Shown here: one piece after another, positions 1 to 64,000 of the stretch
Layout of the letters: each line of letters opens with the position of its first letter
How positions within the stretch are numbered: the stretch's first letter is position 1
IMG/VR virus record: IMGVR_UViG_2778261223_000007
Location: 1-64,000 of that record
DNA length: 64,000 nucleotides
DNA from: a virus
Taxonomy: Duplodnaviria > Heunggongvirae > Uroviricota > Caudoviricetes
Strand: one strand, 5' to 3'
Notes under the pieces: generated by a model
Databases searched by the model: none
The model's input: only the letters and a program-made list of their open reading frames with translations
What the model was told of the DNA's origin: nothing
Position numbers and translations under genes: made by a program

Positions 1-37
1 ATGCTTCCATCGGAAACGATGATCTGGCAGCCTGAGT

Positions 38-271
38 TCACAGATAAAACACTCTCCAGGAAACCCGGGGCGGTTCAATACAGTGAAGAATACCTGCCTT
101 ACATAACTGCTTGAGCGCTTTTGACTGGCTCAGGATGTCTTCTCCGTAATACTGAAAACAATCATCAACAACAGCGGGATAGCCTGCCGGGGGATTCAGG
201 CTGGTTGGTATAGCTGACGCGATCGCCAGCATTAAGCGATATTGTGTTTTTGATGGGTTAACGTGACTCAT
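38..271 (-). CDS. hypothetical protein (77 aa)
   Basis: ORF from six-frame track; no recognisable motif; at window edge. Confidence 0.25.
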   Translation of the reverse strand: MSHVNPSKTQYRLMLAIASAIPTSLNPPAGYPAVVDDCFQYYGEDILSQSKALKQLCKAGILHCIEPPRVSWRVFYL

Positions 272-287
272 TTTGTCCCTTGTTTAC

Positions 288-680
288 TCATTGTCGCCAT
301 GCATTTTTTAACTCAGGAATATCTGCCATTTCAATTAACTTGCGAAGTCCAGCACTGACTTTCCCATTACCAACCATAGCAAGCCAATCTCTTACTGCTT
401 TCGGCATGTAGAGCGTTGCTGTTACCGGCTCTTCAACCCTGGCAGGACATCCGCATACAGGCCATTTAATTGATTCCATAACTTCGGAGGCCGGAGTGAG
501 GGCGGGGGCATTGAGTATATCTCTACCAGAAAACTGGATAACGATCCGTTCAGCGAGCGAGAGTATCTCACTTTCGGCAAGAATTGATGCCAACTGCGCC
601 TCAACAAGAAAGCGACTTGTTGTGTTCAGAGAGTGGCTCTTAGCGCCATTTTTATACGAAACAAAGATTCGATACGCCAT
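288..680 (-). CDS. hypothetical protein (130 aa)
   Basis: ORF divergent from the head gene; no confident motif. Confidence 0.3.
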   Translation of the reverse strand: MAYRIFVSYKNGAKSHSLNTTSRFLVEAQLASILAESEILSLAERIVIQFSGRDILNAPALTPASEVMESIKWPVCGCPARVEEPVTATLYMPKAVRDWLAMVGNGKVSAGLRKLIEMADIPELKNAWRQ

Positions 681-838
681 AACTCTAATGATTTGTGTTA
701 GAAAACCAAAATTAAATCACATAACAACATGAGTGTTAATAGATTTTATTTTACTAAACCTATTGACTAAATCACAAAGTAGGTATTGTTAGCCCGTCAA
801 AAGAACCTTCACGCCGCGCCCGAATATAGGGCTTAACC

Positions 839-2536
839 GTGAATAAAAACATTCAGCCAGCTCGTGATCGCGAGCGCGAGATTATGAATCGGGCGGCAAG
901 CGTCATGGCTATGACCGTCGATCCGACCACCGATGCAGCAGGAAACATGATTGCTGACCAGGCAGTAATGATGGAAAACCTGGATAAAGCAATCCAGAAA
1001 GTGCCTATGTTTGAAGGCGTAAATCCAGAGGTCGCTCGTCAGATCACTGGTGGGTGGGCTATGTCTCTGCATGAGTATAAACGTCAACATGGTCATTACC
1101 CGGCAAGTGACATCCTGGCGAACGCACACATGGCTCTTGAACGCTTGATGACTGAATGTGCCAGTGATACCCATGAAGGCACGGGTAAGGCAATGTTTGA
1201 GTCTGTCGCGCAATCAATGCGTAGCTCTGACGGCGTAATGAAAGTTGCTCAATATGCTGCTCTAATTCTGCCTGCCTCTCTGGGCGCTGCTACCAGTGAT
1301 GCCTGTACTTTTGTTCCTTGTGATCGTGACGAGTCAAATATTTATGAACTGGTCAACGTAGCAGGCACAAAATTCGGCACCTTCAAACAAGGTGACGAAC
1401 TGAATATGCAGTCAGCTGGTGTTTATTCTCAAATGAAGCGCCTGTATACCCTTTCCACTAAAGGGGATGGCAGCACCAAAACCTTCCAGTTCGACATCCA
1501 AAATTTTGAGGGACAATCCTGCCCGCTTCGCGCTGGTTATAACAAACTGCTGATCAACCGCAAACCGTCCAAAGTTGACGACGGCGATGGCAACCTTTAT
1601 TTCAATGCTAAAGACAGCAAAGGTAATGCTTTCTCAGCGACTGCCAAAGTTGCCTATGACACTGGTGTCATTGACATTACATTTACCCAGGCTCCGCCAG
1701 AAGGTACTGAAATTGCTGTTCAGGTCGAAATTAACATCGAGCGCAATCCAAGCCTGATTCCGGTGATCAACCAGGCTATGCGTAAGTACGAAGTTCGTCC
1801 GTCCCAGTACGTAATTGCTTCCGAACACACGGTAATGTCCGCATCCGATTTAAGCCGTGAGCACGGCCTTGAATTAGCGGCACTTCAGTTCTCCGCGATG
1901 CGTAACTGGATCTCCCATGAAACCGACATCATGCGTCTGCGCACCCTGGTATTCCATACCGTTTATGGTCGTGAATTTGATGTGGCTCTGCCGGAAGCTC
2001 AAAACTATGAGTCCTGGGTCGGCCTCCTGCGTCACGTAGTAAACGCTCTGTCTCAAGAAATGGCAAATCGTACCCTGACAACGGGTATTCGTGGCGGCTT
2101 TGCTGGTGGTGACGCCGCGAACTTCCTGCGCTCTCTGCCTCCACAGCACTTCCAGATCGCACCAGGTTACGTTCAGTCGCCGTATGTACAGTACATCGGC
2201 ACCCTGTTTGGCACGATTCGTATTTACGAAGTGCCGCAACCTGTCTGTGAGCAATTCCAGGCACAGGGATATGACTTCGGGCTGGATGACATCTTCTTCT
2301 ATGGGCGTGGCGAAGGCATCGGTAAAGCCGGTCTGATTGCTGGTGATGCAGTCCCAGCAATCCCTTACGTGCACGAAACCAATCCGTCTCTCGTTAACCG
2401 TACCACTCTCTGGGGCAGTGCCATCAACGAAGTACATCCTCGCAACGGTGAAAACTACTTCACCCGCCTGCGTCTGACTCGTGCCAAAGAAGGTGCTATC
2501 GACATGCTGACAGGCAAGGTTAACGAAAAAAAGTGA
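839..2536 (+). CDS. large virion structural protein, likely major head protein precursor (P1 gp23-like by size and position)
   Basis: 565-aa ORF heading the structural block, followed by Ig-like and sheath genes; assignment from size and context only. Confidence 0.35.
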   Translation: MNKNIQPARDREREIMNRAASVMAMTVDPTTDAAGNMIADQAVMMENLDKAIQKVPMFEGVNPEVARQITGGWAMSLHEYKRQHGHYPASDILANAHMALERLMTECASDTHEGTGKAMFESVAQSMRSSDGVMKVAQYAALILPASLGAATSDACTFVPCDRDESNIYELVNVAGTKFGTFKQGDELNMQSAGVYSQMKRLYTLSTKGDGSTKTFQFDIQNFEGQSCPLRAGYNKLLINRKPSKVDDGDGNLYFNAKDSKGNAFSATAKVAYDTGVIDITFTQAPPEGTEIAVQVEINIERNPSLIPVINQAMRKYEVRPSQYVIASEHTVMSASDLSREHGLELAALQFSAMRNWISHETDIMRLRTLVFHTVYGREFDVALPEAQNYESWVGLLRHVVNALSQEMANRTLTTGIRGGFAGGDAANFLRSLPPQHFQIAPGYVQSPYVQYIGTLFGTIRIYEVPQPVCEQFQAQGYDFGLDDIFFYGRGEGIGKAGLIAGDAVPAIPYVHETNPSLVNRTTLWGSAINEVHPRNGENYFTRLRLTRAKEGAIDMLTGKVNEKK

Positions 2537-2683
2537 TGGTGGCGAACGTGTCGGTATCACCAACGTCACTTGACGTAGATGAAGGTGAAACTATCGCCGC
2601 GAACACTTCAAAGGCACAGAAAAAAACAAAGCAGAAGTAAGGCAAAAACACGCCCCTGAATAAGGGGCGTTCAGGAGAAAAGA

Positions 2684-2962
2684 ATGGCAAACATTCAAGT
2701 AACTATCACGCCATCTGACGCAACAGACAAATCTTTCACTGTTGAGTCAGATCACCCTGAAATTGTCCAGGTTGATGGCACTACATGTACCGCTCTTAAG
2801 GCCGGGCAGGCAGTGCTGACAATCAAAACAAATGACGGCAATAAAACCGCACAGTGCACAGTCACTGTTAGGGAGGCACCTAAAAGCGTAAGCGCCGTCA
2901 GTGTTGAACCAACTACGAAAGAAGTAACCGTAGGCGACAACTTCACGGTAAGCGAATCCTGA
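2684..2962 (+). CDS. Ig-like (Big_2-type) domain protein, possible head decoration/accessory protein
   Basis: 92-aa all-beta Ig-like sequence (..TVTVREAPKSVSAVSVEPTTKEVTVGDNFTV); a similar motif recurs inside the next ORF. Confidence 0.4.
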   Translation: MANIQVTITPSDATDKSFTVESDHPEIVQVDGTTCTALKAGQAVLTIKTNDGNKTAQCTVTVREAPKSVSAVSVEPTTKEVTVGDNFTVSES

Positions 2963-3029
2963 TCAGAGGCTGCCCATTAACCGTGGGTAGCCTTGCCTCG
3001 TTCTCTCGCTTTAGAGGATAAGAACCAGC

Positions 3030-4688
3030 ATGAATAAGATTAGTTTTTCGGTAGGGCAGGCAGCTGGCGTTGCTGTAATGTCAGTAAATGCTGACGCTAC
3101 CCTCACCAATACCAGCGGTGGCGCATCCGTCTTTGCTGGGCTTGTAATATCGCGTCGTGGCGCACCGGGTAAGGTACTGAAAGTTGACGATACGACTTAT
3201 CAAAGCGTATTAGGTTCACCGATTCACCCTCGCCAGGGCGCGGCATTTGAACCATATCGCCACGTGGAGCGTGCAGTAAAAGGCGGATCTGGATATGTCG
3301 TTCGAGTTTGCGCTAAAGACATGAAGGTGCCGGGTATTTCTGTTTCCGTTGTGGGCAAAGCAAAAGCGGCAAAGGCGAGCAAAGAACTTTCCGTTGAACC
3401 TACTGAAACCACAGTAAATCCAGGTGACACATTAAGCGTTGGTGTTGCTTCAACTGCAACGACTCAATCAGTGTCCTTCACACCCAAAGAGACGCCCCAG
3501 ATTAAAGGTGAAGAGAAGGCATTATTCTTCATCAAAGATGGTGATGCATCTCAAAATCGCACGTTATCACTAACTCGCGATGATGAAGAAAGCGAACTCT
3601 TTACGCTGACGCTGAAAGAAAAACAAACCGATGGGTCCATTGAGGTGCTGGAAAGCCACCAAGTGTCTTTCAATCCAGAAGGCACTAACGACATGGGCCA
3701 ACCAGCATGGATTCCGACACTGCTTGAAAGCCAGTCCACTCGCATTGGTGCCGTACTGGCAGATAATGCAGAAGCATCCGCTGCTCAACTCATTTTTGAG
3801 GATGTAGCTTTTGAAGGTGGTACTGATGGAGATCTGTCCGAAATTGACACTGAAGACTATCTGGAAGCATTAAAGGTTCTCGAAGCTTCAGAGGTTAATT
3901 ACACCGCATTGCTGTCACTGGGTTGTTATGACGCATCCGCCTTAGCCGCAATCAAAAAGCTGGCTGAAGATGTTCGCGTAGACATGTTCTATGACCTGAA
4001 GGGCAACCAGACACCTGAAAACGCTATTTCAGAAGCGAAAAGCCATAGTTTTGGCGGCTCACATCAACCAAGCCGTTACTACTTCCCGCTCTCCTGCCGA
4101 GATACTTTCACTGGAATGAATGTCGTCTATGGCATTAGCTGCGACGCATTCGTAGCGAAAGCAAAAGGAGTGGCGCTGGTACCGGATGTTGGTGGTTGGC
4201 ATTACGCACCGGCAGGTATATCACGCGCGATTATTGATCGACAGAACATTGCCCGAATTCCAAATATCGGTGCAGTTGATCGTGAAGCGTTCGTTCTTGC
4301 GCGCATTAATCCAGTTTCAGTTGCTGCTGACGGGTCCGTTTACATTGACGACTCTTTAACAACTTACAGCAAAAACAACTATCTGCGATTCCAGCATGTG
4401 TCTTCCTTGATGAACGCCATCGCCAGAGATTTCTATGAAGTAGCTCAGGCGATTAAGCACGAACCGGATGGCATTACCAAAGAAACGCTAATGAAAGCAA
4501 TGACTGAATTGCTTGACCGTTACGTTGCAGCCGGTGCGCTGGTTACTCCACGTGACAAGTCCCAGGGTGAAGATCCATATGTTGTTCAGGTTGTCCAAAA
4601 GGACATCGATCTGTGGGAAGTGTCCTGGTCTGTTTGTCCGACCGGTACAGCTCGCCGAATCGTCGGTAAGCCAATTCTGATGCGCTGA
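3030..4688 (+). CDS. contractile tail sheath protein
   Basis: 552 aa; C-terminal GWHYAPAGISRAI resembles the conserved sheath W-x-S-PAG motif (T4 gp18 / P2 FI); position upstream of tube-sized ORFs. Confidence 0.5.
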   Translation: MNKISFSVGQAAGVAVMSVNADATLTNTSGGASVFAGLVISRRGAPGKVLKVDDTTYQSVLGSPIHPRQGAAFEPYRHVERAVKGGSGYVVRVCAKDMKVPGISVSVVGKAKAAKASKELSVEPTETTVNPGDTLSVGVASTATTQSVSFTPKETPQIKGEEKALFFIKDGDASQNRTLSLTRDDEESELFTLTLKEKQTDGSIEVLESHQVSFNPEGTNDMGQPAWIPTLLESQSTRIGAVLADNAEASAAQLIFEDVAFEGGTDGDLSEIDTEDYLEALKVLEASEVNYTALLSLGCYDASALAAIKKLAEDVRVDMFYDLKGNQTPENAISEAKSHSFGGSHQPSRYYFPLSCRDTFTGMNVVYGISCDAFVAKAKGVALVPDVGGWHYAPAGISRAIIDRQNIARIPNIGAVDREAFVLARINPVSVAADGSVYIDDSLTTYSKNNYLRFQHVSSLMNAIARDFYEVAQAIKHEPDGITKETLMKAMTELLDRYVAAGALVTPRDKSQGEDPYVVQVVQKDIDLWEVSWSVCPTGTARRIVGKPILMR

Positions 4689-4725
4689 TTTATAACCCCC
4701 GCTAAATGATGCGGGGGAGAGAGGT

Positions 4726-5466
4726 TTGAATATGAAAAATTATACTGCTGATCCTTTTATGCGTGCGATTTTCGGTTCTGGCTGCTTTGAAAGCGGTGAT
4801 AAATCCACGCAGGACAATAATGATAACGCCATGCTGGAAAGCGCAGGACAGAAAGGAAAGGACACTCAACCAAAGCCCAAAGACGACATTGAAACCGCGA
4901 TGATGGAAGCGGTTGAATCCCGTGCACAAGGTGATATGCGCAGCCTGGCAGCTTCCATGCTTGCTGGTTGGGTTGAAGATGGTGATCCGGAGGCTGACTC
5001 ATTTGATGCATTAGCAATCACTATGGCTGGCCTGGCTGATATCGATGAAGACACCGATTTCACCGATGAGCAAATCGATGCTTATAACGATGCTCTCGCA
5101 GCTCTTGCTGATGCAGCTGTTGCGCTTGGCGCTGATCAGGACGATGTAACCGAAATGATCGACGATGAAGATGACTCAGCTGCCGAACGTGTTTATGACG
5201 CTCTTTCCGAAAGCGACACCGACATGATGGAAACAGCTATTGCCATTTACACCGTTGCTGGTGGTGATAGCGCAATGCTGGAAGCGGTACGTAAAAAAGT
5301 GGTTCGTGATGGCAAGGTTACCATCATCCGTAAACGCCCGCGTCCTCGCCGCATGACGTCATTGCAAAAACAGGCGCTGAAAAAAGCACGCCGCAAAGCA
5401 CATACATCCGTAGCGAATATCAACCGCAAAAAATCAATGCGCATTCGCAAAAAACGCGGTTTGTAA
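4726..5466 (+). CDS. hypothetical virion-associated protein (acidic N-terminus, basic C-terminus)
   Basis: 246 aa, D/E-rich core and K/R-rich tail; composition typical of scaffold or internal/DNA-associated proteins. Confidence 0.3.
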   Translation: MNMKNYTADPFMRAIFGSGCFESGDKSTQDNNDNAMLESAGQKGKDTQPKPKDDIETAMMEAVESRAQGDMRSLAASMLAGWVEDGDPEADSFDALAITMAGLADIDEDTDFTDEQIDAYNDALAALADAAVALGADQDDVTEMIDDEDDSAAERVYDALSESDTDMMETAIAIYTVAGGDSAMLEAVRKKVVRDGKVTIIRKRPRPRRMTSLQKQALKKARRKAHTSVANINRKKSMRIRKKRGL

Positions 5467-5515
5467 GTGACACAGGCCGCCTGCAAAGGTGGCCTCTACC
5501 TGGGAGAAATAGCGT

Positions 5516-6106
5516 TTGATTTGCGGCGCGATAATGCCTGACGGAATAAGTCCGTTAATGAAGGTTTATATCCTCTCTTCAGAGGATATGGTCGTCGGTT
5601 ATATCGGTGAAGGATCTACCGCAGAACTGTCATCAATGTGGCAATCACCATTTGAAAACCAGTCAGTAGGAGGTTTGCTTGGCGGTATTAGCGCTGCGGC
5701 TGGCTCTCTTGCAGATACGCTTCAGACCGCAACCGGCGTAACAACAAAAACCCTCTTCAACTCAATGCTTGTTTGGGAAGGTCAGCAACCGCCTGAATTT
5801 AATCTGGTAATTGATTTCATGGCGACAGTGAATGCGCAACTTGAAGTGAACGCAGCCATTACAGCATTGCTGAAGATGGAATCGCCGGAACTGAACAATG
5901 TAGCGCCATTCGGTCGTCGCCCGGAGACAGTAACGTTAAACATAGGTAGGAACATAGCCCTTACCGACGTTGTTATCAAAAGCGTGAGTTACCAACTGGA
6001 CGCCCCGCGCACACCGGAAGGCTATTTCACTCATAACACGGTAACCCTGCAATGCAGCGGTAACACATCGATCAACCGTAGCAATATCTCATCTGTTTTT
6101 GTGTAG
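5516..6106 (+). CDS. putative tail tube / structural protein
   Basis: 196-aa ORF directly after the sheath region in a myovirus-like order; no specific motif. Confidence 0.3.
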   Translation: MICGAIMPDGISPLMKVYILSSEDMVVGYIGEGSTAELSSMWQSPFENQSVGGLLGGISAAAGSLADTLQTATGVTTKTLFNSMLVWEGQQPPEFNLVIDFMATVNAQLEVNAAITALLKMESPELNNVAPFGRRPETVTLNIGRNIALTDVVIKSVSYQLDAPRTPEGYFTHNTVTLQCSGNTSINRSNISSVFV

Positions 6107-6114
6107 GAGTATTT

Positions 6115-6606
6115 ATGTCCGGTTTTGCAAATACAAAAGCCGATATGGCCTTTCTAAAATCCCGGTTTAATAAAAACCTGGCTGCAGGCGAAAAACTTAT
6201 TGGTTCTGAATATTGGATGACCATTAAGGGTTACGAACATCTGTCTGTACTAGTTCGTACAGCTCAGTTACCAGAAATGACACGTGAAGATGTGGAGGAT
6301 TACGCCCCTGGTGGCATGAAATTCAACCAGCACGGACCATTACGCAACTCTGGTGAATTTCAGGTCACATGCGCGGAAACTATCGAAGGCGCAGTTCTCG
6401 CCGCTGTAAAACAGATGGTATACGGAAAAGAATATCTGGAAATTACCTTACAGGCGGCGGCTGAATCGAATAGCGGTAACCATAAAGGTCTGATCCGCAC
6501 ATATTCTCATTGCAAAGTGTATTCCGACGCCGTGGACTTCTCATCCGAAGACGTAACGGCGGTCGTTAAACCTTCCCTGCGCATTGTTTACAACTGGGCG
6601 GAATAA
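6115..6606 (+). CDS. putative tail structural protein
   Basis: 163-aa ORF, tightly packed in the tail operon. Confidence 0.3.
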   Translation: MSGFANTKADMAFLKSRFNKNLAAGEKLIGSEYWMTIKGYEHLSVLVRTAQLPEMTREDVEDYAPGGMKFNQHGPLRNSGEFQVTCAETIEGAVLAAVKQMVYGKEYLEITLQAAAESNSGNHKGLIRTYSHCKVYSDAVDFSSEDVTAVVKPSLRIVYNWAE

Positions 6607-6660
6607 TCCCTATCCCGCCCTTGTGGCGGGAACATCCTTGTTATTGAGTTGTAGGCAACA

Positions 6661-7212
6661 ATGACACCAATTGAATTATTAGAAAGCGTTAAAGAGCGAT
6701 TTAATCCGCTGCTTGTGCGTGAAGAAGAAACGTTGAAAGCATTCCTGATCAAAGCTCTGACCACGTATCAGGACAGGGCAGGGGTAGTGAAAACGTTAAA
6801 ACTTGAAAGAGCTGGTGGTACTGCAATCCCGTTGCCAGAAGATTATCTCTCTCTGGTTCATGTTACCGACAACAACGGCCTGTTGGTCTATTCGGATGAA
6901 TTATCCGGCTTTATTGAATTAGAGCTAACAGGTTCAGAACGCTGGCCTTTTCGAATGCTGTATCTGGTTAATCTACGCGACAGAAAGCTGGATGAATGGC
7001 AAGTGCCTCCTGCAATCATTGGAATGCTGGAGGAATATCTGGAGGCGCTTATCAACGTAAGAAATGTCGCCCGGCAGCGTAGAGCATCCATCGACGGGAA
7101 ATTTGACTACTCCGATCTGCCCGATGAAGCCACGCTATATGCCCGCGTGCAGGAGATTGAGGAAAAAATGTCCTCAAACCGGGCCATTATTCCGGGGGCT
7201 ACCATTTTTTAA
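6661..7212 (+). CDS. hypothetical tail-module protein
   Basis: 183-aa ORF in structural operon. Confidence 0.3.
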   Translation: MTPIELLESVKERFNPLLVREEETLKAFLIKALTTYQDRAGVVKTLKLERAGGTAIPLPEDYLSLVHVTDNNGLLVYSDELSGFIELELTGSERWPFRMLYLVNLRDRKLDEWQVPPAIIGMLEEYLEALINVRNVARQRRASIDGKFDYSDLPDEATLYARVQEIEEKMSSNRAIIPGATIF

Positions 7213-7227
7213 CGCTGGAGGCGCAGA

Positions 7228-7935
7228 GTGAGTATTTTCAGCAGCGTTGGTAGAACGTTGACCACCGCATTGTCATTTAACACGAAATCATTCACCAGCA
7301 ACCTCATTAGCGACATTCTTGATAAAGCCATATCAGGCGGCGGGGTAAGCGGGAATTACAGTAGCGATATTGCCTACGGGAAAAATATTGTTGCTGCCGC
7401 TATGCGTATCCGTTACGCCCAGGGGTGGCAGTGGACCGTTGAAGTGGATGGTCTGAACGGCTTCGATATGTTCGTGAAGGATATCACCTACAGCAGTGGG
7501 AACATCGAGACAGAAAGCAAGGTGATCGGCAGCGTAGAATTCAGCAAGCCAACCTATGTTAGCGCCGGACCGGTCACTATGACCGTGAGGGATACCGAAG
7601 ATGGCAAGATCATGGACTGGTTCAAAGAGCGTCGTTCTCGTGTAACAAATCCTGATGGAACAATAAACCTTCCTCCGGAATATCTGATGAAAATCCGTGT
7701 CTACCGGGTAACTCAGGACGGCGGAAAAGAACTGGAAGAAGAAATGCGCGTATTTCCTACACAACTTGGGGAAATCACTCGCTCACGTGATCAGGTGTCA
7801 GAGTTCTTGTCATACCCAATCACTTTCCAGAAATACACATCCGCAGGCTCAGGTGTTTCTGCTTTGGTCAACGGTGCCGCAGGCATGGCTACAAGTGCGT
7901 TAAAGGGAGCTGTGAGTGGAGTGATTAAATTCTGA
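7228..7935 (+). CDS. hypothetical tail-module protein
   Basis: 235-aa ORF in structural operon, Gly/Ser-rich ends. Confidence 0.3.
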   Translation: MSIFSSVGRTLTTALSFNTKSFTSNLISDILDKAISGGGVSGNYSSDIAYGKNIVAAAMRIRYAQGWQWTVEVDGLNGFDMFVKDITYSSGNIETESKVIGSVEFSKPTYVSAGPVTMTVRDTEDGKIMDWFKERRSRVTNPDGTINLPPEYLMKIRVYRVTQDGGKELEEEMRVFPTQLGEITRSRDQVSEFLSYPITFQKYTSAGSGVSALVNGAAGMATSALKGAVSGVIKF

Positions 7936-8015
7936 AGCGCTTTAATTATGTGTGCTGGAGGGTTGCTCATTTCCCGTCAGCACCCACGCCCTCAACGATA
8001 GCGGGTAGGGAAGGT

Positions 8016-8320
8016 AGCGCAATTTTGAGGGCATTTTTTACATCATCAATTCATCTGTAATGAAGGCATTCTTTACACATTTCAATAATATCAATCAGTT
8101 AACACAGTGAATGATAATAAAAAAGCGCAATAAGAATGCACGATACGCACGATATTGGTTGAGGGTGATTTTTACATAACCCTTATATATCAATGCGTTA
8201 TATAAAAACACAACTTGCTAATAACAAGATACATGCAATTAAGATGTAAAAATTGCCCTCAATTGCCGATCGTTAAGGGCAAATTCTACACCTTGAGAAG
8301 GGTGTAAAAATTGCCCTTAA
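8016..8320. repeat. iteron cluster downstream of rep (incA-like copy-control iterons)
   Basis: ~19-bp iterons TGAGGG(C/T)(A/G)nTTTTACA(T/C)C at 8016-8034, 8160-8178, 8243-8261 (inverted), 8274-8292, 8301-8320 (inverted). Confidence 0.6.
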
Positions 8321-9072
8321 GATTGCTGATAGGTAAATTTTATCCTGGTAACTTTGCCGCCTTCCGTCACCTCTGAGAAGACTATTTTCATTTTTGTATT
8401 TTTTTCAATCTCTGCTACAGCCTTCGTTAAAAAACTTCTCTTAAATTCGGCATACCGCTGATAGCTTTTTGGTAACCCATAACGCTCCCGCATCCATTCG
8501 ACGCCAAGTATGGCAAAGCCGCTTCCATCATCCTTCCTGTACTGGCATAAGGACTCATAAAGCCGCATAGAATAAGGATTTGTAAGGCGAGATACTTCGG
8601 TAAAATTCAGCCTTGTGAATCTCTTATCAAGCAGAGTAAAAAACGGCATGAGATATGGATTAAGATGAATAATGTAAGTCCCGCGCCGTGGTGAATAGGC
8701 ATCCTTAATCATCCAAGGATAAGACTCATAACTGTCTTCTGATTCGGTCGATTCATCAGGGTTATATATCGTAACTTTCTTCTCGCTAAGACCTGAAATG
8801 GCCTTACGAATATCCTTGCTGGCTTCAGCAGAGGGCAAATTATACATCTCTGCATATTCGTTGACCGTCAACTCACAGGCACCTGAACCAAGAACGCCAT
8901 CCTTAGAAGCATAGCGAAGTCTTCCCACCACAATAAACAACAGTCGCTTTTGGTCGCGAGTCAGGTGATAAGCAGCCTCCGTGATCTCATTGGCTTGTGC
9001 CAAACTACGACTAATAGGTGTCGCTGACTCAATCAGGCTGACGGCTTTTGCTGTTAATTCCGCTCTGTTCAT
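8317..9072 (-). CDS. iteron-type plasmid replication initiator (RepA/Rep_3-like)
   Basis: Flanked on both sides by iterons; sequence has the feel of Rep_3 initiators (..NPYSMRLYESL..). Track ORF starts at TTG 9105 inside the first iteron; ATG at 9072 (MNRAELTAKA) is the more likely start. Confidence 0.6.
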   Translation of the reverse strand: MNRAELTAKAVSLIESATPISRSLAQANEITEAAYHLTRDQKRLLFIVVGRLRYASKDGVLGSGACELTVNEYAEMYNLPSAEASKDIRKAISGLSEKKVTIYNPDESTESEDSYESYPWMIKDAYSPRRGTYIIHLNPYLMPFFTLLDKRFTRLNFTEVSRLTNPYSMRLYESLCQYRKDDGSGFAILGVEWMRERYGLPKSYQRYAEFKRSFLTKAVAEIEKNTKMKIVFSEVTEGGKVTRIKFTYQQS

Positions 9073-9096
9073 AACCCTGTGTGATCCTTCAAATGG

Positions 9097-9355
9097 TGAG
9101 GGCAATTTTTACATCACTTTGAGGGCAATTACTACACCTTTTGAGGGCAAATCTTACACCTTTTGAGGGCAAATCTTACACCGATCGTATTTAATTGAGG
9201 GCAAATCTTACACCAGCCTCCTCTACAGCCCGCGCCACTACTGGCTCCAGCGACGCCTAAAAAGGATCTAAAAAGGATTAAAAATGGAAAAAGGTTTATA
9301 AAAATACTCTGTGGATATGTGAGTAGCGTCACTTAAGGTGTAAAAATCACCCTCA
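9097..9355. other. plasmid-type origin: 5 direct iterons at ~22-bp spacing, A-rich stretch, DnaA-box-like site, one inverted iteron
   Basis: Iterons TGAGGGCAA(A/T)T(C/T)TTACA(C/T)C at 9097, 9119, 9142, 9164, 9196; A-rich region 9250-9300; ATATCCACAG (DnaA-box-like, reverse strand) ~9308-9317; inverted iteron 9337-9355. Confidence 0.55.
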
Positions 9356-9460
9356 ATAATCGCTTCTCGACCGGCAAAGATCTTCATTCAATCCCCATCG
9401 CAAATCACACACTCCCTATCCTCTGGAAAATGAACAGATACCTGCTTTTCGGAGGAATAA

Positions 9461-10282
9461 TTGAACATTCCAAAATTCCCATTGCCTTCCCGTCCTGAGA
9501 CAGAAATTCAGTTCCACGCCCCTACCGTGAAGGATGCGCTGAAATATTCTGACCTGAACCCGGCAGAAGATGAGGCAACTACTACAGAGTACCTTAACTC
9601 TATGCAGGATGGTGAAATTAACGACAGTGCTAACTGGACAGTTCAGGATCGCAGAACTGCTCTTTGGTGGATATTTGTTAATTCGCGCCCCGATGCAGTA
9701 ATGACCTACTCCTATGAGTGCAGTCACTGCGGTAATACGCATCATGCAGATATTAACCTGAGCGACCTGGCCCAAACAGTAGAAATACTCACTGTACCTC
9801 CTTACGTGAAAACCAACGTACCAGTAAATGGAATACCAACTGACTGGATACTTAAACCATTAACCGGGAAAGGCGCGGAACTCCTTGAACGAATGCGAGC
9901 GTCACTTCCTGATATGAAAAGCCCCGAATACAGTGCTGGCGTGGCACGGATGCGAATTGCTGAACTCGCTTTATGCACGGCGCTTGAAGACGATCCGGAG
10001 GACTTCACGCAGGCCGCTAACCGACGCTTTGACATCATTGAAAGCATGGCGCTTGAAACCGAATTTACTCCGCTTGTGGCTCGCATACAGCTTATGCAAA
10101 AAGACCTACGCCACGGCCTGAAAATGTCTATTGAGAGAGGCACAAGCCGACTGATCCTGCCTCCGCAACATTGCAAAAACGCTAAGGAGGGTGCAGATGT
10201 GACAACCACACTGTACGTCCCCTTTCTCAATAGAGAGTTTATCCCATCAATTAGATCTGAATGGATGGCTAACCATTATTAA
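9461..10282 (+). CDS. hypothetical tail-associated protein
   Basis: 273-aa ORF immediately upstream of the tape-measure-like gene. Confidence 0.3.
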   Translation: MNIPKFPLPSRPETEIQFHAPTVKDALKYSDLNPAEDEATTTEYLNSMQDGEINDSANWTVQDRRTALWWIFVNSRPDAVMTYSYECSHCGNTHHADINLSDLAQTVEILTVPPYVKTNVPVNGIPTDWILKPLTGKGAELLERMRASLPDMKSPEYSAGVARMRIAELALCTALEDDPEDFTQAANRRFDIIESMALETEFTPLVARIQLMQKDLRHGLKMSIERGTSRLILPPQHCKNAKEGADVTTTLYVPFLNREFIPSIRSEWMANHY

Positions 10283-10296
10283 CAACCTGACTCTAT

Positions 10297-13200
10297 ATGG
10301 ATATCAGCCCGTTAGCGACGTTGAACAATTACCGCAATGGCGAGCACTCCATATGTCAAAAGCCCTGGAAGAAAAATACAAAGCTCAAGCCGGGAAACGT
10401 TGATCGCGCTGGTAAAAGAGAGGTTATTTTGAAAGAGAATAAAGACCGTATCGCAATAATTGACGCTATTCAGGAGGCGAGCACAAACGAACTTAAAGCT
10501 CTTGCTGAGGTAAAAGACGCCATTCTTTCTGGGGTAGGCACCATAACTCAACAGGACGAAAAGCAAGGCAGAGTTAGCAACAGACTATCACGCAGGCGTA
10601 AAGACTACGAGCAAAGTACATCTGATAGCGTTAGAGATGCCCAAACTAACCCATATAAAAAACGTCTCCCTGCTAAAAAGGAAAGGGCACCGATAAACCA
10701 AACCGTGGACCGCGCTATCGTTGCAACGAACACACCAGAAAGTGTTCGCTCCGTGCAATCACGTCAGACCATCCGAAAATCGGACGGTTTTATACCGGTA
10801 GCGGCTAATTCAGCCCCTCTTGAACCACAATCCCCCCAAAGTCTAAAAGGCCCGCTGCGGGATAGTAATGGACGTTTTGTATCCCAAAAAAGCAATGAGG
10901 ATATAGCCAGAAAAAAAGAATTGCAGAACGCACGTAAAGCCGACGCAAAATTACAAGCTGGCTTTCTCAGAAAGCTAGGTTCCATTATGGGGGTAGATGG
11001 CAATCAGTCTTCCAGTGAAGAGTCTTTAACAAATGCAGCTGGTGTCGGTGCTGGTGGGCCGTTATGGATGGCGGCTCGAGGCATGTACGACATAACTAAA
11101 GAGATCACAGGTAAAGCAGAATCTCTTAAAGAATGGGTAGAAAAGGGGAAAAAAGAAACATCAACCTCGAAAGCGATATCACCAGTAATTACTTATCCGG
11201 CGGCGGTGAATTCTCAAAAAGCAACATCTGCAAAAGCGTTCAATAACGCTGTTGAGACAAAATCCGCACAAGCAGTAGAAGAGCAAACCAAAATCCTTCA
11301 GACCAATGACAACAAAATAATTGATGGTCTGGAAAATGTTTCTGACGAGATAGTTAAGCTTCGGAAATCAGTGTCTTCTGGAAATAAGTTCGGCTTAAGT
11401 GATCTCTGGAAAAATCGAGCAAGCAGAAGAAATAAAATCAATATTGGTGATCAAACGGGAAAAAATAAACGGAATAAATCGAAAAGGAAAGGCCGCAATC
11501 TTGGGAAAAAAGCACTCTCCGTTGGCGAAAAAGTTGCTGCCGGTAGCGCTGCAGCTGGCACTGGTGTCGGAGCAGCAAAAGTAGTTAAAAATAAGATCAG
11601 CAAACCCAAAGATGTAAGCACTATCAGCGATACATCAAAGGGGATTGCAAAGGAAACAAAAAATACTGCTAAGGCCGTGAAGTCAGCTGGTGTTGTGGCT
11701 GAAGATGCCACCATTAAAACCGGCGAAGCCATTGCAAAGAAAAAAACTGAATCTGTAGCCCTCAAAAGTGCTGCAAAAATAGGAGTTAAATCAGCAGCAT
11801 CCACTGCGGCAAGAGCGGTCCCTATCATCGGTTCGCTGGCAATGGCTGGATATGACGCCATAGATGGTTACACAGATACAGAGGCGCAAAAGGCAGCCTT
11901 TGGTTTAAGTGACGATGATGCTGTATCCGAACAGCAAAAAACGGCTTACGCAACAGCTAATGTGCTCGATATGGGGGGCTTGGTGTCGGGCGCAACAAAC
12001 TTGATAGGGAAAGGAATTTCTGCGCTAGGATTTGAAAGAGCAGGTGAAAAACTTCAGAATTTTGATACCGGAGATATTGCTCGTGGTGTTAACGGCGCGG
12101 TAGATATCACAAAATCTGTTTTTGGTAGCCTTAAGGATACATTTTTATCCACTGACGAAAACACAAAACAAGTAAAAAAAGCTGTTGAAGACGGCACCAA
12201 AAAAACTGTCGATGCGATTCATTCTTTAGGTGAGCAGCTACAAGGCGGGCGTGATGGTGAAGATGGTGTTGGTGAGCACGGGTATACTTCCCCGGCTGAA
12301 TTTAATGCCCCTACCAGCAACACCATTGCAGCGGATCTGAATATTGGTGGCAGCAACGCCAAAAACCGCAATTACCGGAATAATAATCTCGGCAACCTTG
12401 TTTTCGCTAATCAGGAAGGGGCGACGCTGGAAGCACCAAATGCAAAAGGTGAACAACGTTTTGCGCGATTTAACACGCCTGAAGAAGGGATCAGGGCGCT
12501 GGCAAACCAGGTGTCAAGCTATTACAACGGCACCAGCGCCGCTGCTGGGTATCAGAAGCTACAGACGGTATCCAGTATTATTTCCAAATGGGCACCCCCA
12601 AAGGAGAACAATACTAATCAATATATTGATAACGTCAGCAAATATCTTGGCGTCTCGCCTAATGAAAAAATAGACGTCAGCAACCCAGAGGTTATGACGC
12701 AATTAGTTCGTGCAATAGCGACGAAAGAAGGTGGAAACCCGGCGGTTAACAATGAGTTCATAAAGAATGCTCTTGGGGCATTTAACACAAATACTGGTCG
12801 ATGGGAGGGACAATTCTCTGACGAAACATTGGCGCGGATTAATAAAATTCAGAAAGAAAATGGTGGTCAGCTAATTGCCCGCGATTCGCAATATAGTGTT
12901 GGTCGCAAGATAAAATATGTTAATGGAAAATCTCCAGCTCAACCAGTTTTGAATGCCGTTCCGACAGCAACACAACAGCCAATTGAGGTTGCACAACATG
13001 CCCAGGCAGTCAAAAAGCCACAAAAAACAGGCAATCAATCGCAACCGATTAATCCAGAGAACGTTGATGTTAATACTGGCTCTCCATCAAGTCTGCTTGA
13101 GAGATTAATCGCTATAAATGACAGCGGGGTAGGTAATTTATTTGGAGGTGCGGCTACCAGCCTTGCTGGTACAAGCCTTGGCCTGATTAAGGATTTTGCG

Positions 13201-14079
13201 TCGGCGACTTCGTTTGGTTCTATATCTTCGCTTTCCGAAAAAGCGAAAGGAATGGATCAGGCTCTTACTGAAAAGATATCCAGCTTAACCGGTAAATCTT
13301 TTGGATTTCAAAAAGCAAGCCAGGTAACTGATATAAGAGACGCTTTACAAAAAAGACCAAAAGCTGAACGCGATATGCCTTCAGTGGATCTTCTTTCCGG
13401 TGTTTCTTCGGCAAGTGAGAGTGAAAAAATCCCTGTAAACTCAAGGGGGATTCCAGTTTATGACAATGGATACAAGGTAATTGATGGTGAAGATAAGGGG
13501 GTGCTTGGCTCTTTGTTTGACTCGTCATTAACAGGTCTGAAACGTATTAGCTCTGCTGTGTTACCTGCAATTGGCGATAACGTTTCACGACTTATTGGTG
13601 GGGTAGATGGCACTGGCATTGTTAATGATTTGGTTTATCAGGCTACTGGGCAGAACTCAACAATTGCTAGGGCTATTAGCCCGCTTACCAGGAGCGCCGG
13701 TAGTTGGCTGAATAATGGTATTCAACAAACCGCAGATAGCATTAGAGGTATATCAAACGAAGCCAATAATGCCATATTTGGCTCTGCGTCAGCCGTGCAA
13801 GAACCTTTTCTTGCTATGCCACCACAGCTTCCTACTGTAACAGATCTCGCACGAAGCGGAATAAGACAACCATTAACTACTGACACTATAAATAACGATC
13901 CTGCTATGTTGAAGGCGCTGGATAACATCTGCTCTATCCTGAACGATCTTCTGAATGTGAACAAGAACAATACAAAAGGCGATCCGGATAAGGTTGTCAA
14001 AACATCGCAGCCGCAACCGCGACCACGTGCTAGCACAACTATTAATGACCCGTCGCTGGATGCTCTGCTTGAGGATTAA
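10297..14079 (+). CDS. tape-measure / Sit-like virion protein (1260 aa)
   Basis: Very long ORF with low-complexity Ala/Gly/Lys-rich segments and a central globular region, placed between tube-like and baseplate genes as P1 sit is. Confidence 0.55.
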   Translation: MDISPLATLNNYRNGEHSICQKPWKKNTKLKPGNVDRAGKREVILKENKDRIAIIDAIQEASTNELKALAEVKDAILSGVGTITQQDEKQGRVSNRLSRRRKDYEQSTSDSVRDAQTNPYKKRLPAKKERAPINQTVDRAIVATNTPESVRSVQSRQTIRKSDGFIPVAANSAPLEPQSPQSLKGPLRDSNGRFVSQKSNEDIARKKELQNARKADAKLQAGFLRKLGSIMGVDGNQSSSEESLTNAAGVGAGGPLWMAARGMYDITKEITGKAESLKEWVEKGKKETSTSKAISPVITYPAAVNSQKATSAKAFNNAVETKSAQAVEEQTKILQTNDNKIIDGLENVSDEIVKLRKSVSSGNKFGLSDLWKNRASRRNKINIGDQTGKNKRNKSKRKGRNLGKKALSVGEKVAAGSAAAGTGVGAAKVVKNKISKPKDVSTISDTSKGIAKETKNTAKAVKSAGVVAEDATIKTGEAIAKKKTESVALKSAAKIGVKSAASTAARAVPIIGSLAMAGYDAIDGYTDTEAQKAAFGLSDDDAVSEQQKTAYATANVLDMGGLVSGATNLIGKGISALGFERAGEKLQNFDTGDIARGVNGAVDITKSVFGSLKDTFLSTDENTKQVKKAVEDGTKKTVDAIHSLGEQLQGGRDGEDGVGEHGYTSPAEFNAPTSNTIAADLNIGGSNAKNRNYRNNNLGNLVFANQEGATLEAPNAKGEQRFARFNTPEEGIRALANQVSSYYNGTSAAAGYQKLQTVSSIISKWAPPKENNTNQYIDNVSKYLGVSPNEKIDVSNPEVMTQLVRAIATKEGGNPAVNNEFIKNALGAFNTNTGRWEGQFSDETLARINKIQKENGGQLIARDSQYSVGRKIKYVNGKSPAQPVLNAVPTATQQPIEVAQHAQAVKKPQKTGNQSQPINPENVDVNTGSPSSLLERLIAINDSGVGNLFGGAATSLAGTSLGLIKDFASATSFGSISSLSEKAKGMDQALTEKISSLTGKSFGFQKASQVTDIRDALQKRPKAERDMPSVDLLSGVSSASESEKIPVNSRGIPVYDNGYKVIDGEDKGVLGSLFDSSLTGLKRISSAVLPAIGDNVSRLIGGVDGTGIVNDLVYQATGQNSTIARAISPLTRSAGSWLNNGIQQTADSIRGISNEANNAIFGSASAVQEPFLAMPPQLPTVTDLARSGIRQPLTTDTINNDPAMLKALDNICSILNDLLNVNKNNTKGDPDKVVKTSQPQPRPRASTTINDPSLDALLED

Positions 14080-14084
14080 TAAAG

Positions 14085-14459
14085 ATGCTTTATGAAATAG
14101 ACGCAAGACTTCAAACGAATGAGAGCGGTGTCATTATTGCAGAAGGAAGTTCCGCAGCATGGATGGCCCGACTTGACGAGTGGCTACGAACCCCTGAAGG
14201 GAGTGTTTATGGTTTACCCTCTTGGGGGAATCCAATGGAAGAATTTAAGCATGAACCATTCGGCTCTGAAACTTCGCACATAGTTGAAGTGGCTATTGAA
14301 GGGAGAATGATGAAAAAACTACGACAAGACTTGCCAGGTTTGGATGTGCAGGGGATTCGTTGCACATCAATTTCTGAAGATTCTTTATTAATTAGTTTTT
14401 ATGCGAAAGGTGGGAGCATGGATATTGTTATGCAGAAATCAAGTGGGGTGGGCGCGTGA
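14085..14459 (+). CDS. putative baseplate protein (gpW/gp25-like size class)
   Basis: 124-aa ORF at the start of a W-J-I-like baseplate series; positional inference. Confidence 0.35.
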   Translation: MLYEIDARLQTNESGVIIAEGSSAAWMARLDEWLRTPEGSVYGLPSWGNPMEEFKHEPFGSETSHIVEVAIEGRMMKKLRQDLPGLDVQGIRCTSISEDSLLISFYAKGGSMDIVMQKSSGVGA

Positions 14460-15886
14460 CGATTACAGAATTACTGGACAAATTTAACGCCAAGTTAAAT
14501 GAAAACACATGGTGGTCACGATTTGTAAATAGTCAGTTTGTGCAGATGCACGCTATATTCGGATCACAGCTTATTTATATTGCCCGTACATTTGCAAGCC
14601 GCGGCCTCACTGAGGGACTTATTTCAACGGCTACGCGCCGCTCAAGTATTTTAGCGGTTGCTGAAGACCGTAGCTACGTAGGGCGATTTGTTAGTGCTTC
14701 ATACGGAACAACGTCTATAACCAATAAAACTGATCGGGATATTACGTTACCAGCCGGGGCTGAATTGCTTGCCAATGACCAAACACCTTTGGCAATTATT
14801 AACAGTGTTGTAATTCCTGCTGGAGGAACTGTTTCTGGCGTAGAAACTAAACAGCATGAAGCTGTTAGCGTTACATTTGATATTGAGAAGGAAACTTTAT
14901 TTCTGACATTGTTGCTTTCCAGAGAATTAACAAAAGAAGTCTCTAGCCTGGATGTTTATGTTATTACAGATGGCGTAGAAGAAAAATGGACATATAACCC
15001 ATTATTTAGAATGTCCAGAGACAAGAGTAAGCACTATTCATTGGCATATAAACCTACAGAACAACTTGGAGTCAAGTTTGGTGATGGTTCTATGGGTATG
15101 ATGCCTCCAGCAGGCTGTCAGGTTCGAATCGATGTTATGGCTAGCCTTGGCGACTATACTTTGGCTGAAGGACAAAAGTTAGAACCGGCTGGAAATATCG
15201 CTCAATATGTGGAGTCACTAGAGTTTAAAACTGATTCGATCATTACCGGTGGTAGTGGTATGGAAACTACAGAAGAAACTCGAAATCGTGCTCAGTATTA
15301 TGTTGCATACGATGAACAAGTGGTATGGGGCGGTGATTATCGCCAATTCATTCAGAATGTTGTTCATGGAACTTCATGGTTGAACGTTTGGGGCGAAGCG
15401 TTGCAAGAGAAAATAACTGGGTTTGACGTTCGAAACATCAACAAGATTTTCTTTTGCGGACATAAGCCAGGTGTAAGCCAGGCTCAGCTAAAATCAGAAA
15501 TACTGAAAGCTCTAGAGAATGTTCCAAATGAGTTGAACAAGCGGTTTGAGTATGTAGATACAAATGAACAACCATTTACTATAATATTTACAGGTATTGC
15601 ACGTAAAAATGTTCTGATAGACGACGCTCAAAATGCTATTAAAGCAGCGTTGGAAGAAAATTTTGGTCGTGATTCGTCATCATTCAGTTTATTACTACAG
15701 AGTGATGATGATTCTCAGCAATGTTATGCACAGGTAAAAGTTAAAGATATTTGGCGAGTAATAGAGTCGCTGGATATGTTTCTCTCTTATGACATAACAA
15801 TACAAAATATGAAAGATGCAGTTTACTTTAATGACTTCATTTATCTTGACGTGAAATCTTCAACGTTCAGCATTTCTTACCCGTAA
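14456..15886 (+). CDS. putative baseplate protein (gpJ-like)
   Basis: 476-aa ORF overlapping neighbours by 4 nt (translational coupling); position preceding the tail fibre. Confidence 0.4.
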   Translation: MTITELLDKFNAKLNENTWWSRFVNSQFVQMHAIFGSQLIYIARTFASRGLTEGLISTATRRSSILAVAEDRSYVGRFVSASYGTTSITNKTDRDITLPAGAELLANDQTPLAIINSVVIPAGGTVSGVETKQHEAVSVTFDIEKETLFLTLLLSRELTKEVSSLDVYVITDGVEEKWTYNPLFRMSRDKSKHYSLAYKPTEQLGVKFGDGSMGMMPPAGCQVRIDVMASLGDYTLAEGQKLEPAGNIAQYVESLEFKTDSIITGGSGMETTEETRNRAQYYVAYDEQVVWGGDYRQFIQNVVHGTSWLNVWGEALQEKITGFDVRNINKIFFCGHKPGVSQAQLKSEILKALENVPNELNKRFEYVDTNEQPFTIIFTGIARKNVLIDDAQNAIKAALEENFGRDSSSFSLLLQSDDDSQQCYAQVKVKDIWRVIESLDMFLSYDITIQNMKDAVYFNDFIYLDVKSSTFSISYP

Positions 15887-15896
15887 TGAGGTTAGC

Positions 15897-16742
15897 ATGA
15901 AAGATAATTGGCTTAAGGAACGATTAACTAAAGTAAAACAGGATTCACATCTCTGGAGTGCATTTATAGACGCTTTACAGGATGTCTGGAATGAGGCAGT
16001 AGAACCAATATTAACAAGAATAAGTAACAGAAAATCCTTCTTCACTATGGACAGTGAGGACATGGATGCCCGCATTGCTGAATACGGGCGTTTTTTCGTT
16101 ATCACTGAAAAAGATAAGGCTCGTAGGCCAATGCTGCTGGCACAACGTTTAGATGAAGTGCACTTTAAAGGCACTATCTTGCCAATTGAGCAGACATTCT
16201 GGCGTGAATTCGGTTGTATTCCTGTTAGTTGGGAACCGCTGTATGCACCTGTAAATATAGAAAAACACCCCTATGGTTCATATTTTGCGACCGAAATAGA
16301 AATACCTACGGCACAGGCTCAATTCGGTGAGTTCTTCCTGACATCAAGGGGGCTGGTCGTTGTTGATCAGAACAAGCTATATCGCTCATATGGAGAGCAG
16401 GATAAAGAAGCCGCTGTACAGAAATTGTTATCTGACTTCGAAACAGTAATAGCCCCTTTATTGCCATTGCATATTGTTTTTGATGGCGTCTCGTTTCGGC
16501 TTAGTGCTGTATTCCCTGAAGTGGCAGAAATACTAAATTGCTTGTCTACGGATGTTTCGGTAATTGAAGGTGTTTATGTTACTGAGAGTATGGCTGATAT
16601 GCTATCCCGTAGTGATACCTCCTGCCAGGTAGACAATATTTCTCTTAACGCCATACCGAACCGAACGGCAGAAAAGCAATTACATCTTGATGTAACCCCA
16701 CTCGATGCGTGGCCTTTGGATTACCACCTTCAACCTGTTTAA
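15897..16742 (+). CDS. putative baseplate/tail protein (gpI-like)
   Basis: 281-aa ORF in the baseplate series. Confidence 0.35.
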   Translation: MKDNWLKERLTKVKQDSHLWSAFIDALQDVWNEAVEPILTRISNRKSFFTMDSEDMDARIAEYGRFFVITEKDKARRPMLLAQRLDEVHFKGTILPIEQTFWREFGCIPVSWEPLYAPVNIEKHPYGSYFATEIEIPTAQAQFGEFFLTSRGLVVVDQNKLYRSYGEQDKEAAVQKLLSDFETVIAPLLPLHIVFDGVSFRLSAVFPEVAEILNCLSTDVSVIEGVYVTESMADMLSRSDTSCQVDNISLNAIPNRTAEKQLHLDVTPLDAWPLDYHLQPV

Positions 16743-16836
16743 TAATTCCTCCCCCGCATTTGGGGGAAGAACAACGGAAATCACAAACTGAGCATACTCT
16801 CCTTTGGTTCATTGCTTATGAAGGAGCTATGTTCGT

Positions 16837-17283
16837 ATGGCTGAAAATTTAAAGGCAAGAGATGGTAACCGCCTGTATAAGGCACAATTGCTTTCCTACT
16901 ATTATTCACGCCGCGCTGAGTCGGCGATCGGCAAAGGTGCGCGTTTTGTTATCTCTAAGGCGTATTGGTGCAAATCTAGTCTGGTAACTGCTAATGGTGC
17001 AGGAGGCTGGAATATAGCGGACATTCCACTCGATTTTAAATTGAGTGACGCTCAACAGTTTGCTGTGTCCGATCTGATATTGTCCAGCGTGGATGGGATT
17101 ATCACTATCAATGCAGCCTTCCCACAAGAAAGAATGCCGGATAACACGCCTTACGATTTTAACACGCTTGTGCTTGTTGATGCTGAGGAACGGGCTTTTG
17201 GTGTGCTTTGCACCCAGCAAGATACCCTCTATAAAGGTAAACGTTACAGTATTCTCATGACAATCGAGCAAGTTGAGGGTTGA
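16837..17283 (+). CDS. tail-fibre-associated protein (P1 R-like position)
   Basis: 148-aa ORF overlapping the start of the tail fibre gene by 4 nt. Confidence 0.4.
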   Translation: MAENLKARDGNRLYKAQLLSYYYSRRAESAIGKGARFVISKAYWCKSSLVTANGAGGWNIADIPLDFKLSDAQQFAVSDLILSSVDGIITINAAFPQERMPDNTPYDFNTLVLVDAEERAFGVLCTQQDTLYKGKRYSILMTIEQVEG

Positions 17284-20200
17284 TTATGGGGGCTGATAAA
17301 ACGAACAACATAATGACACTATCCTCTGGTGTCTCACAGCCTTTGCTTGCTGATGTTCAATATTTCGAACTCTATAGTAGTTCGGCTCTTAACAGAAAAC
17401 TTAAAAATATTGTTTTGCCTGGCTTTTACTGTGGATTTGAACCAGTTCCCGGCACAGGGTTGAGTGTTCGTATAACTTCTGAAAACTCAGAAGGTAAAGG
17501 GGCTGCTTCAGTAGATGTAAATAATGTTCAGATATCCGTTCAGCAAATAGAAGATGTGACTGTCTCGGTAAAGGCTGGGGCTACCAACATTATTGTGCTG
17601 GAAGCCAATTTTGAACATGGTGTAAAAACGACACAGGTAGATAGCGCATCTTCTGTCAGTGCTGCAAGAATTTACGCGCGTACGGACAATACTATTGGGC
17701 AGAATCAAATTGAATTATGTCGAGTTATCGTGCCTAACGGCGCAACGGCTGTGACTAAAGAAATGATTGTGCTTAAATACCGGGTTAACCGTGCTGTTGG
17801 TGTCGAATTCTCTAATGAAATAAGCAGTACAGAAGAAAGAAAAGCGGCTACACCTCTGGCTGTCAAAACTCTCCATGATTTGGTTGATACAAAAGCTCCG
17901 CTCGATAGTCCGCATCTGTCAGGTACGCCGACTTCGCCGACACCTGAACCCGGTACAAACAACACACAGATCGCAAATGCGGCCTTTGTCTATGCTGCTA
18001 TAAATGCGCTTATCAATGGTGCTCCGGGAACGATGGACACGCTGAAAGAAATAGCGGCTGCGATCAATAACGACCCGAATTTCAGCACAACTATCAACAA
18101 TGCCCTGGCTCTTAAAGCTCCTTTGGCAAGCCCGGCGTTCACAGGTACGCCGACAGCACCTACGGCCTCACAAGGCACAAATAGCACGCAGATTGCAAAT
18201 ACAGCCTTTGTTAAGGCAGCTATAACGGCACTTATCAACGGTGCGCCTGGCACACTGGATACGCTGAAAGAAATAGCGGCTGCGATCAATAACGACCCGA
18301 ATTTCAGCACAACTATCAACAATGCCCTGGCTCTCAAAGCGCCTTTGGCAAGCCCTGCATTAACGGGTGTCCCTACTGCGCCGACCGCCGCACAGGGCAC
18401 AAATAATACGCAGATTGCTACGACCGCTTATGTAAGAGCTGCCATATCCGCATTGGTTGGTTCATCACCAGAAGCTCTTGATACCCTGAATGAGCTTGCC
18501 GCAGCACTTGGCAATGACCCGAACTTTGCGACAACAATGACAAATGCGCTGGCAGGCAAACAGCCTCTGGATGCAACTTTAACCGCGCTCGCTGGCCTTG
18601 CGACTGGTGCAAACAAACTGCCTTATTTCACCGGTAAGGATACGGTAGCGCAGACTGATTTAACGTCAGTCGGTCGCGATATTCTGGCTAAAACAAGCAC
18701 ACTGGCCGTTATCCAATACCTTGGTTTAAGAGAACTCGGTACCAGTGGTGAAAAGATCCCCCTGTTGAGTACGGCTAACACATGGAGTGCGCGCCAGACT
18801 TTCAATGGCGGGATCACCGGGGCGCTGACAGGGAACGCCGACACCGCGACGAAATTGAAAACAGCCATAAACATTAATGGCGTCAGGTTCGATGGTTCGG
18901 CTGACATTAATATCAATACTCTGGTATCGCGTGGTCGCGTAACGGCTCTGGGGGCGAATGCACAGGGGACATCCGGGATTCAGCTGTATGAGGCATACAA
19001 CAATGGCTATCCTTCCCCCTATGGCAATGTGCTTCACCTTAAAGGTGCCACCGCTGCTGGCGAAGGTGAATTATTCATTGGCTGGAGTGGCTCGAGCGGT
19101 GACCATGCGCCCGTACATATCCGTTCGCGGCGTGATACTGATTCTGCCAACTGGTCTGAATGGGCACAGGTCTATACGTCAAAAGATTCAGTTCCCGGCG
19201 TTAATGCCAAAGGGAATCAGGATACCTCTGGTAATGCGGCTACAGCGACCAAATTGCAGACGGCGTGTACTATCAACGGTGTCTCGTTTGATGGTTCTAA
19301 AAACATTGAGCTAACGGCGGAAGATTTAAATCTTGAGCAAACCGTAGAATTAGCCGCAGGAGCATTGCAGAAAAACCAGAACGGTGCAGATATTCCGAAT
19401 AAAGATAAATTCATACAAAACACAGGGGCCTGTCGTGCATTTAGCGGTCAGACTGATATCGATGGTTCACAAGGTGAATGGTCGACAGTTGCATTTATCT
19501 CGTGGCTGGAGAATAACGGAGCTTTCCGACATCCATACTGGATGTGTAAAGGGTCATGGTCCTATGCCAGAAACAGGGTTATTACGGATACCGGTTGTGG
19601 AAATATCTGCCTTGCCGGAGCCGTGATTGAGGTTATGGGAACCCGCGGCGCAATGACCATACGCGTTACCACGCCGAGCACGTCCAGCGGTGGCGGAATC
19701 ACTAACGCTCAATTCACTTATATTAATCATGGTGATGCTTACGCTCCTGGCTGGCGACGAGACTACAACACGAAAAACCAGCAGCCTGCATTTGCTTTAG
19801 GGCAAACAGGACGCAGGGTCGCAAATGATAAAGCTGTTGGCTGGAACTGGAATAGCGGCGTTTATGATGCAGATATCAGTGGCGCATCGACATTAATCCT
19901 CCACTTTAATATGAATGCGGGGAGTTGCCCTGCTGTACAGTTCCGCGTGAATTACAGAAATGGCGGTATCTTTTATCGTTCAGCGCGTGATGGTTATGGC
20001 TTTGAAGCTAACTGGTCAGAGTTTTACACCACAACACGCAAACCCTCTGCGGGAGATGTTGGTGCATATACGCAGGCAGAATGTAACTCAAGGTTTATTA
20101 CAGGTATTCGCCTTGGCGGTCTGTCATCTGTTAAGACATGGAATGGTCCTGGCTGGTCTGACAGGTCAGGTTATGTCGTTACTGGTTCAGTTAACGGAAA

Positions 20201-20285
20201 CCGTGATGAATTAATTGATACAACTCAGGCAAGGCCAATTCAGTATTGCATTAATGGAACGTGGTATAACGCGGGGAGTATTTAA
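17280..20285 (+). CDS. S: tail fibre protein S (constant part Sc fused to variable part Sv in the current orientation)
   Basis: 1001 aa; three tandem ~73-aa fibre repeats (..APLASPAFTGTPTAPTA..QIANTAFV..); coding sequence crosses the crossover site at 18709-18734; the STANTWSARQTFNGGITGALTGNADTATKL segment recurs in the inverted cassette. Confidence 0.8.
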   Translation: MIMGADKTNNIMTLSSGVSQPLLADVQYFELYSSSALNRKLKNIVLPGFYCGFEPVPGTGLSVRITSENSEGKGAASVDVNNVQISVQQIEDVTVSVKAGATNIIVLEANFEHGVKTTQVDSASSVSAARIYARTDNTIGQNQIELCRVIVPNGATAVTKEMIVLKYRVNRAVGVEFSNEISSTEERKAATPLAVKTLHDLVDTKAPLDSPHLSGTPTSPTPEPGTNNTQIANAAFVYAAINALINGAPGTMDTLKEIAAAINNDPNFSTTINNALALKAPLASPAFTGTPTAPTASQGTNSTQIANTAFVKAAITALINGAPGTLDTLKEIAAAINNDPNFSTTINNALALKAPLASPALTGVPTAPTAAQGTNNTQIATTAYVRAAISALVGSSPEALDTLNELAAALGNDPNFATTMTNALAGKQPLDATLTALAGLATGANKLPYFTGKDTVAQTDLTSVGRDILAKTSTLAVIQYLGLRELGTSGEKIPLLSTANTWSARQTFNGGITGALTGNADTATKLKTAININGVRFDGSADININTLVSRGRVTALGANAQGTSGIQLYEAYNNGYPSPYGNVLHLKGATAAGEGELFIGWSGSSGDHAPVHIRSRRDTDSANWSEWAQVYTSKDSVPGVNAKGNQDTSGNAATATKLQTACTINGVSFDGSKNIELTAEDLNLEQTVELAAGALQKNQNGADIPNKDKFIQNTGACRAFSGQTDIDGSQGEWSTVAFISWLENNGAFRHPYWMCKGSWSYARNRVITDTGCGNICLAGAVIEVMGTRGAMTIRVTTPSTSSGGGITNAQFTYINHGDAYAPGWRRDYNTKNQQPAFALGQTGRRVANDKAVGWNWNSGVYDADISGASTLILHFNMNAGSCPAVQFRVNYRNGGIFYRSARDGYGFEANWSEFYTTTRKPSAGDVGAYTQAECNSRFITGIRLGGLSSVKTWNGPGWSDRSGYVVTGSVNGNRDELIDTTQARPIQYCINGTWYNAGSI
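18709..18734 (+). promoter_or_regulatory. left crossover site (cixL/gixL-like) of the invertible tail-fibre segment
   Basis: TTATCCAATACCTTGGTTTAAGAGAA, a close match to the 26-bp hix/gix/cix consensus as recalled; at the outer edge of the left inverted repeat. Confidence 0.7.
18716..18898. repeat. left inverted repeat of the invertible segment (~183 bp)
   Basis: Reverse-complement near-identical to 22810-22992. Confidence 0.8.
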
Positions 20286-20287
20286 TT

Positions 20288-20821
20288 ATGATGCACTTAA
20301 AAAATATTACTGCTGGCAACCCTAAAACAAAAGAGCAATACCAGCTAACAAAGCAATTTAACATCAAATGGCTTTATTCAGATGATGGAAAAAACTGGTA
20401 TGAGGAACAAAAGAATTTCCAGCCAGACACTTTGAAAATGGTCTATGACCATAACGGCGTTATTATTTGTATTGAAAAGGATGTTTCAGCAATTAATCCG
20501 GAAGGCGCAAGCGTCGTTGAATTACCTGATATTACAGCAAATCGCCGGGCTGATATTTCGGGTAAATGGATGTTCAAAGATGGCGTAGTGATAAAGCGAA
20601 CTTATACCGAGGAGGAACAGAGGCAGCAGGCAGAGAATGAAAAGCAAAGCCTGTTGCAACTTGTCAGGGATAAAACCCAGCTATGGGACTCACAGCTACG
20701 GCTGGGTATCATTTCCGACGAGAATAAACAAAAATTAACCGAGTGGATGCTCTATGCGCAGAAGGTCGAATCCACAGACACCTCCAGCCTGCCAGTAACG
20801 TTTCCAGAACAACCAGAATGA
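20288..20821 (+). CDS. U: tail fibre assembly protein U
   Basis: 177 aa; paralogous to the inverted ORF 20850-21380 ([22 protein letters not shown].. vs [23 protein letters not shown]..). Confidence 0.75.
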   Translation: MMHLKNITAGNPKTKEQYQLTKQFNIKWLYSDDGKNWYEEQKNFQPDTLKMVYDHNGVIICIEKDVSAINPEGASVVELPDITANRRADISGKWMFKDGVVIKRTYTEEEQRQQAENEKQSLLQLVRDKTQLWDSQLRLGIISDENKQKLTEWMLYAQKVESTDTSSLPVTFPEQPE

Positions 20822-20826
20822 AACAA

Positions 20827-20852
20827 GGCCCGCTATCGGGCCTTAATTTTTA
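20827..20852. terminator. bidirectional hairpin terminator between U and U'
   Basis: GGCCCGCTATCGGGCC stem followed by a T/A-rich run, between convergent genes. Confidence 0.5.
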
Positions 20853-21380
20853 TTCAGGCTTTTGTGGCCATTCAGGATTTGCCGTATCCACACGGCTGAC
20901 CAGAACACTATAGCGTTCCCATGACTCCAGTCGTGCGCGTTCCTCATCCGTCGCCATATTCAGCCTGACAGCGCGTTCCAGTGGCTGAATAACGTTTTCT
21001 GCTTCGGAAAGTAACGCGGCCTTTTGTGATTCGGCCTGTTGTTGTTGCTCGTCTGCCGTATAAATCCGTTTAACCACAGCTCCGTCCTTAAACATCCACT
21101 TCCCTGAATCATCGGCACGACGATTGGCTGTTATATCTGGAATCTCAACGACGCTAAAGCCTTCGGGATTAAGCGTTGAGGCATCTTTGGTTATGGCAAC
21201 AATAATATTATTTTCGTCGTATACAATCTTTATGGTGTCGTCCTGAAAGTTATTTACTTCTTCATACCAGTTTTTACCGTCTTCGGACCATAACCAGATA
21301 ACATCAAAATTCTTTGTTAGCTGATATTGTTCTTTCGTTTTAGGATTTCCAGACTTAATATTTTTTAAATGCTGCATCAT
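20850..21380 (-). CDS. alternate tail fibre assembly protein U'
   Basis: 176-aa paralogue of U on the opposite strand inside the invertible segment. Confidence 0.75.
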
Positions 21381-22943
21381 TTACACCTGTGCGACGTTAT
21401 ACCATGTGCCATTGATGTATTTTTGTATTGGCCTGAAGATGGCTTCATCATCGCCATCTACTTCACCAATGATTCTTAATCCGGTAATTGCGTGTCCGGC
21501 TTTTTCATAACGACCACCACGCGCCATCAATTGAACAACACGTGTGCCAAGTCGGACATCTCTCACATAGCGTGAGTCAAAATTGCCATAATTGCCGGGA
21601 ATAACTTGCGCACCACAAAGCCAGTTACCGTTATTATCCATGTACGCCTGACCATCGGTGCCATTGGCTGTCCTTGAGTTATTAATCATGTAGATGCCAA
21701 ATTGCTTGTTCCCCAGTCCACCTATCATGAACTTTCGGTCGGCGTGATTCTGGCGAAGTAACGCCTGAGCGCTATCAGTGTTAACTATATTTTTCCCAAA
21801 GATAGCGTTGTTATCGCGCATCTGAATCCACATACCATTACTGCTGTTAATAGCAAAACGGTCTGAAAGTGTCTCCCCTGAAACATTAAGACCACGTCCC
21901 ATCGAAACAGCGCCAGTAGCGTTATTAATCCATAATGGCCTTAATCCGTTATAAGTCCCCATGTTGTCACCGGAGTTTGTCAACATGAAGTATGTATTTG
22001 AACCATCATTACGAATAAAGAATCCGTAATTACCATAAGCAATACGTAGGCCGTTTGCTGATTTTGATATGACTTCGCCATTTACAATGGCATTGACAAG
22101 AACATACAAAGCATCCCATTTAAGATTCATCAGGTCTTTTGTTGTGGTACTTTGTTTGCTTCTCCATTTGAAATATTCATTGCCGTTGTCGCCTGTCTCA
22201 AACCACATGTATGAATCAGTATCGCTGTCGGCATCATTTTTAAAACCAATCTTCGCCCAGTCAGTATTCCGAATCCAGGCAAGGATTGAGTCGTTTTCAA
22301 AAGTAAGTCCACCGGACAAGGTATCGCCTGTCTTTTGAACCGCGTTATCAGCCTTGTTTACCGTTTCCTGTAGATTTAAATCTTCCGCCGTTAGCTCAAT
22401 ATTTTTAGAACCGTCAAACGAGACGCCGTTGATAGTACATGCTATCTGCAATTTGGTCGCTGTAGCCGCATTACCAGAGGTGTCCTGATTCCCTTTAGCA
22501 TTGACGCCGGGAACTGAATCTTTTGACGTATAGATCTGTGCCCACTCGGACCATGCCGCAGCAGTGCTATCTCTTTTGGATCGAATGAAAGCAGGTGCAT
22601 GAGCGCCATTTGTGCCACTCCAGCCAATGAATAACTCACCTTCGCCAGCAGCGGTGGCACCTTTAAGGTGAAGCACATTGCCATAGGGGGAAGGGTAGCC
22701 ATTGTTGTATGCCTCATACATCTGCAATCCAGTAGCAGCACCTTGCGTTGTACCGGTAAGCGCAGTAACGCGTCCTCTAGACGTAATTGTTGGTATCGAA
22801 ATGTTCGTAGAACCATCGAACCTGACGCCATTAATGTTTATGGCTGTTTTTAATTTCGTCGCGGTATCGGCGTTCCCTGTCAGCGCCCCGGTGATCCCGC
22901 CGTTGAAAGTCTGGCGTGCACTCCACGTGTTAGCCGTGCTCAA
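21381..22943 (-). CDS. alternate tail fibre variable segment Sv' (fused to Sc only after inversion)
   Basis: ORF begins with the shared STANTWSARQTFNGGITGALTGNADTATKL block, then diverges from Sv; lies between the inverted repeats on the opposite strand. Confidence 0.75.
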   Translation of the reverse strand: MSTANTWSARQTFNGGITGALTGNADTATKLKTAININGVRFDGSTNISIPTITSRGRVTALTGTTQGAATGLQMYEAYNNGYPSPYGNVLHLKGATAAGEGELFIGWSGTNGAHAPAFIRSKRDSTAAAWSEWAQIYTSKDSVPGVNAKGNQDTSGNAATATKLQIACTINGVSFDGSKNIELTAEDLNLQETVNKADNAVQKTGDTLSGGLTFENDSILAWIRNTDWAKIGFKNDADSDTDSYMWFETGDNGNEYFKWRSKQSTTTKDLMNLKWDALYVLVNAIVNGEVISKSANGLRIAYGNYGFFIRNDGSNTYFMLTNSGDNMGTYNGLRPLWINNATGAVSMGRGLNVSGETLSDRFAINSSNGMWIQMRDNNAIFGKNIVNTDSAQALLRQNHADRKFMIGGLGNKQFGIYMINNSRTANGTDGQAYMDNNGNWLCGAQVIPGNYGNFDSRYVRDVRLGTRVVQLMARGGRYEKAGHAITGLRIIGEVDGDDEAIFRPIQKYINGTWYNVAQV

Positions 22944-22992
22944 CAGGGGGATCTTTTCACCGCTGGTACCGAGTTCTCTTAAACCAAGGTTT
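22810..22992. repeat. right inverted repeat of the invertible segment
   Basis: Reverse complement of 18716-18898 with a few mismatches. Confidence 0.8.
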
Positions 22993-22999
22993 AGGATTG
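22974..22999 (-). promoter_or_regulatory. right crossover site (cixR-like)
   Basis: TTCTCTTAAACCAAGGTTTAGGATTG (plus strand); shares the AAACCAAGGTTT core with hixL as recalled; overlaps the 3' end of the invertase gene. Confidence 0.7.
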
Positions 23000-23551
23000 A
23001 AATGATGATGCCGGAAACTTCTTATAAAGCGTGGAAACAGCCACATCATAGATGATTGCAACCTGCTTACGAGGGATGCCCTTCTCCAGCAATCGCCGCA
23101 TTTGCTGCCATGTTTCTTCTTGGTATTTAGGCCGACGCCCACCTATACGACCTTCTGCGCGAGCTGCATCAAGTCCAGCGCGTGTACGTTCAATGATAAG
23201 CTCACGTTCCATTTCTGCCAGCGCACCCATTACGTGAAAGAAAAAGCGCCCCATTGGTGTACTGGTGTCGATGGAGTCAGTGAGACTCCGGAAGTTAATG
23301 CCTCTGTCACGCAGCTCTTCCACCAGCACAACCAAGTGACGCATGCTGCGCCCAAGGCGATCTAACTTCCATACGACCAGGGTGTCACCTCTGGAAAGAA
23401 TACGCAGAACCTTTTTTAACCCTGGGCGTTCAGCCTTTTTGCCGCTCGCCTTATCCTCAAAAATTAGCTCACATCCTGCGCTTTCAAGGGCGTTTCGTTG
23501 TAAAGCGGTGTTTTGGTCATTAGTTGATACGCGAATGTATCCAATAAGCAT
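22991..23551 (-). CDS. cin: serine DNA invertase (Cin/Gin/Hin/Pin family)
   Basis: 186 aa; N-terminal MLIGYIRVSTNDQNTALQRNAL with catalytic Ser, TLVVWKLDRLGRS, GRFFFHVMGALAEMERELIIERT, C-terminal HTH; directly abuts the invertible segment. Confidence 0.9.
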   Translation of the reverse strand: MLIGYIRVSTNDQNTALQRNALESAGCELIFEDKASGKKAERPGLKKVLRILSRGDTLVVWKLDRLGRSMRHLVVLVEELRDRGINFRSLTDSIDTSTPMGRFFFHVMGALAEMERELIIERTRAGLDAARAEGRIGGRRPKYQEETWQQMRRLLEKGIPRKQVAIIYDVAVSTLYKKFPASSFQS

Positions 23552-23656
23552 ATGTCCCCCCTTGTATGTTAAGGGGGGAGATTCTAGAAGATGTCCTGTA
23601 AGGAAATAACAAACTGACTAAGTTAGTGGCGCATTAGATGTTATTTCTGGAGGGGT

Positions 23657-23983
23657 ATGTTTGCAGATTATGAAAATCTGGCTGTAGTAGTCATAACATC
23701 CCTACTAAGTGGAACCGGCGTATTCCTTCTCGGAGTTAGAGACGGGCGCATTTCTGCGTCCCTGCTCAATCTTGCGAGTGAATTGTTTACTGCGGTAACA
23801 GCCGGGCTTGCGGGGTATGGGGTGGCGGTTAGCCAAGAATGGCCTGAAGGTATCATTTTCTGCGTTGTTCTGATTGCCAGTAACAACGGTAGTGAAATTT
23901 TACAGGGCTTGAAGTCCAGAGCTAGTAACGTCTTGAATCTCTTAAGCGTAATAGCGAATGGGGGAAAAGGTGGAGAGAAATAA
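23657..23983 (+). CDS. small membrane protein, holin-like (LydA-like position)
   Basis: 108 aa, hydrophobic helices and charged C-terminus (..GGKGGEK); first gene of the operon containing the DarA-like gene. Confidence 0.4.
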   Translation: MFADYENLAVVVITSLLSGTGVFLLGVRDGRISASLLNLASELFTAVTAGLAGYGVAVSQEWPEGIIFCVVLIASNNGSEILQGLKSRASNVLNLLSVIANGGKGGEK

Positions 23984-24429
23984 TGGGTAACTTTGGAAAT
24001 TATTTCATTTTTATCATGGCATTTGTTGCCATCATTGACCGTTTCATTTTTCGTCGCAAGAGTGTTGAGATTTTGAGTATTGGTGACGCTGTAGTGAAAG
24101 AATCCGCTATAGCATTTCCTGTTTCGCTACGTGTTAAGCGAAGCTGGGTGAGCAATGCTCAAATCGAATATTGGTTGCAAGACCTGAAAAATCCATCTGT
24201 GGTTATTTCAGGGAAAACGCGACCAGTTGACGCCTCAAAACGCGGTGAGAGAGAAGAGTATTTGCTCATCGATACGAAATATCTTGAGCCAACGAAGTGG
24301 GATCTGAAAGTCACATTGACTAACGGTAACTGCCGACTGAATCCGCTTTATCGCATTTTCCCTATCAATGACTGCATAGAGCGCCAATTTACGATCGAAA
24401 AGCGTGAAGGAGACTGGGATGTCAAATAA
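23983..24429 (+). CDS. membrane-anchored protein (LydB-like position)
   Basis: 148 aa with N-terminal TM helix; start overlaps the stop of the upstream gene. Confidence 0.3.
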   Translation: MGNFGNYFIFIMAFVAIIDRFIFRRKSVEILSIGDAVVKESAIAFPVSLRVKRSWVSNAQIEYWLQDLKNPSVVISGKTRPVDASKRGEREEYLLIDTKYLEPTKWDLKVTLTNGNCRLNPLYRIFPINDCIERQFTIEKREGDWDVK

Positions 24430-25039
24430 AAATAATTATGTTCTTCTTAATTATGATGAGTTAAACGAAAAGGGGCTGTCAAAACTCGTCAAAGAAATCA
24501 GCAAAGGTGGTTACAAGATAGCGAGGGTGATCCCTGCAAGTAATGGCAGGAAGAAAGATGGGATCATGACGCGCACGTTTACCCTTATTGGTATTGATGA
24601 ACAGACAATGGAAGTTCAGGTTAACGATACCGGTGATATATCTGGGATCAAACTGAATGGTAAAACAGTACCGTTCAAGCCAGTAAAAACAATGTCGGCT
24701 TTGGGGCAATCTCTTGCGGCTTTATTTAATCGTGGAGCAACTTCTTTCCAGAAGTCACTAGCTCGAAAACTTGCTCGTGCAGCAAAAAATATTGATGACG
24801 GAAATAAGAAGCGGCAGGGAGTTAAATCTAACGCTCAGAAATTAGCTGAAGCGAAAGAATCACGTGATGCACTCCGTGAAGATATCGCTAATGCTAACGA
24901 CAAACTGTCTAAACTCCAGAGCAAGTCAGACAAAGTAATGCAAGATACGGGTAATGTTAAAGCTGCCTTGTCTCAGGAAGTAGCTAAGACACGTGCTCTT
25001 AAAGAAGAAATCGCGCGCCTGGAGGATGAGCATGATTAA
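24419..25039 (+). CDS. hypothetical coiled-coil protein (Hdf-like?)
   Basis: ATG at 24419 preceded by AAGGAG; the track's GTG 24404 start is less likely; C-terminal heptad-rich region. Confidence 0.3.
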   Translation: MSNKNNYVLLNYDELNEKGLSKLVKEISKGGYKIARVIPASNGRKKDGIMTRTFTLIGIDEQTMEVQVNDTGDISGIKLNGKTVPFKPVKTMSALGQSLAALFNRGATSFQKSLARKLARAAKNIDDGNKKRQGVKSNAQKLAEAKESRDALREDIANANDKLSKLQSKSDKVMQDTGNVKAALSQEVAKTRALKEEIARLEDEHD

Positions 25040-26969
25040 CAATCCTTTACGAATTAATATTCAGTCTACTTTTGCTGATACGATCCCCGGCTATATGCCA
25101 AGTCGCTGGTCTTCAGAAGAATTAAGCGAAGATGACCTGATTTTTGAGGCGGCGACCTTAGAAGATATTGAGCTTGCCTATATGGGCAATGAAATTCTGG
25201 TTGTGTCTGACGAAGCTATGTTTGAGTCCATAACTACAACCAGAATTCGGTTAGCTCAAACAATGCGAGCTTTCGTCCGTGCGCTGAATCGTGGCCTGAA
25301 TGGTACGAATATTATGGCAGGGACTGATGAAGCTGGGACCGATGAAAATGGACGTAATTGTATTGGTGGTGCGATTATCGGTCGTGTACGTCGGGTAGCT
25401 AATATCCCCGTTTTGACCGCGCAGATACCGCTTACTGACGGGCAGAGTACAAGCATAATTTTCCACTCTCCAACAGCTGACGGGGCAAAAATAAAGAGTA
25501 ACGACGAGCTTGTTGCATTTCAGTTTTTACTTAATAAGCGTAACGTAACTCACGTTGTCGCCCCGATTGGTGGGAGAGATGTTTCTTTAAACCAGGTATG
25601 CCAGGCGCTATCTAATTTGATTGAGCGTAACAGCGAAAAATTTAAGAAAGCAAAAGAGCGCCAGGACAAAATGAAGGCAGATATTGAGAGTTATCTCAAT
25701 GAAGCAGATAAACTGGCAGAAGAACGGTCAATAATGATTGATCAGGTGGAAGTTGCGCAACGAGGGCTGACTGAAAAGCGTGCTGCTCTTACGGAGATGC
25801 AAAAAAAACTTGATTCCCAGAAAGCCATCAACGAGGAATTACAAGCAAAACGCGATAAATTGTTGTCTGCTAAAGGTGAAAAAACGAAAGAACGAGCGTT
25901 TAGTGACCAGCTGCGACATGTAAAACATAATCTTGCCATTGACGGAAAAACAGTGCTGGATAATGGCGCTGAAGTTAATTATGTCACGTCCGGCAGTGAT
26001 AATTTCGTTACGATAGTAGCACCTGAAGGTAAATTCAGTATTGATGCCAGTGCTGTCAAAGGAGGCAGTTTGGCAGATGCTGCAACCAAATTACTTAAAG
26101 CCTACCGAGAGCATAACGCAGATAAATATAAAGTTGATGTGTTACCAGGCCAGCAGGAAGACCCCGAACCACCACAGACAGACCCCGAGACGAACCCAGT
26201 ATCACAACCAGAGAGCCAGGATGTAGGTAAATACCACTATGCACTTCAATCTCGCCCGGCTGGTGTTGGTGCTGTGCCGGATGGAAATAAAGCCGTGCTT
26301 GATCGTCCTGACCAGGCTGATCAGTATTACGAATATGCTCGTCACGGTATCATTACGTATGACCGTAAACTGACAGATGAAGAAGTCAGCCAGTACGAGT
26401 TGCTCTATCTTCCTGATGAAGATGAGCTGAAAGATTTTGCAGGCCAATTGGTTGTGTCCAGCATGTCGAAACATATTGATGGCTATGTAGACCTGTTTGG
26501 CAGTGACCTGAAAACATTCAAGGCGCAAGTGAAAATTCTTTTCCGCAAAGCGTTTCCAAACGTGGCGTATCCACTTGGTGATGGGGAGAACCTTTTCATT
26601 ATGGACGTATATAACGCCCTTCAAAATCATTCAAACGAAGTAACGCCAGAGCCTGAATTAGCACCTGTAGTTGAGCCAGAATCACACCCACAAACAGCAC
26701 CAGAGCAACAGCCAACGCCGGAAGACGCTGAAGAAGCGGCAACTGAAGCTGATCAGGAAGCAGATAAAGCGTTGGAGTACCTTAAATCCGTCCCGGTGCA
26801 GTTTACATCTCGCGATCTGACGGTAATCAGTGCCGAACTTGACCATGTGCAGGAAGCTGCAAACGCTCTTATCAGTGCTGGTCGATACGACGAGAACGAA
26901 TCAACGGTTGGCGCAGCAGTTGACTACCTGATCAACATTCTGGCTGAAATTCAGCAGGGAGGTGCTTAA
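25032..26969 (+). CDS. DarA-like antirestriction / head-internal protein candidate
   Basis: ~645 aa with central coiled-coil and acidic Pro/Glu-rich linker; ATG 25032 has GGAGG 6 nt upstream; follows the lydA/lydB-like genes as in the P1 operon order recalled from memory; no sequence confirmation possible. Confidence 0.35.
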   Translation: MINNPLRINIQSTFADTIPGYMPSRWSSEELSEDDLIFEAATLEDIELAYMGNEILVVSDEAMFESITTTRIRLAQTMRAFVRALNRGLNGTNIMAGTDEAGTDENGRNCIGGAIIGRVRRVANIPVLTAQIPLTDGQSTSIIFHSPTADGAKIKSNDELVAFQFLLNKRNVTHVVAPIGGRDVSLNQVCQALSNLIERNSEKFKKAKERQDKMKADIESYLNEADKLAEERSIMIDQVEVAQRGLTEKRAALTEMQKKLDSQKAINEELQAKRDKLLSAKGEKTKERAFSDQLRHVKHNLAIDGKTVLDNGAEVNYVTSGSDNFVTIVAPEGKFSIDASAVKGGSLADAATKLLKAYREHNADKYKVDVLPGQQEDPEPPQTDPETNPVSQPESQDVGKYHYALQSRPAGVGAVPDGNKAVLDRPDQADQYYEYARHGIITYDRKLTDEEVSQYELLYLPDEDELKDFAGQLVVSSMSKHIDGYVDLFGSDLKTFKAQVKILFRKAFPNVAYPLGDGENLFIMDVYNALQNHSNEVTPEPELAPVVEPESHPQTAPEQQPTPEDAEEAATEADQEADKALEYLKSVPVQFTSRDLTVISAELDHVQEAANALISAGRYDENESTVGAAVDYLINILAEIQQGGA

Positions 26970-27343
26970 TGACTATCTCTGTTTTAGACCGTCTGAAATT
27001 GGGTAAAGAGCTATCAGATTTAATGCAGGCGCAGAAAACCGCGCCAGTATTACAACGCGTCGCCATTGGTAAGCAGATTGTCGATCTGATGCTTAAACTG
27101 GGGTTGGGTACTGCCGCTCAACCGATGTCGGAACCGCAACCACAACCACAGTCTGATCCTGTTGCAGATGAAGTTCCTAAGATAGTGACTGACTTCCTGG
27201 GCGGCGTGTTCACAAAGTCCACACAAATGGAATTTATTGATGCGCTGCGTGGGATCTCAAACTATGTTGGTGAGTTCCTTACGTTGGAGCAGGCTAAAGA
27301 GCAGACCATAAGCTGGGTGAAAGCCAACGGTTATGCCGGGTAA
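26969..27343 (+). CDS. hypothetical protein (DdrA-like position)
   Basis: 124-aa ORF translationally coupled to upstream gene (ATGA overlap). Confidence 0.3.
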   Translation: MTISVLDRLKLGKELSDLMQAQKTAPVLQRVAIGKQIVDLMLKLGLGTAAQPMSEPQPQPQSDPVADEVPKIVTDFLGGVFTKSTQMEFIDALRGISNYVGEFLTLEQAKEQTISWVKANGYAG

Positions 27344-27425
27344 TCAAAAGGGGGTGAAATGCCCCTTTCACTTCTCTGTTCTCACATAAATCACACTCTT
27401 TTTACACTCACAGCTTTCTCTATAG

Positions 27426-28802
27426 TTGGAGTGTATTTTGAACAAATCAGTTACTTCTGCGCTTTCCGAGGCCGCAGATATTAACAGCGTCATTGCTCTG
27501 GTTTCTTCATTAGAGAGGAAAGAAACACGCCTGGGGCGAAGTAGCTACGTAGTCACCAGCAAAGGTGCAGAGGTAAAGACGGCTTTTAAGGTCGTTGATG
27601 CCAGCAGTCTGATCATTTCGAACAACCTTGACGGTACGATTAACCCGGCCTTCCCGGAAGAACTCCAACCACGAGATCGTACCCGGCTATCCAGCAAACT
27701 CCAGGTTAACCGTATTGCCTCCGATTTACGCCCGGCACAATTAACGGATTCCGGTATGAGCAGCCACGGAGCGCCGATAGTTGGTCCGGACAACGTTGTT
27801 GAATCCGGCAACGGAAGGAGTATGGGTATCTGGCGTGCCTATGAGCAAGGACAGGCGGATGAGTATCGCCAGTACCTGATCGACCATGCGAAAGAGTTTG
27901 GTCTGAATCCTGACGAAATTTCGCAAATGTCTATGCCCGTACTGGTGCGAGAAAGACTCACAGATGTAGACCGCGCTCAATTTGCCCGCGATTCAAACAT
28001 TAGCGATCTGCAAGAGATGGCAGCAAGTGAAAAAGCGTATGCGGATGCGCAATTTCTCACTGAGAGCGTCATGGCGCTATTTAATCCTTCAGATGATGGA
28101 AATCTGCTGGCGCGGTCCAATGATGCGTTTATTCGTGCGTTTTTGCGCGAAATTGGCGATACAGCGACGGCAGGCTTGCTTACTGCCGATGGGCGTCCCA
28201 CGAAACAGCTTATCGATCGCATCCAGAATGCAATTTTTGCCAAAGCGTACAAGGATGAAAGGCTTGTTCGGCTGGTGTCGGAAGAGCCAGATCCGGAAAT
28301 GCGTAATATCCTGATCGCATTAAATACGGCAGCCAGCGATTTTGCGCAAATGCAGTCGCTGTCTGGCGATGTTCACCATGACACGGTAACCGGACTGGTA
28401 GACGGTATAGAGCAATTGAATGGTCTGGATAAACAGGCTATTGCAGCGCTACAGGAAGCAATTAACCTTGTTCGTGAAGCAAAAGATAACGGTCAGGCAG
28501 TAGAAGAGGTGATCGCACAGCGTGGATTGTTTGGAGATAGCACTCCGGAAGCAGAAGCGCTTGCTCTGTTTATTGTTGCCAACAACCGAAGCGCTAAGCG
28601 AATGGGGGCCGCTTTCAAGAAACTGGCGCAAAAAATTAACGATGAACTTATTCACCAACAACAAGCGTTAGGCGATATGTTCGGCGGCGGAGATGTCGAT
28701 CTGCGTAGCATTTTATCTGCCGTTTCTGATGAAATTGAGACTGAGTTTGGCGAAGGTAAAGGGTTAATTTTTTCTATGTTTGAGCCAACCTCTGTTGGGT
28801 AA
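27426..28802 (+). CDS. hypothetical protein (DdrB-like position)
   Basis: 458-aa ORF; start codon uncertain (TTG in track). Confidence 0.3.
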   Translation: MECILNKSVTSALSEAADINSVIALVSSLERKETRLGRSSYVVTSKGAEVKTAFKVVDASSLIISNNLDGTINPAFPEELQPRDRTRLSSKLQVNRIASDLRPAQLTDSGMSSHGAPIVGPDNVVESGNGRSMGIWRAYEQGQADEYRQYLIDHAKEFGLNPDEISQMSMPVLVRERLTDVDRAQFARDSNISDLQEMAASEKAYADAQFLTESVMALFNPSDDGNLLARSNDAFIRAFLREIGDTATAGLLTADGRPTKQLIDRIQNAIFAKAYKDERLVRLVSEEPDPEMRNILIALNTAASDFAQMQSLSGDVHHDTVTGLVDGIEQLNGLDKQAIAALQEAINLVREAKDNGQAVEEVIAQRGLFGDSTPEAEALALFIVANNRSAKRMGAAFKKLAQKINDELIHQQQALGDMFGGGDVDLRSILSAVSDEIETEFGEGKGLIFSMFEPTSVG

Positions 28803-28927
28803 CATCAATGTAACTTAATGCTCTTTCTGTGCGTTCATCACATATCTGAAGATGGGCGCATAATTCATTTTTGTTCCTGTTTAATAATATGTAAACTAGC
28901 TGAAAATATAATGAATGAGGATAACCG

Positions 28928-29485
28928 ATGTCATCATTTACAGATTTGGTTTCAGCTCTTGCATGGCCATTGGTGTTTGTGTGGTTTGTTAATAAGTATG
29001 GGGTTGATATTAAGGAGTTAATAGTACGTCTGAGTAGATTCAAGATTGGAGTAGCTGAAGCTGAGTTTAATGCGGGACTAACCGCAGCAGAAGTATTAGC
29101 AACAGATGCATCAGTTGGGAATAGAAATATTAACAATGGTAATAATAACTCTGAATATATAAATAAAATCGCACAATTAGAGAGAATTGCTGATTTTTCA
29201 CCTAGAGCTGCTATTATGGAGTCATGGTTGATGGTAGAGGAGGCTGCCGGGCGCTCTGGTTTTATACAGGGAGGGTTAAAGCCGAAACGGAATCCAGAAC
29301 TATTCATTGACTGGTTGATTCAAGAAGGAAAACTTGAAGATTCCGCTGCTTTGCTGTTAAAACGGCTTCGCTCGCTAAGAAATGAAGCCGCGCACTTTCT
29401 GGATTTTGAAATCACCAGAAATGAAGCTGAACGCTATATAAGACTTGCAGCGAAGGTTTCACAACTTATTGTTGATCCAGATTAG
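28928..29485 (+). CDS. membrane-anchored protein with C-terminal HEPN-like (Rx4H) domain
   Basis: 185 aa; N-terminal hydrophobic helix (LVSALAWPLVFVWFV); C-terminal ..LKRLRSLRNEAAHFLDFE.. carries an R-x4-H motif; gene lies in a visibly AT-rich island. Confidence 0.4.
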   Translation: MSSFTDLVSALAWPLVFVWFVNKYGVDIKELIVRLSRFKIGVAEAEFNAGLTAAEVLATDASVGNRNINNGNNNSEYINKIAQLERIADFSPRAAIMESWLMVEEAAGRSGFIQGGLKPKRNPELFIDWLIQEGKLEDSAALLLKRLRSLRNEAAHFLDFEITRNEAERYIRLAAKVSQLIVDPD

Positions 29486-29529
29486 TTTTACTTACTTAGC
29501 TTTGATAATTTATAACATGGAGTATAGTT

Positions 29530-29862
29530 ATGAGAAATATAATCCTGGTTTGTGCTTTATTAGCTTCTGCATCAGTTTGTGCTGCGCCCTATAAGATAAA
29601 AATCCCTTCTGATCCAAAAGCTACTTATACAGTGCTGGATATTGGTCGTGAAGGTGAATATAAAACTATCATTACAAAAAGGGAAGGCCCATCTGGGACA
29701 GCATATTCGAAGAGAATATATAATTGCATGACAAATGAAGTGAAGTATCTTGGTTCTGGGGAGACGCTTGAACAGATGAAAAATTCAAAACCTGATCCCA
29801 AAATGGGGGGGATTGTAAGTGGTTCCATCGCTGACTATGTGGGCAGGGAAGCGTGTAAGTAA
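29530..29862 (+). CDS. small secreted/periplasmic protein
   Basis: 110 aa with signal-peptide-like N-terminus (MRNIILVCALLASASVCAAP); AT-rich codon usage like its neighbour. Confidence 0.4.
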   Translation: MRNIILVCALLASASVCAAPYKIKIPSDPKATYTVLDIGREGEYKTIITKREGPSGTAYSKRIYNCMTNEVKYLGSGETLEQMKNSKPDPKMGGIVSGSIADYVGREACK

Positions 29863-29946
29863 TCATTAACAGCACCAATAAAACTCTCCTATCAAATCAC
29901 ATACTGATTATGCTGCCGCAAAACTGGAAACAATTTGCGGTGATTC

Positions 29947-31629
29947 ATGGCAACGAAAGACAAAAACAAAGGCTTTCTGTCAGCATTGAAGAAAGCCTTC
30001 AACGGTGGTGATGTTACGCCCGCCGATCCGGTCGTTTTTACGAGCGGGCATAGTGTCGTTGCTCGTTCCGGCCTGTCTGCTTTACGTCCAGGTATACTGG
30101 GGAGCAACAGCGATGGCATGACGAGTGCAGCAGATTCAATTTCTTTATCCGCTGAACTGCCCGGCGAGCGCCTGCAAAAGTACAACATCCTGGAAACGAT
30201 GGCTAAAAGCCCGACTATCTCGACGGCTTTAAACATTCACATTGCACATGCGCTTGCGCCTTCAAAAAAAACCGGACAAGCATTCATCCTTTCGCCAAAG
30301 GATGGTTCCGATGCTGAGGCAGTAAGTAGATGTGAAGAGTTAACCGCTGATTTGGGGGCGATGATTAATGACGGACTTCCTTCATGGGCCATGATTATGG
30401 CTATCTTTGGGGTGTCTTATGTCCGACCTTATGCTGAACAGGGCAGGGGGATAACAGGCATTGAGTCCAGTTATTACACTCTGCCACACTTCGTCCAGGA
30501 GTTTTATCGTGGTAGCCAGCTGGTAGGTTTCAGTGGTGATTACATTCTGGATACGCATAGTTTGCGCAGAGTAATAACCGAACCGTGGAATCTGGTTTCC
30601 ATGAAAAATCCCTATTGGACGCCACAGCATAAAGTTATTCCGGTTAGCTACGGCACAAAAGGGTACTCACTGTTAAGTGATCAGGCTGATAAGCCGTTAA
30701 TGGAGACGCAGAATTACGGAACTTCATTCCTGGAATACAGCTATGAACCTTACCTTAATTTATGTGCTTCGCTCGCCGCGCTGAAATCAACGCGAAATAA
30801 TGCAGCCAAAATTGACCGCCTGATTGCTCTTACGACGAACACACTGGACCCGGTTAATGCGGCGAACTATACGCGTGGCGTCAGCCAGGCATTGAAGCGT
30901 CATAGTGACCTGGTGGCGCAAAGGTCGATTAATGCCAACGCTATTCCGACTGTGCTTAACCATCTGATACCTGTTATGGGAGACGGGAAGAACGGCATCA
31001 CCATTGATACGCAATCCATACCCGCAGATATCAGTGGTATCGAAGACGTTATGTTTCACCTCCGGCAGCTTGCTGCAAGCCTCGGCATTGACGCAACAAT
31101 GCTTGGCTGGGCTGATCAGATGAGCGGAGGGCTTGGAGAAGGCGGCTGGCAGCAAACTGCTATCCAGGCTGCATTGCGTGCGAACTGGATCAGACAGGCC
31201 GCCCAGCGAACTATTTATCGGCTTCTGGACATTCACCTCGCTTATAAATACGGCAAGGTTTACACCGAAACAAACCGCCCTTATGACGTGCAATTCAACT
31301 CAATGAACACTGCTATCCAGGAAGAGGAAAACCGAGAACTGGATGCACGCGCCAACTTTGTTGCTGTCATCTCCCAAATTATGGACCAGATCCAGAACAA
31401 CCCGAAACTGGCTGGTAGCGACGCGTTTATGCGTTATCTGTTCACTGAGCAGTTGCACATCGACGATGACACTCTCAACACCATGATCAAAGAGTTTAAG
31501 GCGAATGAATCAGAGCAAAACAACGAGCATGGTATGTACGAATCCGCGCCGTTGTCGTCCGGTGACGATCCGGAAAACTGGACGCCAGAACAGTTAATAA
31601 ACTTTGCAAAATTTGTGATGAGCAATTAA
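29947..31629 (+). CDS. portal protein candidate
   Basis: 560-aa ORF followed directly by a protease/scaffold-like gene, the canonical head-module order; size fits portal proteins. Confidence 0.45.
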   Translation: MATKDKNKGFLSALKKAFNGGDVTPADPVVFTSGHSVVARSGLSALRPGILGSNSDGMTSAADSISLSAELPGERLQKYNILETMAKSPTISTALNIHIAHALAPSKKTGQAFILSPKDGSDAEAVSRCEELTADLGAMINDGLPSWAMIMAIFGVSYVRPYAEQGRGITGIESSYYTLPHFVQEFYRGSQLVGFSGDYILDTHSLRRVITEPWNLVSMKNPYWTPQHKVIPVSYGTKGYSLLSDQADKPLMETQNYGTSFLEYSYEPYLNLCASLAALKSTRNNAAKIDRLIALTTNTLDPVNAANYTRGVSQALKRHSDLVAQRSINANAIPTVLNHLIPVMGDGKNGITIDTQSIPADISGIEDVMFHLRQLAASLGIDATMLGWADQMSGGLGEGGWQQTAIQAALRANWIRQAAQRTIYRLLDIHLAYKYGKVYTETNRPYDVQFNSMNTAIQEEENRELDARANFVAVISQIMDQIQNNPKLAGSDAFMRYLFTEQLHIDDDTLNTMIKEFKANESEQNNEHGMYESAPLSSGDDPENWTPEQLINFAKFVMSN

Positions 31630-31642
31630 CCGGAGGGAAATA

Positions 31643-32641
31643 ATGCAATCACTGAATACTGTTACGGATCGCTTCTCCCTGGTAGAGAAAATCCGCAAAC
31701 ACACACCGCAGAACAACCGAAATTACGTCATTCAGTCGGTACGAGACACATTCAACTCGCCAGAAACAAAAGAGCGTATCGCGCTGGGTGAGATGTATGG
31801 TTATTACGGTCATGGTCGCCGGGCGATGCACTATAACAAAACGAAAAGCCTGAACTTGCCGGAAGTCTCTGTTGTGATGGTAGATGGGAAGCCTGTTGTA
31901 TTGGAGAACGTGCCGTCAAACAGGACTATCGACATTTCGATTGACGACAACGGCATTGTTACGCATACGCAGGAAATACTGGATACAGACACCGGGCGTA
32001 TTGTTCAGGGCATGATTAATTCTGGTGCTGGTGGTTGGTCGTGGGCTACATCTGGTCCAGATTCATCGGTATCCCTGGTAAAGTCTTTCCACGGCTTTGA
32101 TTACGTAACTGTGCCTAACTATATCAGCCTCGACAAGAAAAGCCTGATGCTTGAATCAGCAGAAGAGCGCGATGCGGCTATTCATGCAGCACTTATCGAA
32201 CAAGGTTTTACCGATAACGCTGCTACGGATCTGGTTCACCACTTTTCAGCAATGAAAAATCAGCAAGCCATGCTCGAATCTGCACATCGTGAAGCCCTGG
32301 AATCAGAATTGATGCTCCTTGAAGTGGAAAACATACAGCTTCGAGATAAGCTGCGCGCTCAAACAGCGATGATGGAAAGCCAGGGGGAAAATGCAAAGCA
32401 ATGCCGCCGGATTTTGCGTGACGCTATCCAGGAAATGCCTGTTTTTATCAGCGCAGAACAGCGCCGGGCGCTTTGCCGTATGCAGTCTGAAGATGATGCC
32501 CGCATAGTGGCTGCGATGCTTGAATCTCTTGGGGCAAATGCTACTTATGGCTTACCGGTATCAGGCAAGAAAGAACCAGAGTTATCACCGAAGGAGAACA
32601 AAAACACCACCCCGTTACTCTTCGTTTCTAGAAGGGGGTGA
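31643..32641 (+). CDS. prohead protease / scaffold fusion candidate
   Basis: 332 aa; globular N-terminal half with His/Ser candidates, coiled-coil C-terminal half; positional inference. Confidence 0.4.
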   Translation: MQSLNTVTDRFSLVEKIRKHTPQNNRNYVIQSVRDTFNSPETKERIALGEMYGYYGHGRRAMHYNKTKSLNLPEVSVVMVDGKPVVLENVPSNRTIDISIDDNGIVTHTQEILDTDTGRIVQGMINSGAGGWSWATSGPDSSVSLVKSFHGFDYVTVPNYISLDKKSLMLESAEERDAAIHAALIEQGFTDNAATDLVHHFSAMKNQQAMLESAHREALESELMLLEVENIQLRDKLRAQTAMMESQGENAKQCRRILRDAIQEMPVFISAEQRRALCRMQSEDDARIVAAMLESLGANATYGLPVSGKKEPELSPKENKNTTPLLFVSRRG

Positions 32642-32654
32642 TTGCCTTGTTAAG

Positions 32655-32670
32655 TTAAATTTCTAACATA
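32655..32670 (+). promoter_or_regulatory. operator-like motif (C1-type operator candidate)
   Basis: TTAAATTTCTAACATA upstream of the RepL-like gene; one of eight related sites. Confidence 0.45.
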
Positions 32671-32841
32671 GTGTATTTATATACACTGTTGATCCTGGTG
32701 GATGGGATCGAGTAGGATCGCGGTCACTGCTCCGGTAGCGACTGCCAAAAAAGCAAAAGCCGCTGAGAAGCGGCTTTTTGGGTGTATAAATCCACTGCCA
32801 TAGATTTATACGGTAGATAGATTTTTTCACGGAACTATCTG

Positions 32842-33804
32842 GTGAGTATTTTAAATTCAGTTTCAGTAACTTTCAACACTTCTGAGTATAAAAACAACAC
32901 TGAATACCACAAAAAAATCAAAGGTCATCAGTTGAGTTTTTTTGCTCGTCATAGCGGTCTTCTTTCCCCTTCACATAGCGCCATTATTGCCGAGTTCGCC
33001 AACCTGGCAGGGTCTACCGATGAATACATGATCCGTCGCTCATATGCTGATATGTCCGAGATTACAGGACGCAGTATTTCTACTGTGCGCCGGGCATTTG
33101 CTGAAGCGACGAAGTGCGGAATGCTTGTTAAGCAACATCAGGTAGCGAATAACAATGCCCAGGTGTGTAACGTATATCGGTTTACGACACAATTTCTCCA
33201 CTTCATTCATGTAGCAATGGAGATAGGGGGTAAGCAGGGCATCAAATTTGCCAACGCCACAAAACTGGTTAAGCAGTTGATTTCAAAGGTTCGTTATTTT
33301 TTTGAAACTGGGAACCCCCTGTTCAAATTGAACAAGTCCCCCCATGTTCAAAATGAACAGCCAATAGAAAATAAGAGTCACTCTATAGCCAAAAGAAGAG
33401 AAAGATCATACGCGGTTCAGCCAAAGGCTTCACCAGCAGATAGTTCTCAAACGGATAACGGTGTACTGGATAAAAAACCAGTAATCAGGGAAGAACATAC
33501 CAACCACTGCCTGGCGGCGGCAAAAGCGAGAGCTGCAAAGCGTCGTTCAGACGAGGGGCACGCAAAACGGCAGGCTCTGTATCGTACCGCTGAAAAGCTG
33601 GCAAAAAAATTTGCATGGATACGTAGTGCCGCTACCGCAGTGAATAAGCCTAAACAATCCAATGCCCTGGATTTCTCAATGGATTATTCTGGCTCCCAGG
33701 GGTGTGCAACCATTGGTGAAGCCTTTGACCTGATGAAACAGCGTGGCTATCGGTCTGAATTTGACCGGGAGGATTGGTCAATCCCTGCGGGATTTAGGGG
33801 ATGA
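32842..33804 (+). CDS. RepL-like lytic replication initiator candidate (or KilA-like)
   Basis: 320 aa with N-terminal HTH (..MSEITGRSISTVRRAFAEATKCGMLV..); operator-like motif upstream, echoing the C1-controlled kilA-repL arrangement of P1. Confidence 0.35.
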   Translation: MSILNSVSVTFNTSEYKNNTEYHKKIKGHQLSFFARHSGLLSPSHSAIIAEFANLAGSTDEYMIRRSYADMSEITGRSISTVRRAFAEATKCGMLVKQHQVANNNAQVCNVYRFTTQFLHFIHVAMEIGGKQGIKFANATKLVKQLISKVRYFFETGNPLFKLNKSPHVQNEQPIENKSHSIAKRRERSYAVQPKASPADSSQTDNGVLDKKPVIREEHTNHCLAAAKARAAKRRSDEGHAKRQALYRTAEKLAKKFAWIRSAATAVNKPKQSNALDFSMDYSGSQGCATIGEAFDLMKQRGYRSEFDREDWSIPAGFRG

Positions 33805-33856
33805 CCTGTGTGTCTACAAAGCATCCCAATGATCGGAAAATGCCCGCTCGATGATT

Positions 33857-33875
33857 TATGTTAGAAAATTAATTT
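33857..33875 (-). promoter_or_regulatory. operator-like motif upstream of the immI-like locus
   Basis: Reverse complement AAATTAATTTTCTAACATA. Confidence 0.45.
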
Positions 33876-34093
33876 GCTGTTTCTAAATCGGAATGTATGA
33901 TCTGCATCATCGACTGAAGTCATCCATTGCTGAAATTTTTAGTTGATCTTCCATGTTTTCAGGCTTATATTCATGCCGTCGTAGCAAATTCTGCGACCAG
34001 GTTTGACAGCCTGAATGTTAGTGCGGACAACCGCAGATTTCCGATATTGCGGTATTTTTGTGTCCGTAAACCGCGTTACGCCCGAATTATGGT

Positions 34094-34168
34094 GGGGCGT
34101 GATGGGGAGGCTTCGGCCTGCTGGTTTCACTAACGCCAGTCTGTCAACCCTGTCACGTCCTGCCACCT
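34094..34168 (+). ncRNA. c4-like antisense regulatory RNA candidate
   Basis: Structured segment with GGTGG...CCACC closing stem; contains CACTAAC (34128-34134) and CTGTCAA (34141-34147), complementary to the repeated GTTAGTG and TTGACAG target elements flanking it; ends are approximate. Confidence 0.45.
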
Positions 34169-34217
34169 GTTTGACAGCGGGTAGCAGGTTGTTAAACCTG
34201 TTAGTGAGGCCGTAACT

Positions 34218-34442
34218 ATGGTTAATGCCAATCCTTGCTCACGTCCAGAATTCATCTGGCGTTTCCACTCCCTGCAAAAACACTGCGATCACTTCGCAAT
34301 TGCCGCAACCGAAAAAGAAGCCCGTTCTCTGATCCCTGATCAGCATGGTGTTCTTACTGGTCGTTTCTCTACTTCCCCACAACCAAACACTAATCCCTGG
34401 TATCGCAATATTACCAATCCCGGCATTGCGGAGGCACACTGA
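34218..34442 (+). CDS. small protein in icd-like position
   Basis: 74-aa ORF whose ribosome-binding region overlaps the downstream target repeat (GTTAGTGAGG..ATG); ATGA-coupled to the antirepressor gene. Confidence 0.35.
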   Translation: MVNANPCSRPEFIWRFHSLQKHCDHFAIAATEKEARSLIPDQHGVLTGRFSTSPQPNTNPWYRNITNPGIAEAH

Positions 34443-35149
34443 TGGATATCTGCATTCTTGAAAAGCCATCAATGACCAGCATTGAGATCGCGGAGCTGGT
34501 GGGAAAACGTCATGACAATGTGAAGCGTACCATTGAAACATTAGCCGAATCCGGCGTTATTGTTCGTCCTCAAATTGAGGATGAACCAAAAATAGATGTA
34601 ATGGGGCGTTCTCGATTAATTCAGGTGTTCCGATTTAGCGACGAGCAAGGCAAACGAGACAGCATCATTGTAGTCGCACAGCTTTGTCCTGAGTTTACTG
34701 CCCGGCTGGTGGACCGCTGGCGCGAACTGGAAGAACAAGTACGCCAGCCGTTGACCGAAATAGAGATGATCGCCGCAATGGCTGCAAATGCAGTTCAGCA
34801 GCAAAAGCGGCTTCATGCTGTTGAGTCAAAGGTTAGCCAGGTCGCTGAAACCGTCGAGCAAATCAAGAAGGGCAATATGCCAGATGGCTACATTGGCTAC
34901 CGCCAGCTGGCGGCGAAATGTGGCCTGACCGAAGCCAAATGCCGTAACCTGGTTAACGCTTACCGGATTCCCACCGATACACATGAGTTTTTAACTCCAG
35001 AGGGGGTATTGTCGCGTCGTTCCATCGTGGCCTTATCTCCCTTCATGAATGCTTTTAACCGGATGATGTCGGAGGCTGAACACCGAGGAAAACGCTGGTA
35101 TCACCCCAAAATGGGGCAATTCCAGGTGATCGGTTGGGGAGGTGAGTGA
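34442..35149 (+). CDS. antirepressor-like protein (Rha/ORF6N-type N-terminal domain)
   Basis: N-terminal ..MTSIEIAELVGKRHDNVKRTIETLAESGVI.. typical of phage Rha/antirepressor N-domains; downstream of the c4/icd-like elements. Confidence 0.5.
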   Translation: MDICILEKPSMTSIEIAELVGKRHDNVKRTIETLAESGVIVRPQIEDEPKIDVMGRSRLIQVFRFSDEQGKRDSIIVVAQLCPEFTARLVDRWRELEEQVRQPLTEIEMIAAMAANAVQQQKRLHAVESKVSQVAETVEQIKKGNMPDGYIGYRQLAAKCGLTEAKCRNLVNAYRIPTDTHEFLTPEGVLSRRSIVALSPFMNAFNRMMSEAEHRGKRWYHPKMGQFQVIGWGGE

Positions 35150-35346
35150 TGGACATCATGCAGGCGGTAAAAAAAATCAGGGAAGGACAGGCTGAAGTGT
35201 GCCGCCGTAAAGCATGGAGTGTTGGTGTATGGGCCTGGCCTGATAATTACTCTACTACCGGATGGTTTTGTATTAATGGACTCCAGATCCGGGAAGTTGA
35301 TTTATCGACGGCTGATATAGTCGGTAATGATTGGATCGTGACTTGA
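35146..35346 (+). CDS. hypothetical protein (66 aa)
   Basis: Short ORF overlapping the antirepressor stop by 4 nt. Confidence 0.3.
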   Translation: MMDIMQAVKKIREGQAEVCRRKAWSVGVWAWPDNYSTTGWFCINGLQIREVDLSTADIVGNDWIVT

Positions 35347-35354
35347 AGCGTGAT

Positions 35355-35380
35355 GCCCCGGCCTGGCCGGGGCTTTTTTC
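35355..35380. terminator. bidirectional intrinsic terminator
   Basis: GCCCCGGCCTGGCCGGGGC hairpin followed by TTTTTTC; between convergent genes. Confidence 0.6.
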
Positions 35381-35864
35381 ATGCCTCATTAGTTGAGGTT
35401 GCTGCGTCTCCGACTGGTAACAGAGCGGTATTGCGTGGTTCGCCAGCAGGCCAGCGATAGCCAGACACTCTTGATGTTGGGAATGCGCGAATATTAACCG
35501 CATCCCCCTGGTTCCCACCCAGGACAAGCAGATCGCCATTGGCGCGGCGTCCGACAACGAAGCCTACGTGCCCACCGCCTACACGGGTAAATACAACGAT
35601 ACATCCGTATGCCGGTGTATCTAATTTCTCGCCCCAATCCAGATAGGATTTTGCCGACTCAAATCTTGTTGAGCGGATGCCTACACGTTCCAGCATTGCA
35701 CCGACAAATGCTGCGCACCACGGCGTTTCATCGTCTTTAATTCCGCCGCGCTTGATGTCGCGCCAGAACTGAACGATTTCAGGGTTGTGTTTAGCGCCTT
35801 TTATTTCAGTCAGGCCAATGTGCTTACGGGCTTCAATTAGCCAGCGAGGTTCAATGTTTGCCAT
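35379..35864 (-). CDS. putative cysteine-peptidase-type cell-wall hydrolase (CHAP/NlpC-P60-like)
   Basis: 161 aa; ..DETPWCAAFVGAML.. (Cys) and ..GGGHVGFVVG.. (His) arranged as in CHAP/NlpC-P60 folds; motif-level inference only. Confidence 0.4.
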   Translation of the reverse strand: MANIEPRWLIEARKHIGLTEIKGAKHNPEIVQFWRDIKRGGIKDDETPWCAAFVGAMLERVGIRSTRFESAKSYLDWGEKLDTPAYGCIVVFTRVGGGHVGFVVGRRANGDLLVLGGNQGDAVNIRAFPTSRVSGYRWPAGEPRNTALLPVGDAATSTNEA

Positions 35865-36015
35865 ATTTTTCTCCCGGTCATGGGTTAATAAGTAGGCAAA
35901 CTATGGGGAGTATGTGATTTTGACGGTAGTATCGTCCCCCTGAAAATAACATTCTCCATACCCTCTCAACCGTACCGCATAGCGGAATTTTTTACGGTTT
36001 AGAGGGGGAAATCCT

Positions 36016-39000
36016 TTGGACAAACTACTTCATTCAATCAGTGAAGCCTCCAGCTTAGGCGAACTGATTGAAATTGTTAGTCGGTTGCATAAATTACGTG
36101 CTGTTGCGACCTTTGGCGTCAGGAAAGCCGATGGCGTCAGTATTCAGAAAACACGCCGGGCAGCAAATAATGCCGCAGTAAATCTTCTTAATTCCCTTCC
36201 GCCCGGCTTCGATGGGGCGAAATTAACTGACGAACAACGTCAGATTCTTGCCGGGTATACCGGTGAAGGCGGCCTGACAGATGGTGAGGGCAGCCAATAC
36301 GAATACTACACGCCACAGTTTATGGCTGAAGGTATATGGGATCTGTTTGCTGACTACGGTATTGATGGCGGGCACGTACTGGAACCATCAGCGGGCACAG
36401 GTATTTTCCAGGAGACAAAACGGCAGGGCATGATAATGACCAGCGCGGAACTGTCTCCGATTTCTGGTCGAATAAACCAGCTTTTGCACCCGGAAGACGA
36501 TGTGAATATCGGGGCGTTTGAGGCGCTGGCGGCGAAAGATGCAATGTATGACCACGCTGTTGGTAACGTACCGTTTGGTGAAGGGCGTTCCGGCGTTGCC
36601 GGGCTTGATCCGGCATATGCAAACGAGAAGAACGTTGGCAATTACTTTGTGCTGCGCACGATCGACAAGGTTAAGCCTGGTGGGCTTATCGTATTGGTGG
36701 TGCCAAATGGCATGACCGATGGTACGAAATATAAAAAATTGCGCGATAAAGTCAGCCGTAAAGCGGAATTTTTGGGCGCACATCGTATGCCTTCCGGTAC
36801 GTTCAGCGAATCCGGTACAGATACCGTGGTGGACGTATGGGTATTGCGTAAACACCCGGAAACCTTCCTGGAGATGATCCCCGACACGGATGATTCAACA
36901 CTCAAATCGGCAAACGTCCTTTGGGATACCTTCCTCAAAGGAAAATGGTTTACAACCGAAGGGAAGCGATTTGTTTACGGCGACATGGAACGTGCCAGCT
37001 TCCGCAATACCCTGGTGGTGAAAAAAGACGGTCGTGTATCCAATGAGTCGATGAAAACCGCGCTATCTCGTCGCTTTGATAGTCGCATCAATTGGGATTT
37101 GCTCGGCGTAACTACTCAGGCATGGCAGGGCGCGAAAGTGGGCGATAAACGCCTTGTAGGCGGTATCTGGCATGAGTTTGATGGTCTGAAATGGGTTAAG
37201 GACACGACAACCAAATCCTCCGCGCTTGATGTAAGTCGATATGGTGTTTCGACGTTTGGCGATCTGCAGATCGCGTTCCAGTCAACAAACGGGATTCTGG
37301 CTTTGTCATGGGACCAGATATCGGCGATCGCGTCCGACTATCCATCGGTTGTCAGTGATGAAGTGGCAGCAATGATTCGCTTTGCTGGCAAGCAGCGAGA
37401 AAAAGATAGAGAGCGCGTTATGCGCGGTGCGCTGATAGGGCAGTTGATCAACAAGGCACTTGATTTGCGTAACCTGGGGGTGAACGTTGATGACAAACTG
37501 GCAGATGCATCCCGCCTGGCGGCAGCAGAAGTTGCGAAGTATGGACCACCACACGCCATTAAGCTGAATGGGCTTGCTGAAGCTGGCGCTAAAAACTGGA
37601 TGACGTTCACTGGCAATGTGAAACAGGATGGTTCCACTTCTGACCTTCTGGCAGGGCGACTTGATGTAACGGATGGTGCTGCCGGTATTGACTTTACACG
37701 TCCTGAACAAGTGATAGCACATCTTTTCAGTGATGTAGCCCTTAATCCTATAACGCTGGGAGACTTTCGTGAGGCGTTTGCTGGTGAACTGCCAGAGGAC
37801 GACGACGCGGCCCTTGAATACCTGGCGAAATTTGATGATATCGCTATTGATGGGTATGGCTGTCTGCTGCCGATGGACCGCGCCACCAGCGGCGATGTTG
37901 CAACCAAAACAGCACTGCTGGTGGGCTGGCGTGATGCGTCAACAGGTGAGCAGAAAGCGAACTTTGAGCGTCAGTTGGCGAAAATCGAAGAGAAACGCAT
38001 TTTCACGCCACTAAATAAAGTCACCGTTAATCTGAATGCCCGCTGGCTGGATCGCCGCTTGATAAAAGAGTTCTTGGCAGAGCAGGGCTATGACGAGTTT
38101 AAGTACACTGAACCTGATCTGAAGGTCGTCGATGGCATTCTGGTATCTCCGGACGATTACGAAGGTAAGGACGGGGTATTTACCGGCTATCAGCTACGAA
38201 CCGTAAACGGCAAAAACGGGAATGAGTTCAAGAAGGCCAACAATAAAGACGGCTTCCTGAACCAGTTAGAAAACTACCTGAACGGTGTTAAACCGCGTGG
38301 GCAGAACGCTAACGAGTACCTGGATAAAATTGCTCAACTGGAAGTTAGCTTTAACGACTGGTTACGCACCCACCCGCAGGCGGATCAGATAGCCCGTGAC
38401 TATAACGACGCATTCAATGGTTTCATTCCGTTCACACATTCTGACGCACCGCTTGGCCTGGAAGGGATTAGTGGAAAGCGCATTCCTCTGACTTATCAGA
38501 ATGAAGAAGTTCGGCGCTTGTCAGAAGATGGGCGTGGCATCATGGGATTTGGTACCGGGCTGGGTAAAACCACGACCGCGCTTGCGCTTGAGGCGTATAA
38601 CTTCGAAACAGGTCGCACTAAACGCACGTGTATTGTTGTTCCGAAGGCGGTTTATCAGAACTGGTATCACGAGGCACAGAGTTTCTACAGTGCTGATGCC
38701 TTCGCCAATATGATGTTTATCGGTTTGGATGAAGTTCGTGATGACAGCGGAAATATTCTGACCGCGCCGGTGCTTGATGAAAATGGCGAACCACGCCTCG
38801 ACAGTAACGGGCAGCCTCTTACCAGAAATGTTGTGAAAGAGTCCTCCAGCGCCGTTATCGTTCAGCGTATGAACATGATCCCGTCGTCAAATTGGCGAAC
38901 GGTCATCATGACAAAAGAACAATTCGCGTCTATCCCGCTACGAGAAAAAACCATCGAGGAGAACTCACAGCAAGCTGTCTTTAATGCTGTGGAAATGGGG

Positions 39001-42000
39001 CGTCTTGACCTGGCGTCCGGTAAACACCGTGATGCGCAGAAGAAGAACAAGATTAAGGATCAGGCCGCGAATACCGGTACAACGAAGAAGCAAAATATCC
39101 CGTACTTTGAGGATATGAACTTCGATAGCGTGATTGCCGACGAGGGGCATAACTACCGCAACTCCTTTAATGCCGGGCGTGAAGCGGGACAACTGGCATA
39201 TTTGCCTAACCCGGCAGTATCCAAGATGGCCCGCGACATGGCTGTAAAAGCTGCGTACATGATGAAACGCAACAACGGGCGTGGTGTAGTCATGCTGACG
39301 GCAACACCGCTGGTGAACAGTCCGATTGATGCCTTCAACATGCTGTCTACTGTCATTCCGCAGGAAGAGTGGATGCGTATGGGCATCATTACGCCTGATG
39401 ATTTCGTTCGTGTGTTTGGCAAAACAGCCACAGTTCAGGTCCAGAAAATTTCCGGGGAAGTGGAAGAGAAGCAGGGGCTGGTGGGCTTCCAGAACCTTGA
39501 CGGCCTGCGTGGTATTTTCCATCGTTGGGCCACTCTGAAGACTGCTGCAGATGTCGGAGCGACGGTTAAAATTCCCGACATCATCGAGAACACCTTGCAG
39601 ATCCCGATGACAGGGGAGCAGGAGACTGCTTATGAAGAGCTTCGTAAGCGTGCTCAGGAGTTAAGTCGCAATGATGAGCTGACAGTCGATGAAAACGGGC
39701 ATATCACTAACGACAAACCGGATGATTTCATCTTCTCCATCATCCGTGACATGGATAAGGTTGCTATAGACCCGGATCTGTATGCCAGTGCGATTACATT
39801 CCAGTTCCCCGTTGAGCTTGCAGACCAGGTAAAAGCTATTGCTGATGCCTTGCCAAAAGTAGCTGGCGGTAAAGTGGCAGATGATGTTGATGAGGCCGAG
39901 GAAGACGGCGCTGGCGGGCTGGTCAGTACGCGTACCAGCAAGGTAGTGAAGACCGCTTTTAGTGAACATCCGACGCATGTTGAAATACGTGCCAGCATTG
40001 AACTGGAAGCTGAAATACTGAAGGCCATTGCGGCTGCCGGCATTGATATGCAGCAGGTATCGCACCCCATCCCGCCGAAGTATGCCGCGCTGATCGAAAA
40101 TCTTCGTGAAGGTCTGAAGAACGGTAAGCAGATCGTCTTTATTGATGAAAAAGCCCAGCACCAGAAGCTGCGCCGTATTATCGCCAGTGCACTGCAAATG
40201 CCGGAGCAGGAGATTGGCATTATCAATGCGACGACAGTTAGCCAGGCTGGTGGCATCAAACTGAAGAAGGTGAATAAGCCGACCGAACCTACTCCAAACA
40301 AAAACGGTGAATACAAAGAAGGGGCATGGGAAACCTACTACAGCAAACTTGCCCAATATGAGGATTATCTCTCCGCTAAAAATGATGCTGGCCTTGAGGG
40401 CATGGAAGGTATTGCCGCCGACTATAACGAAGGTCGCACGCGCATCATAATCTGTAACAAGAAGGCTGAAGTAGGTATTAACCTGCACATCGGGACAACC
40501 GATATCCACCACCTGACACTACCCTGGACACCAGCCAGTATCGACCAACGAAATGGGCGCGGTGCGCGCGTAGGTTCACCGCAAGAAAAGGTCAATGTTC
40601 ACTACTATTGTGGCAAAGGCACATTCGATGACTTCCGTCTGGATACGCTTAAACGTAAGAAAGACTGGATCAAGATGGTGATGACCTCCGACATGTCAGA
40701 GATCGCCAATGGTGATGCGGATGATGCTGATGAACGCGCCATTATGCTGGCGGCAAACCCGGAAGAACGCCGCGCAATCATGGCTCGCCAGGCGCAAGAG
40801 CGTGAAGAACGTCTGAAACTGAAAGCACAGCGCGAGGCCAACAATGCTCTCGATATCTACCTGAAAGCGGCAAACGCCGCCGGAAAAGATATCGGCATGA
40901 TGGAGACAGAACTGAAAAGCGCGATGGAACAGATAGAGTATTACCAGCGAAATCTTGACGACCTGATAAAAGCGGGTACGAACAGGAATGGGCAAAAATA
41001 CGCGCTTGAGCAGTTGAGTAGCTACAGAAAACGTGCGCGGGTGCTGCGGTTTGCGATCACCAGGGCAAAAGACGCGGATACCATAATGAAACGCTCTCGT
41101 GGTGATGTGGAGCGCGCTATTAAGTCTGGTGTGCTGGATATCAGTATCGATGTTATTCAGAACCCACAGGAATATATGCGCACTGACAAGAATATCCTGT
41201 TGCATAAAGGTAGTTATTACCGTGCAGTCATTGATGATCGCGAAACAACAGCGATTGTCCGGGTGGAAAAAATTGACGGTGAAAAAGCACAATACCTCTG
41301 CCGTATCGCCTGGCTGGATAGAGCAAGTCGTTACGCTCGAGCACCGGGGTCAATCGTTACATTGCCGTTTGACTCTGTGATTGAAGCGGTAACTTTTGAA
41401 GAGGGGGTAGCTGAATCGCGCGCAACGGCTGCGCGAGGTGTTCAGTGCCACCAGCTATCAACAATACTTACTCGCGATCAGTTCTATGATGCTATTCGCA
41501 ATGGGGTAATGAATGTTATTGCTGGTAAACCTGGTAATGCATGGGGCGGTGGGTCAGCTATTAAATACTGGGCATATCGCACAGATGATGGTCAGATCGC
41601 GCTGTCATCGGCCTATGATGGCGTGATAGGCCAAAAAATCGGGCGAGCATCGGATATAGCACCTGAGCGATGGATATATCCTGATGGCAACGACGAGGCG
41701 CTGAAGCGTGAAGTGGCAAAAATACAAGCCAGTGATAACCCGCTGAATATCGTGGACGGCGAGGGATTCCTCCAGGCATTGTATGGGTATGATTACATCC
41801 AGGGAATGCAGGCATGGGGCGCACAGGCAACGATGGATGATGTTGCCCAGGAGTTCGAAAACTGGATGGCTGGGCGTGGTCTGTCAGGTCGTTCGCTTAA
41901 TAAAGTCACTTCTGAAGATATTCTTAGCTTGTTCCGCAAACCGTCCGGAGAAGGTCTGGAATCATTCTGGAGGACCGTGCTGGCATACCGTTTATTCCAG

Positions 42001-42852
42001 GGCAGGATGAAAGCCTTTAGCAATATCGATGATATTGAACGGATGTTTAATCAGGTCAAGATCGCGAAAATTAAGGCGAAGATCGAAAAAACACGTTCTG
42101 CGCTGGTGGCCTGGCGCGATGCATTGTTTGAGCAATATAAATCACTCAGTGATGCAGATGGATGGGCGGCATTGGAACAGCTGGCGAATAATGGGGTAGA
42201 TGGAGCGAAACTCGCCATTGTTCAGGCTGATAACCCCCTGGAATCACCGGCAGCACAGTGGATTAAGGTGGGGGCTGTCATCAATGCATTTGATGAAAAA
42301 CACATTAGTAAGGACGATTTTGCTGATGCTGTTTCTGTTAATCGCCTGGTAGAAATGGCTACCCGCCGCGCCCGTGAGTTGAAAGACGGCGACTATGTGA
42401 ATGAGTTGCCGGATACGCTCAAATCGGCAACGTGGCAGGACTATGTATCGCTGAAAAACGGCGGGGCCACTGAATCAGAGATCGCGGAAAGGCTTGAGCA
42501 GGCTGAAAGCAAAAGAGAAGAGCAGGCGGCAGTGGCTGAAGCCAGAGCTGATGAAGCGGCGAATGATGACTATATCATTGTGGTTAATGATAAGCCGATT
42601 CGCGCTAAGGCGCGTGTTCGCGGGCGCTGGTGGAGCGTCAGCGAGGACGTTGGCGCGGTTTATCTCATTGCCGACCAACCAGGTTCCTCGACAATACGGA
42701 ACGCCAAAGACGCGATTAAGAAGATTGGCGGGCGTTTCTGGAATTTTGAAGCAAACCCGGTTGCTGATGTGAACTTTGACCGTCCTGCATGGATGGTATC
42801 TACGCGTTACTCGGTAGATGAACTGCGTAAAATAATCGCCGATGCGGCCTAA
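36016..42852 (+). CDS. darB: DarB-like antirestriction protein: N6-adenine methyltransferase domain fused to SF2 helicase domain
   Basis: 2278 aa; SAM-binding LEPSAGTGIF and NVPF (motif IV-like) near the N-terminus; helicase Walker A GFGTGLGKTTTALAL and DEGH box VIADEGHNY; size and architecture match P1 DarB as recalled. Confidence 0.75.
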   Translation: MDKLLHSISEASSLGELIEIVSRLHKLRAVATFGVRKADGVSIQKTRRAANNAAVNLLNSLPPGFDGAKLTDEQRQILAGYTGEGGLTDGEGSQYEYYTPQFMAEGIWDLFADYGIDGGHVLEPSAGTGIFQETKRQGMIMTSAELSPISGRINQLLHPEDDVNIGAFEALAAKDAMYDHAVGNVPFGEGRSGVAGLDPAYANEKNVGNYFVLRTIDKVKPGGLIVLVVPNGMTDGTKYKKLRDKVSRKAEFLGAHRMPSGTFSESGTDTVVDVWVLRKHPETFLEMIPDTDDSTLKSANVLWDTFLKGKWFTTEGKRFVYGDMERASFRNTLVVKKDGRVSNESMKTALSRRFDSRINWDLLGVTTQAWQGAKVGDKRLVGGIWHEFDGLKWVKDTTTKSSALDVSRYGVSTFGDLQIAFQSTNGILALSWDQISAIASDYPSVVSDEVAAMIRFAGKQREKDRERVMRGALIGQLINKALDLRNLGVNVDDKLADASRLAAAEVAKYGPPHAIKLNGLAEAGAKNWMTFTGNVKQDGSTSDLLAGRLDVTDGAAGIDFTRPEQVIAHLFSDVALNPITLGDFREAFAGELPEDDDAALEYLAKFDDIAIDGYGCLLPMDRATSGDVATKTALLVGWRDASTGEQKANFERQLAKIEEKRIFTPLNKVTVNLNARWLDRRLIKEFLAEQGYDEFKYTEPDLKVVDGILVSPDDYEGKDGVFTGYQLRTVNGKNGNEFKKANNKDGFLNQLENYLNGVKPRGQNANEYLDKIAQLEVSFNDWLRTHPQADQIARDYNDAFNGFIPFTHSDAPLGLEGISGKRIPLTYQNEEVRRLSEDGRGIMGFGTGLGKTTTALALEAYNFETGRTKRTCIVVPKAVYQNWYHEAQSFYSADAFANMMFIGLDEVRDDSGNILTAPVLDENGEPRLDSNGQPLTRNVVKESSSAVIVQRMNMIPSSNWRTVIMTKEQFASIPLREKTIEENSQQAVFNAVEMGRLDLASGKHRDAQKKNKIKDQAANTGTTKKQNIPYFEDMNFDSVIADEGHNYRNSFNAGREAGQLAYLPNPAVSKMARDMAVKAAYMMKRNNGRGVVMLTATPLVNSPIDAFNMLSTVIPQEEWMRMGIITPDDFVRVFGKTATVQVQKISGEVEEKQGLVGFQNLDGLRGIFHRWATLKTAADVGATVKIPDIIENTLQIPMTGEQETAYEELRKRAQELSRNDELTVDENGHITNDKPDDFIFSIIRDMDKVAIDPDLYASAITFQFPVELADQVKAIADALPKVAGGKVADDVDEAEEDGAGGLVSTRTSKVVKTAFSEHPTHVEIRASIELEAEILKAIAAAGIDMQQVSHPIPPKYAALIENLREGLKNGKQIVFIDEKAQHQKLRRIIASALQMPEQEIGIINATTVSQAGGIKLKKVNKPTEPTPNKNGEYKEGAWETYYSKLAQYEDYLSAKNDAGLEGMEGIAADYNEGRTRIIICNKKAEVGINLHIGTTDIHHLTLPWTPASIDQRNGRGARVGSPQEKVNVHYYCGKGTFDDFRLDTLKRKKDWIKMVMTSDMSEIANGDADDADERAIMLAANPEERRAIMARQAQEREERLKLKAQREANNALDIYLKAANAAGKDIGMMETELKSAMEQIEYYQRNLDDLIKAGTNRNGQKYALEQLSSYRKRARVLRFAITRAKDADTIMKRSRGDVERAIKSGVLDISIDVIQNPQEYMRTDKNILLHKGSYYRAVIDDRETTAIVRVEKIDGEKAQYLCRIAWLDRASRYARAPGSIVTLPFDSVIEAVTFEEGVAESRATAARGVQCHQLSTILTRDQFYDAIRNGVMNVIAGKPGNAWGGGSAIKYWAYRTDDGQIALSSAYDGVIGQKIGRASDIAPERWIYPDGNDEALKREVAKIQASDNPLNIVDGEGFLQALYGYDYIQGMQAWGAQATMDDVAQEFENWMAGRGLSGRSLNKVTSEDILSLFRKPSGEGLESFWRTVLAYRLFQGRMKAFSNIDDIERMFNQVKIAKIKAKIEKTRSALVAWRDALFEQYKSLSDADGWAALEQLANNGVDGAKLAIVQADNPLESPAAQWIKVGAVINAFDEKHISKDDFADAVSVNRLVEMATRRARELKDGDYVNELPDTLKSATWQDYVSLKNGGATESEIAERLEQAESKREEQAAVAEARADEAANDDYIIVVNDKPIRAKARVRGRWWSVSEDVGAVYLIADQPGSSTIRNAKDAIKKIGGRFWNFEANPVADVNFDRPAWMVSTRYSVDELRKIIADAA

Positions 42853-42888
42853 CAGATAAGGAGCGGCCCCAACTGGGGCCGAATTTGA

Positions 42889-43323
42889 ATGACGACATTA
42901 ATTGACACTGTAAAACCGACGGAATCCTACCTTGAGGACATTTTGCCGCAGGCGCTCAATGGCAGGAGTGAAGAGGCGTTTCTGGATGCATATCTGAATG
43001 GCATGGTGGAAAGGCTGAAACGAGATCCACAGCTTTATCACCTTTATGGGCCGTGGTGGCCTGCGCTTAAAACGTTATTGCTGGAGCGCGGCGACATATC
43101 ATTTGGACAAGTGGTAGATAGTGATGTGGCAGAGATCTACAAAATGAGTCGCCCGGCGCTTACGGTTTTGGCTGGGCATCTGTATTCGAGCGATCGCCTG
43201 GAAAATGACGCGGTATACAATCCTGTTCATGCTCTGGAAGTCGCACCTTATGCCGATGATACAGAGCCATACGTGTACACAAGTTACGACGAGTCTATAG
43301 AGAAATATCGAATTATGGGGTAG
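42889..43323 (+). CDS. hypothetical protein co-transcribed with darB-like gene
   Basis: 144-aa ORF 37 bp downstream of darB, no terminator between. Confidence 0.4.
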   Translation: MTTLIDTVKPTESYLEDILPQALNGRSEEAFLDAYLNGMVERLKRDPQLYHLYGPWWPALKTLLLERGDISFGQVVDSDVAEIYKMSRPALTVLAGHLYSSDRLENDAVYNPVHALEVAPYADDTEPYVYTSYDESIEKYRIMG

Positions 43324-43325
43324 CC

Positions 43326-43586
43326 ATGCGAAAGAATCGTAGGTTTACGGTCGAAGACCTAAAGGAATATTCCATATCGAAGGGGTATATCCTTGAGTTC
43401 CACCGATACAAGAAGGTTTTTACGCTGCGAAAAGCAGAAAACCCTGCGAACTGGAGCTGGATATACTTTCCTCACACCGATGATAAGTTGGTAGAACTTG
43501 TTGATGATTTAACCTATGAAGGTTGGTTGATCGCAATCGACAAGACAATCAAAGAATTATCCGAACAGGATAAAATAACCCTTTAA
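43326..43586 (+). CDS. hypothetical protein (86 aa)
   Basis: Tightly linked (3-bp gap) to upstream ORF. Confidence 0.35.
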   Translation: MRKNRRFTVEDLKEYSISKGYILEFHRYKKVFTLRKAENPANWSWIYFPHTDDKLVELVDDLTYEGWLIAIDKTIKELSEQDKITL

Positions 43587-43722
43587 AAATAACAGGTTGG
43601 GTAAATGCCATGCGATTTACCCTCCTTGTTGATTAAGGTCGCTCTTTACTCTAAAAGCAAATCCGACCTGTTGCATATAGACCATCCTTGAGTAGTATCT
43701 CTCTTGTTTTACAAATCTAACG

Positions 43723-44217
43723 TTGTTGTTATTATTTCGCATATTTACTATCAATTGGTGTGTTAGAAAAATAGCGCGAAAGAGAAGGCGTCGCAGTGAA
43801 TATTCTGAAACATCCCCACATGCCGCAGCTCTTAGAGAACTGGAGAAAAACCCAGATCTAATCAAAAGGAACCATGAGCATTACGAGCAGGTTCGCGTCC
43901 TGGACTGGATGTATCGCAATATGCGTTATGTGTATGAGCATACTCACGCCACTCCAAACGGTGGCCTGCGAGGCATAAGGACGGCAATAAAAATGGTGGC
44001 AGAGGGCCAAAAGAAGGGATATCCCGATCTTTCTATAGACCTTGCTTGTGGGGGATACCACGGAATGCGCATTGAGATGAAACATGGGAGAAATCGCCTG
44101 ACTCCCGAACAACTCGTCTGGATGACTCGCCTCACAGAAGCCGGTTACTACTGCTTTGAGGCGCGCAGTGCCGCTGAAGCCATAAAAGCTATCACGGAGT
44201 ATGTTTGTCTTGATTAA
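43723..44217 (+). CDS. VRR-NUC domain nuclease candidate (start uncertain)
   Basis: C-terminal ~100 aa show the VRR-NUC pattern (..KKGYPDLSIDL...IEMKHGRNRLTPEQLVWMTRL..); true start probably downstream of the operator-like site at 43758 (GTG 43797 or a later ATG). Confidence 0.45.
   Translation: MLLLFRIFTINWCVRKIARKRRRRSEYSETSPHAAALRELEKNPDLIKRNHEHYEQVRVLDWMYRNMRYVYEHTHATPNGGLRGIRTAIKMVAEGQKKGYPDLSIDLACGGYHGMRIEMKHGRNRLTPEQLVWMTRLTEAGYYCFEARSAAEAIKAITEYVCLD
43758..43773 (-). promoter_or_regulatory. operator-like motif
   Basis: Reverse complement TATTTTTCTAACACAC, upstream of the VRR-NUC coding region. Confidence 0.4.
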
Positions 44218-44231
44218 ACGGAGAAATCGTT

Positions 44232-44432
44232 TTGCGTTTACATAACGTGGCAGAACTTATCCCTGCAGGAACTAATGCTATCGCTCGTCGTCGCTCATGG
44301 CAGCAGGCTCTATGTATTGAGATCTCGAAACGTATCAATGGAAGTTTTGAAGCTCGCAATATTGTTACTGGCGATAAGGTTCACATAACCCCGGAAAGTG
44401 CAAGCGCTGATGATTGGGAGTTTGTACATTGA
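44232..44432 (+). CDS. hypothetical protein (66 aa)
   Basis: ORF only. Confidence 0.3.
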   Translation: MRLHNVAELIPAGTNAIARRRSWQQALCIEISKRINGSFEARNIVTGDKVHITPESASADDWEFVH

Positions 44433-44728
44433 GCAAAAAATATTATGTGAGTCTGGCGTTCGCTGACGATGCGGGGAGGACGCGGAGTATCACGTTGAGC
44501 ACACCGGTTCAGGCTGTGACAGCGCCGTTAATCCGTGAAGCTCTCAGAGAGCTGGAATTGGGTGAAAACTCGGCACTGTTGTCGGTTAGTTGGTTAGGGA
44601 AAATGTCAGAGAAACAATACGTGGATGGAGTTACCCCAATAACAGTAATGAGGCTACTTTCATTGCTGCAATGGGCCATCGTACCTGTATTTATCGCGTA
44701 TCTTATTTATCAGGCTGCAACACAGTAA
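44414..44728 (+). CDS. hypothetical membrane protein (104 aa)
   Basis: C-terminal hydrophobic helix (LLSLLQWAIVPVFIAYLIY); followed by a terminator. Confidence 0.35.
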   Translation: MGVCTLSKKYYVSLAFADDAGRTRSITLSTPVQAVTAPLIREALRELELGENSALLSVSWLGKMSEKQYVDGVTPITVMRLLSLLQWAIVPVFIAYLIYQAATQ

Positions 44729-44734
44729 TTGCAT

Positions 44735-44761
44735 AAAAACCCGCCAATTAGCGGGTTTTTT
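44735..44761 (+). terminator. intrinsic terminator
   Basis: AAAAACCCGCCAATTAGCGGGTTTTTTG. Confidence 0.65.
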
Positions 44762-44801
44762 GTTTATTGCATCTTCCGATACCGTCATCAAACTAATAAA
44801 A

Positions 44802-44822
44802 TATGTTAGAAAACTAATTTAA
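44802..44822 (-). promoter_or_regulatory. operator-like motif
   Basis: Reverse complement TTAAATTAGTTTTCTAACATA immediately upstream of the 44842 gene. Confidence 0.45.
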
Positions 44823-44841
44823 CAAAGTGACGGGAACAGCA

Positions 44842-46050
44842 ATGAGTCAACACACTGATACTTCTAATCTGGAAATTATCTCGACAGCAATTGAAACGCT
44901 GCGCACACAAATCGCTCTTATACAGAAACGGAATCCTGGTGATGACCTGTCAAAGCGACTGCACGAGAGTGTCATTGCCACTACAGATAACCTGGTGGCG
45001 GAAATCAACAAGCTGCTTGATGATGGGGCAGTTGATTACAATAAGCTGGTGGATCAGTTTGAGGAATACCAACAAGCCGTTAATGATGGCTTGATCCGTT
45101 TTTCACAAGTCACAGGCGTATCAGCGACAGTTGAAAGCCTGGGTGATGCAGTTAATCAATTTGCCACGAATATGCGTAATGAGATCGGCAATCTGGAAGC
45201 GCGTCTTGAACAGGCAAATACACTGCGTAAATCTGCTGAAGCCGATTTGAACCGTTACAAAAAAGACTATCCGCCCACCCTGACAAAGCGGCTGGATGTT
45301 GCGGAGAAGGATAACCGCACGCTGAAAAGAGAGCGCCGGGAACTAAAAGAGCGTTTAACCAAGCTCAATCAGCAATGCATTGATTATCAAGGCGAAGGCG
45401 TCACACTGCGTAAAAAGTTGGCTACAGCGCAGAGCATTATCGAAACATTAAAGCGAGAGTGCTCACAGCTTGGTCACGATCTGAACCGTGCTTGTGGCAT
45501 GGGACAAAGACCAGAGACATTTCCACTTATGTATGACGGAAGGGATGCCATTGCCTACATCCATGAGTATCCGCACGGCCTGGTTGCGGAAACTGGGCAG
45601 CGTGGCGAAGCACTGCTGACGGCTAATTACCATCAACAAATCAGAACCAATCGCCTGTTAACGATGGATGTGATCCCATCGGTATGGGGAACGCCGCTTT
45701 ACTATCGCCTGCCGGGCTTCGAAAAGGACTGGAATACCGACATAGACGAATGTCTCGCAGATAAAATTATGGCGTACCTGGAGACGGATTTTCCGCGCTT
45801 ATATCGCCGGATTATGGACTCAAAGGATGCGCCAATCGATGAATTAAAAATGCGTCCGGAGACGCTGGAGGCAATCAAGCAGACGGAGTTTGATACTGTA
45901 TTCAGTGTGGCCTGCATTCCAAGCTGTTTCCATGAAAGCATTCCGTTCATGCAAGGAGATCGTCGTCAGGAAATCATTGACGCTTGCCGGGTATGGGCGA
46001 ACGAATGGGATAAGAAGAATGGGGGTGTAGAAGATCTTTACGGGAAGTAA
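44842..46050 (+). CDS. hypothetical coiled-coil protein, operator-flanked
   Basis: ~402 aa from ATG 44842 (track uses GTG 44827); N-terminal coiled-coil; operator-like motifs at both ends of the gene. Confidence 0.45.
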   Translation: MSQHTDTSNLEIISTAIETLRTQIALIQKRNPGDDLSKRLHESVIATTDNLVAEINKLLDDGAVDYNKLVDQFEEYQQAVNDGLIRFSQVTGVSATVESLGDAVNQFATNMRNEIGNLEARLEQANTLRKSAEADLNRYKKDYPPTLTKRLDVAEKDNRTLKRERRELKERLTKLNQQCIDYQGEGVTLRKKLATAQSIIETLKRECSQLGHDLNRACGMGQRPETFPLMYDGRDAIAYIHEYPHGLVAETGQRGEALLTANYHQQIRTNRLLTMDVIPSVWGTPLYYRLPGFEKDWNTDIDECLADKIMAYLETDFPRLYRRIMDSKDAPIDELKMRPETLEAIKQTEFDTVFSVACIPSCFHESIPFMQGDRRQEIIDACRVWANEWDKKNGGVEDLYGK

Positions 46051-46068
46051 TGTGTTAGAAATCTAAAA
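46050..46068 (-). promoter_or_regulatory. operator-like motif
   Basis: Reverse complement TTTTAGATTTCTAACACAT overlapping the stop codon of the upstream gene. Confidence 0.4.
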
Positions 46069-46800
46069 TCACAATTCGAATGTGTTGATTGTGAAGGTAA
46101 CTTAACATAGAATTTTCCTTGCTGGTGGGCGGTACCCACGTTTCGCTTGCTGGGCTTGATAGTCACTTATTGGTTATTGTTCGCCCACCAGCATTTAACA
46201 AATTAAAGCGTTAGAAAAGTATAGTAACGCAAGAGCACGCTTTGGCACTGTGCAGGCAAAAGTTCAGCAGGTTTAGTGCGGAAAGTGGTTTCAGAGAGAG
46301 CACTTTGCGGAGTAAACGACAATACATGTTGAGCCACGGAAGGTCTTTTTAAGGTGTTCATTGATGATGGTCCGGCAGAGAGTAACGGTACATGCTGCAT
46401 CTAATCATCAATGCACATCTTCAACATTAAGGAGGCATAGGGATTTTTGTGGCGGTTACCTTTTGCCCTGAGTCTCCTTAATGTTGCAGTAATGCACCTA
46501 TGCGGATGTGGCCTTGCATTGTGTCTTGAAAGAATGGGGTAAGGCCGGGGATATCCCCAGGGGGAGGCACTCCCGCTGCAACGAACAGCCACAGACGGCA
46601 GTCGAGTGATGGGAACGTGAAAAGACTTTAAACCTCGTTATGGCTGGCGTGGCAAACGCGACAACCGAGACAGAGCGGTGACGGGCGGAGAGAGTGCCGC
46701 ATCAAGAAAGAAGCCGACTTGTGATCCCTTTCAGCGGGCATTTGAAAGTGAATCCAACTCAGGCAGTCGGCTTCTTTCTTGTGTGAGATGTAGCGTATTT

Positions 46801-46824
46801 GCCCATCTTCGGGTGGGCTTTTTT
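46801..46824 (+). terminator. intrinsic terminator within the noncoding region
   Basis: GCCCATCTTCGGGTGGGC hairpin followed by TTTTTT; preceded by a 15-bp perfect-stem hairpin (46705-46779). Confidence 0.55.
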
Positions 46825-47284
46825 AGGGTTTTCGTCATGGTTAGCGACTTTGCGGCGGTTTAGAAACCGACCATTAAAGTAAATGCAAACGATGATCTGA
46901 TGATGGTAGCGGCCTAAGAAGCCAGACGCCACGGGGTATGAGTCGTCCCCCGTCAAAAAATCGACCGCAGAGTGTCCCCGTCTGTGTATTAGGGAACGGG
47001 GAGGCATAACAGGCAAGGGCGCTGGTGTGATTAACCAGATGAATGAGAAGGGTCAGGTCTTTCTGGTCAGCGCCCTTACCTGTTACGTCCCTCCCGCGTA
47101 ACAGCCATTGCTTAATGGCATCCTGGGGGAATTTCTTGTAACGGGTATATCCCGTCATGCTGAAGGCGCTAATCACGCTGGAAGCCAGGGTTGTGCATCC
47201 CCTGTTACCGAATTGCAGCCAGGGCGCGGTGCGCCGAAAAGCATACGGAGGTGGAAGCCCTCGCCGGAGACGTACCCGGCAAGT

Positions 47285-47360
47285 GATGGTGTAGCTCAGC
47301 GGTTAGAGCGGTTGACTGTTAATCAACGGGTCGATGGTTCAAATCCATCCACCATCGCCA
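47285..47360 (+). tRNA. tRNA-Asn (anticodon GTT)
   Basis: Cloverleaf read by hand: acceptor GATGGTG/CACCATC, D-stem GCTC/GAGC, anticodon loop CTGTTAA, T-loop TTCAAAT, discriminator G + CCA encoded. Confidence 0.85.
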
Positions 47361-47362
47361 AT

Positions 47363-47438
47363 GCCGGTTTAGCTCAGTTGGTAGAGCGCCTGCCTTGTAA
47401 GCAGGATGTCAGCGGTTCGAGTCCGTTAATCGGCACCA
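47363..47438 (+). tRNA. tRNA-Thr (anticodon TGT)
   Basis: Acceptor GCCGGTT, D-arm GCTCAGTTGGTAGAGC, anticodon loop CTTGTAA, T-loop TTCGAGT, CCA encoded; close to E. coli tRNA-Thr as recalled. Confidence 0.85.
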
Positions 47439-47903
47439 GCACAACAGGTAAGGGTATTTTGCGACGTCGGAGATCGCCGAGCTTGGCAGAGGGTTCGAAT
47501 CCCTACGAAGTACCCTTACCGTTGTGATGAAGTGCAGCTCTTTGAAGCAACCAGAAGATAAGCATCTGGCTTCACAACATAAACCGCAGGAACGACCAAT
47601 AAACGGTAGTCCGTACGGAGAACACCCCGTTGAGGAAGAGGCCTGGCCGGAACCGTAACCGGCACTACAACGTTGAGAACACTGGCGTAACGGGGTCATA
47701 TCCCAATCTACGAATAAATGTTGCGTTGCAGCGTGACAACCAGTGTTCTCAACGTTGTGGTGGATTCGCAGGCTGATGCGATAGCTTTCTTGGATGTTAG
47801 GGAAATGCGGCCGCAAATCTTCCCTTTCGCGAGCGGTGATCGTCCGTAGTCCTAATTGGCTGCACCGTATGCCGGAGATTCAGTACCGGCCACCACAACG
47901 GCC

Positions 47904-47990
47904 GGAGAGTAGGGCGCATGGTGCTCAAGCGGTCTTGAAAACCGTCCCATTGCGCAAGCGATGATGGTTCGATTCCATTACTCTCCGCCA
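47904..47990 (+). tRNA. class II tRNA-like element, anticodon TGA (Ser-like), non-canonical D-arm
   Basis: Acceptor GGAGAGT/ACTCTCC + G + CCA; anticodon stem-loop GCGGT-CTTGAAA-ACCGT like tRNA-Ser(UGA); T-loop TTCGATT; long variable arm; D-arm does not fold cleanly, so possibly a pseudo-tRNA. Confidence 0.4.
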
Positions 47991-48257
47991 GCGCAACGTT
48001 AAGAGTATTTGGCTAATTAAGCGAATGCCGGAAGCAGAACCGGATCACCAAATGCGTACAGGCGTCATCGCCGCCCAGCCAGCCAAGTGCTCTTACCATT
48101 GCGGTGAATGCGGCTAAGCGCACGCGGAACAGTTAAAACAATCCTCCTTAGTGGTTAAGTCAAAAATCCCGGCGTTAATTGTTAACTGGTTAACGTCACC
48201 TGGAGGCACCAGGCACCGCAACCTAATAAATACGTCATGTTTATTGAGGGATAACCA

Positions 48258-48692
48258 ATGTTCGGTAAATTTTTCGGTAAGAAAGTCGCTTCAGCAAAAG
48301 TAGAGCTGAAAAGGGTTGAGAATCGCGATCTGATGGAGGCCATTATCGGTGGCTGTTTGTTGGTGTCTGCCGCAGATGGTGAAATCGAAAAGGAAGAAAC
48401 AGCGAAACTTGATCAGCTTGTCCGCTCTAATCCTCGCTTAAGTCATTTTGGCAACGAAATTACCGCAACAATCACCCGTTTTACTGAGCAACTGGAAGCT
48501 GGTTTCCGTGTTGGTCGCATGAATATCCTTCGCGAAATTGAAGATATCAAAAATGATCCAAAAGAAGCGGAAGAAGTATTCGTTAACATGCTGACGATTG
48601 CAGAAGCGGACGGTGAAATCGAGCCAGCAGAACACAAAGTACTGGAAGAAGTAGGCCGTCGTTTGGGCCTTCGTGTGGAAGATTATCTGTAA
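48258..48692 (+). CDS. TerB-like protein (tciA-like)
   Basis: 144 aa with two ..AADGEIE..E.. / ..EADGEIE..E.. TerB-type repeats; sits between tRNA genes as the tci genes do in P1 (recalled). Confidence 0.55.
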   Translation: MFGKFFGKKVASAKVELKRVENRDLMEAIIGGCLLVSAADGEIEKEETAKLDQLVRSNPRLSHFGNEITATITRFTEQLEAGFRVGRMNILREIEDIKNDPKEAEEVFVNMLTIAEADGEIEPAEHKVLEEVGRRLGLRVEDYL

Positions 48693-48856
48693 TGATTGGC
48701 AAGGCGCGTATTGCGTGCGCCATTGGTTTTCTCGTTTTGTCCGTGCTGGTGGATTTCACCAGCAAAGTGATGTCGGTGTTGGCTGATGGGGCACTGGTTT
48801 CAGTAGCTGTGGTATTGCTATTGCCGATTATTAAAGCTGCGTTCAGGAACTCATGA
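48692..48856 (+). CDS. small membrane protein (tciB-like position)
   Basis: 54-aa hydrophobic ORF (MIGKARIACAIGFLVLSVLVDF..) starting at a TAATG overlap with the TerB-like gene; not in the supplied track (below size cutoff). Confidence 0.4.
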   Translation: MIGKARIACAIGFLVLSVLVDFTSKVMSVLADGALVSVAVVLLLPIIKAAFRNS

Positions 48857-48966
48857 TGGATTTTTGGACGTATATTGATAAGAACCCTGGATGGTCTTTG
48901 CTATTTCTGCTTGTGATCGTATACGGAGTAGAACAAGTAGCGAAGAATCTCAGGCGTCGAAAATAA
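48853..48966 (+). CDS. small membrane protein (tciC-like position)
   Basis: 37-aa ORF MMDFWTYIDKNPGWSLLFLLVIVYGVEQVAKNLRRRK, overlapping the previous stop; hand-translated. Confidence 0.35.
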   Translation: MMDFWTYIDKNPGWSLLFLLVIVYGVEQVAKNLRRRK

Positions 48967-48975
48967 AAACTAATT

Positions 48976-49051
48976 GGCCCCTTAGCTCAGTGGTTAGAGC
49001 TGGCGACTCATAATCGCACGGTCACCGGTTCAAGTCCGGTAGGGGCCACCA
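48976..49051 (+). tRNA. tRNA-Ile2 (anticodon CAT, ileX-like)
   Basis: GGCCCCTTAGCTCAGTGGTTAGAGC...CTCATAA...GGTTCAAGTCC...AGGGGCCACCA; near-identical in outline to E. coli ileX as recalled; CAT anticodon could also read Met. Confidence 0.8.
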
Positions 49052-49505
49052 TATTTGGTTGTAACACGGCGTCTGGCACATGCGTCGTTAGCGGTCTGGT
49101 GACGTTAAAGGGGTTACCTTTTCCCCTAGCTCAGGCAACAAACCAGGTAGCCGGAATGTGCAAGCCCCGTTCATATCGTCGGACCGAGGATTCACCATCC
49201 TGGCGATTCGGTGTGACAGCCGGAAGAGCACGGCGCACAACAGGAAAAGGCGTTTAATTAGCGTGAGCGCCGTTTCCGTTGTGGTAATTGCGGCTATGCG
49301 CTCGTGACGAAGCCATTTTCATTCACTACGTTCTGATAAGTGACGTCGCCAGGAGTGGCTAACCTGGCAGGTGGAGGCACCACCGCCACAACTCCTTTCA
49401 ATTCATCATATAGCCGCTCAGGCTGTACCCCTTAATTAATACGAAGTTACGACATCACTACCGGCACTTCCGGGGGATAGTCGCGCGTGTAAAAAAGGAG
49501 ACGTT

Positions 49506-50081
49506 ATGTTAATGGCGAACGATAACGCATATGCAGAAGAAGATCTCATTTTGAGTGACTTCATAGGGAAGCGTGAACGCTGGACCCAAAAGCGAGAGGA
49601 ACTTTACGCCTCATTAGTTCGCAAAGGCGTCAATATCGAAACCGCACAGAGCGGCGATATGACAGTGGTAAGCGTTGGATTGCACGGTGTAAGCGTGTCA
49701 GCAATCAATCATGAGCCATACGTTGCGTTATCCGAGTCAATGGTAAGGTTAGTTAAGTTCCTGAAGTACACAGAAGCGAATAATGTAATCATTGGCAAAA
49801 AGAATATCCCTTTTTCCTCGGCTTTTTACTGGATGATGAAAGGGCTTGATGCCCGGCGGACATCATGGCCTAAAGGGAGCTATATATCGATGTTCCGTGG
49901 CAGCATTGGCAGCAAAGAAAAGCTCTTCGAATTCTTGCCGGAAGAGGCATTCGATATTGTGGAAGGGTGCGATGTGATGGTGATGCCTCGCCTGGTAATG
50001 ATGAATGGTGATTTACAGGCGCAGACAGACTGGTTTGCAACTGGTGTGGATATTATCGCGACTGACTGGGAGGCTTTCTGA
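49506..50081 (+). CDS. hypothetical protein with C-terminal DUF2829-like region
   Basis: 191 aa; ..PFSSAFYWMMKGLDARRTSWPKGSYISMF.. resembles the DUF2829 signature; weaker than ORF 57728. Confidence 0.35.
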   Translation: MLMANDNAYAEEDLILSDFIGKRERWTQKREELYASLVRKGVNIETAQSGDMTVVSVGLHGVSVSAINHEPYVALSESMVRLVKFLKYTEANNVIIGKKNIPFSSAFYWMMKGLDARRTSWPKGSYISMFRGSIGSKEKLFEFLPEEAFDIVEGCDVMVMPRLVMMNGDLQAQTDWFATGVDIIATDWEAF

Positions 50082-50473
50082 TGTACGGGACTACCAAATT
50101 AAGCACTCAACAGGCCACCAATATTGAGTGGTCTATCGCTAACTGTAAGATCGTGTCATGCAATGCCACGCGTACTGATGTGGGCCATAAAAGCACTATA
50201 ACAGGCTATCTAGTAATGACCACCAGGGGGATGAGGGTTAGATTTCGTTGGAAAGCAGAGCAAGTAACGCCATTCAGAGAGCCATCAATGCCGCTGCAGG
50301 TTGAGCAGGATTATCTATGTTTACCAGAAATAGATGGCGGAATGCTGGTGGAGTCTGATGGTAGTAAGGCTGATTTTGAAGCCAATTTGAAGCTGGCACA
50401 GGCCGTAATCAATAGTTATCGCGGACAGTGGATCGCAAAAGTGAAACATGTTGTTCGTTTGTCTCGCTGGTAG
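50081..50473 (+). CDS. hypothetical protein (130 aa)
   Basis: ATGA-coupled to upstream ORF. Confidence 0.35.
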   Translation: MYGTTKLSTQQATNIEWSIANCKIVSCNATRTDVGHKSTITGYLVMTTRGMRVRFRWKAEQVTPFREPSMPLQVEQDYLCLPEIDGGMLVESDGSKADFEANLKLAQAVINSYRGQWIAKVKHVVRLSRW

Positions 50474-50491
50474 TATTAGATATTTGGTATT

Positions 50492-50506
50492 AATTTTCTA
50501 ATACAA
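50492..50506 (+). promoter_or_regulatory. operator-like motif (variant)
   Basis: TTAATTTTCTAATACA upstream of the gene preceding pacA. Confidence 0.35.
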
Positions 50507-50581
50507 TCATCTTTTTGCCAGTCTATACAGTTTTAACATTCTCATTATCATCCCCTCGGTCATTTCCTGCCCGGGGGATTA

Positions 50582-50974
50582 ATGGAACAAATCAGCAGCG
50601 CAGAAATTGCGGATATCATGATCAGGGCTGACTGCTATCTGACAGTCACTGAAATTACCACTCTCGCCAAAGAAAAATACCCTCATCTCCATGTTTCACG
50701 AGTAAGTGTAACTAACATCATTCGTCATTTTGTTCGTTCAAGCAGGGCAATCTGTGAGCTTGATGATCGTGTGTATCCACGAAAATACTGGTTGCATGGC
50801 CTGAACGGATATCAGTTCAAGGTGCGTGGGCGAACCCCGGAATACGGCAGTTTACTGGTTAAAAACTGTAGCAGGAAATCAGTCGAACAGGCGCGAAAAG
50901 AGCAACGAGAGCTGGTGGACATGGCGAATAAGCTGTGGAATGCCGCCGTTAAAAAGCGTGGTGTTGCTTTATGA
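50582..50974 (+). CDS. hypothetical protein in lpa-like position (possible late regulator)
   Basis: 130-aa basic protein immediately upstream of and overlapping pacA-like gene; positional inference only. Confidence 0.3.
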   Translation: MEQISSAEIADIMIRADCYLTVTEITTLAKEKYPHLHVSRVSVTNIIRHFVRSSRAICELDDRVYPRKYWLHGLNGYQFKVRGRTPEYGSLLVKNCSRKSVEQARKEQRELVDMANKLWNAAVKKRGVAL

Positions 50975-52335
50975 GTCTGGTTAATTGGGAGGAGCACCGC
51001 GCCCGCTTTATGGCGTTGCGTGAAGAAAAAGGGATCACTGTAAAGGAATACTGTGAGGAGCATGGCCTTAGCTTCAATACAGCCAGAAAGCATCTCAATA
51101 TGAAAAAAAATGAGGTGCGGTCGCAGGTAAAGACAACAAAAAAAAGCACCAAATCACCTGAAAAAAAACGGGCGGGAAGAGCAACAAAAAAGCTGGAAGA
51201 GGGTGCAGAAAAAACAAAATTTACAGAAATTGACAATTCGCAGGGCGCAGGTTCTTTCCGAAGTATGCCGAGAAAGAAAACTTCGGATCATGAAAATAAT
51301 TCAAATAATAACAATGAGATAAAAGAATCCGTCAGGAGATCATTGCGCGAAAAAATGGCGAAAATGATCCCCGAAGAAGATAAAAGCGCCCCAAAAATTG
51401 AGGGATCTTCTGCAATGATCCCTGACGGTGCTGTGCAGCGTGCCACATTGCCAACTACGAATGTGGCTCGCGATATGATGAAGAACGGCGCAGAAGAACA
51501 CCTGCGGTTAGCAATTCAAATGGCGCAAGAGCGCGCACTTCAGTATCAAAGCATTGTTGATCAGGAGGCCGAACGTCTACAGGCGGAAATAGACGCCTTG
51601 GGCGATAAAGAGCCAGAAGGAATGCACCCTGGGCAGCGCCTTCTCGGTCTAATCAGTGACGCGGCCTACTACATGAATGATTTTATCAGTAGGTTGGCAG
51701 CTATATATCAGTCCGAACAAAAGCTGCGACAGGGGGATGAAAAGCTTCGTCAGAGCGCTCGCCAGCAAGCATTCAAAGAGGCTGAGGCCAGAGAAAAACT
51801 CGAATTAGCACGCCTACAGGCCGAACAGCGTGGCAAAGAGATTGAATATCGCATTGGCGCTGACGCACGCGCAGCCAGAGTTATCGCCGCCGCTATACGT
51901 ATGCGTGAGCGCGAGGAACTGGATGATATCGGTGTTGCTGAATACATCGAGCGCCAGGGTGTCAGCGTCCCGGCTATCCTCGCGGCGCGCGCGGCGAAAG
52001 CTATCACTCTTCTCGAACCACCTGTTTCTGACGTCAATGATGTTGATGATGAACAGCTGGACAAAGAGGCAAGGGAGTTTGCAACGCTTCAGGCTAACCA
52101 TCCGCAATGGCTGGCAGAGCGCCGGGCGGATGTGGCAACCATTGTTGAAGAATTGGGGTGCGGAGATTACGACCGCAATGGCGAGCGTAAAGCAGGAGAA
52201 TTCGAGGCCAACGACGAAGAGCTGGATATTGACCCTTCGGCAACGGCTGAAATTTACGGTGATTATGATGCATCTGATGCAGGGTATGACGCCGGAGATG
52301 ATGATATCGCGATAGAACCGCCGGAGGATGATTAA
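50971..52335 (+). CDS. terminase small subunit candidate (PacA-like)
   Basis: 454 aa; N-terminal HTH-like region, Lys-rich linker, acidic C-terminus; contains a GATC cluster (51286-51420); overlaps the large-subunit gene start. Confidence 0.5.
   Translation: MSLVNWEEHRARFMALREEKGITVKEYCEEHGLSFNTARKHLNMKKNEVRSQVKTTKKSTKSPEKKRAGRATKKLEEGAEKTKFTEIDNSQGAGSFRSMPRKKTSDHENNSNNNNEIKESVRRSLREKMAKMIPEEDKSAPKIEGSSAMIPDGAVQRATLPTTNVARDMMKNGAEEHLRLAIQMAQERALQYQSIVDQEAERLQAEIDALGDKEPEGMHPGQRLLGLISDAAYYMNDFISRLAAIYQSEQKLRQGDEKLRQSARQQAFKEAEAREKLELARLQAEQRGKEIEYRIGADARAARVIAAAIRMREREELDDIGVAEYIERQGVSVPAILAARAAKAITLLEPPVSDVNDVDDEQLDKEAREFATLQANHPQWLAERRADVATIVEELGCGDYDRNGERKAGEFEANDEELDIDPSATAEIYGDYDASDAGYDAGDDDIAIEPPEDD
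51286..51420 (+). other. candidate pac site (GATC / TGATC(A/C) cluster)
   Basis: Five GATC within 135 bp (51286, 51338, 51366, 51404, 51417), several as (T/G)GATC(A/C), inside the small-terminase gene. Confidence 0.4.
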
Positions 52336-53843
52336 TGGCTGGAGGGCGCAAGATTAAATGCGTCACCAGCGATCCACGCTGGCGCGATATGGTAATCAAA
52401 TACCGCTACAACTTTACCCAAGCTGTTGTCGATATTTTTGGGATGTTCCCCTCCCACCAGCAGCAGCAGATCATTCAGTCCGTGCAGGAAACGGGGAGTA
52501 GGACGACCGTCACGTCCGGACACGGAACGGGGAAGTCGTCCCTTACCGCGATGTTGCTGTTGATTTTCATGATCCTGTTCCCCGATGCCCGTGTCATCAT
52601 TGTTGCTAACAAGATAGGCCAGGTAAAAACAGGCGTATTCAAATACGTTAAACAGTATTGGGCGAATGCAGTTAAGCGTCATGGGTGGTTGCAGACCTAT
52701 TTTGTCCTCTCTGACACCATGTTTTATGAGCGCTCCCGTAAGGGGATTTGGGAAGTTCTCTGCAAAGGTTATCGACTCGGCAACGAAGAAGCGCTGGCGG
52801 GGGAACACGCGGCACATTTGCTTCTAATTCTGGATGAAGCATCTGGTATATCTGATAAGGCGATCGGCGTAATGACCGGTGCTCTTACTGAAGAAGATAA
52901 CCGGATGTTGATGCTATCCCAGCCAACAAGGCCAAGTGGTTATTTCTACGATTCGCACCATTCTCAAGCAAAAACCCCAGACAACCCGAAAGGGATCTGG
53001 ACAGCAATTGTTCTTAACTCGGAAGAATCACCGTTCGTCACACCACAATTCATCAAGCAGAAGCTTCTGGAATATGGCGGGCGCGATTCTATTGAGTACA
53101 TGGTCAAGGTGCTTGGTCAGTTCCCACGAGAAATTAACGGCTATTTGCTTGGTCGTGATGAATGCGATCGCGCTGCTCGCCGCAAGGTGTTGTTGGAGAA
53201 AAACTGGGGATGGGTGGCAACGGCTGACGTTGGTAATGGGCGAGATAAGTCGGTCCTCAACATCTGCAAGGTATCAGGTCACAGGGATAAGCGGCGCGTT
53301 GTTAACTTTAAGGTAATGGAGATGCCTGGCACTATGGACCCATTGGCCTTTGCTGACTTCATATATAACGAATGTACGCCGGAAAAATACCCGAATATAA
53401 CAATCGCGGTTGATGCTGATGGTTTTGGTTCTGATACGTGTGCGCAGTTGGTGCGTCGTGGTGCGAACCCGGTACGTATTCGGTGGGGAAAACCCATGTT
53501 TGCGAACAAAGACAGGGAGCGATTTGTTAATCAGCGTGCCTACGCAAATATTATGGCGCGTGATGCCATAAAGTCAGGGCGTATGCGGATAGACAGTGAC
53601 CCTAAAACGGCAGAGCAAGCGTCAAAAATCCCCTTTTTACTGAATGAAGAAGGGAAAATGGCGATGATGCGCAAAGAGCACATGCGGCAAAAGCTAAACA
53701 TCAAATCGCCTGACCGATGGGATACCTACTGCTTCACTATGCTGGTGGACTATGTGCCTGCTAATGAAGATATTGGTGCCGAAATGGCAACTTTCCGAGA
53801 TCAGGTTCTGGCGGATATCGAAATGCCGGATCTGGATATATAA
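52335..53843 (+). CDS. terminase large subunit (PacB-like)
   Basis: 502 aa; Walker A VTSGHGTGKSS and Walker B LLLILDEASG; C-terminal nuclease-like region. Confidence 0.6.
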   Translation: MAGGRKIKCVTSDPRWRDMVIKYRYNFTQAVVDIFGMFPSHQQQQIIQSVQETGSRTTVTSGHGTGKSSLTAMLLLIFMILFPDARVIIVANKIGQVKTGVFKYVKQYWANAVKRHGWLQTYFVLSDTMFYERSRKGIWEVLCKGYRLGNEEALAGEHAAHLLLILDEASGISDKAIGVMTGALTEEDNRMLMLSQPTRPSGYFYDSHHSQAKTPDNPKGIWTAIVLNSEESPFVTPQFIKQKLLEYGGRDSIEYMVKVLGQFPREINGYLLGRDECDRAARRKVLLEKNWGWVATADVGNGRDKSVLNICKVSGHRDKRRVVNFKVMEMPGTMDPLAFADFIYNECTPEKYPNITIAVDADGFGSDTCAQLVRRGANPVRIRWGKPMFANKDRERFVNQRAYANIMARDAIKSGRMRIDSDPKTAEQASKIPFLLNEEGKMAMMRKEHMRQKLNIKSPDRWDTYCFTMLVDYVPANEDIGAEMATFRDQVLADIEMPDLDI

Positions 53844-53844
53844 A

Positions 53845-53861
53845 GCCCCGCGATGCGGGGC
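53845..53861. terminator. hairpin between convergent genes (putative terminator)
   Basis: GCCCCGCGATGCGGGGC perfect hairpin between convergent genes; weak T-run. Confidence 0.35.
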
Positions 53862-53870
53862 CGGTTGTGA

Positions 53871-54908
53871 TTACCAGAGCTTCGCGGCGTACTGCGTTTG
53901 GGGGAATGTGTATCCGTAACGTTCTTCGATTGCTTTGCCGTATTTTTTACGAGCTTCATTCAGTTTAATGCCGGTCAGGTCGTCTCCAGAGGCCATCATT
54001 ACGTCTAACAATTCCAGATCCATTTTATCCAGCCTTGCCATTGCTTCACGTGATGTACGTATCTTACGCTCAATGATATGGCGAATAGCCGGATCGGCAT
54101 CCTCCAGCATCTTAGCGGATTTCTGCTTAAGGCTTTCATTGCGAATATCGATGTTCCTTAAGATGTACGACTTCGCAACGTAGCTTGGCTGGTGTTTTTC
54201 CAGGTCACGAACACGATATAAGTTAAAATCGCCGAGAAGGCTGCAAGGTACCGATTCGACGCCAGAATAAATTGTAATGCTCCGGCGTTCACCAACATTA
54301 TTGACAACGGGGATCGTTGTCTTCGGTTGTCTTGCGAAAACCAATGCGCCATGTGCGCCAACTCTAAAGCGAGAAAGGGCATTGCTGCCTTCGATGTTTG
54401 TTGTCAGCACAACATCTGTATATGCCTCTTTACGCGCCCGGTAGATCTCGCCTTCAGGCTCAGCTTCAAAGAAGCGCTGTTCTTCTTCAAGAGCACCTAC
54501 GATTTGAGAAAAAACCCTATTTTTCAGGCTTTTCTTTATGATTTTGTCGTATTTTTTTAGCAATTGTTCACGTGTAAATGTACGTGTTGTTGTAGCGCTT
54601 TGCACAACGACATGCGTGCTTTGATTGGTGTCCTCAATGATGAATGGGATCGGAGAATATACAGACTCAACAATGTTCGACGCTTTGCCGTCGGCATCGC
54701 GGCACATGTCAACGAAGGCTTTCCATTCAGCAAGACATTTTTCAGCTTCTTCTAATATGTTTTGGTCATGCGTTAATGCAACATGGCGGAATTCCTCGCC
54801 AGCATAACTGGTATCATGGAAAACAGAGTTTGCGACCACCAGCTCTTTCCACCGTTCAGCGGTTTGCAGGAACCGTTTGTACTCTTTCTCGATCGACTTC
54901 TTACTCAT
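53871..54908 (-). CDS. hypothetical protein at the c1-like position (candidate regulator)
   Basis: 345-aa ORF between terminase genes and the lox-like site, with an operator-like motif 15 bp upstream of its start; function not supported by any motif. Confidence 0.35.
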   Translation of the reverse strand: MSKKSIEKEYKRFLQTAERWKELVVANSVFHDTSYAGEEFRHVALTHDQNILEEAEKCLAEWKAFVDMCRDADGKASNIVESVYSPIPFIIEDTNQSTHVVVQSATTTRTFTREQLLKKYDKIIKKSLKNRVFSQIVGALEEEQRFFEAEPEGEIYRARKEAYTDVVLTTNIEGSNALSRFRVGAHGALVFARQPKTTIPVVNNVGERRSITIYSGVESVPCSLLGDFNLYRVRDLEKHQPSYVAKSYILRNIDIRNESLKQKSAKMLEDADPAIRHIIERKIRTSREAMARLDKMDLELLDVMMASGDDLTGIKLNEARKKYGKAIEERYGYTFPQTQYAAKLW

Positions 54909-54922
54909 TATTCCTACTCGAT

Positions 54923-54937
54923 TTAGTTTTCTAACAT
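54923..54937 (+). promoter_or_regulatory. operator-like motif
   Basis: TTTAGTTTTCTAACATA in the promoter region of the minus-strand gene starting at 54908. Confidence 0.45.
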
Positions 54938-55117
54938 AAAATTACTATGACAAATTTATGTCGAATAACAGAGTGAGTAAAGGATCGAACTGTGATTTTT
55001 TGTCATCAATTTTAGAAAACCAACCGTAGAAACCACACTTCGCTAATTAAAGACCATGAAGGCAACGTGTTACTGGTCATCATCAATCTATGATGGATTA
55101 AAAAAAATCGGCATTTT

Positions 55118-55151
55118 ATAACTTTAAATAATTGGCATTATTTAAAGTTAG
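55118..55151 (+). promoter_or_regulatory. lox-family recombination site (rox-like): 13/14-bp inverted arms around a short spacer
   Basis: ATAACTTTAAATA-ATTGGCAT-TATTTAAAGTTAG; core TAACTTTAAATAAT-TGGC-ATTATTTAAAGTTA equals the rox site of phage D6 Dre (reverse orientation) as recalled; 150 bp upstream of the Cre-like gene. Confidence 0.8.
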
Positions 55152-55302
55152 GCTATAATCATGTGTAGATGAACAGTATTGACATCACTGAAAATACGTG
55201 CATCCAATCAAAGGCTTGTATTTTGAAAATTAACTTATAGCTACCCTGTCATTTTTATATTTTTCGCGTAGCTTCATCTGTATATAGAGGTGAAATGGTT
55301 TC

Positions 55303-56331
55303 ATGAGTGAATTAATTATCTCTGGCAGTTCCGGTGGTTTTCTGCGCAACATTGGCAAAGAGTACCAGGAAGCCGCAGAAAACTTTATGCGGTTCATGAA
55401 TGATCAGGGTGCTTATGCGCCGAATACTCTGCGCGACCTCCGGTTGGTGTTTCATTCCTGGGCGCGCTGGTGTCACGCTCGCCAGCTTGCCTGGTTTCCG
55501 ATCTCACCAGAAATGGCCCGCGAGTATTTTCTTCAGTTGCATGATGCCGATCTGGCTTCGACCACCATTGATAAGCACTACGCCATGCTTAACATGCTGC
55601 TTTCTCATTGTGGCCTTCCGCCACTTTCGGATGATAAAAGTGTTTCTCTGGCTATGCGGCGTATCCGGCGCGAAGCGGCAACGGAAAAAGGCGAACGAAC
55701 AGGCCAGGCTATACCGCTGCGATGGGACGACCTGAAACTGCTCGACGTCCTGTTGTCCAGGTCAGAACGGCTGGTGGACCTGCGCAACCGGGCTTTTCTC
55801 TTTGTTGCATACAATACGCTGATGCGTATGTCGGAAATCTCGCGTATTCGTGTAGGAGATCTGGACCAAACAGGTGACACTGTCACGCTACATATTTCAC
55901 ACACGAAGACAATAACGACCGCCGCCGGGCTTGATAAGGTGCTTTCCCGTCGCACTACTGCTGTGCTGAATGACTGGCTGGATGTTTCCGGGCTTCGTGA
56001 ACATCCTGACGCGGTGCTGTTCCCGCCGATACACCGTAGCAATAAGGCCAGGATTACGACAACGCCCCTTACTGCACCTGCAATGGAGAAAATATTCAGC
56101 GACGCCTGGGTGTTGCTGAATAAAAGGGATGCCACGCCAAACAAAGGGAGATACCGGACGTGGACCGGGCATAGTGCTCGTGTCGGGGCCGCTATCGATA
56201 TGGCTGAAAAGCAGGTGTCTATGGTGGAGATTATGCAGGAAGGAACCTGGAAGAAACCGGAAACACTTATGCGGTATCTGCGCCGTGGCGGTGTGTCTGT
56301 GGGGGCTAATAGCCGCTTGATGGATTCATAA
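55303..56331 (+). CDS. dre: Cre-family tyrosine recombinase (Dre-like)
   Basis: 342 aa; aligns along its length with P1 Cre from memory at roughly 40-45% identity (..VSLAMRRIRRE.., ..LRNRAFLFVAYNTLMRMSEISRIRV.., ..WTGHSARVGAAIDMA.., ..WKKPETLMRYLRRG with catalytic Tyr). Confidence 0.85.
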   Translation: MSELIISGSSGGFLRNIGKEYQEAAENFMRFMNDQGAYAPNTLRDLRLVFHSWARWCHARQLAWFPISPEMAREYFLQLHDADLASTTIDKHYAMLNMLLSHCGLPPLSDDKSVSLAMRRIRREAATEKGERTGQAIPLRWDDLKLLDVLLSRSERLVDLRNRAFLFVAYNTLMRMSEISRIRVGDLDQTGDTVTLHISHTKTITTAAGLDKVLSRRTTAVLNDWLDVSGLREHPDAVLFPPIHRSNKARITTTPLTAPAMEKIFSDAWVLLNKRDATPNKGRYRTWTGHSARVGAAIDMAEKQVSMVEIMQEGTWKKPETLMRYLRRGGVSVGANSRLMDS

Positions 56332-56332
56332 A

Positions 56333-56348
56333 TTAAATTTCTAACACA
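56333..56348 (+). promoter_or_regulatory. operator-like motif
   Basis: TTAAATTTCTAACACA two bp after the recombinase stop codon. Confidence 0.45.
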
Positions 56349-56392
56349 TCTTTTTAGATTGATATCTTTGCTGTAAAGTACCCTCGCCTATT

Positions 56393-56749
56393 TTGGAGGG
56401 TGCTTTGCAGAGTCAAATCACGGAATCAAGACGCTTCACGGTGGATGGTTACACCGTAACCTTCGCCGCTGGTGTTAAGAACAGTCATGCTGTCGTTGTA
56501 TTCGGCATCATGACCGGGCTTGAGGCCGTCCCTGTGTTTACCCTCGAAAAAAACTGGCGAAATCTGGAGGAAGCAGAAAGCTACGTCCGGAAAGTAACCA
56601 TCATTGCCGCCGAAAAACTCCTGGCCCACTATCAGGAAAATTATCGCACTATGGTCGAGAAGATTAATCTCGCTTTCACTCGCCCCACTACCGGCTTTAT
56701 TGCACCGGATACTAATGCAGGTCGATATCCGGCAAGGGGGCGTCGGTGA
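56393..56749 (+). CDS. hypothetical protein (118 aa; start uncertain)
   Basis: ORF only. Confidence 0.3.
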   Translation: MEGALQSQITESRRFTVDGYTVTFAAGVKNSHAVVVFGIMTGLEAVPVFTLEKNWRNLEEAESYVRKVTIIAAEKLLAHYQENYRTMVEKINLAFTRPTTGFIAPDTNAGRYPARGRR

Positions 56750-57222
56750 AAACTTATTACCCATCTCTGAATTGTTACCCGTCTTCCTATCCAGGATTGT
56801 CCGGGAAGCTGTTAGCTCTATTAGCTAAAGCACCTACGGAATGGTTTAAGCCAGTCGTTATCAATCCACACTTCCTGGATTACGGATCTGTTCGCACTCG
56901 TAACGAACTCAAAAACCTACTGGCGCATGGATTCATTCGACACCGTGCCGGTAAAGGCTATCAGTTATCGATTGCGCCAGAAGAGGCCGTGCGGCTATTC
57001 GCATATCGTGACAGCCAGACAAAAGCTCGGGTAATAGCTCAAATACTTCATAACGGCAGCACCTATGCCCGCCAGTTTGGCGGCGACACGTCGCAGTTCT
57101 TGCGGGCGGTGCGATCGCTGGAGGAGCAAGGAGTTATTGAAAGTTCCTGTCTTCCTGTTCCAACCGTTCCACATATCAAACGTCGGGTTTACACCTTCAC
57201 GCAGAGAGCTAAAAAACAATGA
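56746..57222 (+). CDS. hypothetical protein with winged-helix-like segments
   Basis: 158 aa; two wHTH-like stretches (..SVRTRNELKNLLAHGFIRHRAGKGYQLS.., ..FLRAVRSLEEQGVIE..). Confidence 0.35.
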   Translation: MKTYYPSLNCYPSSYPGLSGKLLALLAKAPTEWFKPVVINPHFLDYGSVRTRNELKNLLAHGFIRHRAGKGYQLSIAPEEAVRLFAYRDSQTKARVIAQILHNGSTYARQFGGDTSQFLRAVRSLEEQGVIESSCLPVPTVPHIKRRVYTFTQRAKKQ

Positions 57223-57713
57223 TTTACGTAAAAGTGAAACGCCTACATCCGGCAGCAAAACTTCCAGCTTATGCCACCTCCGGATCGGCGGCGATGGATT
57301 TTGAGGCTGTTGAAATAAAACCATGTGTCGATAGCAATGGTGCAATTTCCTCAAGCTGGTGGGTGTACACCGGATTGGCTATGGAGATCCCGCCCGGCTG
57401 GTGTCTGAAACTCTATCCGCGATCCGGATTGGGCTGCAAAAAACATACTCGCCTGGCTAACTGCGTAGGAATTATCGACTCCGATTATCGCGGCGAAATC
57501 ATGGCAAAACTGATTACTGATCCCGGCGGGGAAGGCGTTTGTCTCAAGCCTGGAATGGCTGTCATGCAAGGAATTTTTGAGCGTGTTGAACAAGTCTCAC
57601 TAGTCGAGGTTGAGGAACTCAACGAAACGGAACGTGGTGATGGTGGCTTTGGTAGCACATCGGAAGGCCACTTTGAAATTAAGCGTTCACCGCTTCAGTA
57701 CGAAAAGTTATAA
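57219..57713 (+). CDS. dut: dUTPase
   Basis: 164 aa; conserved dUTPase motifs AMDFEA, YPRSGLG, GIIDSDYRGEIM. Confidence 0.7.
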   Translation: MIYVKVKRLHPAAKLPAYATSGSAAMDFEAVEIKPCVDSNGAISSSWWVYTGLAMEIPPGWCLKLYPRSGLGCKKHTRLANCVGIIDSDYRGEIMAKLITDPGGEGVCLKPGMAVMQGIFERVEQVSLVEVEELNETERGDGGFGSTSEGHFEIKRSPLQYEKL

Positions 57714-57727
57714 GCAGAGAAAAGACT

Positions 57728-58168
57728 ATGAATAACATGGCAACGAAAGAGCTTTTTAAGTTCCTTCCAAAATACAAAGCTCACAAAAAAAATGGAACCA
57801 CGGTCATCATTACGGATGACAACGGCGTGATGATTAATCTTACCGGGAGCGTAACTATTTCTGCTGGTGGCATCACCACCCAGCAAGAAGAAATCGACCT
57901 TGAAGCAGCCGACTTTTCTGACGCGCTGATGTGGCTGAAGGATGGCAAGAAAGTTGCTCGACGCGGGTGGAACGGCGAAAACCAATTCTGCTGGCTGGTT
58001 CCTGAAGGACAGTACCCGGCACGAATGGAAGCCATTAAGGGATATTTCCCCGGCGACCTCGTTCCGTATGGTGCTTATTTCGCCTTAAAAAATGCACAAG
58101 GTGTAGTTGTTCCGTGGGTTCCTTCTGTAGGCGACTTACTGGCATGTGACTGGTTTGTGGTGGAGTGA
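57728..58168 (+). CDS. DUF2829-domain protein (Tad2-like fold family)
   Basis: 146 aa; ..FSDALMWLKDGKKVARRGWNGENQFCWLV.. matches the DUF2829 signature as recalled. Confidence 0.5.
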   Translation: MNNMATKELFKFLPKYKAHKKNGTTVIITDDNGVMINLTGSVTISAGGITTQQEEIDLEAADFSDALMWLKDGKKVARRGWNGENQFCWLVPEGQYPARMEAIKGYFPGDLVPYGAYFALKNAQGVVVPWVPSVGDLLACDWFVVE

Positions 58169-58174
58169 TTTAAC

Positions 58175-58951
58175 GTGGAAAATACTAAAGCAATTCAATA
58201 CCGCTTGCGTAATGGCCTGCTGGTGGCTGTTAACGCCGACATGTCACTGCCGTTTGACACGATTGAACGCACTATCATGACATATCTCGGCTTTAATGAA
58301 GAACTGAATGAAGAGCATGGCGTAGCTATATGGAGCGATGCAGAAAGCGGCGTTCATCGTTACATCACCGCCAGGGGCAAAGACTACTCTCTGGAAGAAC
58401 TGTTTACCCTTGCACAGTCTTTCGAATGTGTAGCATTAGACATGTTTAATGATCCTGCTATAGCGCAACGACTTATACGCGAGCTTGGGCTATCCGTTAC
58501 ACCAATTATCTTTAAGAATGGCAGCCTGACTGGCACATGGCGCGTAGAACGCATCTCAAACTACCTTCCATATAACCGACAGTTAAATGGAGTAATCTCC
58601 GGCGTTAATCAGCCCGTAGCGTGTGAAAATGTAAACCTGGTTGTCGCTGTTTTGGCAACCGCATGTCGTGTTATCGGTTTGGCTAAACAGGCATTTATTC
58701 ATTTCCCAAATGGTGCAGAAGGTAGCGCAGAGATTATCGCGTGTGATTTCGAATTTACCTGGATGCTACGCGAATATCTGGACCAAACAGTATTCCGTGC
58801 CGAAGAACTGGATATGTATATCACGTCAACGATTCCAGACGATGTGCGAGCAGAAGCAATCGCTACAGCCAGGGCGAAATGCCGTGCGGCGATTGCAGAA
58901 CGGGCCAAAGAAGAACAGTCCAATGATACAGCGGCAGAAGAGGTGGAATAA
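58175..58951 (+). CDS. hypothetical protein (258 aa)
   Basis: ORF followed by a strong bidirectional terminator. Confidence 0.4.
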   Translation: MENTKAIQYRLRNGLLVAVNADMSLPFDTIERTIMTYLGFNEELNEEHGVAIWSDAESGVHRYITARGKDYSLEELFTLAQSFECVALDMFNDPAIAQRLIRELGLSVTPIIFKNGSLTGTWRVERISNYLPYNRQLNGVISGVNQPVACENVNLVVAVLATACRVIGLAKQAFIHFPNGAEGSAEIIACDFEFTWMLREYLDQTVFRAEELDMYITSTIPDDVRAEAIATARAKCRAAIAERAKEEQSNDTAAEEVE

Positions 58952-58985
58952 CAAAAAGCCCGCTTGGTATGGCGGGCTTCTTTTC
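58952..58985. terminator. bidirectional intrinsic terminator
   Basis: AAAAAGCCCGCTTGGTATGGCGGGCTTCTTTTC between convergent transcription units. Confidence 0.65.
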
Positions 58986-59202
58986 AAATACTGGAAGCAC
59001 TTTGTCTGCTACCAAGCATTCTCTGTTTAAGCACAACCATTTCCTGACGGCATAACACAGCAATAGCGGTCCTGGCACCAATTTGCTTACCAACCAGGTA
59101 TTGCTTTACCTCGCGGCGACTCACGCCATCAAGAAGCATCTTTAACGCTTCACGGGACAACTTGTTGTATTTACGTGCCATTAATCTACTCCGCAGAACC
59201 AT
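58984..59202 (-). CDS. small hypothetical protein downstream of doc (possible HTH)
   Basis: 72-aa ORF overlapping the doc stop; basic, helix-rich. Confidence 0.25.
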
Positions 59203-59566
59203 ACAATCTACGTAACGTGTCGGCGACAGAAGATACAGATATCTCGCCAGTCGCAGCGCCTACAGTAAGGTCTGCCAGTTCAGGTGAATCAAATACCTGA
59301 ACCCCGTTACGGCGTAGAAATAGCAGCGCACTGTTTAGCGCGGTACGCTTATTGGCATCATTGAATATATGCCCTCTCGCTGTAGCCACCAGGTAGGTGG
59401 CGGAGACTTCGAAAAGGTCGCTGATCTCTTCGTAGGCAACTCTGGCCTGAACTCTCCCGATAATGGCCTCTGCCCTACCCGGATCTGACATTCCCGGCAG
59501 GCCACCGTAGCGGCTTATATTCGCATCATGAAGCGCAATAAGTTCTTCCGGTGATATATGCCTCAT
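59186..59566 (-). CDS. doc: Doc toxin (Fic-fold kinase)
   Basis: 126 aa, [22 protein letters not shown]...[19 protein letters not shown]...; recalled as essentially the P1 Doc sequence, including the Fic-type motif. Confidence 0.95.
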
Positions 59567-59787
59567 TATCGGTTAACCAGTTCCTTGTTGGTGGAGTCCA
59601 GGGTGTCAAACAGGGATGCAAATTCGGCATCCAGCGCCGCTTTTTTGTAGGCTTCAAAAGTAGCCTTGCTAACAATTACTGCTGGCTCACGGCCTCTGCG
59701 GGTGATTTCAACCTCTTCCCCGGCTTCAACATTGTTGAGCACTTCAGAAAGGTTGCCGCGCGCGGTACGGAAGTTAATGGATTGCAT
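59566..59787 (-). CDS. phd: Phd antitoxin
   Basis: 73 aa from [56 protein letters not shown].. (track ORF starts 2 codons earlier); stop overlaps doc start by 1 nt. Confidence 0.95.
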
Positions 59788-59895
59788 AAACACCTCGTGT
59801 GCTCGTTATGTGTACGCAATTATAGGTTTTAATGATGCTGAATACCACTTCTTGGTGCCTTAAATCCTCGAGATGCAGTCTTGCAATTGCTGGGA

Positions 59896-60318
59896 TTAAG
59901 CAGAATAAGTGGTTGGAATTCTGAGCAGTAATCCAATCTTGGCTATGTGCTCATATGGCAGCTCTCCGGTTTTACCGTCATGTATCGAGGCTATCAGATT
60001 CAATTCTTGCGCCGCTTTACGAATTTCAGTTTCTGATGGAACAAGGCGAAAACCGATGTGTAACATTTTGATATAGAAAGGTAATAGTTCGTACTTCACC
60101 CGTAACTGTGCTGCCGCATCTTTCAAATCATGGATGATTTCTTGTTTTAAGTCAGAGCGGGGATTCGATAGCTTTGCTTGGTTAGACAATAACAGATGCG
60201 ATATTTCCCCCAACTGTTCCTTGAATGAAATGTAAGACTCAACCCCCTTGATGATGAGTCGACCTAGGACAAAAACGCTTACTCCAGTGACAACAGTGAC
60301 AAAAGCAGACGAACTCAT
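59896..60318 (-). CDS. hypothetical membrane-anchored protein (140 aa)
   Basis: N-terminal TM helix (AFVTVVTGVSVFVLGRLII); AT-rich gene between phd and humD. Confidence 0.4.
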   Translation of the reverse strand: MSSSAFVTVVTGVSVFVLGRLIIKGVESYISFKEQLGEISHLLLSNQAKLSNPRSDLKQEIIHDLKDAAAQLRVKYELLPFYIKMLHIGFRLVPSETEIRKAAQELNLIASIHDGKTGELPYEHIAKIGLLLRIPTTYSA

Positions 60319-60452
60319 TCGCGTACCTAAAAAGAGAATTATAACCTCATCTTATCTTCAAGTGAGTAACCGCGTCTAATGGGAGGAATCATTTAAATGG
60401 CCAGGGCGATATAGATCCAGTCATGCCTCTCTATGGTTTCTCTGAAAACAAA

Positions 60453-60842
60453 TCATATAGCAGGACTATCATCAAATTCACCGCCCCTGGCGTCATTGAT
60501 AATGTGGGTGATCACACCAAAAACAGCATTACTACCCGTGTAACCATCGTCATCTACTGGTAACGCCTCTTTCTTCCCGGTGCTTAAATCCTCCAGGTGC
60601 TGGCGCGGATACTTCCGGTATCTTTTTACGCGATATTCCCCCTCCATAGCGCATATAAGCAGTGAGCCATCAACCGGAGTAAGTGAGGAATCAACCACCA
60701 GCAAAGCACCCTGCAATATTCCCTCACGGTGATGGCTATCAGCTGCCCGCATGAAGTAGGTTGCTGATGGATGTCTAATTAGTTGCTGATCAAGAGAAAT
60801 TCGGCTTTCAACATAATCCGCCGCAGGAGAAGGGAAGCCCAT
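60453..60842 (-). CDS. humD: HumD (UmuD'-like SOS mutagenesis protein)
   Basis: 129 aa starting MGFPSPAADYVESRISLDQQLIRHPSATYF, collinear with E. coli UmuD' (post-cleavage form) as recalled; LexA box upstream. Confidence 0.8.
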   Translation of the reverse strand: MGFPSPAADYVESRISLDQQLIRHPSATYFMRAADSHHREGILQGALLVVDSSLTPVDGSLLICAMEGEYRVKRYRKYPRQHLEDLSTGKKEALPVDDDGYTGSNAVFGVITHIINDARGGEFDDSPAI

Positions 60843-60860
60843 AGCGTTTTACCTCAATGA

Positions 60861-60880
60861 TACTGTTTATTCATACAGTA
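60861..60880. promoter_or_regulatory. LexA (SOS) box
   Basis: TACTGTTTATTCATACAGTA, perfect CTGT-N8-ACAG palindrome ~20 bp upstream of humD start. Confidence 0.75.
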
Positions 60881-61032
60881 TACATTGAAAAGGCATAGTT
60901 TGTGAAAGCGGGGTTTGTAAGCAACGCCGCTGGCGGCAAGGTCTACGTTCACCTTGTCTCGCTCTTCCTGGCTTTTAGCTGCTATATTTCGATCTGACAC
61001 AAGAAACCTCCAGGAGTTAGTGGATCAGGCAC

Positions 61033-61383
61033 ATGCACAATAACGTTCTCAATGTTAGCCGTTCAATTCAGACAATCAGAGACTGCACCAGTGTGGTGGC
61101 ATCAATCCCATTGCGAAACAGCATAGACGAACTGCAAATTCGTGTATTGAATCTGAATCAGGCTAATAAGCAATTGCGCTTTATTTTGACGCTGAAAAGT
61201 GAAACAGAGGGGATAAAGCACAGCGTAAAAGTGTTTTCTGAGGCCATTCTGCTTAATGGGAAGCTCCGGCATCTAGTAAGGCCAGAACGTCAATATCCTG
61301 ACGTCCTGGCGCGTGAAAAAGACCTTCTTTCTGAAGTTCAGGATAGGGTGATCGATTTCGTCAAATGCTATCCCCTGCATTGA
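61033..61383 (+). CDS. hypothetical protein (116 aa)
   Basis: ORF divergent from humD. Confidence 0.35.
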   Translation: MHNNVLNVSRSIQTIRDCTSVVASIPLRNSIDELQIRVLNLNQANKQLRFILTLKSETEGIKHSVKVFSEAILLNGKLRHLVRPERQYPDVLAREKDLLSEVQDRVIDFVKCYPLH

Positions 61384-61625
61384 GGGCAGGTGTTCCCTTC
61401 CGCAAAGTAGGGAAAACTGCTATCAAGTTCATCACACCATCTGCGATGGTCGTAGCACCAAAACGCCTCCCACGGTGCACGGAAATACTTCATCCACCAG
61501 GACACTCGATCAGGTATATCTGCTGGTGGCAGTTCTTCTGGCAATAATTTGCCTGATAATCCCGCGACAGCATTTTTTTGAGGCTCGCGTTCTCTTTTTC
61601 AAGCTCATCTACGCGCACCTGTAAT

Positions 61626-62708
61626 TCAGCTTTCGTTGGCATGGTCCGCCTCATGCTTTTCAGCCACCAGCGGCAATAAAGCCCTGGCCATCTTATGAAC
61701 CAATAGTGCATCAATAATGCCAAGCGTATGCCCCGGCTTAATGTTTAATGCCGCCTCAAGGTGACACCTTTCCAAGCCACTTTTCTCGGCTTGTTTATGA
61801 TGATCTGGTGTAATAACGTCGCCCAAAACACGGCTAATTCTTTCTCGTAATTGCTGGGTGCCCGCACTCTTGATCGCTGTATCGTGGAGACGGTTAACCA
61901 GTTCGCGATAAACATGCGGCTTAATTCGGATACGTTCACCGGTGACGCCCTTTCCTGGCGCTGGCACCGAACTATCCGGAATATCCGGATAGTTGCCAGC
62001 CAGTCTACGCAAAACGGCCTTAACAGCCTCAATACGGTCATCATCGCAATTTTCCAGCGTATCTATGCGATCGAGCATGATGATGGCGTTATCAATATCA
62101 GGATTGCCGGTCCACTCATTACCGCGATTGGATTCGGCAGCCTGGTTGCCGCGTACTGGTTGATTATCGGCTTTACCCAGTCTGTCGTTGCTGCATGAAT
62201 GCCCTTCCAGCCAGGCCAATGCTTGTCGCATGAAATACGCAATATGTTTGCCGTGGTAATCGTCTTCATCGATGTGAAAAGCGATACTGCGGATGTATTC
62301 AATTGCGTTTTCAATGGCCTCCGGCGTTATCGGCGCTGACATATTTTGATTTTGGAGTGCCAAGACGCGGCTGGCATCCTCAACACCTTTAACGGCATCT
62401 GCGCAGTAGTTATAGCGATTGCATTCCACTAACTTCTGCTTGAGATTTTCAATTGCTTGCGCGACATCAGCCTGCAATTCCCGAACTGGCGGAGTAGCAT
62501 ATAACGGCACCCACTTTGGTGCTTTATCCCCGACCGAACGCTGATACCAGTCACCCGGTTTGTATTCATAAAACTCACCAACAGGCTCTGCTTCCAGCGA
62601 TGCCAGCGCAATTTCATAAGCACGGCGCTCAATATTGTCTCGAACGTCCAGACTGCCTATGCGCTCTTTGATTTCTTTAATCAGTTCTTTGTCGGTTAAA
62701 ACGGTCAT
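61626..62708 (-). CDS. hypothetical protein (360 aa)
   Basis: Long ORF, no recognisable motif. Confidence 0.4.
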   Translation of the reverse strand: MTVLTDKELIKEIKERIGSLDVRDNIERRAYEIALASLEAEPVGEFYEYKPGDWYQRSVGDKAPKWVPLYATPPVRELQADVAQAIENLKQKLVECNRYNYCADAVKGVEDASRVLALQNQNMSAPITPEAIENAIEYIRSIAFHIDEDDYHGKHIAYFMRQALAWLEGHSCSNDRLGKADNQPVRGNQAAESNRGNEWTGNPDIDNAIIMLDRIDTLENCDDDRIEAVKAVLRRLAGNYPDIPDSSVPAPGKGVTGERIRIKPHVYRELVNRLHDTAIKSAGTQQLRERISRVLGDVITPDHHKQAEKSGLERCHLEAALNIKPGHTLGIIDALLVHKMARALLPLVAEKHEADHANES

Positions 62709-62718
62709 AATTTATGCC

Positions 62719-63174
62719 TCAGTTGTAGCCAATCGGATTAACAGCAACAAGAACGCCGTCGGCGAATAAGTCTTTAATGAGGTGTTCGCTCGGCTTGCCT
62801 TTTTCGTACTCTTCAATAAGGTAAGTGTCGCCATTTTCATTGATATAAACAGGAAGGATGGAGCCGTTGATAAAGTAGGTTCCGTTATTGTCGAGGATTT
62901 TTGCCTCGGCGATTTGTTTTTTGGTAAAACTCTCTTCTTTTGTCAAAGTTGCCATATCAGTTTCCTTGTATGGGTTAATTTTATTGTGTAGTGCCCCGAA
63001 TGGTTTACACACTATATCGATATACAGGTCAACTAACGGTTCAAATGCTTTCCCCACTAGAACAGTCACTAATATTGAGGATATCGGTATCAGCAGCACG
63101 ATAAACAGAATGAGAAACAAGAGTTCTATAGCCCTGCTTCTTCGCGGATATTCTTTTCTGAATAATGTCGGCAC
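62719..63174 (-). CDS. hypothetical protein (start uncertain)
   Basis: 151-aa ORF with N-terminal hydrophobic stretch; an internal Met (MATLTKEE..) is an alternative start. Confidence 0.3.
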   Translation of the reverse strand: MPTLFRKEYPRRSRAIELLFLILFIVLLIPISSILVTVLVGKAFEPLVDLYIDIVCKPFGALHNKINPYKETDMATLTKEESFTKKQIAEAKILDNNGTYFINGSILPVYINENGDTYLIEEYEKGKPSEHLIKDLFADGVLVAVNPIGYN

Positions 63175-63175
63175 A

Positions 63176-63499
63176 TCACTCTCCTTTGTTGATCCTCAAA
63201 ATTTTATGACCTGGCGCAAAAGCACGCGTTTTGTCGGCGCTTATTCGCCAGCCATCCTTACGCGCCTCTTTTGCACAGCCAGCCCATGACGTACCGATAT
63301 ACTCACCGAAGTCTGGCGTTTGATATTTACCATTTGTACACTGGCGACAATCACAGTAGAGATGCATGGTGTAACTTGCGGCAATAGCCATATCAGTCTC
63401 CTTTAGTGCGCAGGTGGTTTTTCCAGCGGTTTTGCGCCGCGCTGCCCTTATCTCGGACTCCCTCTCTGGCAATTCCAGAAAATGAAAACAACACCACAC
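63176..63499 (-). CDS. hypothetical Cys-rich small protein
   Basis: 107-aa ORF; ..HLYCDCRQC.. cluster. Confidence 0.3.
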   Translation of the reverse strand: MWCCFHFLELPERESEIRAARRKTAGKTTCALKETDMAIAASYTMHLYCDCRQCTNGKYQTPDFGEYIGTSWAGCAKEARKDGWRISADKTRAFAPGHKILRINKGE

Positions 63500-63570
63500 G
63501 ACGATTGCTAACTCTCAACCACTGGCTGGGATAGCAAAGTCTGTATACACGGGAGATAAGCATCTTAGCT

Positions 63571-64000
63571 TTACGGTTTTTCATCGTTTTGCTCTCCTGC
63601 GTCTCCTTTGATGCAAATGCCAGCGACGCGTGGCACATTAACTTCCACGATGCGCACTGTTGGTTTGTACATCTCAATCGCTGTCAGCCAGTCAGCGCCA
63701 GTCATGCGCTTTTCTGCATCGCCATTAGTCCACTTAACCGGTACACCAATAGCCTTCATCGCGATTTCTATTTCCCCGGCGATGGCGCTTTTTCCGCAAC
63801 CAGTAAAACCAGAAACAACGACAAGAACTTCACCTTTGGCTGGTTTTATTTCCCGTGCTTCCAGTTCTGCTATGCGCTTTTCTGATGCTTCAAGTAACGC
63901 CTGCTTATCGCGTAGCGCTTCTTCCAGTTCAGCAACATGGCATTCACTATCAATAAGGTTGTTCTCTGCTGCTTCCAGCTCAACACGCAGCTTCCCTACC
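63571..64000 (-). CDS. P-loop protein, partial (N-terminus beyond window end)
   Basis: Reading frame continues open to the window edge; Walker A-like VVVSGFTGCGKSAIAGE preceded by coiled-coil sequence. Confidence 0.35.
   Translation of the reverse strand, partial: VGKLRVELEAAENNLIDSECHVAELEEALRDKQALLEASEKRIAELEAREIKPAKGEVLVVVSGFTGCGKSAIAGEIEIAMKAIGVPVKWTNGDAEKRMTGADWLTAIEMYKPTVRIVEVNVPRVAGICIKGDAGEQNDEKP

Follow-up and report, generated by a model that had tools for sequence, protein, structure and literature searches.

In phage T4, the tRNA gene cluster also has stable non-tRNA RNAs, 'species 1 and 2', and in the tRNA-punctuation model transcripts are processed by the tRNA-processing enzymes. 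In phage lambda, the leader of the N gene holds an RNase III processing hairpin between nutL and the N ribosome-binding site. The P1 and P7 counterpart of the locus examined here is the leader of the ban operon (AF234172, AF503408), with the gene order trnA-trnT-(plp, upl)-tciA-tciB-tciC-trnI-ban and the C1-controlled operator Op72.

The window, i.e., the whole stretch of 64,000 nucleotides to which all coordinates refer, was identified as Escherichia phage D6, a relative of P1 (100% identity). The order trnA-trnT-...-tciABC-trnI is common to D6, P1 and P7, with tRNA-Asn, tRNA-Thr, tciABC and tRNA-Ile2 following one another in D6 as they do there; a prior sequence-only reading had likened this layout to that of P1, and rightly so. 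All the features it had listed were recovered, at or close to where it had placed them, and its tally of three canonical tRNAs and two non-canonical elements had to be revised to four tRNAs and one non-tRNA hairpin. DNA identity amounts to 90-95%, both between D6 46798-47778 and P1 and between D6 46798-49237 and P7. Among the structured elements described below, hairpin A, motif B and hairpin D are also present in P1, and P7 additionally has domain E and tRNA-Ser, both unannotated there; P1, by contrast, lacks tRNA-Ser and domain E, and its spacer is annotated as two minus-strand genes, plp and upl. D6 is devoid of the P1 operator/promoter block, the homology with P1 and P7 beginning downstream of that block, and a search allowing up to 3 mismatches found no C1 operator in D6. 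No island promoter was identified in D6 either; directly upstream lies a strong intrinsic-terminator-like hairpin (46801-46825, plus strand; GCCCATCTTCGGGTGGGC followed by TTTTTT), and here, on its upstream side, begins the block that P1 and P7 share with D6 (homology from 46798). The 3' neighbours of the island are a Tad2-like ORF, lpa and pacA, whereas in P1 the neighbour is ban.

We consider it somewhat probable (roughly 0.55) that the island is an accessory tRNA/tci operon of a P1-family plasmid-prophage, expressed as a single long plus-strand transcript with three kinds of product. These would be four functional tRNAs, the small TerB/DUF3927 tci proteins, and conserved modular structured RNAs that fill what appear to be spacers. 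The term accessory is used because, in CRISPRi of P1, the genes trnT, plp, upl, tciABC, trnI and ban were all classed as non-essential (PMC10695390).

The three canonical tRNAs are all encoded on the plus strand and were called by ARAGORN at default settings and by the Rfam tRNA model, bearing out the sequence-only reading: tRNA-Asn (GUU; 47285-47360, 74.5 bits), tRNA-Thr (UGU; 47363-47438, 72.9 bits) and tRNA-Ile2 (anticodon CAU, ileX type; 48976-49051, 66.2 bits). The last of these has no annotation in the D6 record, and P1 has trnI at the same position, this orthologue being 89% identical to ileX. Over 76 nt, the D6 gene shares 90.8% identity with chromosomal genes that are annotated as tRNA-Ile, and a match to it is present in 5426 of 5426 E. 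coli genomes. It contains C4-G69 and C5-G68, base pairs that have a role in tRNA-Ile2. Judged by its sequence, the CAU anticodon is thus carried by an Ile2 body and not by a Met body, and the gene probably encodes a tRNA-Ile2-CAU of the lysidine type.

Three plus-strand ORFs occupy the region between, where a TerB-like gene and two tiny membrane ORFs had been proposed. tciA (48258-48692) encodes a 144-aa TerB-domain protein, so annotated in RefSeq (Pfam TerB, E = 2e-14, 54.4 bits against a cut-off of 24.4), and tciB (48692-48856) a 54-aa DUF3927 small membrane protein (E = 1.6e-18, 66.8 bits against a cut-off of 25). The third, a tciC-like ORF of 37 aa (48853-48966; from the ORF listing), has no Pfam family and is unannotated in the D6 record; its position is that of tciC in P1 and of upf69.6 in P7. 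Compared with the usual E. coli values, D6 uses ACA 2.4-fold, UCA 1.8-fold and AUA 2.3-fold more, and these A-ending codons are those read by the Thr, Ser and Ile2 tRNAs, which fit codon supply well. tRNA-Asn is poorly accounted for in this manner, since the codons it reads are common and not rare.

The fourth tRNA, at 47904-47990 (plus strand), had been described as a class II tRNA with an aberrant D-arm. This description was apt: ARAGORN, for which a relaxed mode had been advised, called a tRNA-Ser(tga) there already at default, with the anticodon at position 33. As in bacterial tRNA-Ser, the acceptor stem has 7 bp, the T stem has 5 bp, and the T-loop reads UUCGAUU; the anticodon stem has 5 bp, completing a cloverleaf, and, as in class II tRNA-Ser, the anticodon loop comprises 7 nt and includes U33, and the variable arm is long and ends in a GCAA loop. 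A canonical D-arm, i.e., one with a loop of 8-11 nt and a 2-nt linker from the acceptor stem to the D stem, was not found. Instead, the arm is compact, with a 4-bp stem, a 5-nt loop and, in the D6 copy, a C.U mismatch at D-stem pair 12-22 (47915); the stem GAGC/GCUC, the AUGGU loop, the 3 nt before and the 2 nt after are conserved family-wide. Thus, unlike the usual class II arrangement of a 3-bp D-stem and a large loop, the D-arm of this family combines a 4-5-bp stem with a 3-5-nt loop. In an alignment of 11 variants, 99% of the cells at 26 pairs were paired, compared to 35-65% in slid controls, and 4 pairs had changes on both sides, compared to 0.4 in shuffles. The same 87-nt form recurs in ~30 related contigs, its acceptor and D stems changing in a compensatory manner, which speaks against the earlier suggestion of a decayed tRNA, and a homologue in an rV5-like phage carries a tRNA-Ser annotation. 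The GenBank record of D6 already notes this tRNA, stating that tRNAscan-SE gave no amino acid.

At gathering thresholds, Rfam made no tRNA call on 47904-47990. Its best model there is tRNA-Sec (RF01852; 43.1 bits against a 47-bit cut-off), owing to the short D-loop and long D-stem. Selenocysteine identity was rejected, as, besides the low score, the anticodon is UGA and not UCA, and the acceptor/T stack comprises 7+5 (or 8+4) = 12 bp, not 13 bp. SerRS uses the long variable arm, G73, and the pairs G1-C72, G2-C71 and A3-U70. All of these nucleotides occur in 47904-47990, making it, by the features that SerRS uses, a candidate serine acceptor. We read this element as a genuine tRNA-Ser(UGA) and its compact D-arm as typical of the family to which it belongs.

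Beginning 2 nt past the CCA of tRNA-Thr is hairpin A (47440-47526, plus strand), the non-tRNA element. The stem that had been noticed around TTCGAAT (47444-47520) is real and longer than described, amounting to a helix of ~21 bp. At its base, CACAAC (47440-47445) pairs with GTTGTG (47521-47526), and, past a bulged A, the upper helix is formed by GGTAAGGGTATTTTG and CGAAGTACCCTTACC. The fold has an MFE of -41.6 kcal/mol (z = -5.2), and an equally good one was obtained in 0 of 200 shuffles. Enclosed within are a D-arm-like hairpin, GCGA-CGUCGGAGA-UCGC (47461-47477), a variable mini-hairpin, and a T-arm-like hairpin, AGGG-UUCGAAU-CCCU (47490-47504). At the base helix, 16 positions pair in 11 variants, 11 of these positions with several pair types. 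In Enterobacter phage BUCT554, an unrelated podophage, the D-like and T-like inner hairpins are identical to those of D6, while the surrounding helix differs, with compensation.

Hairpin A is therefore tRNA-like in that it has a conserved T-loop hairpin and a D-like hairpin with a GG loop, and yet it is not a tRNA: it forms no cloverleaf, an anticodon arm is missing, and the T-like stem stands apart from the 3' strand. ARAGORN did not call it at the default or 90% threshold, the sole call at 80% (47420-47514) including part of tRNA-Thr, and Rfam at E<=10 returned nothing on it, tRNA included. The sequence-only reading had offered three roles for the extra tRNA-like elements. For hairpin A, that of a decoy, taken as one for anticodon nucleases, finds no support, the anticodon arm being absent; that of a decayed tRNA is unlikely, given an interior that is perfectly conserved and a stem that drifts with compensation; that of a processing signal is plausible. 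We also considered a YrlA-type bacterial Y RNA (RF02553), in which a Ro-binding stem carries a tRNA-like domain permuted to T arm, closed acceptor and D arm, and rejected it, the arms of hairpin A following the order D-like, mini-hairpin, T-like. YrlA matched only once, over tRNA-Asn and tRNA-Thr and not on hairpin A, scoring 25.6 bits where the cut-off is 69.

Immediately downstream, and sharing the GTTGTG strand, is motif B (47521-47578, plus strand), a 58-nt three-way junction delineated by covariation in alignments A1 and A4 and by covariance model R1. Its helix P1 is GUUGUGAUG/CUUCACAAC and is joined to P2 (GCU-CUUUGA-AGC) by J1/2 (AAGUGCA); P3 (CCAGA-AGAUAAGCA-UCUGG) adjoins the 3' strand of helix P1. 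Model R1 scores the motif at 82.7 bits and finds no further copy in the 64-kb window. Across 28 distinct sequences, 93% of the cells are paired, compared to 25-52% in slid controls, and the covariation score of 0.535, compared to 0.177 in shuffles, was reached in 0 of 500. Alignment A4, which was fitted to the model (the MAFFT alignment A1 agrees for helices P1 and P2), has both-side changes at 10 of 17 pairs and in 83 cells, whereas shuffles gave 20.7 and none of the 500 came up to 83; each of the three helices takes part. The P3 loop is invariant on a stem that covaries, and G.U pairs are numerous, on the plus strand. Motif B is therefore a structured RNA motif whose helices are backed by compensatory changes, on one strand.

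Homologues of motif B occur between nutL and the N gene of phage 21 (lambda imm21), P22-like phages and Stx2a phages, where the motif precedes the N ribosome-binding site and sits exactly at the position of the RNase III hairpin; lambda's own N leader lacks it. In these lambdoid leaders, an outer helix extends the motif to ~18 bp, and the equivalents of the closing strands are GAUGCG/CGCAUC or GAUGGCG/CGCCAUC. An RNase III site needs neither the conserved three-way junction nor the invariant loop that distinguish motif B, and this invariance of loop and junction nucleotides suggests a specific ligand or partner.

The remaining spacer DNA is built along the same lines, all of it on the plus strand. 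Module C (47579-47662) has homologues in intergenic DNA of Citrobacter phage phiNP (86%) and in another contig (L022, 83%), and ends in the small hairpin hp2 (47646-47662). The latter belongs to a family of hairpins with copies at 47263 (hp1, 47263-47279, GCCGGA-N7-CCGG), 47646 and 48027; all four matches to GCCGGA-N5-11-CCGG in the 64-kb window fall within 47200-49450, inside the island. Hairpin D (47663-47762) is the inverted repeat that had been reported as 24 bp at 47663-47763; its arms (47663-47685 and 47740-47762) are 23 nt long, 96% complementary and 54 nt apart. Arm substitutions among P1-like contigs mostly yield G.U on the plus strand, and the 3' arm terminates in GUUGUGGUG, which is also the 5' strand of the helix closing domain E (47753-47900, ~148 nt). 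This helix is a perfect 11 bp (CGUUGUGGUGG/CCACCACAACG), and the domain further contains an inner hairpin, UCGCA-GGCUGA-UGCGA, and a terminal one, GCCGGAGAUUCAGUACCGGC (47871-47890). A homologue of domain E in Klebsiella phage BUCT_49532 (Jedunavirus) is 76% identical, with compensatory changes in 3 helices. Hairpin A3 (47992-48103; MFE fold) begins 2 nt past the CCA of tRNA-Ser, has the stem GUUAAGAGUAUUUGG/CCAAGUGCUCUUACC and includes hp3 (48027-48043). It is followed by domain F (48100-48220), closed by UGCGGUG/CACCGCA and bearing the terminal hairpin CCUGG-AGGCA-CCAGG; the domain stops 37 nt short of the tciA ATG. Past tRNA-Ile2, hairpin A2 (49236-49283; CACAAC, a bulged A and GGAAAAGGCG against CGCCGUUUCC and GUUGUG) leads into domain F2 (49278-49392), a paralogue of F that is closed by GUUGUGG/CCACAAC, bears the terminal hairpin GGUGG-AGGCA-CCACC and ends 113 nt before the ATG of the Tad2-like ORF.

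Considered together, the 47440-48220 spacer (plp/upl in P1) and 49236-49392 form four tandem units of a hairpin and then a domain: the long hairpins A, D, A3 and A2 directly precede B, E, F and F2, respectively, and in all four the 5' strand of the domain-closing helix is the GUUGUG-type sequence at the base of the preceding hairpin, on its 3' side. Within the 64-kb window, the sequence motifs of these units are confined to the island. This repeated modular structure, and its relatives in lambdoid N-gene leaders, had been overlooked by the sequence-only reading. Hairpin A, motif B, domain E and tRNA-Ser have established folds with covariation; as regards D, A3, A2, F and F2, the helices are predictions from folding and complementarity, and independent homologues are few or none for E, F2, A3 and A2. 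As to strand, the G.U pairs of B and D fall on the plus strand. The modules are spread among unrelated enterobacterial phages and no database annotates them: Rfam 15 at E<=10 returned nothing between 47440 and 47900 (A to E, motif B included), nor on homologues in 6 other phages, and no match was reported for F2.

A described RNA akin to domain F is STnc100 (RF02076), to which it aligns over positions 31-147 of 206, the match being limited to the central domain. The score of 39.6 bits (E = 5e-6) falls below the 47-bit gathering cut-off, and membership of the family was rejected; the same match appears in a related contig. Shared with STnc100 are the closing helix, the 5' junction GGUG-AAU, and an AGGCA-loop terminal hairpin adjoining the 3' strand. 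By eye, F2, B and E have the same layout, and the STnc100 model gave no match on E, B or the module G of some P1-like phages. STnc100, PasD and the D6 modules are all phage-borne and located near phage tRNA genes or in operon leaders; in D6, domain F lacks a 3' terminator, in which it departs from what has been described for related Pas sRNAs.

Regarding what the modules do, our leading guess is that they serve as punctuation for RNA processing or folding. The ~20-bp hairpins right after tRNA 3' ends would act as entry sites for an endonuclease, RNase III being the obvious candidate, and cutting of the hairpin would both mature the tRNA and release the shared strand. The freed strand would then allow the downstream domain to close, giving the next RNA a 5' end that is stable and structured, be this RNA the mRNA of tciA, of the Tad2-like ORF or, in lambdoids, of N; alternatively, the domain might be set free as an STnc100-type small RNA. 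Both the RNase III step and the strand swap are purely what we infer. Such a switch between hairpin and domain is not obligatory, since in the MFE folds of A3-F and A2-F2 the hairpin and the closing helix coexist without competition. More broadly, and only tentatively, for we hold it to be doubtful, the P1/D6 spacers and many lambdoid N leaders may share an undescribed modular RNA family that works as a processing-triggered switch. If so, once RNase III or an enzyme of tRNA processing had cut the hairpin, the RNA downstream would fold anew into a defined three-way-junction or STnc100-like domain, the invariant loop of which would bind a host factor or target RNA, and phages would punctuate and tune early transcripts in this way. 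The lambdoid carriers of the family would include phage 21 (hence BL21(DE3)), P22-like phages and Stx2a phages. The arrangement resembles the T4 cluster, in which tRNA genes are likewise interleaved, in a single precursor, with stable structured RNAs of unassigned function, and it resembles tRNA punctuation in that tRNA-processing enzymes would set the ends of the adjacent RNAs. Unlike in T4, the D6 non-tRNA modules also exist without tRNAs, in lambdoid N leaders; sequence similarity between D6 and T4 is not expected.

Several other accounts of the spacer were weighed. The modules might be precursors of trans-acting small RNAs, of the Hfq type like STnc100 and PasD, which would be cut from the operon transcript and act on host or phage mRNAs via conserved loops such as GAAGAUAAGCA in B. 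The match of domain F to this prophage sRNA family, the invariant P3 loop over its covarying stem, and the terminator that follows domain E within ~50 nt in BUCT_49532, as in a stand-alone RNA gene, are consistent with this; against it, B, E and F have no terminators of their own in D6, the STnc100 score is under the Rfam cut-off with E and G unmatched, and the function of STnc100 itself is still unknown (PMC12370729). We regard such precursors as possible, if somewhat improbable, and as compatible with processing punctuation, the two not being exclusive. That the extra elements are decayed tRNA genes, neutral debris of duplication and deletion in a tRNA array, would explain the T-arm-like hairpins of several hairpin-A variants (AGGG-TTCGAAT-CCCT, GTAGAG-TTCGACT-CTCTAC, CTGG-TTCGATT-CCAG), the spacing of the hp hairpins (383 and 381 nt), whose GCCGGA...CCGGC-AC sequence would represent collapsed tRNA-Thr acceptor stems, a ~3.5-fold higher density of weak ARAGORN calls (80%) inside the island than outside, and a relative (contig L051) with ~70 nt in place of the anticodon arm of tRNA-Thr. 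Nonetheless, debris is very unlikely and largely refuted by the covariation of the modules, and neither the perfectly conserved interior of hairpin A beside a drifting stem nor the presence of separate modules between the genes of podo-, sipho- and myoviruses that are unrelated would be expected of it. A tRNA origin of some pieces is compatible with a present-day function. It is also hardly credible that conservation of 47409-47816 reflects a minus-strand protein gene, the putative lipoprotein gene plp of P1. The frame is indeed open in D6 (135 codons), P1 and P7 (range 125-145 codons), and P1 annotation places plp and upl there; it is, however, broken (longest open stretch 58-90 codons) in Sasha and contigs L064, L080, L051 and L010, which retain the DNA of A and B, and the candidate was rejected. 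Moreover, the ORF has no Pfam family and overlaps tRNA-Thr, most E. coli RefSeq records among the matches listed annotate no gene there, homologous pieces elsewhere are intergenic modules of 57-150 nt and not ORFs, and the substitutions keep plus-strand RNA pairing.

Mosaicism without any RNA switch is a further alternative, one in which CACAAC/GTTGTG would serve as a DNA-level linker for the recombinational shuffling of modules. The motif does stand at all module borders, and relatives vary by insertion, loss or swap of whole modules: hairpin A of P7 differs, some P1-like phages are arranged as A-G-A'-B, and in BUCT554 A is followed by an E/G-type domain. The motif, however, covaries within helices, as in the lambdoid closing strands, so that pairing and not sequence is conserved; we find such linkers distinctly unlikely, and they could hold alongside an RNA role. 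Lastly, the phage tRNAs, and perhaps the tRNA-like hairpin, could be spare copies or decoys directed against host anticodon nucleases or colicins. Colicin E5 cleaves the tRNAs for Tyr, His, Asn and Asp; the targets of colicin D are Arg tRNAs. The substitution of Tyr and Arg(UCU) tRNAs at the same place in related elements, the poor fit of tRNA-Asn to codon supply, the Tad2-like anti-Thoeris domain (Pfam) of the adjacent ORF (49506-50081), and the tci names, which refer to colicin resistance by homology only, speak for such a role. With hairpin A offering no anticodon to such nucleases, and codon supply suiting the Thr, Ser and Ile2 tRNAs well, we consider counter-defence unlikely. The island is dispensable for P1 plaques on a laboratory host (PMC10695390), an observation that fits counter-defence or codon supply.

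We find that the D6 tRNA/tci island carries genes for three small proteins and for four tRNAs whose conserved folds are intact, and that the plus-strand folds of tRNA-Ser and of hairpin A, motif B and domain E, RNA modules in the spacers between its genes, are maintained by selection; the structures of the modules D, A3, A2, F and F2 are predicted by folding alone. Over 46800-49600 the sequence matches Escherichia phage D6, a plasmid-prophage of the P1 family (MF356679 / NC_050154), at 100% identity, on the reverse strand of that record, and it aligns with P7 over 46798-49237 (90% identity) and with P1 over 46798-47778 (95%), resuming from 48723. Both P1 and P7 are annotated in the order tRNA-Asn, tRNA-Thr, tciA/terB, tciB, tciC, tRNA-Ile, with a C1-controlled ban operator upstream, as the sequence-only reading had proposed for the genes; no P1-type C1 operator was found in D6 at up to 3 mismatches. 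In P1, the whole block is non-essential by CRISPRi (PMC10695390).

With default settings, ARAGORN called tRNA-Asn(gtt) at 47285-47360, tRNA-Thr(tgt) at 47363-47438, tRNA-Ser(tga) at 47904-47990 and tRNA(cat) at 48976-49051, all on the plus strand. The Asn, Thr and CAT genes, already recognized as canonical by eye, score 66-75 bits each in Rfam. Because the CAT tRNA shares 90.8% identity with a chromosomal gene that is annotated as tRNA-Ile, and has matches in all 5426 complete E. coli genomes, its sequence assigns it to the ileX-type tRNA-Ile2. The suspected TerB-like gene, tciA, indeed carries a TerB domain, and tciB carries DUF3927; the third ORF (37 aa, tciC-like) matched no protein family. 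Thus, at the level of sequence, ARAGORN, Rfam, Pfam and folding bear out the earlier description of the island as a whole. GenBank already contains both the tRNA/tci arrangement and the unusual tRNA-Ser. Yet the D6 RefSeq record, which lists tRNA-Asn, tRNA-Thr and tRNA-Ser, needs correction: it places these genes (NC_050154 3486-4191) on the strand opposite to the ARAGORN and Rfam calls (window 47285-47990), and it lacks tRNA-Ile2(CAT) and the tciC-like ORF (window 48853-49051).

The GenBank/RefSeq note on tRNA-Ser reads 'apparent UGA Serine anticodon but AA not called by tRNAscan-SE', and the sequence-only reading had likewise seen a class II tRNA with anticodon TGA and an aberrant D-arm, possibly decayed. 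The 87-nt form is present in ~30 related viral contigs and, unannotated, in P7, and the rV5-like phage phita32 has a 91-nt homologue annotated tRNA-Ser. In an alignment of 11 variants the cloverleaf (7-bp acceptor stem, 4-bp D-stem with a 5-nt loop, 5-bp anticodon stem, 5-bp variable arm with a GCAA loop, 5-bp T stem) is 99% paired, with both-side changes in four pairs against 0.4 expected from shuffles; changed pairs include an A-U to G-C exchange in the D-stem and two acceptor-stem pairs, and the sole unpaired D-stem cell is that of the D6 copy itself (C.U at 47915). Since the cloverleaf is kept with both-side changes across the variants, the compact D-arm is a family trait rather than a mark of decay. 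Rfam at gathering thresholds did not report this tRNA; the best family was tRNA-Sec at 43.1 bits (cut-off 47), an identity excluded by the UGA anticodon and the 12-bp acceptor/T stack as well as by the score.

Codon usage fits the Thr, Ser and Ile2 tRNAs, as ACA, UCA and AUA occur in the D6 ORFs of the window at about twice the E. coli frequencies; tRNA-Asn is left unexplained by codon supply. P1-like elements (loci L010, L036, L062, L080 and others) differ in the tRNAs at the head of the island, which are either Asn or Arg(UCU), an optional Tyr and then Thr; the downstream modules are retained, and the head tRNAs behave like exchangeable cassettes. In a further related locus (L051, IMGVR_UViG_2600255169_000001), a tRNA-Thr-like gene upstream of motif B has acceptor, D and T arms and, in place of the anticodon arm, a ~70-nt insert (GCCGGTTTAGCTCAGTTGGTAGAGCGC[...]GGTCAACGGTTTGAGTCCGTTAACCGGCACCA); ARAGORN makes no call on it. 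The relaxed ARAGORN search proposed for finding extra tRNA-like elements in D6 added nothing at 90% thresholds and was not usable at 80%, where it made four weak calls in the island against 0.42 per kb elsewhere. One such weak call at 80%, a 'tRNA-Ala(agc)' at 49098-49181 (+), includes CCCCTAGCTCAGG, a near match to the 5' part of the adjoining tRNA-Ile2 (CCCTTAGCTCAG), and may be a tRNA remnant.

The stem noticed around TTCGAAT exists and extends beyond the 8 bp first given: in hairpin A (47440-47526) 6 bp and a bulged A precede a further ~15 bp, with a minimum free energy of -41.6 kcal/mol (z = -5.2). A tRNA identity is ruled out, in that ARAGORN makes no call (default, 90%), Rfam gives no match at E<=10, and the hairpin has neither an anticodon arm nor a free CCA end. 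Its 16-bp base helix is kept in 11 variants from different phages, with several pair types at 11 positions (e.g., GGUAAGGGUA/UACCCUUACC, GGUAAGAGCA/UGCUCUUACC and GGGAGUUCCC/GGGAACUUCC), and its interior is wholly different between variants, several of which contain T-loop hairpins. The D6/P1-type hairpin is also present in the Enterobacter podophage BUCT554, with identical D-like (GCGA-CGUCGGAGA-UCGC) and T-like (AGGG-UUCGAAU-CCCU) elements and compensatory substitutions in the enclosing helix. Hairpin A is thus not junk, and we read it as a conserved tRNA-elbow-like RNA on a long stem. Mimicry of the Y-RNA YrlA was considered and rejected on the wrong arm order and the lack of an Rfam match.

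By comparative sequence evidence, the best-supported new motif here is motif B (47521-47578, +), a 58-nt three-way junction consisting of a 9-bp P1, a GAAUUGCAG-like J1/2, a P2 of 3-4 bp capped by a C...GA loop, a CAA J2/3, and a 5-bp P3 that bears the loop GAAGAUAAGCA and adjoins the 3' strand of P1. A 16-mer drawn from it matches in at least 119 viral contigs. In a MAFFT alignment of 27 distinct sequences 91% of the cells are paired and 9 pairs have both-side changes; the observed covariation score was reached by none of 500 shuffles, and slid controls were 28-50% paired. A second collection, made with a looser pattern in which P3 was not forced and then with a covariance model (R1), yielded 28 distinct sequences in which 93% of the cells are paired and the covariation score is 0.535, versus 0.177 for shuffles. 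Here P3 covaries as well (CCAG/CUGG, GCCG/CGGC, CCGG/CCGG, UCGAG/CUCGA) while its loop is invariant; the invariant loop and junctions would point to a specific partner.

A covariance search places motif B once in D6. Of 5426 complete E. coli genomes, 598 carry it, nearly all on P1-like plasmids and nearly all with no annotated feature at the site. In lambdoid phages it is invariably found after nutL and before the N ribosome-binding site, with boxA and boxB (of lambda, P22 or phage 21 type) recognizable just upstream and an outer helix that lengthens the structure to ~18 bp; carriers include lambda imm21, DE3 and Stx2a phages. In lambda imm21 (OM418625), for instance, it occupies 697-763, unannotated, with a phage 21-type nutL before it and the N ribosome-binding site after it, and the placement is the same in DE3, HK629, mEpX1 and Stx2a phages; it is therefore carried in the DE3 prophage of BL21(DE3). 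Rfam 15 holds nothing resembling motif B, which together with the absence of a hammerhead core by eye rejects a known ribozyme or riboswitch, and a literature search with the motif B and hairpin A sequences and N-leader structures found nothing relevant. A 58-nt motif common to classical lambdoid N leaders and ~600 E. coli P1-like plasmids, and without an annotation, an Rfam family or a paper found in that search, is new. In a genome-wide scan with the loose pattern, where 100 of the 120 loci listed were tested, chance matches dominated and one of the 100 was a true motif B (Phytobacter, enterobacterial). The M3 RNA of phi80, a classical non-tRNA RNase P substrate, was also considered as an identity for motif B and rejected: the phi80 record puts M3 elsewhere, as an oop homologue, and a covariance search of the right-hand 21 kb of phi80 (immunity and early region) found no motif B.

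Motif B is one part of a larger pattern, as the island contains four units of one layout, a long hairpin and then a domain: hairpin A (47440-47526) with domain B (47521-47578), D (47663-47762) with E (47753-47900), A3 (about 47992-48103) with F (48100-48220), and A2 (49236-49283) with F2 (49278-49392). In every unit the hairpin base pairs a CACAAC-type 5' strand with a GUUGUG-type 3' strand, the domain follows directly, and the GUUGUG strand doubles as the 5' half of the domain's closing helix, whose 3' half is a second CACAAC-type strand directly after the terminal hairpin. Hairpins A and A3 start 2 nt past the CCA of tRNA-Thr and tRNA-Ser, respectively. Domain F matches STnc100 at 39.6 bits, below threshold, stops 37 nt short of the tciA start, and shares with F2 the 5' junction and an AGGCA-loop terminal hairpin; domain E and G, a further domain of relatives, have no match to the STnc100 model. 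The diagnostic motifs are confined to the island within the 64-kb window. Hairpin D corresponds to the inverted repeat reported as 24 bp at 47663-47763, which is present with measured arms of 23 nt (47663-47685 and 47740-47762, 96% complementary). The majority of substitutions in these arms give G.U pairs on the plus strand, as expected of RNA and not of DNA.

The domain E homologue of Klebsiella phage BUCT_49532 (Jedunavirus) has compensatory changes in three helices and keeps GCGGCCGC, GGUGAUCGUC, GGCUGCACC and the terminal hairpin. The palindrome GCGGCCGC (47806-47813) is the same in both phages, though the surrounding helix changed with compensation, and might be a loop-loop or dimerization site. 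In BUCT_49532 (1200-1345) the homologue stands alone downstream of an HNH endonuclease gene, with a terminator ~50 nt later, and looks like an independent small RNA gene.

For twenty years the interval from tRNA-Thr to tciA has been annotated in P1 with plp and upl, a pair of hypothetical genes on the minus strand. The plp frame, open in D6, P1 and P7, is interrupted in relatives that still have hairpin A and motif B, and it has no Pfam family; most of the RefSeq E. coli matches listed have no annotated gene underneath. BLAST of 47439-47900 revealed a mosaic of 60-150-nt pieces scattered in intergenic DNA of unrelated phages: hairpin A in BUCT554, motif B in Sashavirus, P22-like and Klebsiella plasmid phages, module C in Citrobacter phiNP, and domain E in BUCT_49532. 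Rather than two genes, the stretch appears to hold a succession of conserved structured RNAs on the opposite strand, a reading that would replace plp and upl.

We file the modules, which have no annotation in the records searched, as phage-encoded structured, processing-linked RNAs. Stable RNAs occur in the T4 tRNA cluster and an RNase III site in the lambda N leader, and these, with prophage sRNAs of the STnc100/PasD type, are among the closest kinds. In the working that we propose, the ~20-bp hairpins directly after tRNA 3' ends would be endonuclease sites, with RNase III as the natural candidate given the helix length. Cutting would mature the tRNA and release the upstream CACAAC strand; the GUUGUG strand, shared and now free, could go on to close the domain that follows. 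This domain would form a cap at the 5' end of the RNA further downstream (tciA, the Tad2-like ORF, or in lambdoids N) or, alternatively, be released as an STnc100/PasD-like sRNA. We put the overall reading at roughly 0.55. Cleavage-triggered refolding specifically we consider less likely than not, and minimum-energy folds show hairpin/domain competition in only two of the four units. The repeated layout offers a concrete, testable model, which would link cutting and refolding of phage polycistronic RNA to tRNA maturation, sRNA biogenesis (STnc100/PasD-type) and control of downstream genes, including N and a Tad2-like anti-defence candidate.

Among the other explanations, the one we consider possible, and which is compatible with our reading, is that the modules are precursors of trans-acting sRNAs, with domain F resembling STnc100 below threshold. 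That the phage tRNAs are counter-defence tools is attractive for tRNA-Asn and for the Tyr and Arg tRNAs of relatives, and a Tad2-like ORF adjoins the island; codon supply suits the other D6 tRNAs, and we think this account unlikely for the island. The recurring CACAAC/GUUGUG sequences could also be DNA-level recombination linkers, a possibility that we regard as rather improbable; relatives differ by entire units (P7 has another hairpin-A variant, some P1-likes run A-G-A'-B, and in BUCT554 an E/G-type domain comes after hairpin A). Decayed tRNAs, which tRNA-like features could suggest, are very improbable in view of the compensatory base changes, and a minus-strand plp gene, its frame broken in relatives, is the least credible of all.

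Several observations concern the flanks of the processing-linked RNAs proposed here. Just downstream of the island lies D6 orf6 (49506-50081, +), annotated 'hypothetical', a 191-aa ORF with a Tad2-like domain at its C terminus (Thoeris anti-defence 2, PF11195; E = 1.1e-9, 39.1 bits versus a 25-bit cut-off), and therefore the island may sit in an anti-defence neighbourhood. Upstream, where P1 has the ban operator and a 'dicF-like region', a sigma-70-like promoter (TTGATT-17-TAGAAT, 46085-46113, +) is followed by ~700 nt without an annotated gene and then by a strong intrinsic terminator (46801-46825), so that 46085-46825 could be the transcript of an unannotated RNA or small protein. Farther away, 33965-34170 (+), the immI region of D6, has Rfam matches above cut-off to both the P1-type C4 antisense RNA, at 68.8 bits, and the a1/b1 element that it targets, at 54.4 bits.

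What the first reader, a model, noticed from the sequence alone, without database searches (positions are those of the whole stretch)
53871..54937. Unrecognised 345-aa gene at the position where c1 would be expected, with an operator in its own promoter
Between the terminase genes and the lox-like site, where P1 carries c1, there is a minus-strand ORF with no similarity to P1 C1 that I can recognise, and an operator-like motif 15 bp upstream of its start codon (consistent with autoregulation). It may be the repressor that reads the TTTCTAACA operators, or a replacement immunity gene.
Basis: inference. Interest (0 to 1): 0.45.

Follow-up and report, generated by a model that had tools for sequence, protein, structure and literature searches.

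The report
Phage D6 c1 repressor and operators
The ORF is the already annotated c1 immunity repressor of the P1-like phage-plasmid D6, a very distant relative of P1 C1 with its own operator sequence; the one unexpected result is that its predicted fold resembles the replication terminator protein Tus.

Summary
The 345-aa minus-strand ORF (53871-54908) is real. The window is phage D6 or a near-identical D6-like plasmid prophage, and GenBank already annotates this gene as c1, "phage repressor, similar to P1 C1".

Pairwise identity is only 20%, but profile methods show homology. Both proteins fall full-length in PHROG 1678, relatives carry Pfam PF27008 (Phage_P7_repressor_C1), and a profile of D6-type proteins retrieves the P1 C1 cluster.

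TTTCTAACA occurs 8 times against 0.5 expected. With two one-mismatch copies, the sites lie in gene gaps upstream of c1, lpa, repL, icd/ant and other genes, as P1's C1 operators do. The P1 operator itself is absent.

Relatives with C1 only 43-51% identical keep TTTCTAACA upstream of c1. Relatives at about 30% identity use TTCTAAGG instead. All classes share a TCTAA core.

So this is most likely the D6 master repressor, binding asymmetric dispersed operators and repressing its own promoter. No binding was tested.

The finding as stated is already known. The operator classes and the Tus-like fold may be new.

The parts
53871..54908 (-). c1 coding sequence (345 aa), D6-type long form of the P1/P7 C1 repressor family
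   Evidence: ORF list. It is 99.7% identical to D6 C1 AAV84948/ASR76322 and 100% identical to the protein on Salmonella plasmid NZ_CP011430. PHROG 1678 E 1.9e-170. NF041318 phage_rep_C1 E 8.6e-6. Homologues carry PF27008 Phage_P7_repressor_C1.
53844..53862 (-). terminator-like GC-rich hairpin plus T run directly after the c1 stop codon, between the convergent pacB and c1
   Evidence: Consensus scan: 8-pair stem with 7 GC pairs. Inferred, not tested.
54912..54915 (-). Shine-Dalgarno AGGA, 3 nt (54909-54911) before the ATG
   Evidence: Sequence.
54920..54938 (-). proximal operator O(c1)-1. The TTTCTAACA core lies at 54928-54936 on the + strand. It sits downstream of the inferred -10, in the 5' leader of c1.
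   Evidence: Exact motif. Second-best PWM score, 31.2, after the 44804 site at 32.5. TGTTAGAAAA is invariant at this place in five relatives with C1 43-100% identical.
54953..54958 (-). inferred -10 (TAAATT) of the c1 promoter
   Evidence: Conserved column block in alignment A3, exactly 17 bp after a conserved TTTACT, in 4 of 5 relatives; coordinates. It falls below the threshold of the consensus scan (8 of 12 matches), so this is inference.
54976..54981 (-). inferred -35 (TTTACT) of the c1 promoter
   Evidence: Alignment A3; coordinates. Inference.
55010..55018 (-). distal operator-like site O(c1)-2 (TTTCTAAAA, one mismatch), inverted relative to the proximal site and 82 bp from it centre to centre, upstream of the -35
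   Evidence: In relatives the corresponding site is an exact TTTCTAACA 83, 95 and 83 bp from the proximal one (L007, L008, L009).
50495..50503 (+). operator-like site (TTTCTAATA, PWM 23.0), 79-87 nt upstream of the lpa start codon (50582), in the sense orientation
   Evidence: In P1 the C1 operator Olpa lies 71-87 nt upstream of lpa in the same orientation. L007 has an exact copy at the same place.
32660..32668 (+). operator in the gap between pro and repL, 174 nt upstream of repL (32842)
33859..33867 (-). operator in the gap between repL and the icd/antirepressor operon
44804..44812 (-). operator 15 nt upstream of the pmgS-like gene (44827)
46053..46061 (-). operator just past the stop codon of the pmgS-like gene (ORF ends 46050); a weak second copy (TTTCTAACG) lies at 46209
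   Evidence: L007 has two exact copies at the equivalent place.
43761..43769 (-). motif copy with poorer flanks (PWM 23.5), inside the annotated 5' end of the pmgM-like gene, whose TTG start is doubtful
696..704 (-). operator in the divergent gap between the major capsid gene (839, +) and the orf52-like gene (680, -), 15 nt upstream of the latter's ATG
56338..56346 (+). operator in the gap between the dre stop codon (56331) and the orf117-orf116-dut operon
   Evidence: Equivalent sites occur in L007 (8420) and L009 (8403), a one-mismatch copy in L008 (8460), and a different-core site in L014 (18378).

Best explanation
The ORF is c1 of phage D6 or a D6-like plasmid prophage. It is the primary immunity repressor and a distant homologue of P1/P7 C1. 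By analogy with P1 C1, the protein probably binds as a monomer to single, non-palindromic sites of about 17 bp, with consensus roughly ATTARTTTTCTAACAYA. These sites are scattered over the genome at promoters of lytic-cycle genes: the late-gene activator lpa, the lytic replication gene repL, the icd/antirepressor operon, the pmgS-like gene, the orf52-like gene and the operon after dre. Binding there would keep the prophage silent.

The protein probably also limits its own synthesis. The inferred c1 promoter (-35 TTTACT, 17 bp, -10 TAAATT) is bracketed by a strong operator in the 5' leader and a weaker inverted one about 82 bp (about eight helical turns) upstream. This allows a roadblock and possibly a repression loop.

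The operator differs from the P1 operator (ATTGCTCTAATAAATTT) except for a shared TCTAA core. That would make D6 heteroimmune to P1.

The predicted fold of the protein resembles Tus, a monomer that clamps an asymmetric DNA site with a central beta-sheet. This offers a structural rationale for the asymmetric operators. About 100 extra C-terminal residues form long helices that P1 C1 lacks; their role is unknown and may be self-association or partner binding.

Shown here: the ORF, its homology, the motif enrichment and placement, and conservation or change of the motif in relatives. Inferred: binding, repression, promoter position, looping, monomeric binding and a Tus-like DNA contact.
For: - Identity: 99.8% nucleotide identity to D6 records in which the gene is annotated c1.
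- Homology to P1 C1: BLASTP 20% identity over 242 aa, E 9e-8. Both proteins match PHROG 1678 over their full length. NCBIfam phage_rep_C1 hits residues 7-240 at E 8.6e-6. Homologues carry PF27008 Phage_P7_repressor_C1. A profile of D6-type proteins searched against 1.84 billion representatives finds 84 proteins, including P0082, which is 53% identical to P1 C1.
- Synteny: pacA-pacB, then c1 convergent, then the rox/lox site and the recombinase gene, as in P1.
- Motif enrichment: 8 exact copies against 0.53 expected.
- Motif placement: at least 7 of 8 exact copies lie in gene gaps or at gene boundaries (binomial P about 6e-5, using the 19% non-coding fraction of one annotated 20-kb stretch of D6).
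- Sites upstream of lpa, repL and c1 parallel the annotated or published P1 C1 targets (PMC8546580).
- No P1-type operator in the window at up to 3 mismatches.
- Relatives with C1 43-51% identical keep TGTTAGAAA 15-30 bp before the true c1 start; those with enough upstream sequence (L007-L009) also keep an inverted exact copy 83-95 bp upstream.
- Relatives with C1 about 29-30% identical lack TTTCTAACA. They carry TTCTAAGG at equivalent gaps, 8 copies against 1.3 expected in L014.
Against: - No experiment on D6 C1 was found. The two papers most likely to discuss it (Sauer and McDermott 2004; Gilcrease and Casjens 2018) are not in the held library.
- The NCBIfam equivalog cut-off is missed by far (25.5 against 500 bits), so shared function rests on distant homology plus context.
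- The promoter hexamers are weak (8 of 12 matches) and were not found by the consensus scan.
- One motif copy (43761) lies inside an annotated coding region.
- The D6 distal site has a mismatch.
- No Coi, ImcA or ImcB homologue is present, and Lxc is reported absent from D6-like elements (PMC6799933). The regulatory circuit around C1 therefore differs from P1.
- The Tus similarity is at fold level only: TM-scores are 0.33-0.44, and hhalign probability is 4-9%. The profile search of PDB sequences does not find Tus.
- The TTCTAAGG enrichment in the 30% relatives is modest. In L014 the largest of 200 shuffles gave 7 against 8 observed; in L013 the observed 4 copies were reached by a shuffle.
Confidence: 0.85

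Rival explanations
1. The ORF is a C1 homologue, but a different factor reads the TTTCTAACA sites, for example another phage regulator, a late-promoter element or a host protein. C1 would then bind some other, unidentified sequence.
For: No binding data exist. The motif also occurs next to morphogenesis-type genes (pmgS-like, orf52/capsid gap). A late-promoter-like box, ATGTGATTT, lies directly upstream of the 696 site.
Against: The P1 late-promoter -22 box (ATGTGACTT) is unrelated to the motif. The motif sits where P1 has C1 operators: upstream of c1, lpa and repL, and after the recombinase gene. The motif is constant while C1 stays at 43% identity or more and changes when C1 drops to about 30%. 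It shares the TCTAA core with the experimentally defined P1 C1 operator. It is among the most over-represented 9-mers in the window; the others are Chi-related and iteron-related words.
Confidence: 0.07
2. The ORF is a non-homologous replacement immunity gene, or a gene of unrelated function that merely occupies the c1 slot.
For: Pairwise identity to P1 C1 is only 20%. There is no hit in the 2025 Pfam copy. The protein is 62 aa longer than P1 C1. coi, imcA and imcB are absent.
Against: Profile-level homology is colinear over about 240 residues, with a continuum of intermediates between the D6 and P1 types. The neighbouring genes are also strongly diverged from P1 (PacB 56%, Lpa 31%). This is general divergence, not a cassette swap.
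Confidence: 0.03
3. The protein acts primarily as a Tus-like replication-fork barrier or plasmid replication and partition factor, binding TTTCTAACA sites as polar fork-arrest sites rather than as a transcriptional repressor.
For: Tus is the only significant structural neighbour. The sites are single, asymmetric and dispersed, as Ter sites are.
Against: The homologous P1 C1 is an experimentally established transcriptional repressor (PMC8546580). The sites cluster at promoter-proximal gaps, including the protein's own promoter and lpa. Their orientations show no simple polarity about an origin: the strands along the window read -, +, -, -, -, -, +, +, -, +. There is no significant sequence similarity to Tus.
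Confidence: 0.03

Closest known systems
C1 repressor of phages P1 and P7 (Pfam PF27008 Phage_P7_repressor_C1; NCBIfam NF041318; PHROG 1678)
   Same: Homologous over about 240 N-terminal residues. The genes hold the same genomic slot, convergent with pacB and next to the lox/rox site and the recombinase gene. Both have many single asymmetric operator-like sites dispersed over the genome, including upstream of c1, lpa and repL. The operators share a TCTAA core. No helix-turn-helix domain is detectable.
   Different: Only 20% identical, and far below the equivalog cut-off. It has 62 more residues, with a helical C-terminal extension of about 100 aa. The operator is ...TTTTCTAACAYA rather than ATTGCTCTAATAAATTT, and no P1-type operator is present. 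There are no coi/imcA/imcB genes between c1 and the recombination site, and the c1 region has two operator-like sites rather than five. The co-repressor Lxc is reported absent from D6-like elements (PMC6799933).
Tus, the E. coli replication terminus site-binding protein (PF05472; PDB 1ecr, 4xr0-4xr2)
   Different: There is no significant sequence similarity: hhalign probability is 4-9%, and only 2 of 82 family members touch Pfam Ter, at E about 0.01. TM-scores are modest (0.33-0.44). Tus arrests replication forks on the host chromosome, whereas this is a phage transcriptional repressor.
Lambda CI-type repressors (HTH plus S24 peptidase domains)
   Same: The same biological role: maintenance of lysogeny, immunity and negative autoregulation, possibly with looping between separated operators.
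   Different: There is no HTH or S24 domain, so RecA-mediated self-cleavage is not expected. Operators are single and asymmetric, not palindromic. They are dispersed over the genome rather than clustered in one immunity region.

Membership tests
P1/P7 C1 repressor family (PF27008 / PHROG 1678) | Sequence homology to P1/P7 C1 across the conserved N-terminal ~240 residues | tested here: met
   PHROG 1678: D6 protein E 1.9e-170 and P1 C1 E 2.6e-140. BLASTP E 9e-8. The D6-type profile retrieves the P1 C1 cluster representative P0082 at E 4.5e-6 in 1.84 billion proteins. PF27008 is precomputed on all close homologues.
P1/P7 C1 repressor family (PF27008 / PHROG 1678) | NCBIfam NF041318 equivalog score (same function and specificity as P1 C1) | tested here: not met
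   25.5 bits against a cut-off of 500. It is a family member but not an equivalog.
P1/P7 C1 repressor family (PF27008 / PHROG 1678) | Gene position: convergent with pacB, adjacent to the lox-type site and the cre-type recombinase gene | tested here: met
   The same arrangement is seen in relatives L007-L010, L013 and L014.
P1/P7 C1 repressor family (PF27008 / PHROG 1678) | Multiple dispersed, asymmetric operators at promoters of c1, lpa, repL and other genes | tested here: met
   Sequence evidence only: 8 exact and 2 near-exact non-palindromic sites in gene gaps. Occupancy was not tested.
P1/P7 C1 repressor family (PF27008 / PHROG 1678) | Recognition of the P1 operator ATTGCTCTAATAAATTT (P1/P7 immunity specificity) | tested here: not met
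   No match in the window at up to 3 mismatches. Only the TCTAA core is shared.
P1/P7 C1 repressor family (PF27008 / PHROG 1678) | Associated immC genes coi, imcA and imcB upstream of c1 | tested here: not met
   tblastn gives no hit better than E 2.8. Only about 210 bp separate c1 from rox.
P1/P7 C1 repressor family (PF27008 / PHROG 1678) | Demonstrated operator binding, repression and immunity | not testable with these tools
   Needs EMSA or footprinting and genetics.
Tus / Ter-binding protein family (PF05472) | Tus fold | tested here: met
Tus / Ter-binding protein family (PF05472) | Sequence membership (Pfam Ter profile) | tested here: not met
   The window protein has no Pfam hit. Only 2 of 82 family members reach E about 0.01. 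hhalign probability is 8.8% and 4.4%. The profile search of PDB sequences does not find Tus.
Tus / Ter-binding protein family (PF05472) | Polar replication-fork arrest at its binding sites | not testable with these tools
   Needs fork-arrest assays.
Lambda CI / LexA-type repressors | HTH DNA-binding domain and S24 self-cleavage domain | tested here: not met
   No Pfam domain at E up to 1. The fold search gives no HTH repressor among significant hits.

The most novel reading that the evidence does not exclude
The whole P1/P7/D6 C1 repressor family may be built on a Tus-like fold. On this reading these phage-plasmid master repressors clamp single asymmetric operators as monomers, in the manner of the replication terminator protein. 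Immunity specificity would be set by the few bases flanking an invariant TCTAA core: CTCTAAT in P1, TTCTAAC in D6, TTCTAAG in a Citrobacter/Leclercia group. This would explain the long-known oddity that P1 C1 has no helix-turn-helix and uses non-palindromic operators. It would also link a phage repressor family to a fold so far regarded as specific to Tus. I found no paper in the held library stating this, but I cannot exclude that it is noted elsewhere, for example in the Pfam entry.
Probability: 0.5. Interest if true: 0.6.

Novelty: already known. Interest (0 to 1): 0.3.

Why it matters
As stated, the finding re-identifies an annotated gene, so it adds little. Three by-products are more useful.

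First, it gives an explicit operator consensus and a site map for the D6-type immunity system. D6-like phage-plasmids are common in E. coli and Salmonella: 149 plasmid records carry a homologue.

Second, it shows at least three operator specificity classes built around one TCTAA core. This offers a simple system for studying how heteroimmunity evolves.

Third, it predicts a Tus-like fold for a classical repressor family that has no solved structure. If that fold holds, it would explain asymmetric, monomeric operator recognition. The D6 C1-operator pair could also serve as a regulatory part orthogonal to P1's, alongside Dre/rox.

Tried and rejected
- Literature: Sauer and McDermott 2004, Gilcrease and Casjens 2018 and Lobocka 2004 are not in the held library. 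I therefore could not check whether the D6 operators have been described.
- Searching papers for the motif string returned only unrelated primer sequences.
- The Pfam (2025 copy) scan of the ORF and of P1 C1 gave nothing.
- The PDB sequence search with the protein and with the family profile gave nothing relevant.
- The second word-indexed homologue search added only one protein.
- Sequence links between C1 and Tus were not significant: hhalign against one Tus sequence, hhalign against a 119-sequence low-diversity Tus alignment, and a local Tus HMM against all C1 members. The Tus homologue search returned only proteins at 81% identity or more, so it could not supply a diverse profile.
- Coi, ImcA and ImcB homologues: none in the window.
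- The idea that the motif is a late-promoter element was rejected, because the P1 late -22 box is a different sequence.
- My first coordinate mapping put the 696 site inside orf52. It was wrong because of an indel relative to D6, and was corrected by BLAST and the ORF list.

Full report
**1. What is there**

The window carries a 345-codon ORF on the minus strand at 53871..54908, with an ATG start. An AGGA Shine-Dalgarno sequence lies at 54912-54915. A GC-rich hairpin with a T run at 53844-53862 follows the stop codon.

The ORF is convergent with pacB (52335-53843) and follows pacA (50971-52335). On its upstream side lie a 32-bp inverted-repeat recombination site at 55119-55150 and a 342-aa tyrosine recombinase gene at 55303-56331.

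**2. Source and existing annotation**

Megablast and tblastn against the phage collection give 99.8% nucleotide identity and 99.7% protein identity to Escherichia phage D6 (AY753669, MF356679/NC_050154).

In both records the ORF is annotated as c1. AY753669 reads [quoted passage not shown]. MF356679 reads "prophage repressor; similar to P1 gene C1". The neighbours are annotated pacA, pacB, rox and dre.

The window is colinear with D6 at 98.9-99.9% identity. Its first 77 nt do not align, and the coordinate offset differs by 222 bp between the two ends of the window, so an indel lies somewhere between them. It is therefore a D6-like plasmid prophage rather than the D6 isolate itself. The protein is 100% identical to that of Salmonella plasmid pYU39_89 (NZ_CP011430).

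In all, 149 plasmid records hold a homologue, mostly from Escherichia and Salmonella. The gene is thus not unrecognised.

**3. Is it related to P1 C1?**

Pairwise BLASTP against P1 C1, taken from NC_005856, gives 20% identity over 242 residues. The alignment is colinear (7-237 against 8-242) with E 9e-8.

- Both proteins match PHROG 1678 over their full lengths: D6 E 1.9e-170 and P1 C1 E 2.6e-140.
- The NCBIfam equivalog model phage_rep_C1 hits residues 7-240 at E 8.6e-6. The score is 25.5 bits against a cut-off of 500.
- All close homologues carry the precomputed Pfam family PF27008, Phage_P7_repressor_C1. This family is newer than the Pfam copy I could scan, which returned nothing.
- A profile of nine D6-type proteins (A1) was searched against 1.84 billion cluster representatives. 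It finds 84 proteins in two length classes, 345-380 aa and 250-290 aa. One of them is P0082, which is 53% identical to P1 C1.

Homology is therefore secure, but membership as an equivalog is not.

The neighbours are also far from P1: PacB is 56% identical and Lpa 31%. C1 is the most diverged gene of a generally diverged genome, not a foreign cassette.

**4. The motif**

TTTCTAACA occurs 8 times in 64 kb against 0.53 expected. None of 100 shuffles reaches 8. Apart from Chi-related and iteron-related words, it is among the most frequent 9-mers in the window.

Aligning the copies extends the conserved block to about 17 bp, roughly ATTARTTTTCTAACAYA, with no dyad symmetry. A weight matrix also finds TTTCTAATA at 50495, and a one-mismatch search finds TTTCTAAAA at 55010.

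Placed on the D6 annotation and on the window's ORFs, the sites lie as follows:

| Site (core start, strand) | Context |
|---|---|
| 54928 (+) | 19 nt before the c1 ATG |
| 55010 (-) | 82 bp further upstream of c1, inverted |
| 50495 (+) | 79-87 nt before the lpa ATG |
| 32660 (+) | pro-repL gap |
| 33859 (-) | repL-icd gap |
| 44804 (-) | 15 nt before the pmgS-like gene |
| 46053 (-) | just after the pmgS-like gene |
| 696 (-) | capsid/orf52 divergent gap, 15 nt before the orf52-like ATG |
| 56338 (+) | between dre and the next operon |
| 43761 (-) | inside the annotated 5' end of the pmgM-like gene |

The pmgM-like gene has a TTG start and an implausible N-terminus, so that start is doubtful.

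About 19% of one annotated 20-kb stretch of D6 is non-coding. On that figure, at least 7 of 8 exact copies falling in gaps has a binomial probability of about 6e-5, and base composition does not explain it.

**5. Comparison with the P1 circuit**

In P1, C1 binds 22 dispersed asymmetric 17-bp operators with consensus ATTGCTCTAATAAATTT. It controls repL and lpa, among others, and its own promoters (PMC8546580; P1 record features).

P1's Olpa lies 71-87 nt upstream of lpa in the sense orientation. The D6 site lies 79-87 nt upstream of lpa, also in the sense orientation.

No P1-type operator exists in the window at up to 3 mismatches. The two operator types share only the TCTAA core: CTCTAAT in P1 and TTCTAAC in D6.

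Between c1 and rox there are only about 210 bp. No homologue of coi, imcA or imcB is present. Lxc is reported missing from D6-like elements (PMC6799933).

The P1 late-promoter box ATGTGACTT is a different sequence, so the motif is not a late-promoter element.

**6. Evidence from relatives**

Four metagenomic contigs encode C1 proteins 43-51% identical to the window protein, in the same synteny (L007-L010).

All four keep TGTTAGAAA(A) 15-30 bp before the true c1 start. The three with enough upstream sequence also keep an exact inverted copy 83, 95 and 83 bp upstream. Two of the gene calls (P0008, P0011) begin too far upstream and run over the operator.

L007 also has sites before lpa. L007 and L009 have exact sites after the recombinase gene, and L008 has a one-mismatch copy there.

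The alignment of the c1 upstream regions shows a conserved TTTACT, then 17 bp, then TAAATT, in 4 of 5 sequences. I take this as the c1 promoter, with the -35 at 54976-54981 and the -10 at 54953-54958. It is weak by consensus, and the scan tool did not report it.

On this reading the strong operator lies in the leader and the weak one upstream of the -35. They are about eight helical turns apart.

Two plasmids with C1 about 29-30% identical were also examined: Leclercia pE1_003 (L013) and a Citrobacter freundii plasmid (L014). Both lack TTTCTAACA. Both carry TTCTAAGG, at 8 copies against 1.3 expected in L014 and 4 against 0.9 in L013.

The L014 copies lie after the recombinase gene, about 90 bp before c1, before a ref-family gene and after the head protease gene. 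This enrichment is modest: the largest shuffle gave 7 against 8 observed in L014, and a shuffle reached the observed 4 in L013.

The operator sequence therefore stays fixed over moderate C1 divergence and changes over large divergence, while TCTAA is kept.

**7. Structure**

With the 82-sequence family alignment (A2), AlphaFold2 gives pLDDT 94.6 and pTM 0.80.

- Residues 1-232 form a mixed alpha/beta body.
- Residues 233-307 form two long helices.
- Residues 316-342 form three short helices.
- The last ~100 residues are absent from the short, P1-type class.

Across the family, P88 and R159 are invariant, and F13, R41, W62 and G187 are nearly so.

Foldseek against the PDB returns four significant hits, all E. 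coli Tus: 4xr2, 4xr1, 4xr0 and 1ecr. Their E-values run from 1.4e-7 to 4.5e-6, with probability 1.00 and TM-scores of 0.33-0.44. The next hit has E 0.33.

No significant sequence similarity backs this up:
- The family profile finds no Tus sequence among the PDB chains.
- hhalign gives probability 8.8% and 4.4%.
- A local Tus HMM gives nothing significant.
- In a Pfam scan of all 82 members, Ter (PF05472) is the family touched by the most members, but that is only 2, with best E 0.012.

The fold resemblance is therefore supported, and common descent remains open. I could not inspect the superposition, so I do not know whether the DNA-contacting sheet corresponds. No paper in the held library connects C1 with Tus.

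**8. Verdict**

The claim of no similarity, and the implied novelty, are wrong. The best explanation is that this is the D6 C1 master repressor, reading its own class of asymmetric operators and regulating itself (confidence 0.85). Binding, repression, promoter position and looping are all inferred.

The finding is already known as an annotated gene. The operator map, the three operator classes around TCTAA, and the Tus-like fold are by-products that may be new and are cheap to test.

Noticed in passing
window 8025-9215 (copies at 8025, 8254, 9119, 9141, 9163, 9195): Iteron-like repeats GTGTAAGATTTGCCCTCAA. Three copies lie 22 bp apart (9119, 9141, 9163), a fourth is 32 bp further on (9195), and two more lie about 1 kb away (8025, 8254). 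This is probably the plasmid replication origin or copy-control region of the prophage.
   Followed up: partly
whole window: Chi (GCTGGTGG) occurs 31 times in 64 kb, 23 times on the + strand and 8 on the - strand. This is far above chance, and the related word CCACCAGCA is the most frequent 9-mer.
   Followed up: no
window 55119-55159: The best sigma-70-like promoter in the region (TTGGCA, 16 bp, TATAAT; 11 of 12 matches) faces dre. Its -35 lies inside the rox site (55119-55150), so recombinase bound at rox could affect dre transcription.
   Followed up: no
window 1-77, and somewhere between about 2900 and 31100: The window is not identical to the D6 isolate. Its first 77 nt do not align with MF356679, and the coordinate offset between the two ends differs by 222 bp, so there is an indel. 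The C1 protein is 100% identical to that of Salmonella plasmid NZ_CP011430.
   Followed up: partly
window 43723-43800: The pmgM-like gene is annotated in D6 with a TTG start that gives an odd N-terminus (LLLLFRIFTINWCVRK...). A TTTCTAACA copy lies 38 nt inside it, with a TTTACT hexamer 11 nt upstream of the motif on the + strand, as at the c1 promoter. The true start may be further downstream, and a C1-controlled promoter may sit here.
   Followed up: partly
window 705-722 (- strand): A sequence one mismatch from the P1 late-promoter -22 box (ATGTGATTT against ATGTGACTT) lies 8 bp upstream of the operator core (TTTCTAACA) before the orf52-like gene. This suggests a late promoter overlapped by a repressor site.
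   Followed up: no
L013 (Leclercia pE1_003) and L014 (Citrobacter freundii plasmid): P1/D6-like phage-plasmids with C1 about 30% identical use a third candidate operator, TTCTAAGG(c/t)ttt. In L014 copies lie at the recombinase-downstream gap, about 90 bp before c1, before a ref-family gene and after the head protease gene; in L013 they lie at the recombinase-downstream gap and 48 bp before c1.
   Followed up: partly
L009 10001-11080 and L010 572-1714: The automatic gene calls for two C1 homologues (P0011, 359 aa; P0008, 380 aa) start too far upstream and run across the conserved operator. The alignment indicates the true starts are 11 codons (P0011) and 29 codons (P0008) downstream.
   Followed up: yes

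Follow-up and report, generated by a model that had tools for sequence, protein, structure and literature searches.

The recombinase gene and adjacent palindrome found at positions 55118-56331 of the window (the whole 64,000-nt stretch analysed here, positions 1 to 64,000 of the virus record IMGVR_UViG_2778261223_000007) raise the question of which site-specific recombination system they represent, and what this system does for the element that carries it. An earlier note, made from the letters of the sequence, had described the pair as a divergent Cre homologue with a lox-type site of its own, resembling rox, the target of the Dre recombinase of phage D6. Because the encoded protein proved identical to D6 Dre (342/342 residues), the site identical to rox (32/32 positions) and the gene order the same, we consider it nearly certain that the locus represents the Dre/rox system for site-specific recombination, carried by a plasmid prophage of the phage D6 type. 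No evidence against this identification was found. The features of the module are as follows.

55119..55150, + strand: rox, the 32-bp target of Dre (TAACTTTAAATAATTGGCATTATTTAAAGTTA), identical to the misc_recomb feature of AY753669.
55119..55132, + strand: left 14-bp arm of rox (TAACTTTAAATAAT), belonging to the perfect inverted repeat I2.
55133..55136, + strand: asymmetric 4-bp centre TGGC, the gap between the arms, which sets the direction of the site.
55137..55150, + strand: right 14-bp arm of rox (ATTATTTAAAGTTA), every base of which is complementary to the left arm.
55287..55292, + strand: Shine-Dalgarno-like GAGGTG, 10 nt before the dre ATG, from reading of the sequence.
55303..56331 (stop included), + strand: dre, encoding a Cre-family tyrosine recombinase of 342 aa with an ATG start, from the list of open reading frames.

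The product of the 55303-56331 reading frame matches phage D6 Dre (AAV84949.1, ASR76376.1) at every one of its 342 residues. Its residues 157-327 match the Pfam family PF00589 (Phage_integrase; E 5e-17, 62.6 bits against a cut-off of 27.1). A PDB search with Dre returned only Cre and engineered Cre derivatives and no Dre structure, the best match being Cre (phmmer E 5e-69, Dre 22-341 aligned with Cre 21-340), at an identity to P1 Cre of 41% by BLASTP (133/322) and 40.5% in a global alignment. The comparison with Cre and Dre that the earlier note had proposed as a check (100% to Dre, ∼41% to Cre) bears out its description of a Cre-family enzyme well diverged from P1 Cre. Dre residues R175, K202, H290, R293, W316 and Y325 align with R173, K201, H289, R292, W315 and Y324 of Cre; five of these numbers agree with the published list of Dre catalytic residues (Arg175, His290, Arg293, Trp316 and Tyr325; PMC4777119), the K202/Cre K201 pair being taken from the alignment alone. 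Full-length, two-domain similarity to Cre and an adjacent cognate site place the pair among the Cre-like simple recombinases (Cre, Dre, Vika, VCre, Panto and Nigri). Upstream of the gene, the AGAGGT at the Shine-Dalgarno-like element is invariant in our alignment of relatives (A1).

The 34-nt string given in the earlier note (ATAACTTTAAATAATTGGCATTATTTAAAGTTAG) was located at 55118-55151 which, together with the reading frame on the + strand, accounts for the extent assigned there to the locus. Its outermost A and G are non-complementary, making them flanking bases outside rox. The remaining 32 bp are identical (32/32) to positions 4909-4940 of AY753669, annotated as 'region of crossover (rox) site for Dre recombinase', and their reverse complement is exactly the wild-type roxP as published, 5'-TAACTTTAAATAATGCCAATTATTTAAAGTTA-3' (PMC4777119), so that the + strand of the window carries the site opposite to its usual published orientation. 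The match of the core to rox proposed in the earlier note was therefore correct. As to the lox architecture also claimed there, inverted arms that differ from those of loxP are indeed present, but the layout is not 13-8-13: a repeat finder run over 54900-55310 resolved a perfect palindrome of 14-4-14, or 32 bp. Arms of 14 bp have been described before, and mutagenesis indicates that crossover probably reaches into each arm by one base or more, the exact cleavage positions within rox being unsettled (PMC4777119). The 32-mer occurs once in the 64-kb window with up to 3 mismatches allowed (0 expected in 100 shuffles), and the 14-nt arm, at up to 2 mismatches, only at these two places. A 24-nt direct repeat (D1, 55102-55125 versus 55126-55149, 75% identity) was considered as a third binding element and rejected, its left copy not being conserved in the relatives on E. 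marmotae and IncY plasmids. From the right end of rox to the dre ATG there are 152 nt, with no gene between.

These data bear directly on the reading that the module is of P1 type, with a recombinase acting on loxP and a nearby palindrome that is merely a degenerate lox. The kinship with P1 is real: the two systems share their family, an alignment over the full length, identical catalytic residues and a simple palindromic site with an asymmetric centre adjoining the recombinase gene; Cre is the closest solved structure, and rox shares 21-22 of 34 positions with loxP. On the other hand, the protein is 100% identical to Dre and only 41% to Cre, and no loxP with up to 3 mismatches is present in the window, so that membership of Cre/loxP is refuted by sequence. 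loxP is a 34-bp site built as 13-8-13, whereas rox is 14-4-14; each rox arm differs from it at three positions known to separate the two sites (PMC4957104), and the centres are unrelated. The Cre specificity residues K43, R259 and G263 (PMC4957104, Karimova et al.) align with R44, P259 and K263 of Dre, and cross-reaction between Cre and Dre is absent from published assays (PMC3553980, PMC3946778, PMC12331466). We accordingly give a P1-type module a negligible probability. In P1, moreover, cra separates lox from cre, which are ∼420 nt apart, whereas the window has only the 152-nt spacer.

The module was then placed in its genomic setting, where a single gene adjoining it on the left is needed for orientation.

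53871..54908, − strand: c1, the prophage repressor gene, left neighbour of rox-dre and outside the recombination module, assigned from its position and its length as c1 in AY753669 and D6_1 in MF356679.

The c1 product has a weak match to the NCBIfam model phage_rep_C1. Megablast of 54900-56400 against GenBank phages returned Escherichia phage D6 only, at 99.8% identity, with dre and rox annotated beneath the match, and the window as a whole aligned with the D6 genome (MF356679) at 98.9-99.95% identity along its length. The gene order lpa-pacA-pacB-c1-rox-dre-orf2-orf3-dut is the same in AY753669 and MF356679, and so are the protein, the site and the 152-nt spacing. Differences from D6 include divergence of about 0.05-1.1% elsewhere in the window and, within 54900-56400, three substitutions (G for A at 55200, A for C at 55202 and T for G at 55273); all three fall in the rox-dre spacer and could alter expression, not the protein or the site. 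Since PLSDB contained no plasmid record closer to the window than about 99.1% over 25 kb, this level of identity to the D6 genome points to a very close relative of D6, that is, a D6-type circular plasmid prophage, as the source of the window, and not to the deposited D6 sequence itself. The D6-like rather than P1-like lineage proposed in the earlier note stands for the module; the limit to the module does not, as the whole window is about 99-99.9% D6. The Cin-invertible C-segment with the tail-fibre genes (18142-22997) lies in the orientation opposite to that of the deposited D6 genome.

The phd-doc region (59100-59900), called P1-identical in the earlier note, is near to P1 without being identical, with 98.2% DNA identity to P1 and P7 and 100% to D6. 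Set against the 41% protein identity of dre and cre, this value marks a sharp case of mosaicism between the P1 and D6 lineages. The densest GATC cluster of the window (51286-51420, five GATC in ∼135 bp) lies inside pacA (50971-52335) and is a candidate Dam-regulated pac site, by analogy with P1. The distance from this candidate to rox is ∼3.7 kb, compared with ∼4.0 kb from pac to lox in P1, where the order is pacA-pacB-c1-...-lox-...-cre; in both elements the site lies beside c1, about 4 kb from pacA/pac. Between c1 and rox, a block GTGAGTAAAGGAT plus a TTAGAAAA motif (54972-55028, + strand) is conserved even in the otherwise unrelated flank of the IncY relative, and could represent an operator or the beginning of a small reading frame (an 18-codon frame opening at GTG). 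The inverted repeats I1 and I3, also located between c1 and rox, are probably part of c1 control.

The protein and the site are, on these identities, the same sequences as the Dre/rox genome-engineering tool, so that nothing in either is new. Sauer & McDermott 2004 is reportedly the primary paper on Dre/rox of phage D6, and Gilcrease & Casjens 2018 is said to be among the primary D6 papers. Recombination of rox with rox by Dre has been reported for these very sequences with the isolated 32-bp site (PMC4777119, PMC3553980, PMC4957104, PMC12331466), and two rox sites are recombined efficiently, in both excision and co-integration, in E. coli, B. subtilis and mammalian cells (PMC3553980, PMC3946778, PMC12331466). 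Dre is inactive on loxP, vox and VloxP, and Cre is inactive on rox (PMC3553980, PMC3946778, PMC12331466); the heterospecificity put forward in the earlier note is thus already documented for the same pair. As reported for an identical protein and site, recombination by the present element is expected to need neither accessory proteins nor arm sites. An overlap in specificity has been described with Panto/pox of Pantoea sp. aB, another Cre-like system, which we compare here through its published description: the pox arms differ from those of rox by one base and half of the spacer positions differ, Panto is only 52% identical to Dre, and yet Dre recombines pox and Panto recombines rox (PMC4957104).

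As the active site is conserved, the detailed chemistry of Dre can be modelled on that of P1 Cre. One Dre monomer would occupy each 14-bp arm of rox, and four monomers would join two sites; Tyr325, aided by R175, K202, H290, R293 and W316, would cleave and exchange the first pair of strands to give a Holliday junction, followed by the second pair. An accessory protein would not be required, and the asymmetric TGGC would give the site its direction. The natural roles can be proposed in the same way. P1 Cre-lox circularises terminally redundant injected DNA and resolves plasmid dimers; to our knowledge, direct evidence for these roles comes from P1 Cre-lox and not from D6. By analogy, injected DNA, terminally redundant and with a rox copy at either end, would be circularised by Dre/rox, which would also resolve dimers of the low-copy plasmid prophage and thereby allow proper segregation. 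Both proposals are supported by the common layout (lpa-pacA-pacB-c1-site-recombinase) and by the similar distance between pac and the site. Multimer resolution is also the role given to the module in D6-like Salmonella plasmid prophages (PMC6799933).

The distribution of the module among sequenced genomes helps to assess a different role, that of integration. At megablast level the rox-dre module was present in 144 plasmid records (118 Escherichia, 16 Salmonella, 9 Shigella and 1 Enterobacter), and it was found in 124 of 5,426 complete E. coli genomes. Plasmids, of ∼90 kb, account for 124 of the 127 E. coli matches; the other three are on records labelled chromosome, and may be integrated copies or assembly artefacts. 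In an exact-match scan of IMG/VR, rox was found in 20 contigs, and an intact 342-aa Dre reading frame began at +152 in all 16 that had enough downstream DNA (322-342 of 342 residues identical). No dre-less copy of rox was seen among the exact-rox viral contigs with enough flanking DNA. The exact-rox scan of 185,579 representative bacterial genomes (one per species) returned none, which means only that those representatives are without a D6-type plasmid.

Tyrosine recombinases that adjoin their own site are often integrases, and Dre might by this token be mainly an enzyme that integrates the element at a rox-like site in the chromosome, not one for cyclisation or dimer resolution; the three chromosome-labelled records would fit such a role. 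We regard it as very unlikely. Nearly all of the E. coli matches are on plasmids; rox is a simple 32-bp palindrome, with no arm-type sites in the repeat scan of 54900-55310; and the prophages of D6 and its relatives have been described as circular plasmids (PMC6799933). A chromosomal target is further argued against by the consistent presence of dre after every exact rox in viral contigs with enough flank, with no dre-less target copies, and by the absence of exact rox from the representative genomes. Circularisation and dimer resolution remain the roles that we would assign to Dre/rox.

Comparison of the relatives also showed how strictly the site itself is maintained. In five plasmid relatives, with Dre 90-100% identical to that of the window, rox is kept at 32/32 and ends 152 nt before the ATG in all. 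In the two most diverged of them (the E. marmotae and IncY plasmids), identity is only 32-46% over the 100 nt left of rox and 71-81% over the 152 nt right of it. With all 32 positions kept while the flanks drop to such values, rox appears in the alignment as an island of complete conservation amid diverged flanks. In these two relatives, L005 and L006 (A1 columns 113-244), similarity collapses immediately left of rox, and the break in the mosaic seems to fall at the left end of the site, as would be expected had the flanking DNA been swapped at that point. One of these loci, L005 (NZ_CP055093.1, positions 1-4236, from a Shigella flexneri IncY plasmid), has an exact rox and a Dre homologue of 90% amino acid identity, located on a P1-type (IncY) replicon between two IS26 copies and adjoining mph(A), thus next to a resistance island; since the module is carried there by a P1-type replicon, Dre/rox is not confined to D6-type backbones. 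A different case is the 168-kb plasmid pSa1423-160k (NZ_MK356558.1), which has two matching places; at ∼1571-1602 the last three bases of rox are altered (...AAAGAAG), and the altered site adjoins a dre split into small reading frames. These are probably assembly errors or a decayed copy.

The short interval between rox and dre raises one further point, the control of recombinase synthesis. The best promoter match found there overlaps the site.

55132..55159, + strand: sigma-70 promoter-like TTGGCA-16 nt-TATAAT directed toward dre, with 11/12 matches in a consensus scan.

Its predicted -35 element (55132-55137) consists of the rox spacer flanked on either side by a single arm base, and its predicted -10 element (55154-55159) lies 4 nt to the right of the right arm. 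The latter reads TATAAT in 20 of 20 IMG/VR rox loci and TATGAT in the diverged IncY locus. P1 differs in this respect, its annotated cre promoters flanking lox with none overlapping it. Autorepression of dre is plausible because Dre bound at the right arm would lie between the -35 and -10 elements; RNA polymerase would then be blocked and dre would repress itself. We offer only tentatively, and as a possibility that we rate as rather doubtful, that rox doubles in this way as a control point of dre transcription through the overlapping predicted promoter, with Dre repressing its own synthesis. A search of the literature on whether rox has promoter activity or takes part in autoregulation returned nothing relevant; the primary D6 papers were beyond this search, so the point may be already known.

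A perfect TTGACA at 55182-55187 (+ strand) is invariant in all seven aligned relatives (A1), and no good -10 follows it. Of the three positions that differ from D6, two (55200 and 55202) are located just downstream. The hexamer may belong to an additional, weak promoter of dre.

The same promoter match invites a more radical reading, in which the palindrome serves above all to control dre transcription, as operator and promoter, with recombination a secondary function. Its placement, with the -35 in the rox spacer and the -10 just past the right arm, and its conservation in relatives would suit such a function. However, recombination of rox with rox has been demonstrated for the isolated 32-bp site (PMC4777119, PMC3553980, PMC4957104, PMC12331466); the case for the promoter is a consensus match, and a promoter role would add to recombination, not replace it. 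A primarily regulatory palindrome hence has hardly any claim to belief, and rox is best regarded as the recombination site of Dre.

Overall, the value of the locus lies in its correct annotation: the window is, by all of the above comparisons, a D6-type plasmid prophage that harbours the natural source of the widely used Dre/rox tool. Prophages of this kind occur commonly in E. coli, Salmonella and Shigella. That rox is so strictly conserved next to Dre variants with as little as 90% identity is of possible interest for the engineering of recombinase specificity. The predicted promoter overlapping rox might be relevant to those who put rox sites in front of bacterial genes, and it provides a small, testable point on how recombinase levels may stay low in nature.
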